A DNA stretch of 63,451 nt, filler included, from Octopus bimaculoides (lineage: Eukaryota), in NCBI RefSeq assembly GCF_001194135.2. It is 5 parts of 5 records of this genome, joined end to end, with 100 filler letters (N's around TTAATTAATTAA, not from the genome) between each part and the next. Parts side by side here need not be neighbours in the genome. Positions count along the whole stretch, not along the records: positions 18,284 to 34,126 come from NC_068989.1; 4 more parts are not named here. One strand, given 5' to 3'. Below, in pieces: positions 1 to 63,451 of this stretch. A program made the translations under genes and the position numbers. Under the pieces are notes generated by a model that was not told the DNA's origin, did not search any database, and worked only from the letters and a program-made list of their open reading frames with translations. The first letter of the stretch is position 1; the number at the start of each line of letters is the position of its first letter.

Positions 1-296
1 TTCTACTATAGCCTCGGGCCGACCAAAGCCTTGTGAGTGGATTTGGTAGATGGAAACTGAAAGAAGCCTGTCGTATGTATGTATATATATGTTTGTGTGT
101 CTGTGTTTGTCCCCCTAGCATTGCTTGACAAACGATGCTGGTGTGTTTATGTCCCCGTCACTTAGCGGTTCGGCAAAAGAGACCGATAGAATAAGTACTA
201 GGCTTACAAAGAATAAGTCCTGGGATTGATTTGCTCGACTAAAGGTGGTGCTCCAGCATGGCCGCAGTCAAATGACTGAAACGAGTAAAAGAGTAT
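1..296 (+). mobile_element. tRNA-derived SINE, family A (cut by window start)
   Basis: Matches the full copies at 7729, 13177 and 44061 (…gcctcgggccgaccaaagccttgtgagtggatttggtag…; tail …atgactgaaacgagtaaaagagta). Confidence 0.85.
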
Positions 297-624
297 ATGT
301 TTTGTCTCATTCTATCCCCTGACTCCAATGTTTGTTATGTCTGTCCTCATATCGTCCCCTCTTTTTCCCAACCTTATATGGTTAATAAAGAAATTTTTTT
401 TTATTATTAATGTTGGTGTGGAGAACAATATTAATGGATAAAGATTGGCTAAGAACTGAGATAGTTGTGGGTAGTAAGAGGGAAATAAGTGGTATTGGGA
501 TGATTGGGGGGGAGCTGCAAGAGATGATATAGTGTGGGGGGGAAGGATAACATGAGGGCAGGGATTGAGTGACTGATACATACACACACACACACACACA
601 TAGATATGTATGTATGTATGTATG

Positions 625-679
<55 letters not shown>

Positions 680-865
680 TGTCTTTGTCCTCCGACAAAT
701 GCTTGACAATGGGAGTTGTTATATTTACATCCTTGTAACCTAGCAGTTCTGCAAAAGAGACTGATAAAGTAAATACAAGACTTAAAATATAAGTACTGGA
801 TCTGAATATAACATGTAAGGTTTTCCATTGTGTAATCTCTGTTGTTTTTTAAGTATCCTCTATAA

Positions 866-891
866 TTTCTACTATTTCTCTCTTATTTCAG
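866..891 (+). promoter_or_regulatory. Probable splice acceptor of the ZNF1 coding exon
   Basis: Polypyrimidine tract ending …ctcttatttcAG just before the gap (893-1607) that precedes the + strand finger array. Confidence 0.55.
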
Positions 892-1609
892 ANNNNNNNN
901 NNNNNNNNNNNNNNNNNNNNNNNNNNNNNNNNNNNNNNNNNNNNNNNNNNNNNNNNNNNNNNNNNNNNNNNNNNNNNNNNNNNNNNNNNNNNNNNNNNNN
1001 NNNNNNNNNNNNNNNNNNNNNNNNNNNNNNNNNNNNNNNNNNNNNNNNNNNNNNNNNNNNNNNNNNNNNNNNNNNNNNNNNNNNNNNNNNNNNNNNNNNN
1101 NNNNNNNNNNNNNNNNNNNNNNNNNNNNNNNNNNNNNNNNNNNNNNNNNNNNNNNNNNNNNNNNNNNNNNNNNNNNNNNNNNNNNNNNNNNNNNNNNNNN
1201 NNNNNNNNNNNNNNNNNNNNNNNNNNNNNNNNNNNNNNNNNNNNNNNNNNNNNNNNNNNNNNNNNNNNNNNNNNNNNNNNNNNNNNNNNNNNNNNNNNNN
1301 NNNNNNNNNNNNNNNNNNNNNNNNNNNNNNNNNNNNNNNNNNNNNNNNNNNNNNNNNNNNNNNNNNNNNNNNNNNNNNNNNNNNNNNNNNNNNNNNNNNN
1401 NNNNNNNNNNNNNNNNNNNNNNNNNNNNNNNNNNNNNNNNNNNNNNNNNNNNNNNNNNNNNNNNNNNNNNNNNNNNNNNNNNNNNNNNNNNNNNNNNNNN
1501 NNNNNNNNNNNNNNNNNNNNNNNNNNNNNNNNNNNNNNNNNNNNNNNNNNNNNNNNNNNNNNNNNNNNNNNNNNNNNNNNNNNNNNNNNNNNNNNNNNNN
1601 NNNNNNNAT

Positions 1610-3130
1610 ACAGGAGAGAGACCATATCAGTGTGTTATCTGTGGTCAGTCATTCTCTGAAGCAAGTATCTTAACTAAACACAAACACATTCATACAGGAG
1701 AGAGGCCATATCATTGTGATTTTTGTGGTAAATCATTCTCTCGAAATGAAGGCTTAACTGCACATAAGCGTATTCATACAGGAGAGAGACCATATCAGTG
1801 TGTTATCTGTAGTAAGTCATTCTCTCGAAAGGATTGCTTAAACAAACACAAATACATTCATACAAGAAAGATATTATATCACTGTGATATCTGTGACAAA
1901 TCATTTTCTGAAAATCATGTCTTCATGAAACACAAGCATATTCATACAGAGAATAAGATATATCGTTGTGATACTTTTGATAAATCATTCTCTCAAAATG
2001 AGGATTTGACTGCACACAAGCGCATTCATACTAAGGAGAAACCTTATCAGTGTGTTATCTGTGGTCATTCATTTTATGATGGAAGTACCTTAACTAAACA
2101 CAAACGTACTCACACTGGAGAGAAGCCATTTCGTTGTGTTATCTGTGGTCGGTCATTCTCTGAAGGAAGTAGTTTGACTAAACACAAACGTATTCATACA
2201 GGAGAGAAACCTTATGAGTGTGACATCTGTGATAAGTCATTTTCTCAATCTCATCACTTAACTAGTCACAGACGTATTCATACAGGCAAGAAATCCTACT
2301 TTTGTGAAATTTGTGGTAAGTCATTCTCTCAAAATGAAGGCTTAACTGCACATAAGCGTATTCATACAGGAGAGAGACCATATCAGTGTGTTATCTGCGG
2401 TCAGTCATTCTCTAAAGGATGTACCTTAACTAAACACAAACGTATTCACACTGGAGAGAAACCTTATCATTGTGGTATCTGTGGTAAATCATTCTCGCAT
2501 TCTGATCATTTATCTAAACATAAACACATTCATACAGGAGAAAAACCTTTTCAGTGTGATATCTGTAGTAGATCATTCTCTCGAAAGGATCATTTAAATA
2601 GACACAAATACATTCATACAAAAGAGAAGTCCTATCACTGTGATATCTGTGATAAATCATTCAATGAAAATCATGTCTTCATGAAGCACAAACATATTCA
2701 TCCAGGGAATAAGATATATCGCTGTAATACCTGTGATAAATCATTCTCTCATACTGATGATTTGAATGCACACAAGCGCATTCATACTAAGGAGAAATCT
2801 TATCAGTGTGTTGTCTGTGGTCAATTATTCTCTGACCGAAGTACTTTAACTAAACACAAACGTATTCACACTGGAGAGAAACCTTATCACTGTGATATCT
2901 GTGGTACGTCATTCTCTCGATCTGATCACTTAACTAAACATAAATGCATTCATACAGGAGAGAAACCTTATGAATGTGATTTCTGTGGCAAATCATTCTC
3001 TCGAAATGATCACTTAAGTGCACACAAATACATTCATACAAGGGAGAAGCCATATCATTGTGATATCTGTGATAAATCATTCAATGAAAATGAGGTCTTA
3101 ATGAAACACAAACGTACTCATATAGAGTAG
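1610..3130 (+). CDS. C2H2 zinc-finger array protein ZNF1 (5' end hidden in gap; 18 visible fingers)
   Basis: Frame is open from the gap edge (ACA at 1610, in frame with ORF 1925-3130). First Cys codons recur every 84 nt from 1631 to 3059 with TGEKPY-type linkers. One finger has C->F (CDTF). Confidence 0.93.
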
Positions 3131-3531
<401 letters not shown>

Positions 3532-3729
3532 TATTATAAGCGTTTCAGTGAAAGAAATATTTTAGTAGCAATAAATGTATTCCCAAAGCTAAGAAAATCT
3601 AACACTGTCTGTAACAACCTTACTAACAAAATGTTAATAAAAATAAATCTCCAATAGTTCATGTCTTGTTTTATGCTTAGAACGAGTAATATTTTCCAGC
3701 CTGTTATATTTGAATATGGTAACATGGTT

Positions 3730-4290
3730 CCTCAGACAATTGTTCTCTTGCAGTTTTATGTTGAAGCAAATACTGTGCTACATATTCTGATATGTTCTTC
3801 CAAAAGTCTTTGACGGTGTTCATGGCACCTTCTAGCATGCACTTACCAATATTGTTCCCTTTGTCTCTAATATAGTGTATGTCTTGTAACATGACAAATT
3901 GATAGAGACTTTCCTTGGATGAAATACCAGAGCCCCAAAACTGTTTTACAACAGACATACACTAAGTGTGTGGCCTCATTCCCCATCGAAGTTAGCTGCC
4001 GAGGCTTTCCAGTTGCATCTGTGCACTATTTCCTGCAGAAAATAAGCCTGGAACCACGAGAAATGAAGAAAGCCATCAAGAAATAGGCACAGCAGTTGAA
4101 ACTAGCTCTAGATGGTTATGGTTGAGAAGAGAGGGCAAGTGGAACCTTTCCATAGGTGAAGACTAGCTCAGTCCTCACTACTCCACTCAGGTGAAGTGTA
4201 CAAGCTAAAGGTTGAAACACTTGTTACACTGAGATACCTGGTGATGACACAGAAGGGTTTTTCAGCATTGCATTGGATTTTTAAGGGGTT
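3730..4290 (+). mobile_element. Non-LTR retrotransposon 3' remnant, HERO-like RLE clade
   Basis: Degenerate zinc knuckle (TVLHILICSSKSL*RCSWH), then FPIEVSCRGF…KAIK, resembling the HERO P.EVGCRGF motif. 3' UTR hairpin AAGTGT/ACACTT at 4194-4222. Confidence 0.6.
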
Positions 4291-4407
4291 GCAAAATTTC
4301 TGAGTAGCTCCTGCAGTTTCTGCATGGGGAAAAGCATCTCTGATGTTTATCTTGCAAATGTGACATCAACAGTCGTTACAGTTCTATATTTAAGAGATGA
4401 GGAATTA

Positions 4408-4615
4408 TTTACATTATTTACATTTGACGGATATTTGTCCTCATCTTGTTTGTTGTTAACACAACGTTTCGGCTGATATACCCTCCAGCCTTCGTCAGGT
4501 GTCAGGTTCGAAATTTCCCCAAGACACCTGACGAAGGCTGGAGGGTATATCAGCCGAAACGTGTTAACAACAAACAAGATGAGGACAAATATCCGTCAAA
4601 TGTAAATAATGTAAA
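4408..4615. mobile_element. Palindromic miniature element built from two inverted Penelope-like termini
   Basis: Arms 4408-4503 and 4523-4615 are reverse complements apart from a 3-nt indel, with a 19-nt loop. Each arm carries CTGACGAA-GGCTG…CAGCC-GAAAC. Confidence 0.85.
4458..4503 (-). ncRNA. Minimal type I hammerhead ribozyme candidate
   Basis: Minus strand reads GACAC-CUGACGA-A-GGCUG(GAGGGUAUAU)CAGCC-GAA-ACGU-U-GUGUU. Stem I is GACAC/GUGUU, stem II has 5 bp, stem III is palindromic ACGU, and the triplet is GUU. Confidence 0.65.
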
Positions 4616-4619
4616 CAGT

Positions 4620-6450
4620 GGTTACATTATTCATCATCATTGATAATGGGTTCAGAAAGCTCAGTGAGTGGAAAGAGGAGCCCAGTTGAGTGAGGAATGA
4701 ATCAACGTTAGAAGTTAAGTAAGCCAAGGAAATGGCATAACTAGAGAAGGGAAGTTGGAGAAGGAATGTCTTCAATAGCTCGCACTTTGGTAGAGGTCGA
4801 ATGCCACCTTTGTTAATGAAGAATTCAAATGAGCCAAATGGGGTTGCTACTGCTGTCTTCAGAATGTCTTCAAAATGGACTGGAATCTTTATGAGGTCGA
4901 GCTTGGAAAACACAGTACAGCTGTGCAGTGACGAAGCGAAATCGTGGATGTGAGGAATTGGATACCTATCAGGAGTAGTGATAGTGCTGAGATGCCGATA
5001 ATCACCAGAGTTCTTGGGAACCATGTGAAGAGGAAAAGCCCATTGGTTTGTGGAATGGCTGATGATTCCTAGCTGCAGCATGAGATTGAACTTAGCTTTT
5101 GCTGCTTTTAATTTTTCCGGAGGTAGATGATGAGGACAGGAAAAAACTGGCACACCATTTGTTGAGATAAAATGTTCCATAGACTGAGCAGGAGTATTCA
5201 CTTAGAAATTCAGGTTGATGAGCACCAGGAAAGAGTTTAAAATCACTTGGTCTCCTGTCGCTGCGATAAAGATTACTTGGCTGACCGACTGATACCTGAC
5301 TTTCATCGAAAGATAGCCAGATCTGTATTGTTGTCCTGCAGCCGCTGTTTACAAACATCATCCAGGAAAGAGTAGTAATGGAGGAAATCAACACCAAGAA
5401 TTGGGTAAGGCAGGTCGACAATGATGAAAATCCATTTGAAATCTCTTCGCAGGGCCAAATGCAATAAAAAAAGATTTGGCTGTATGTCTGTATTGGCAAA
5501 CAATTTACAGCTTACAGGGTAATTGGAGAAAGAGGAGGTTTATCCCTGTTGAAATTCACTGGCCAAATACTGCATGCAGCACCAGAATTAATAAGAAAAG
5601 GGCTTGTGCACGATTATGTAGGGACGAACTTGGAGCAGCTGTCATGTTCAGTTTCCTATTGTAGCATTTCCCTGATTCGAGTAAGAACACTGTTGATTAC
5701 ACTTTTGAGCAGCAGTGCCAATACGTCTTGTACCGGCAATGCATTGACAAAAAGGCAGGAGAGGAAGAACATTGTCTGGGAGAGGATGAACTACTAAATG
5801 ATCTTCGACGTGGAGAAGAATTCCATGAAACACGTAAGAGTTTACCTTCTATGGTTAACTCCAGAATGGCCTGTAGTGTTGCCAATTGCATCGAACTATG
5901 CTCTGACAAGACAGGTGCTACTGAAGATGAAGAAGAAGAAATAGTAGCAGGTAGCAGGGCAGATGTGGTAGCAACACTTTTTGCCAATGCAGTTCAATGT
6001 CCAGTCAGCAGAGGAAGCCAACCGGTCCACAATACTGACCACTGTCATTGAGGCGAGGATGACCTGCACATTTAATGGCAAACAGGAGAAGAAAAGCTGC
6101 TTAACCATGGCATTGTCAGCGGATGCGCTGTCAGCTCCTGCATCTGACGAAGGTGTTGAGTTGGCATTCTGTCACCCGAGTGCTCCTCATTTACCAAGAT
6201 GTGAAAACATTTTTCCATGAAAAGCAATGTCTGTCAGAGAATCTCACTCTTGAGTGAGTAGTACAAAGCATTGCGAGGTGGATCTGTGATGAAATCCTTC
6301 AAATTTGGTGTAAGTGAGGCAGGAATAGCACTCAGCAACACGTGTAATTGTTGTTGTTCCAAGGAAATCTTAGCTATGAAATGCGCCTCAATTTGCACAA
6401 ACCAAACTCTTACTCACCACGGGCAACATGGAGTGACTCATGCCGGCCAC
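4620..6450 (-). mobile_element. Degenerate Ty3/Gypsy LTR retrotransposon (gag-protease-RT fragments)
   Basis: RT N-terminus (PEKLKAAK…LGII…[10 protein letters not shown]…GDYR…[12 protein letters not shown]…FSKLDL…KTAVATPFG), protease-adjacent PILGVDFL, and gag-like FITDPP…LKSEI. Many stops and frameshifts; YxDD region missing. Confidence 0.88.
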
Positions 6451-7728
6451 CAGTCAGGAACAATATGATAGGAATGCAACACCAAGAAAGAAGTCCCAAA
6501 AAGCACGTGTTAGTGAAATGTATCGGGCACTGGTCTCAGAAAAGAAATCACAAGTGTGGCAAAAAAAGAAAAAAGAATTAGTGCTCATTTTTTTTTTTTC
6601 TAGCTGCATTACAGTTGCTTGTATTGACTTATGGTCTGAGCAGGAGGTACTGCTGCAAGTCAGAAAAGCTACTTTTGTTATTGCATTGTAGCACAGTTGT
6701 GCTATGTCAACTCCAGCCAATCAGGGCTGGGCACGTATTAATAGCAAAAGCAGTTCTCTGCCCAGGACGTTTTAACCAGTTAACAAAAGCAGAAGACCAC
6801 CAACATTGGTTGTGAAGCATGGGAAGAGCCCTTTTGTTTTCCACGCCAACTTCATGCTGCTAGCTCTGAATTATATCAGCCCTCGACTCTGGCCACATCA
6901 TGAACAGCCTGTTTCATTTATGCTAACTTCGCCCTATGAAATTCTAAATAACATCAGCTCTCGACTCTGGTCATATTGTGAGCAGTATATTTTCGTTTAC
7001 GCTAGCTCCATTTCTGTTAGCCTATAATGACTTCCAAATGAATCCATATTTTAAACGTAAGTTATAAAGCTTTCTCTGACACATACACATAGACAGGCTA
7101 TGCTCATATTACTTGTCAGCTCTCGTTAGCCTTTCCTAATTTAAAATATTTTGTATAAAAAATGCCTTCTGATATTTTTATTACACACGTTTCTCAAAAG
7201 CTCACTTACAGGACCTCTCAATGAACACTATCACTAGAGTGGTGACCCTTTACTAACATTTTCTCTATAAAACAATAGAAAAGACAGTAATTCCTTCACA
7301 ATGCGCAGAATCCATCTCTGCTTTTGAGGTTACATCCTCTTAATATTTCTCTTTACAAATCACAACAAACTAACTGTTTTCTATGCCTATCTAAGTTGTG
7401 ACAAGATCGCATTAGTATTTAGTATCAGGTTACATATATATATTTGAAATCAAGAAACACTACAAAGAAATACTTGCTGTACGTTGCCACCATAGCAAAA
7501 TTAGTGTTATAAATGGCAGGATGTTGAGAAAAAAAGGGTTCTAACAAGAGTTATTCACCTTAAATAGATACGTATAAATGTAGATTTCACGTCCTTTGTT
7601 AATCTCTCGATATTAGGGTGTTTCAATTATCCTTTCCCCGACTACCACAACACACGGCTGTAATAATATCTCGGTTAATGTTTACTTTAACTCCCAGTCA
7701 CCAAAACTAAACAAAAAACAAGTGTAAT

Positions 7729-8107
7729 AGGTGTAAAAAGTTGTGTGGTAAGTAGCTTGCTTACTAACCACATGGTCCCGGGTTCAGTCCCACTGCGTGG
7801 CATCTTGGGCAAGTGTCTTCTACTATAGCCTCGGGCCAACCAAAGCCTTGTGAGTGGATTTGGTAGACGGAAACTGAAAGAAGCCCGTCGTATATATGTA
7901 TGTGTTTGTGTGTCTGTGTTTGTCCCCCCAACATCGCTTGACAACTGATGCTGGTGTGTTTACGTCCCCGTCACTTAGCGGTTCGGCAAAAGTGACCGAT
8001 AGAATAAGTACTAGGCTTCTAAAGAATAAGTCCTGGGGTCGATTTGCTCGACTAAAGGCGGTGCTCCAGCATGGCCACAGTCAAAAGACTGAAACAAGTA
8101 AAAGAGT
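7729..8107 (+). mobile_element. tRNA-derived SINE family A, full length
   Basis: tRNA-like head with B-box-like GGTTCAGTCCC, CORE-like cttgggcaagtgtctt, internal TA/TG tract and conserved tail. Confidence 0.9.
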
Positions 8108-8650
8108 ATTAAACGAATAAGAAAACAAAACTTTGCGCAAACGACTGGGATGTGCAGAGAGGACTCTCGGAAAATTCACAAGATCCAATTTTTTCCCTCA
8201 TAACTCTTTGGAGAGGGGGAGGGGTATTTGTGGAGTTGATCCCATATTAGATAATAGAAGGTTATAGTGAAGTACAAAGACAGAAACAGGTGTCTTGCTG
8301 TGGAGGAGGTACAAAGTACACACACACAAATGGGGGGGGGTGTCTATATATCTCCCACCACTGCTTGACAAGCAGTGTTGGTTTGTTTATGTTCGCATAG
8401 CATAGCAATTCAGTAAAAGGGACAGGTAAAATAAGTACGAAGCTTAAAAAAAAACACAAATACTGGGGTTGATTCATTTGGCTAAAATTCCTGAAGGCAG
8501 TGCCCCAGCATGGCAATAGTCTAAGGCAGTGGCTCCAAAAGTGGGCAATATTGCACCCCCACCCCCTGGGTGCAGTAAAAATTTCCAAGGTGTTGAAGAA
8601 AAGTGGGGCGATAGTGGGGGTAGCAAATCATGTAATATGTGGGGTGATAG

Positions 8651-8885
8651 GAGGATAGCTGCGTGAAAAAGTGCCACACCCTAACAGTTGAGGGAACCCG
8701 TGGAAGAGGTAGGCCCAGGAAGACCTGGGCTGAGGTGGTGAGGCAAGACCTTCGTACATTGGGCCTCACCGAGGCGATGACTACTGACTGAGACCTTTGG
8801 AAATGTGCTGTGCGTGAGAAGACCCGGCAAGCCAAGTAAGATCGTTGCCAGTGCCCCTGGACTGGTTCTTGTGCGGGTGGCACAT
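8651..8885 (+). mobile_element. RTE-clade LINE 3' end
   Basis: Translates to …VEGTRGRGRPRKTWAEVVRQDLRTLGLTEAMTTD*DLWKCAVREKTRQAK* (8651-8839), a typical RTE C-terminus. Confidence 0.85.
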
Positions 8886-10564
8886 NNNNNNNNNNNNNNN
8901 NNNNNNNNNNNNNNNNNNNNNNNNNNNNNNNNNNNNNNNNNNNNNNNNNNNNNNNNNNNNNNNNNNNNNNNNNNNNNNNNNNNNNNNNNNNNNNNNNNNN
9001 NNNNNNNNNNNNNNNNNNNNNNNNNNNNNNNNNNNNNNNNNNNNNNNNNNNNNNNNNNNNNNNNNNNNNNNNNNNNNNNNNNNNNNNNNNNNNNNNNNNN
9101 NNNNNNNNNNNNNNNNNNNNNNNNNNNNNNNNNNNNNNNNNNNNNNNNNNNNNNNNNNNNNNNNNNNNNNNNNNNNNNNNNNNNNNNNNNNNNNNNNNNN
9201 NNNNNNNNNNNNNNNNNNNNNNNNNNNNNNNNNNNNNNNNNNNNNNNNNNNNNNNNNNNNNNNNNNNNNNNNNNNNNNNNNNNNNNNNNNNNNNNNNNNN
9301 NNNNNNNNNNNNNNNNNNNNNNNNNNNNNNNNNNNNNNNNNNNNNNNNNNNNNNNNNNNNNNNNNNNNNNNNNNNNNNNNNNNNNNNNNNNNNNNNNNNN
9401 NNNNNNNNNNNNNNNNNNNNNNNNNNNNNNNNNNNNNNNNNNNNNNNNNNNNNNNNNNNNNNNNNNNNNNNNNNNNNNNNNNNNNNNNNNNNNNNNNNNN
9501 NNNNNNNNNNNNNNNNNNNNNNNNNNNNNNNNNNNNNNNNNNNNNNNNNNNNNNNNNNNNNNNNNNNNNNNNNNNNNNNNNNNNNNNNNNNNNNNNNNNN
9601 NNNNNNNNNNNNNNNNNNNNNNNNNNNNNNNNNNNNNNNNNNNNNNNNNNNNNNNNNNNNNNNNNNNNNNNNNNNNNNNNNNNNNNNNNNNNNNNNNNNN
9701 NNNNNNNNNNNNNNNNNNNNNNNNNNNNNNNNNNNNNNNNNNNNNNNNNNNNNNNNNNNNNNNNNNNNNNNNNNNNNNNNNNNNNNNNNNNNNNNNNNNC
9801 TATCAGCATTAAACAGTTTTATTCATGCAGCTTATCAAAGCCTTTGTTTGGAGGAAGACTTTTACCAAGATCTCCCACAGTGGTACAGGCATTTGTTTTG
9901 TCTGTGTGATAAGGTGCTTGCTTTCCAACCATGTCGTTCCCAGTTGAGTCCCACAGCATGGCACCTGAGTCAAGTGTCTCCTACAATAGCCTCAGTCCAA
10001 CCAAAGCCATGTAAGTTGGTCTGGTAGATGGAAACTGAAAGAAGCTTGTATATATATATCTGTTTGTCCTCCACCACTGCTTGATATTGGATTACTACAG
10101 GAATGTTGTTAACACAAAATCCACAGGATTCATGAAAAGAAAGAAGCAGACCTAACAGAGGTTTGTAAATTGGGTTTTTATATAGTGTAAGAGCGAAGGC
10201 GAAGGGAGATAAGCAAGGACATGCGTCGCATTTCAGTCAATCAAAATACAATCTTTTGTTGATCACTTTAGAAGTATAATCCATGACAAACTTCGATACA
10301 GTTTCCATCCACTCAATTTTACCAACAAGGTATGGATCGACCCAAAGCTGTAGAAAATGACAAATGTTTGACAGACTGCAAAGCCTTTATTTGAAGGAAA
10401 CTTTCAGGTTATGAGTCAATCCTCTTAACCACAAGGCCATTGACATAGGAAATTATCTACATTTGTAAAATCCTTTGTTTTATCAATGAGCAAAATAAAA
10501 ACAATTTGATGGACAAATATGAAGGACTTTATTTAGCACAACCTACATTTTAATGTTCAGTTTT

Positions 10565-11450
10565 CAGTATGAATACGTTTTGCATGTAGTCAAGTTACTT
10601 ATTTAGGAGAAAGATTTACGTCAGATGTCAAAGTGATAAGACTTTTCTCCTGTATAAAAATGTTTGAGTTTAGTTAAGGAAAGTTTTTCAGAGAATAAGT
10701 TACAACAGATATCACAATTTATATGCTTTCTCATCTGTGGGAATACATCTATGTATAAATAGGGTATTTCTGTGAAGTAAAGATTTAGCACAGATTTCAC
10801 AGGAATATGGTTTTTCTCCTGTATGAATACATTTCTGGTTAGTTAATGGTCTTTGAGAGGAACATTTGCCACAGGAATCACAATCAAATGGTTTCTCTCC
10901 TATATGAATATGTTTATGTATAGCTAAAGTAGTTCCGTGAGAGAAAGATTTAGCACAGATTTCAANNNNNNNNNNNNNNNNNNNNNNNNNNNNNNNNNNN
11001 NNNNNNNNNNNNNNNNNNNNNNNNNNNNNNNNNNNNNNNNNNNNNNNNNNNNNNNNNNNNNNNNNNNNNNNNNNNNNNNNNNNNNNNNNNNNNNNNNNNN
11101 NNNNNNNNNNNNNNNNNNNNNNNNNNNNNNNNNNNNNNNNNNNNNNNNNNNNNNNNNNNNNNNNNNNNNNNNNNNTAAAGATTTAGCACAGATTTCACAG
11201 GAATATGGTTTTTCTCCTGTATGAATACATTTCTGGTTAGTTAATGGTCTTTGAGAGGAACATTTGCCACAGGAATCACAATCAAATGGTTTCTCTCCTA
11301 TATGAATATGTTTATGTATAGCTAAAGTAGTTCCGTGAGAGAAAGATTTAGCACAGATTTCAAAGTGATATGGCTTTTCTCTTGTATCAGTGTTTATATT
11401 TAGTTAGGCTACCTATTCCAGAGAATGATTTAACGCAGATACCGTTAAGA
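10565..11450 (-). pseudogene. C2H2 zinc-finger pseudogene
   Basis: Minus-strand fingers such as [27 protein letters not shown] and [26 protein letters not shown], with lost Cys/His ligands, frameshifts and stops. 10778-10965 is duplicated at 11176-11363 across the gap. Confidence 0.85.
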
Positions 11451-11702
11451 GAGATGATATACTACAGGTTTCTCTGTGAAATGATTTGTCTCCTGTACGC
11501 AGCGACATTACAAAAGACTTACCCAATTTGTCACAGTGGGACTAAAACTGGAACCTTGTGGTTGAGAAGGAAACTTCTCAGACACACAGCCATGTCTATA
11601 TCAATGTGAAAAATGGAACAATTTGATCGACAAATATTCAGTTGTAATTTACATTATTTTTCTTATTTACATTATTTTTCTATCATTGATTTACTGATAC
11701 AG

Positions 11703-12470
11703 TTATTTTACTGCATGAATACGTACATGTCTGGTTAAGTTACTTTTTTGAGAGAATGATTTACCACAGACATTACAGTGATATGGTTTCTCCCCTGTAT
11801 GAATACGTTTGTGTCCAGTTAAGTAACTACTACGGCAGAATGACTGACCACAGATACCACAGTGATATGGCTTGTCTCCTGTATGAATACGTTTGTGTCC
11901 AGTTAAGGAACTACTGTGACAGAAAGATTTACCACAGATATCACATTGATATGGATTTTCTCCTGTATGAATACATTTGTGATGAGCTAACTCACCGTTT
12001 TGGGAGAATGATTTACTACAGATATCACAATGGTATGGCTTCTCCCCTGTATGAATACGTTTATGTATAGTTAAGGTATTTCCTTGGGAGAAAGATTTAC
12101 CACAGATTTCACAATGATATGGCTTTTCTCCTGTGTGAATACGTTTGTGTGTAGTTAAGTGATGCCTTCGAGAGAAAGATTCACCACAGATTTCACAGGA
12201 AAATGGTCTCTCTCCAGTATGAATCCGTTTGTGTCTATTTAAGAGTGTACTAAGAGAGAATGATTTACCACAGATATCACAGTGATATGGTTTCTCTCCT
12301 GTATGAATATAGCTGTGTCTAATGAGGTTACATTTTTGAGAAAATATTTTCTTACATATATCACACTCATATGTTATTTTACTTGCTGCTTTCTTTATAT
12401 CTTCTGAGGAATCGATTGTTTTAGATTTTGTTTTAAACTCAACTTTGTTCTCCCACAAATCTTTTTCCAT
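11703..12470 (-). CDS. C2H2 zinc-finger protein ZNF2, 255 aa, 8 intact fingers, single coding exon
   Basis: Complete ORF with a short N-terminal leader (MEKDLWENK…) and eight C-x2-C-x12-H-x3-H fingers with TGE(K/R)PY-type linkers. Confidence 0.95.
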   Translation of the reverse strand: MEKDLWENKVEFKTKSKTIDSSEDIKKAASKITYECDICKKIFSQKCNLIRHSYIHTGEKPYHCDICGKSFSLSTLLNRHKRIHTGERPFSCEICGESFSRRHHLTTHKRIHTGEKPYHCEICGKSFSQGNTLTIHKRIHTGEKPYHCDICSKSFSQNGELAHHKCIHTGENPYQCDICGKSFCHSSSLTGHKRIHTGDKPYHCGICGQSFCRSSYLTGHKRIHTGEKPYHCNVCGKSFSQKSNLTRHVRIHAVK

Positions 12471-12823
12471 AATTATGCTCTTCTCACCAAAATATATAAA
12501 GGTTTATCCCCTTCATGCATGCATGCATGTATGTATGATTTCTATCAAAAATATATATTTCTACTGCTTTATTTCCAACAACTGTGTTTTTTTTACAACG
12601 ATATGGAAATTCTGCAAACACATTTGTAATCCACATTTAATAAGAGGGCAAAATCATCTTGTAAACATTCCACACGATGAAGCTGAGAAATGCTGCTAGT
12701 AATCCCAAAACAGTGTTATATATGTTCCGTGTATAATGTCTTTCTTTAGTCTTTAAACAGCTGACAAATGCTGTTGTTATATCAGGTGTAAAAACTTGTT
12801 TGATGCCAATATCTTCTGATGGA

Positions 12824-12907
12824 CTGAAATCACAGAAAAAAGAACATTGTAAGACAAAGAGGACACTTTAAAAGTAGTAAAACAATCTGTAATCATCATC
12901 AACTTAC
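12824..12907 (-). other. Putative 84-nt 5' UTR intron of ZNF2
   Basis: Minus strand begins GTAAGT and ends …ttcttttttctgtgatttCAG, about 350 nt upstream of the ATG. Confidence 0.65.
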
Positions 12908-13176
12908 CGCCTCCTGTTTATCTTCCATCCAACTCATATTTATTGCTGGTAACCCCTCCAGCATTCTCATATAGGGAACAAGTATCAAGTAAGCAGTAAA
13001 TGGTAACTACTTTTTTCCAGGAGATTTTATTGGTTCTCTTGCAACAACCCCAGCACCTTCACCCATACCGCAGCAAGTAGACCCTTCAAGAATCACCACT
13101 GTTCGTCTTCTGCTCCTCATATCATAGACAATAACAGACTCTCCAGGCATTGCCTCTCTACCACCATCTCCAACAA

Positions 13177-13387
13177 CTCTTTACTCTTTACTTGTTTCAG
13201 TCATTTGACTGTGGCCATGCTGGAGCACCGCCTTTAGTCGAGCAACTCGACTCCAGAACTTATTCTTTGTAAGCCTAGTACTTATTCTATCGGTCTCTTT
13301 TGCCGAACCGCTAAGTTACGGGGACGTAAACACACCACCATCGGTTGTCAAGCGATGTTGGGGACAAACACGGACACACAAACATAT

Positions 13388-13438
<51 letters not shown>

Positions 13439-13605
13439 TATGACGGGCTTCTTTCAGTTTCCGTCTACCAAATCCACTCACAAGGCTTTGGTCAGCCTGA
13501 AGCTATAGTAGAAGACACTTGCCCAAGGTGCCACGCAGTTGGGACTGAACCCGGAACCAAGTGGTTGGTAAGCAAGCTGCTTACCACACAGCCACTCCTG
13601 CGCCT
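13177..13605 (-). mobile_element. tRNA-derived SINE family A, full length
   Basis: Reverse complement of the 7729-8107 element with a longer internal (CA)n(TA)n tract. Confidence 0.92.
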
Positions 13606-14617
13606 AGTGATGATAGTTTATTCTAAATGTTGTTCTATCCACGAAACAAAAATGTTCAACCATACTAAGGAGATTACAGAGAACCAAGATATATGGCACA
13701 TTGCTATATTCAAGAAGACCCGCCCACCACCACAGAATGGATACCCTAAAATCGAAGCACCATGTAAAAAAGCATTGGTGTGGGTGCTGGTGCCAAGGAA
13801 AAAGCACTCATGCTGGTGCGTCACAAAACTGTTCGTATTCTTTGGTTTAGTCACATGGATAATTTGGTGTCTTGGAATGAAACCTAGTTTCTCCATGTGT
13901 TTTATTATTCGTTTGTCAGTGATTCACTTCACATGGCGTTTGTGGGAAACCAAACACCAGCGACAAACAACGACATATGTTCAACTGGTATTCCTACACG
14001 TGTGTGTGTGTGTGTGTTGTTGCCCCTCACTGATTGTTTTCTTATAACTTCCTGAAAATTAGATATTTTTTAATGAAATTTTCTACAAATATGCATCAGA
14101 TGGCGTAGATTGCGATTATATCCCAATTTGTTGTGAAGAAATGTTTTCGTGGTGGTGGGGGGGAAGAAGACTTTCGGAAGATTCACACAAGTTGAATTCC
14201 ACACACTCTGAAAGATACTGAATAGAATATTTCATAGAGAATTCTGAAAGTTATGAGTAAAGAACGCCGTCCCATGCGAACTTTCCGATACCCTTCACCC
14301 CACCCTTGGAAACATTTTTTGCGCCATATATTCCGATACAATCGGAATCTACGCCATTTGAAGTTCATTTAGAGAAAATGTCAAAACTGAAAGATTACGG
14401 AAAGATGCGAGACAAAAGTTGTTTGCTGCCACCAAAGTTTTTATTTCACTCGGATTCGTGATCAACAATACTTAGAACATAAACATCTGAAGAAATTTTC
14501 GTGCGCCAAATAATTTCTCATTCTATTGGACAGAGTTACAATATATGTGTATGTTTCTAAGGAAGAAGGGTACACGAGTCACAAATACACATATATCATA
14601 TTTAGTTATATCACATA

Positions 14618-14918
14618 GTGGAGGCGCAATGGCCCTGTGGTTAGGGCAGCGGACTCGCGGTCATAGGATCGCAGTTTCGATTCCCAGACCGAGCGTTGTG
14701 AGTATTTATTGAGCGAAAACATCTAAAGCTCCACGGAGCTCCGGTGGCGAACCCTGCTGTACACTTTCACCACAACTTTCTCTTACTTCCTGTTTCTGTT
14801 GTGCCTGTAATTCAACTACGTTAAGGGTACACGTATCTATGGAGTGCTCAGCCACTTGCACATAAATTCCACGAGCAGGCTGTTCCGTTGATCGGATCAA
14901 CTGGAACTCTCGTCGTTA
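14618..14918 (+). mobile_element. tRNA(Arg-like)-derived SINE, family C
   Basis: Head GGAGGCGCAATGGCCC.GTGGTTAGGGCAGCGGACTCGC…TTTCGATTCCCAG. Homologous copies at 16268 and 60370. Confidence 0.85.
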
Positions 14919-15334
14919 TGGATGATGGTTAAAATGTATATCTCCGACTGGATCTTCATTTGTTATTATAGAAGGCTTGTACAAAGAGAAAATGAAATTA
15001 AAATAAAGCGAGATATAAGAAATTATTACTCTACTTACAATTCCATCAGACTTGTAATCTTCAAATAGTTCCTTCCACTTCAGTTTGTTGAAATCTAACC
15101 AGAAAAAGTTTCTAAATTCAGACGAGGGGGAGAGATTAAAGAAAATTTGCTACCTGAATAACTGCTAAAAACATGTGAATGTATACAAAACGTCGTGACT
15201 TATTTGAAATACTGACACGAAATATTATTTGTTATAAAAAGCTCCATTATTACGACAAAAACAGATAAAAACAGAAAAATAGGCGATTTAGGTACATATG
15301 TTAGGTACATATGTACCTCTTTACAGTATGTTCA

Positions 15335-15530
15335 AGGCCTGCAATTTAGGCTGAGATCGTAAGTCGATCGGATCGACCCAAGATCGTAGCAACTACTTAT
15401 TTTTATCGCCACCGATAAGATGCAAGACAAAGTCGACTTCTATGGAATTTGAACTCGAAACATAAAGCCAGAAGAAATGCCACAAAGCAATTTGGCTGGC
15501 GTGCTAACGGTTCTGCCAGTATGTTGCCTT
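15335..15530 (-). mobile_element. SINE family B, diverged copy
   Basis: Reverse complement of the ggcgagctggcagaatcgttagcacg…gagttcaaattcc…gtcgactttg consensus seen at 61321. Confidence 0.7.
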
Positions 15531-16267
15531 TTTGTCGGGGTTTAACAATAATTCAATCAAACGAAATGGGTAAATACAAAACTAGAATTGGGTATAGAGA
15601 GTAAGCAGAACGAAAGTGTAGTTAGAGAAAAGTCGATGATGAAATAATGTGTTTTATAACCCGTTAGTATTTATATTTTTTTATTATTAAAAGATTCAAC
15701 TGTTTTAATAATAACATTTTTGTATTAACTTTTGTGGCATGGTGAATGATGCACCAGAAAAAAAAAAGAGGAAGTGACATTCAGTAATAGTATGTTACCC
15801 GACGTACATTTTGCAAATAACGCTCTAAGCGTTGCAGATAACGATTTTTTATTGATCAACAAATAAAGCACCAATCAGTAGACAATTTGTTCGCTGGTAG
15901 CATGGACAAAACCATCGACTATTCCCAATCTCAAAGTTCCGGCTACTTCTTGGCTTAAGAGACACAACATGTTGATACACCGGTGCGCACCCAAAACCGC
16001 TGGGCAGTGAAATGTTTGTATTGCATTCTTTGTTGTCTTAAAAGAAGTTATTCTCCTAAAACATAAACTACAGCACTCAGCATGTTTTCCGACCGAACCA
16101 TCCTAGACGTGTTAAGAAGAAATATGCAAATATTCATTCCAGATCTCACTGTAGACAGTGCAGATAACAGTTGCTTGATTAATGTTGTTTATGGAGCACT
16201 GACTCAATGTTAATATAAGAAAACGGTAAGTTGTCAAATGTTTATTTTAAGGCTACAATAATAATAG

Positions 16268-16590
16268 GTGGAGGCGCAATGGCCCAGTGGATAGGGCAGC
16301 GGACTCGCGGTTTCGATTCCCAGATCGGGCGTTGTGAGTGTTTATTGAGCGAAAACACCTAAAACTCCACAATGCTCCGGCAAGGAGTGGTGGTGAACCC
16401 TGCTGTACTCTTCCACCACAACTTTCCCTCACTCTTTCTTCCTGTTTCTGTTGTACCTGTATTTCAAAGCCTTGTCACACTCTCTGTCACGCTGAATATC
16501 CCCAAGAAGTACGTTAATTTCACGAGCAGGCTGTTCCGTTGATCAGATCAACTGGAACCCTCGACGTCGTAAGCGACGGAGTGCCAACAA
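16268..16590 (+). mobile_element. tRNA-derived SINE family C with target-site duplication
   Basis: Same head as 14618. Flanked by the direct repeat aataataatag at 16257-16267 and 16591-16601. Confidence 0.9.
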
Positions 16591-17177
16591 AATAATAATA
16601 GAATTACAGTAATTATGTTCGAGTGAACATTCATAACAATGGGGAAAATATATGTCCTCATCTTTGATAAATAACTTCGTAAGGGAAATGTTGGTTTGTA
16701 ATTTTTCAAAAACCCTATGATTGACTTATTTGTGATGTAAAGTGAATTAATAAATAATATCAATGAATAAAGTGGCGTAATTAATTAATAAATTTAACAT
16801 CGATGACATTCTAAAACCTGCTGAAATTCTAAAAATACATCAGTTGGTATTAGCATAAACATCTTTTTGCCATGTGTGACAATATAACTATATATTATGA
16901 GAGAATATGTGTATTTGGGACGGTTAATATAAAGATCTTCACCTGGAAACAAAACAAAAAATTAATAATAAACCAGCCTGGTAGAAAACGAATATGAAAA
17001 AATGCGCGCTGACGCCCCTAGTGGGATGGGGAGGGGACTTTCTGAAAATTCCCAAGATCCGATTTTTCCGTCATAACTTCCAGTAAAATGGATATATATA
17101 TTTTTTTTTTTACGGAATTCCACGTTTTTGGTTATGGAGGATCCGATTCTGAACTCCCCCCCCCCCCAAAAAAAACT

Positions 17178-17434
17178 GGTAATTTTTCAGATTAACACCC
17201 GCACGATCTTCACTAGTGTGTTAGGGTTTTAGGGTCAGGGTTAGGGTTAGTGTTTAGGATTAAGGTTACGGTTTGGGTTAGGGAATTCCGTCCCTAATCG
17301 TAACCCTAACCTTAACCGTAACCCTGACACTAATCCTAATCTTAACCCTAACCCTAACCTTAAAACTCTAACCCTGACCCTAAAACCCTAATACCCCAGT
17401 GAAGATCGTACAGGTGTTAATCTGAAAAATTACC
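17178..17434. repeat. Foldback (MITE-like) element with head-to-head telomere-like repeats
   Basis: TIR ggtaatttttcagattaacacc / ggtgttaatctgaaaaattacc, with imperfect pairing over about 70 bp. TTAGGG variants on the left, CCCTAA variants on the right, centre GGAATTCC. Confidence 0.85.
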
Positions 17435-18183
17435 AAAAAAATTTTCAAAATTTCGATTACCCCTGCTTTATTTTCCACTCTTTCCTTTATTTTGTAATCT
17501 TTCAGTTTTTGATATTTTTTCTTTCTGAAAATTTATAATTTCTATTTGAAAACTTGTTTTGGTAGCATATAACCCAAATAAAATATAGATAAACAGTTGC
17601 ACATCTATCCTTGCTTCTTGTGCATGTTTGGTTCCCCAAATCACTGTGTTAAATGAATCAGTGACAAACGATTGATAGAACACATAGAGATATTGGTTTC
17701 ATTCCAAAACACCAAGTTTTCACCCCATAACTTAACCACATTTTCTTCAAACACACATAATGATCTTGTTTCATGGCAAGAATAATATTTAGAATAAGAC
17801 TTCATAACATAACCAGTAAATAAAGACGGAAATGATGGGAAAATATAACACTTTGAACCTTTTGGTGCATCTTCTTTTCCTCAGGTATCTGTTGCTGATA
17901 AAGGGCTATTTCATCTCTGTTCAGGACTTGACATAGTAAATGTTCACCCTTGTTCATCACTTTACTAAATTCTTTAGGAAAACTGCAAGTATACTGAAAG
18001 ATGAACGAGGGTCAAGGGGATTGAGGGGTATCTGATAAAATGATTTGGATGGAATGTAGGGCAGAGATGATGGCCAGAGATTGGGAGGAGTAAAGAGGTG
18101 AATGATGGAGAGGTGATCAATGATGAAAATGAGTTGGATGGAAAGCAGGGAAGAGGAGGGGAGAGTATTTGATGACTAGAGAT

Positions 18184-18283
18184 NNNNNNNNNNNNNNNNN
18201 NNNNNNNNNNNNNNNNNNNNNNNNNNNTTAATTAATTAANNNNNNNNNNNNNNNNNNNNNNNNNNNNNNNNNNNNNNNNNNNN
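18184..18283. other. Synthetic scaffold spacer
   Basis: 44 N + TTAATTAATTAA (stops in all six frames) + 44 N. Confidence 0.95.
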
Positions 18284-18380
18284 CCAAGCAGCTCATTTTC
18301 ACCCATATACACGCGTGCTGAACATCGCTCAATTTCCCAAACCAACGCCAGCAAGAACATAACCTCCTTGGCGGGGGTAA
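18284..18380 (-). mobile_element. Helentron/HINE-type 5' terminus, cut by scaffold end
   Basis: Minus strand reads TTACCCCCGCCAAGGAGGTTATGTT…, the same terminal motif as at 21060 and 61536. Confidence 0.65.
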
Positions 18381-18512
18381 AAAAAATAACACAGCCATAT
18401 GATTTTTAGAAAAAAAAACCTCTAAAAACAGGAATCATCTGAAGCAGTTATAATACATCAATGACAACAACAAGATAGTTTCACCATACAACTAAAAAGG
18501 AACAACAATTAC

Positions 18513-20066
18513 CTACAACTTGAGTGAGATACACGCAACATCATGGTCTGAAAAGTATCAGTCGGTTACGGTGACTTGTGGACGCCGATCCTGGTTCACG
18601 TAAACATAATCTAGCAGGCTACCATAGTCGGTGGCGGGTTTTTTGACTAGTTGGTCGAGCCCAAACTGGTTCATAGTTGTCAAAATCTCATGGTTAGGGG
18701 AATCAAGGTGATCCACGTTGAAATCACCAAGGACGATGGTCATGTACAGATGACTGGTGTAGGCTGTTGTTAAGTTGTAAAAAGCCAAAGTAGTACTGCT
18801 TGTCGGATGTTGTCTCAAGATAGTCAATGAGCTTTTGTCGTATGTCGAGCCCATCGATGTTCTGCTCTCCAAGTGAAGTGAGAGATGTTGATACAGCATG
18901 AATGAAGCAGTTACCATCCGCAGGGATCTGCTTTATCTTCAAGTTACGCGTCTTAGCCAGATGTTCCAGCATGCAGTAACTGTTCCCAGTTGGCATGGGT
19001 GACAGAGGAGCAGGGGATTCTGGTTGATCAACTTCCACCTCCTCTGGACAGGCTTTGGCTATTGCTTCCCACAGCCCTGGATCATCATCTTCAGACCGAT
19101 TTTCCCAGTCTGTGCAGATGACGATGTCCTTACAGAAAGGGTTGTTCTGCTTCATCCAGTTGAGTACCTCCATCACCTTTTTAGGCTAAATATATTTGTG
19201 CATATAATACCCTTTGTAGCAGAGCTTTCTTTTCAGTTTCAGAGCTACCACTTCTGCTGTGTCAGGAAGCCTCAGCAACAATGACACCACAGGTTGTAGC
19301 TTTTATGGCACATTTACTGCACTACCATGGATGGCTTTTTGTCCTCCTTTTGGCAGACCTACAAACTTCCTAAATGGGATCCTCTGACTGATCAGTCTCA
19401 GCTCTAAAGGACTCAGGTCAGATAATTCTGGTGGTATTACATCCAGCCCCAAGCCATTGATCCATGATTGAATTGGGACTTTCCATGCTTCATCGACAAA
19501 TAGCAGGTGTTGCAAACCCATGATTCGTCATATGTTATCATTCCACTGCTTGCTTTAAGAATGTTGTCAATTGTTCTGTTTGTGGGATATTTTTCAGCCT
19601 TCATCTCCAAAACTGATGGTCGGTAATGCAGTCGGTGACAAGAGCAGTAAGCATAGATTGGTCTTTCCTCTATCTTAGCCATGAAGACTGCAGCACTTTC
19701 TTCCACAACCAATTCATCTTTGCTCTACGACCTTGCATTCTGTTTTTCTCTATGATACATCGAACCTTAGCTGCTTACGGTGTTTCTTGCTGCCTATGCC
19801 TGTGCATTCCTGCCCTGACAGACGTACGGCGAGTTTCGGCAGCCTCCGGCGTTTCGTTTACCCTATGTCTTCGCTTTTGTGCACTGTCAGTCGCACGGCG
19901 ACTGTCGGCAGCCGCTAGTGCCTCTTCCTGCCTTTTCTTTTTCATGCGCTCTGCATTTTCTTTCTTTCGTTGCTCCACACTTTTAGATCTAGAGGGAGGT
20001 ATGACTGCTGTGGTTGAATGTTTTGCTAAAGTAGGCCTACTATCTGATAAGTCACTCCTGTAAGAT
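18513..20066 (-). mobile_element. Helentron coding remnant: N-terminal Cys-rich domain, OTU protease, AP-endonuclease C-terminus; Rep/helicase absent
   Basis: CSCHRLHYR…CNTC…NGLGLDVIPPELSDLSPLELRLISQRIPF…LPKGGQKAIHGSAVNVP*…LKLKRKLCYKG…WMKQNNPF; then QIPADGNCFIHAVS (OTU); then IVLGDFNVD…TDYGSLLDYVYVN…D*YFSDHD (APE). Multiple stops and frameshifts. Confidence 0.85.
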
Positions 20067-20904
20067 CAGCTGGTGTCTCACTGAAGCTCTTTTACGAGTT
20101 ATATTTTTCAAGCACAAGATTCAAGTATGTGAAATTGTAAATAAAGTGCAACAGTTTCTACTACCATAAAAAATGGTTCTGCGTGTTACTGAGAAATTTA
20201 TAGAGAGCGAAACAAAGCTTCTTTTAAGCAAATAAAATAAATCTACTACTCCATCTAGAAGTGCTGGTGTATCCGTGATCGTGTCTGCAAGTGATGGTGT
20301 GTGTGAGTCTAGAGCAAGTGAAAGTGTTTCAGAAAATGATTAATTTCAGGCTTTGTGCCTATGGTAGAAGAGATTATTCTTAGACACAACTGGAGCTGTG
20401 TGTATAGTTCACTATCAGTTGTTTTCAACAACTAATCAGGTCAGTATGAACAGTTTTCAATATAAGCTACTTTTAAAAGAGGTATCTGTCTACTTACCAA
20501 ACTAATCCTACGTACCTAGTTTATATCCCTCTGTGGTCAGTATAGTATGAATCATCCCTCAAGGGTCCAGCATCAGTTGTTGCTACCACTGCCTCCCCAC
20601 CCCTGTTGCTGCTTTTAGCGACCCTTGAGTATGTTAGTGTCATTTAATGTCTGAACTGTTTCGCTGCCGTTTGTTTATGTAGTTTGACCTCTTTATACAT
20701 CAGTTTCTAGTAAGATAGATACGCGAGTAAAATTACTAAGAGAGAAACGAAAATAAAATTTTGGAAGCAGCAACGCCACCATATGTTACGTGAAAATGAT
20801 GAACGTGTTTTCAAGGGAGATAATCAGAGAAATACTTCAAACAATGTAACATTGTAACACTTCATGTAAAGTGAATATAGCAAGTGAAAAATCCTTCTCT
20901 ACCA

Positions 20905-21060
20905 AAATTTCATCATCTGTTCCTTGTGACATTACCACCTTTTCCTGCAAGTTTCATCAAATACCGTTCACATCTTTTTGAGTTATTTTGCACACAGACG
21001 GACAGACAGACAAACCAATGCCAATGAAAACATAACTTCTTTCCTTGGCGGAGATAATAA
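20905..21060 (-). mobile_element. Helentron/HINE-type 5' terminus, probable left end of the 18513-20066 element
   Basis: Minus strand TTATTATCTCCGCCAAGG…GTTATGTTTTCATTGG…(GTCT)n…ATAACTCAAAAAG…GATGAAACTT, about 1 kb upstream of the coding remnant on the same strand. Confidence 0.7.
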
Positions 21061-21121
21061 AGAGTAAAGGTAATAAAGAAGAATAAAGGAAAAAGAATAA
21101 CGTTCACAACTCATCTTTTTT

Positions 21122-21360
21122 CCAGAGGAAACAGCTGTAAGACTTCAAATTCTTCTACCTTTACTCTTTATTCTTCTATTTACTCCTTTATCCTTCTATT
21201 TTATTTCTTGTAAACTGTGAATTTCATTCCTTGTAAATTGTAAATTTTCCCTGTCTGAAATATTCATACCACTGATGACGGAATGCTCAGCGCGTAGCCA
21301 TACGAACCTACCGCCTGGGTTATCCCAGAAACGGCTGTAAGACTTCAAATTCACCTTACC
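21122..21360 (+). mobile_element. Penelope-like terminal tandem repeat with hammerhead-like core
   Basis: gaaac(a/g)gctgtaagacttcaaattc at 21128 and 21328 (200-nt spacing), with CTGATGA at 21272-21278. Confidence 0.55.
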
Positions 21361-21588
21361 TTAATTGAATTATTCTAAATGACCTGAGACACTTGTTCTG
21401 TCTTGGTTTTGATTTTTCCTCTAATATAATATATACTTGTTATAACGGAACCCTAATACGGATCCCTAGCACTGATCTTGGAACCTAACCGTCGACCAAC
21501 TTTAGCACTTACTCAGCATACCTATTCGTTTAAATCACAAGTGATTTAAAACCCTCATATTCTTTATATTTATATATATGTATATATA

Positions 21589-22369
21589 CAGGGGTTGGAC
21601 AAAATAATTGGAATAGTAGAAAGTTAACTCCAATATTTCAGTGGGTCATTATATTACGAATATCCATCCAAATTATGTATTGTAGATGGTTTTATTTATC
21701 TAATTTAATGATTATTTCTATTTCTTTTTCAGATCGTAGCATAAATTAAGCTAAGATACGTGACCTCACTGAGTTCGAAAAAGGGAAAATTGTTGGAGTT
21801 CGAGTGGCAGGAGCTTCCGTCAGCAGAAGTTTATGTGTGGAAGCATTCCGGAGAAGCTTTTAATCCTAACTTTCTTTTTCCTACAATGAAGACGGAGGAG
21901 GGTCTGTGATAGTTTGGGCAGCCATTTCATGGAATTATCTTAATCCAATCGTTGCCCAGCATGGTATGATCAGTAGCAATGATTATCTGAATATTTTGGT
22001 AAATCAAGTCCTTCTCATGGTCCAGACATTATTCCCTGATGGTAAGTGTAGCTTCTGAAGAGCATAGCAGTGAGCTACAACACATGGAGTGCCCCCCTCA
22101 ATGTCTAGATCTTAATATTATTGAGCATTTGTGGTGCATCTTGGAGTGAAAAGTTAGACGTCATTACTCTCCACCGTCGCATCTACAACAGCTGGAGCAG
22201 GTTTTGCAGGAAGAATGGCTCAAGATTCCTCTCAATGAAGTCAGGAAGCTGTACGAATCAATTCTTGGACGCATCGAAGCTATTCAGAAAGTTAAAGGGG
22301 GACCGACTCCATATTAACTAAATATTTATTAAATTTAACACGTGTTCCAATTATTTTGTCCAACCACTG
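21589..22369 (+). mobile_element. Internally deleted Tc1-family DNA transposon
   Basis: TIRs CAGGGGTTGGACAAAATAATTGGAA / TTCCAATTATTTTGTCCAACCACTG, TA on the left flank. Fragments DLTEFEKGKIVGVRVAGASV and PPQCLDLNIIEHLW. Confidence 0.92.
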
Positions 22370-22461
22370 TTTATATAAATATATATATATATCGTCAATG
22401 TGTCATATATCCGAAAAAGAAGCTTACTCTAAAAGTTAAAGCAGTAATGTATATACATAAA

Positions 22462-22729
22462 GTTAAATATATGTCCGGTCATAGAGTGACCAATAGTTTT
22501 GGATTCATAAAGCGCTTAGCTTTATAGACGATTTATCAAACTCTAATGGTCGAGGGCATACATCCTCTCTTCAAACCCTTTTGAAAAGAGGTTATAAGAG
22601 AGATTATAAGAGAGGTTTGAAGAGAGGTTATATGCCTTCGGTTATTAGAGTCTCACGAGTCGTCTATCAACCTAAGCGCTTTATGGATGCGAAACCATTG
22701 GTCACTCTATGACCGGACATATATTTAAC
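22462..22729. mobile_element. Foldback MITE
   Basis: 33-bp perfect terminal inverted repeat gttaaatatatgtccggtcatagagtgaccaat. Imperfect pairing continues to the centre. TTAA at both ends. Confidence 0.88.
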
Positions 22730-22789
22730 GTCAAGTAAATGCACAATCAACAAATTACCAAGTTAAAACCAGGGCTTATAAATAGCTTT

Positions 22790-23345
22790 TTCATGCGCTC
22801 GTCCGAGTTATGGACCAATCAGCAGCGATACATCACGAGATGCATCTTTCTAGAAGCTGCCAGTACTCATCTTGGATTATGAAACTTTCAAGGAAGCCAC
22901 CTAGATCTGCTTCAAATTATGTCAGATTTTACTGTGATGTGATCAAACTTTTGCGCTCTTGATCGGGCGTCAGAACACATGGCACCCACCGAGGAGAAAC
23001 CTTCTTCATGCCAAGTTCATTTTGTAGAATATTCTCAACTGTCTCACGGAGTATACGTATAGCATTGGCCATTTGATTTATAGTCTATCGCCTGTCATCC
23101 ATCTCCATGTGATGAACAGGTTCACTGTTTTCCTAAGTGGTGATGGTAATTGCAGAGCACCCAAACTTTGGATCATCTTCAAGACTCTCCTTTCCCTTCC
23201 TAAATTTAGATGCCCACTTTTGCACTGTTTATAAAGCTAGAGCGTCATCCCGTACTGTAGCAATCATATCAACATGAATGTCCTTGGGGCTTAAACCCAT
23301 TTTGTTTCGGTACTTGATAACAGCGCGATGCTAAACTTTGTCCAT
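22790..23345 (-). mobile_element. Mariner transposase remnant
   Basis: MDKV*HRAVIKY…GLSPKDIH…VQKWASKFRKGKESLEDDP…DDRR…LGMKKVSPRWVPCVLTPDQ…IQDEYW, with stops. Catalytic C-terminal half largely deleted. Confidence 0.88.
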
Positions 23346-24015
23346 TTTCAAGAGAATTCATTACTAGTTGTTTTTAAAATCTTTGAACACACAGATGTCA
23401 GTTTCTGGAAAGAAACAACGCAGTTATTAATACGCAGGTCTGAAATTAATGTATGCAACATTTCACAGTTCTAGCATTACTCCTTCATAGTTAGCTCATC
23501 ATTTTCTGTTCCTCGTTTGAATCACTAGGCGATCTGGAGTCCTAACTTCAAGAATACAATCGATTAAATCGATTCATTCGTCTGTACATATTCCACAGTA
23601 ATTCCTTTATCGAATCTGGAAGGATGAAAGGAAGGTGAAGTCATCAACTTAAAAGTGAACGTCGTGTTAGAACACAGGGTATTGTGATAGTAATCGTGAG
23701 AGGAAACTCTCACATTGGCTTTCGGTTCATATAATCACTCTTGTTTACATCGCTAGCGGGAGACAAATCACCACATTGCCAGCGGTCTCAGGCTAGAAAC
23801 TGAAGAGAAAGTTTACCGTAAGGCGGGAAACTGAAGGGAGCAGGAAATGAAGTAAACCTAAAGCATGTGCATGCAGCTAGTGTTTCTATTATTTTTATTG
23901 GATCATCATACAAAAGCTAGTAAGAAAAGAATTATTAACGCGGAGAGGACAAAAACACATTTTAAAATTTTTATGATTGAATGATCAAATCTGGATGAAA
24001 ACAAAGATTTTAGTA

Positions 24016-63451: not shown

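What the first reader, a model, noticed from the sequence alone, without database searches (positions are those of the whole stretch)
18513..21060. Helentron derivative: OTU protease joined to AP-endonuclease with Rep and helicase removed
Seen: in order on the minus strand, a Helentron-type left end, a charged helical region, the Cys-rich N-terminal domain (LKLKRKL…NNP), an OTU catalytic motif (DGNC) and the C-terminal third of an AP-endonuclease (GDFN…LD…SDHD). OTU sequence passes to out-of-frame APE sequence at about 18745-18780, where the HUH-Rep and PIF1 helicase should lie. Established: some Helentrons encode OTU and APE accessory domains. Inference: cephalopods host or hosted an OTU-bearing Helentron family, a transposon-borne putative deubiquitinase. 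It is the likely mobiliser of the HINE at 61536. This copy is non-functional.
Basis: partly seen in the sequence, partly recalled or inferred. Interest (0 to 1): 0.7.

Follow-up and report, generated by a model that had tools for sequence, protein, structure and literature searches.

The report
Decayed, internally deleted octopus Helentron transposon

Summary

**Anatomy, on the minus strand:**
- a Helentron 5' terminus at 21056, with its subterminal inverted repeat
- a 5' UTR
- about three degenerate 23-aa STPR-like repeats
- a Cys-rich region plus DUF6570 (Pfam E 2.6e-16)
- the N-terminal (Cys-loop, DGNC) half of an OTU domain
- out of frame, the C-terminal third of an AP-endonuclease, joined at 18746-18740

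**What is missing.** Frameshifted full-length relatives carry the order STPR-like repeats, DUF6570, OTU, Rep, PIF1 helicase, APE. Against them, about 5.1 kb is absent: the OTU His loop, Rep, the helicase and two thirds of APE.

**Origin of the APE.** It is Helentron-type, fused to the helicase C-terminus, and not LINE-derived.

**New here:**
- The same junction lies at the orthologous locus of Octopus vulgaris, so the deletion predates that species split and is not an assembly artefact.
- Both orthologues have decayed neutrally since then (dN/dS 0.8, private frameshifts and stops).
- The element does not end at 18513. After 133 nt of 3' UTR comes a mini-HINE (18379 to the piece edge).
- A flank reconstruction suggests the whole ~2.8 kb block is one T^T insertion that ends at the HINE's 3' terminus.

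No paralogous copy with this junction was found. Helentrons carrying OTU and APE are already described, so interest is low.

The parts
20897..21056 (-). Helentron 5' terminal region (left terminal sequence). The terminus is T|TATCT at 21056. The subterminal inverted repeat TCTCCGCCAAGG lies at 21054-21043 and is followed by a GTCT/GTTT microsatellite-like stretch.
   Evidence: An nhmmer profile of ~300-nt HINE copies from metagenome contigs hits 21055-20897, E 3.1e-28. The same 5' region lies 0.7-0.75 kb upstream of the ORF start in L004 and L001, and at the same 5' terminus in L129. L129 and L001 are independent insertions, and their homology begins exactly at this kind of terminus.
20003..20896 (-). 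5' untranslated region of the element.
   Evidence: It lies between the terminal region and the position that aligns to Met1 of the L004 ORF (tblastn). From 20872 downward it is conserved at about 90% with the O. vulgaris orthologue.
19718..20002 (-). Charged, Arg-rich region of about three degenerate 23-aa STPR-like repeats. The start codon is mutated (ATA at 20002-20000) and there is an in-frame TAA at 19777-19775.
   Evidence: tblastn with the L004 N-terminal ORFs, E 9e-8. The 23-aa period is read directly from the sequence. Relatives P0013, P0056, P0107 and P0158 pass the Pfam STPRs cut-off. This copy does not.
19117..19712 (-). Cys-rich (CxC...CxxC) region plus DUF6570. It carries a 1-nt deletion at about 19483, a TAA at 19305-19303 and a TAG at 19188-19186.
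   Evidence: Pfam DUF6570 E 2.6e-16. 80 homologues down to E 1e-109. The 1-nt deletion is private to the window when compared with O. vulgaris.
18742..18984 (-). N-terminal half of an OTU cysteine-protease domain (Cys loop, DGNC at 18918-18907). The variable loop and the His loop (GE.HYV) are missing.
   Evidence: 88% identity to P0070. Alignment with intact relatives shows G and C of DGNC invariant (D nearly so: V in P0070) and the missing NGEWAD...HYV part. OTU fold confirmed for intact relative P0001: OTUD3 4bou, TM 0.80.
18740..18746 (-). Deletion junction, OTU ...QSSVH (tacatg) joined out of frame to APE (accatcgtc = TIVLGDFN). About 5.1 kb is missing relative to L004.
   Evidence: Coordinates. 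OTU homology ends at L004 ORF residue 259 and APE homology resumes at L004 15921. The identical junction ATCTGTACATGACCATCGTC is present in the O. vulgaris orthologue.
18513..18740 (-). C-terminal third of a Helentron AP-endonuclease (GDFN...D...SDHD), with an in-frame TGA at 18560-18558 and the natural stop TAG at 18515-18513.
   Evidence: Pfam Exo_endo_phos E 3.2e-6, profile positions 148-225 of 225. 52.6% identity to the L004 APE and 47% to the L129 APE. Relatives have the APE fused to the helicase C-terminus.
18380..18512 (-). 3' UTR remnant of the Helentron. It contains no 3' subterminal repeat or terminal hairpin of its own.
   Evidence: The tail of paralogue-derived protein P0084 (LLFLFSCMVKLACCCH) equals a window reading frame at about 18500-18460. 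No CCTTGGCGG-like motif is found in it.
18284..18379 (-). Mini-HINE. It has the 5' end TACCCCCGCCAAGGAGGTTATGTT... and then its 3' part ...GCTGCTTGG, which the piece edge cuts. About 35 nt are missing, including the 3' subTIR remainder, the hairpin and the terminus.
   Evidence: HINE profile hit 18379-18338, E 4e-7. A complete orthologous copy lies in O. vulgaris at L130 10570-10698, ending ...CTTGGTGGAGGTCTGCGCTCTCCGAGTATTTTTCTATT.
21057..21100 (-). Host flank immediately 5' of the element. It is one arm of an inverted repeat whose other arm is at 21160-21230, and it serves as a paralogous 'empty site'.
   Evidence: The window upstream flank was joined to the O. vulgaris downstream flank. The join aligns continuously across the junction with window 21150-21230 (+). 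Score 94, against shuffles of 48.9 +/- 5.9 with a maximum of 70.

Best explanation
The region is a dead, non-autonomous remnant of a Helentron (HLE2-type rolling-circle transposon), about 2.8 kb long. It comes from an octopus family whose intact members encode one polyprotein, in this order: STPR-like DNA-binding repeats, a Cys-rich region with DUF6570, an OTU cysteine protease, HUH Rep, a PIF1 helicase and a C-terminal AP-endonuclease.

An internal deletion of about 5.1 kb removed the OTU His loop, Rep, the helicase and the first two thirds of the APE. It joined the remaining pieces out of frame at 18746-18740.

The copy keeps a genuine Helentron 5' terminus (21056) but has no 3' terminus of its own. 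Its 3' UTR runs into a mini-HINE. The whole block, from the 5' terminus to the HINE's 3' terminus just beyond the piece edge, behaves as a single insertion between two T's. The likeliest history (inferred) is that a HINE sat in the 3' UTR of the donor and rolling-circle transfer stopped at the HINE's terminator.

The insertion and the deletion both predate the split from the O. vulgaris lineage. By the published octopus neutral rate that split is roughly 15 My old (inferred). Both orthologues have decayed neutrally since then.

The copy encodes nothing functional and does nothing today.

Shown: the domain identities, the missing segment, the shared junction, the orthology, the neutral decay and the termini.
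Inferred: the order of deletion and insertion, termination at the HINE's 3' end, and deubiquitinase activity of intact family members.
For: - Domains.
- Full-length relatives with the same domain order: L004, L129, P0124 and P0158.
- APE fused to the helicase: P0085, P0097, and L002 with an 1,849-aa DUF6570/Rep/PIF1 ORF followed by an APE ORF.
- Termini: the homology boundaries between L129 and L001, and at least 120 HINE loci sharing the 5' 19-mer. The complete copies extracted from them (30) have the 3' CCTTGGCGG subTIR and most end ...CTAGTT.
- Same junction at the orthologous O. vulgaris locus: P0094 and L130, collinear with the window from 30046 to 18284.
- Neutral decay: 90% identity, private indels, dN/dS 0.80, substitutions by codon position 37/31/31.
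- Single T^T insertion.
- OTU fold in an intact relative.
- Literature: Helentrons with OTU, APE, subTIRs, a TT target and frequent deletion derivatives (PMC4067079). DUF6570 as an HLE2 marker (PMC11417382). Helitron-like elements annotated in O. vulgaris (PMC13282606).
Against: - No full-length copy from the window's own genome could be examined. The 5.1-kb size and the exact parental sequence at the junction are therefore inferred from relatives that are 53-58% identical.
- The empty-site reconstruction combines the window's upstream flank with the O. vulgaris downstream flank. It uses a paralogous inverted-repeat arm, not a true empty allele.
- The O. vulgaris orthologue lacks the 5' terminus, through a deletion of about 0.9 kb that also removes part of a neighbouring Tc1-like element. 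The 5' end is therefore seen in one species only.
- Whether the deletion happened before or after insertion is unknown.
Confidence: 0.88

Rival explanations
1. There were two independent events, not one composite. The mini-HINE inserted first at the T^T site. A Helentron then inserted immediately 5' of it, or the order was reversed, and the Helentron later lost its own 3' terminus.
For: Helentrons and HINEs prefer T-rich targets and often nest or lie in tandem (PMC4067079; tandem arrays in L128). The mini-HINE has a complete 5' end of its own, preceded by a T-run.
Against: No Helentron 3' subTIR or hairpin lies between the APE stop and the HINE. The outer boundaries (Helentron 5' end and HINE 3' end) reconstruct one uninterrupted host sequence with a T^T site. 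That fit is not expected if a further deletion had been needed.
Confidence: 0.25
2. The junction marks an amplified non-autonomous subfamily: the deletion happened in a donor, and the 2.8-kb derivative was then copied many times by intact Helentrons.
For: [quoted passage not shown] An independent derivative that runs from mid-OTU to the 3' end exists in another species (L001/L127 against L129). The window unit has usable 5' and 3' termini.
Against: An exhaustive HMMER search with the junction-spanning ORF found only one other protein with the junction, P0094, and its locus is the orthologue, not a paralogue. This test is weak, because the octopus entries are mostly gene models.
Confidence: 0.15
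3. The APE fragment is an unrelated LINE (CR1/RTE-type) endonuclease remnant that merely abuts a 3'-truncated Helentron.
For: Pfam also scores Exo_endo_phos_2, the 'endonuclease-reverse transcriptase' model, at 27.8 bits. By established knowledge, Helentron APEs are thought to derive from CR1-like LINEs.
Against: The closest relatives are APEs fused to PIF1 helicase C-termini (P0085, P0093, P0097). All seven long hits that were scanned have the match at the extreme C-terminus, next to PIF1 and with Helitron_like_N and/or DUF6570 where the protein is long enough, and none has an RT. No RT follows in the window. The orientation and order match a Helentron.
Confidence: 0.02
4. The OTU-to-APE joint is an assembly chimera between two Helentron copies.
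For: The piece comes from a gapped scaffold, with N runs at 25672-25920 and 27835-27864, and lies in repeat-rich DNA.
Against: The identical junction is present in an independent chromosome-level assembly of another species, at the collinear locus.
Confidence: 0.01

Closest known systems
Helentrons / HLE2 rolling-circle transposons (Poulter 2003, by knowledge; Thomas et al. 2014, PMC4067079; HELIANO, PMC11417382)
   Same: - DUF6570, the marker of HLE2.
- OTU upstream of RepHel.
- An AP-endonuclease fused to the helicase C-terminus.
- 12-nt subterminal inverted repeats about 2 nt from the 5' end and about 40 nt from the 3' end.
- A short 3' hairpin.
- Insertion between T and T.
- A tendency to produce deletion derivatives.
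   Different: - This copy lacks Rep and the helicase, the defining enzymes, along with half of OTU and two thirds of APE.
- It ends in a HINE's 3' terminus, not in its own.
- The family carries STPR-like repeats, which HELIANO reported almost only in HLE1.
HINE / DINE-1-like non-autonomous Helentron derivatives (PMC4067079)
   Same: The 5' terminal 160 nt of the relic and the mini-HINE at 18379-18284 share the subTIR CCGCCAAGG and the microsatellite-like stretch. The 3' motif TCTGCGCTCTCCGAGT, seen in the O. vulgaris orthologue of the mini-HINE, is also shared with ~300-nt HINEs found in at least 120 metagenome contigs and with the full-length L129 element.
   Different: The 2.8-kb unit still carries recognisable coding remnants, whereas typical HINEs have none. 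The mini-HINE is only about 130 nt long.
Zebrafish Helentrons encoding VTD and OTU deubiquitinase domains (Erven et al. 2022, PMC9741609)
   Same: They are Helentrons with a cysteine-protease (DUB-type) module upstream of RepHel. That paper also reports VTD-bearing Helentrons in molluscs. The distant relative L002 has a Herpes_teg_N (VTD) domain in place of OTU.
   Different: The octopus family has OTU, not VTD. The paper states that DUB activity of transposon OTU domains has not been tested. The window copy has lost the His loop in any case.
OTU deubiquitinases OTUD3, OTUD5 and OTUD1, yeast Otu2, and nairovirus L-protein vOTU domains
   Same: The predicted fold of intact relative P0001 matches OTUD3 with TM 0.80. 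The Cys-loop sequence VPGDGDCFFH matches vOTU entries 7y5m and 11ny with E about 7e-7.
   Different: Sequence identity is only 13-20% over the fold. No biochemical data exist for this family.

Membership tests
Helentron (HLE2) | Encodes an HUH Rep (Helitron_like_N) and a PIF1-type helicase. | tested here: not met
   No Rep or helicase homology anywhere in the piece (tblastn with the L004 and L002 ORFs). Both are present in relatives L004, L129, P0124 and P0158. The window copy is therefore a derivative of the family and not an autonomous member.
Helentron (HLE2) | AP-endonuclease domain fused C-terminally to the helicase. | tested here: met
   The C-terminal third is present. Its relatives are helicase-APE fusions, and the match sits at the C-terminal end of the seven 804-2,076 aa hits that were scanned.
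Helentron (HLE2) | DUF6570 domain, the marker that separates HLE2 from HLE1 (PMC11417382). | tested here: met
   Pfam E 2.6e-16, 60.7 bits against a cut-off of 24.3.
Helentron (HLE2) | Subterminal inverted repeats (2-4 nt from the 5' end, 38-60 nt from the 3' end) and a 3' palindrome. | tested here: inconclusive
   The 5' subTIR is present at 21054-21043, 2 nt from the terminus. The 3' subTIR and hairpin belong to the mini-HINE, are cut by the piece edge, and are seen only in the O. vulgaris orthologue. Hairpin folding in related ends is weak to moderate.
Helentron (HLE2) | Insertion between T and T without target-site duplication. | tested here: met
   The joined flanks reconstruct CTTTACTCTTTAT^TCTTCT when compared with the paralogous inverted-repeat arm. 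The caveat is that the flanks come from two species and the comparison sequence is a paralogue, not a true empty allele.
OTU cysteine protease / deubiquitinase | Catalytic Cys loop (D-G-N/D-C). | tested here: met
   DGNC at 18918-18907. G and C are invariant across 8 relatives; the Asp is replaced only in P0070.
OTU cysteine protease / deubiquitinase | Catalytic His loop and a complete OTU fold. | tested here: not met
   The window sequence stops at QSSVH, before the NGEWAD...GE.HYV segment that is present in P0001, P0004, P0008 and P0070. Pfam covers only 44 of 128 profile positions. The fold is confirmed only for intact relative P0001.
OTU cysteine protease / deubiquitinase | Ubiquitin or ubiquitin-like isopeptidase activity. 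| not testable with these tools
   PMC9741609 states that transposon OTU domains have not been assayed.
HINE (non-autonomous Helentron derivative), for 18379-18284 | Shares both termini with Helentrons, has no coding capacity, and inserts at a T-rich target. | tested here: met
   Profile hit E 4e-7 at the 5' end. A complete ~130-nt orthologous copy with 3' subTIR, hairpin motif and ...CTATT end. It is preceded by a T-run.

The most novel reading that the evidence does not exclude
The block may not be a private wreck. It could be a member of a mobilisable composite family that was created when rolling-circle transfer terminated at a HINE nested in the 3' UTR. On this reading, the recurrent and independent loss of Rep and helicase with retention of the STPR, DUF6570 and OTU Cys-loop module would reflect a trans-acting role for that N-terminal module, such as end-binding, regulation or a dominant-negative effect. 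The recurrence is seen here and in the L001/L127 derivative of another species, where a 517-aa ORF is still open.
Probability: 0.06. Interest if true: 0.45.

Novelty: new member of a known kind. Interest (0 to 1): 0.15.

Why it matters
It matters little in itself. It is one decayed copy of a transposon class whose architecture, with OTU and APE accessory domains, DUF6570, subTIRs, a TT target and deletion derivatives, is already published. Helitron-like elements have also already been annotated in Octopus vulgaris.

It has three modest uses:
- It documents an octopus Helentron lineage with the domain order STPR-like repeats, DUF6570, OTU, Rep, helicase, APE. It ties a very widespread ~300-nt HINE (subTIR CCTCCGCCAAGG) to that kind of autonomous element.
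- It gives a dated, orthologous pair of neutrally evolving relics that could calibrate TE decay in octopods.
- It offers a plausible example of a Helentron derivative that ends at a nested HINE's terminator.

Whether transposon OTU domains are deubiquitinases remains open. That question has to be addressed with intact copies, not with this one.

Tried and rejected
**Steps that led nowhere**
No read depth, no junction support from reads and no expression data could be obtained, and read laying could not be used.
- Exact look-up of five window ORFs in the protein collection found none of them.
- The locus of O. bimaculoides gene model P0007 is not on record. P0007 carries DUF6570, an OTU fragment, a pre-helicase piece and a full APE. 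Whether it represents another deletion derivative or a spliced model over a degenerate full-length copy is unresolved.
- The 120 metagenome loci carrying the HINE 5' 19-mer contain no Helentron ORFs. They define the HINE but not its autonomous partner.
- Pfam STPRs is not detected in the window's charged region, even at E 10. The STPR assignment rests on relatives and on the 23-aa period.
- Pfam found nothing convincing for the other ORFs of the piece. The stitched Tc1-like translation gave only a weak DDE_3 hit.

**Ideas considered and rejected**
- A LINE origin of the APE.
- An assembly chimera.
- Purifying selection on the retained N-terminal module. dN/dS is 0.80 for the window against O. 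vulgaris and 2.3 for L001 against L129.
- A 2-3 nt microhomology (TGA) at the junction. It is possible, but it depends on guessed parental codons, so I do not claim it.
Full report
**Observation**

I read the minus strand from 21400 to 18284 in three frames.

- Pfam scores DUF6570 at E 2.6e-16 on the stitched frames.
- Exo_endo_phos scores E 3.2e-6 on the last 78 profile positions.
- OTU is a weak, N-terminal-only match (E 0.12; 44 of 128 positions).
- The OTU identity is secured through relatives. The segment is 88% identical to an Octopus bimaculoides protein that continues into Helitron_like_N (P0070). It is 42-61% identical to proteins that pass the Pfam OTU cut-off.
- Exact coordinates: DGNC at 18918-18907; OTU ...QSSVH ends at 18742; the junction tacatg|accatc lies at 18746-18740; SDHD at 18551-18540; the natural stop at 18515-18513.
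- The conceptual ORF is broken by a mutated start codon (ATA, 20002-20000), four in-frame stops (19777, 19305, 19188, 18560) and a 1-nt deletion at about 19483.

**What is missing**

Two frameshifted but full-length relatives from ENA assemblies give the parental architecture.

- L004 is 53% identical at the protein level. It carries, in order, 23-aa charged repeats, DUF6570 with OTU, Helitron_like_N (E 2.6e-33), PIF1, and a helicase C-terminus running straight into an APE.
- L129 is 58% identical. It has a 906-aa OTU plus Helitron_like_N ORF, followed by a PIF1 ORF and an APE.
- In L004 coordinates, window homology stops at residue 259 of the DUF6570/OTU ORF and resumes at 15921. About 5.1 kb is therefore absent: the OTU variable and His loops, Rep, the helicase and the first two thirds of the APE.

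**Origin of the APE fragment**

The fragment is of the Helentron kind and not the LINE kind.

- A search with a fuller octopus APE found P0085, in which the helicase C-terminal motif (QAYVALSRV...) is directly followed by the APE.
- The same search found P0089, which lies immediately after an 1,849-aa DUF6570/Helitron_like_N/PIF1 ORF in L002.
- An exhaustive HMMER search with the junction-spanning window ORF gave 142 hits. The seven long ones that I scanned (804-2,076 aa) all carry the match at their extreme C-terminus and have PIF1, with Helitron_like_N and/or DUF6570 in the three longest. Two pass the STPRs cut-off.
- No reverse transcriptase appears anywhere.

**Ends of the element**

The sequence CTCCGCCAAGG... 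at 21053 looked like an unrelated MITE, but it is the genuine Helentron left end.

- L129 and L001 are an autonomous-type copy and a deletion derivative at different loci in the same assembly. Their homology begins exactly at T|TATCCCGCGAAAAGCGGGAT... It ends at ...GCTTTCGCGGGATCTGCGCTCTCCGAGTGCC(T-rich)TTGTT|.
- A scan of JGI metagenome contigs for CCGCCAAGGAGGTTATGTT returned at least 120 loci.
- The complete copies extracted from them (30; mostly ~300 nt, 314-nt consensus) read T|TACCTCCGCCAAGGAGG...GCCTTGGCGGAGG(~27 nt with a short hairpin)CTAGT|T.
- These features match the published HINE/Helentron signature: subTIRs 2-4 nt from the 5' end and 38-60 nt from the 3' end, a 3' palindrome and a TT target (PMC4067079).
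- A profile of these HINEs hits window 21055-20897 (E 3e-28). It also hits the regions 0.7-0.75 kb upstream of the ORFs in L004 and L001 and the corresponding 5' terminal region of L129, and window 18379-18338 (E 4e-7).

So the relic keeps its 5' terminus. The object at 18379-18284 is a separate mini-HINE cut by the piece edge. No 3' subTIR or hairpin lies between the APE stop and the mini-HINE.

**The same junction in Octopus vulgaris**

The representative search turned up P0094, a 112-aa O. vulgaris protein (CAI9728486.1). It reads OTU Cys loop...YTSHLYMTIVIGDFNVD. That is the window's own junction peptide, including the out-of-frame OTU residues.

- Its locus is L130 (OX597822.1, 115.34 Mb). 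It is collinear with the window from 30046 down to 18284 at 80-88% identity, so it is the orthologous locus and not a second insertion.
- Relic against relic, identity is 90%, the junction is identical, and each side has private lesions:
  - window: a 1-nt deletion at 19483 and the TGA at 18560
  - O. vulgaris: a 46-nt deletion in OTU and a 1-nt deletion in APE
- dN/dS is 0.80, and substitutions fall 37/31/31 over the three codon positions. This is neutral decay.

These results rule out an assembly chimera. They place both the insertion and the deletion before the split of the two lineages. With the neutral rate used for octopus TEs (0.0036 per site per My, PMC13282606), the 0.107 pairwise distance corresponds to roughly 15 My. 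That is compatible with the published O. vulgaris/O. bimaculoides split of 13-33 My. The window species is therefore an octopus at about that distance, possibly O. bimaculoides. This is inferred and was not shown.

**One insertion or two**

- The O. vulgaris orthologue shows the mini-HINE complete (L130 10570-10698). Nothing Helentron-like follows it.
- O. vulgaris has lost about 0.9 kb that includes the Helentron 5' terminus and the end of a neighbouring Tc1-like element. The 5' end is therefore seen only in the window.
- I joined the window's upstream flank to the O. vulgaris downstream flank. The result is a sequence that aligns without interruption to the other arm of an inverted repeat at window 21150-21230. 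The score is 94, against 48.9 +/- 5.9 (maximum 70) for shuffles. The site reads ...TTTAT^TCTTCT....

I therefore think the whole ~2.8 kb block, from the Helentron 5' terminus to the HINE 3' terminus, went in as one T^T insertion. The likeliest reason is that a HINE nested in the donor's 3' UTR supplied the first terminator that rolling-circle transfer met. This step is inferred. A two-event history remains possible, and I put it at about 0.25.

**Function of the family**

- An AlphaFold model of intact relative P0001 is confident only in the OTU part (pLDDT 72-92).
- That part matches OTUD3 (TM 0.80), OTUD5, OTUD1, yeast Otu2 and nairovirus vOTU structures.
- By sequence, the Cys loop matches vOTU entries at E about 7e-7.
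- Intact relatives keep the DG(N/D)C Cys loop (Asp replaced in P0070) and, where the domain is complete (P0001, P0004, P0008, P0070), the GE.HYV His loop.
- Deubiquitinase activity is a reasonable inference, but it is untested for any transposon OTU (PMC9741609).
- The window copy lacks the His loop and is dead in any case.

**Is retention of the N-terminal module meaningful?**

A second, independent derivative keeps the repeats, DUF6570 and most of OTU and loses Rep and the helicase. This is L001/L127, which lacks 4.3 kb relative to L129. However, dN/dS between L001 and L129 is 2.3, from 5 synonymous and 38 non-synonymous changes. I see no sign of selection.

**Comparison with what is known**

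Everything here fits published Helentron/HLE2 biology:

- OTU upstream of RepHel and an endonuclease downstream
- DUF6570 as the HLE2 marker (PMC11417382)
- subTIRs, a TT target, HINEs and frequent deletion derivatives (PMC4067079)
- cysteine-protease modules in Helentrons, including molluscan ones (PMC9741609)
- Helitron-like elements annotated in O. vulgaris (PMC13282606)

The only small departure is the presence of STPR-type repeats in an HLE2 lineage.

**Verdict**

The finding is a new member of a known kind and has low interest.

**Limits**

- No genome-wide search of octopus assemblies was possible, so the copy number of the junction is unknown beyond the orthologue.

Noticed in passing
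window 21566-22392 (+): An internally deleted Tc1/mariner-type element with 26-nt terminal inverted repeats (CAGGGGTTGGACAAAATAATTGGAA). Its stitched transposase remnants (GGGSVIVWAAISW..., ...LDLNIIEHLW...) give only a weak DDE_3 hit (E 0.032). The O. vulgaris orthologue keeps the N-terminal transposase half that is deleted here, but has lost the end that faces the Helentron.
   Followed up: partly
window 21058-21100 and 21160-21230; also 21128-21163 and 21328-21363: The host sequence next to the Helentron 5' end is itself a repeat. It forms an inverted repeat of a T-rich motif (CTTTACTC/CTTTATTCTTCT), and there are two 36-nt direct repeats 200 nt apart. One arm served as a paralogous empty site. 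The nature of this host repeat was not determined.
   Followed up: partly
window 22448-22577 / 22614-22743: A 130-nt inverted repeat, 83% complementary with a 36-nt loop, which looks like a foldback or MITE. Most of window 21948-22653 has no counterpart in the O. vulgaris orthologous locus.
   Followed up: no
window 24700-28700 and 32900-33970: Dense microsatellites and low-complexity DNA (AC, AT, CTA/CTG, TATC and similar), with assembly gaps at 25672-25920 and 27835-27864. The long 'ORFs' listed there are repeat artefacts.
   Followed up: no
window 28947-29432 (+) and 30967-31236 (+): Two ORFs whose text recalls GIY-YIG endonuclease and Penelope-like element motifs (CxxC...NIVYRC...YFYIGAS......EEWEIINNLKEDHTIII). 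Pfam gave no hit. This is only a lead from memory.
   Followed up: partly
P0158, P0107, P0013, P0056 (relatives); window 20002-19718: STPR repeats (Pfam PF21107, up to E 3.6e-21) occur in proteins that also carry DUF6570; P0158 also has Helitron_like_N, and P0158 and P0107 have PIF1 and Exo_endo_phos, so they are HLE2/Helentrons. HELIANO reported STPRs almost exclusively in HLE1.
   Followed up: partly
L001 and L127 against L129 (ENA ERZ26859043): An independent Helentron deletion derivative lacks 4.3 kb, from mid-OTU to 158 nt before the 3' end. In L001 it keeps an open 517-aa STPR-like/DUF6570/truncated-OTU ORF. L001 and L127 are about 95% identical over 21 kb, so they are haplotigs or a duplication. 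dN/dS against L129 is 2.3, so there is no selection.
   Followed up: yes
L128 8500-15200 (ENA ERZ26859043): Tandem and partly inverted arrays of rearranged Helentron pieces (5' terminal region, DUF6570 part, inverted 3' end) with a period of about 2.9 kb. There are several copies of the 5' terminal region.
   Followed up: no
The complete copies extracted (30) are mostly ~300-nt HINEs. The host organisms are unknown. This could reflect strong conservation of the termini across distant hosts, or horizontal spread.
   Followed up: partly
P0007 and P0093 (O. bimaculoides gene models): Both join the pre-helicase segment (...DELDRA..DLKRMEPPED.WDA...) almost directly to the helicase C-terminus and a full APE, skipping the helicase core. 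P0007 also skips Rep. They are either further deletion derivatives or models spliced over degenerate copies.
   Followed up: partly
L002 4413-10648 (ENA ERZ25072490): An apparently intact distant Helentron. It has an 1,849-aa ORF whose N-terminus carries a Herpes_teg_N (VTD-type deubiquitinase) domain in place of OTU, followed by DUF6570, Rep and PIF1. A separate 215-aa APE ORF starts 39 nt downstream.
   Followed up: no
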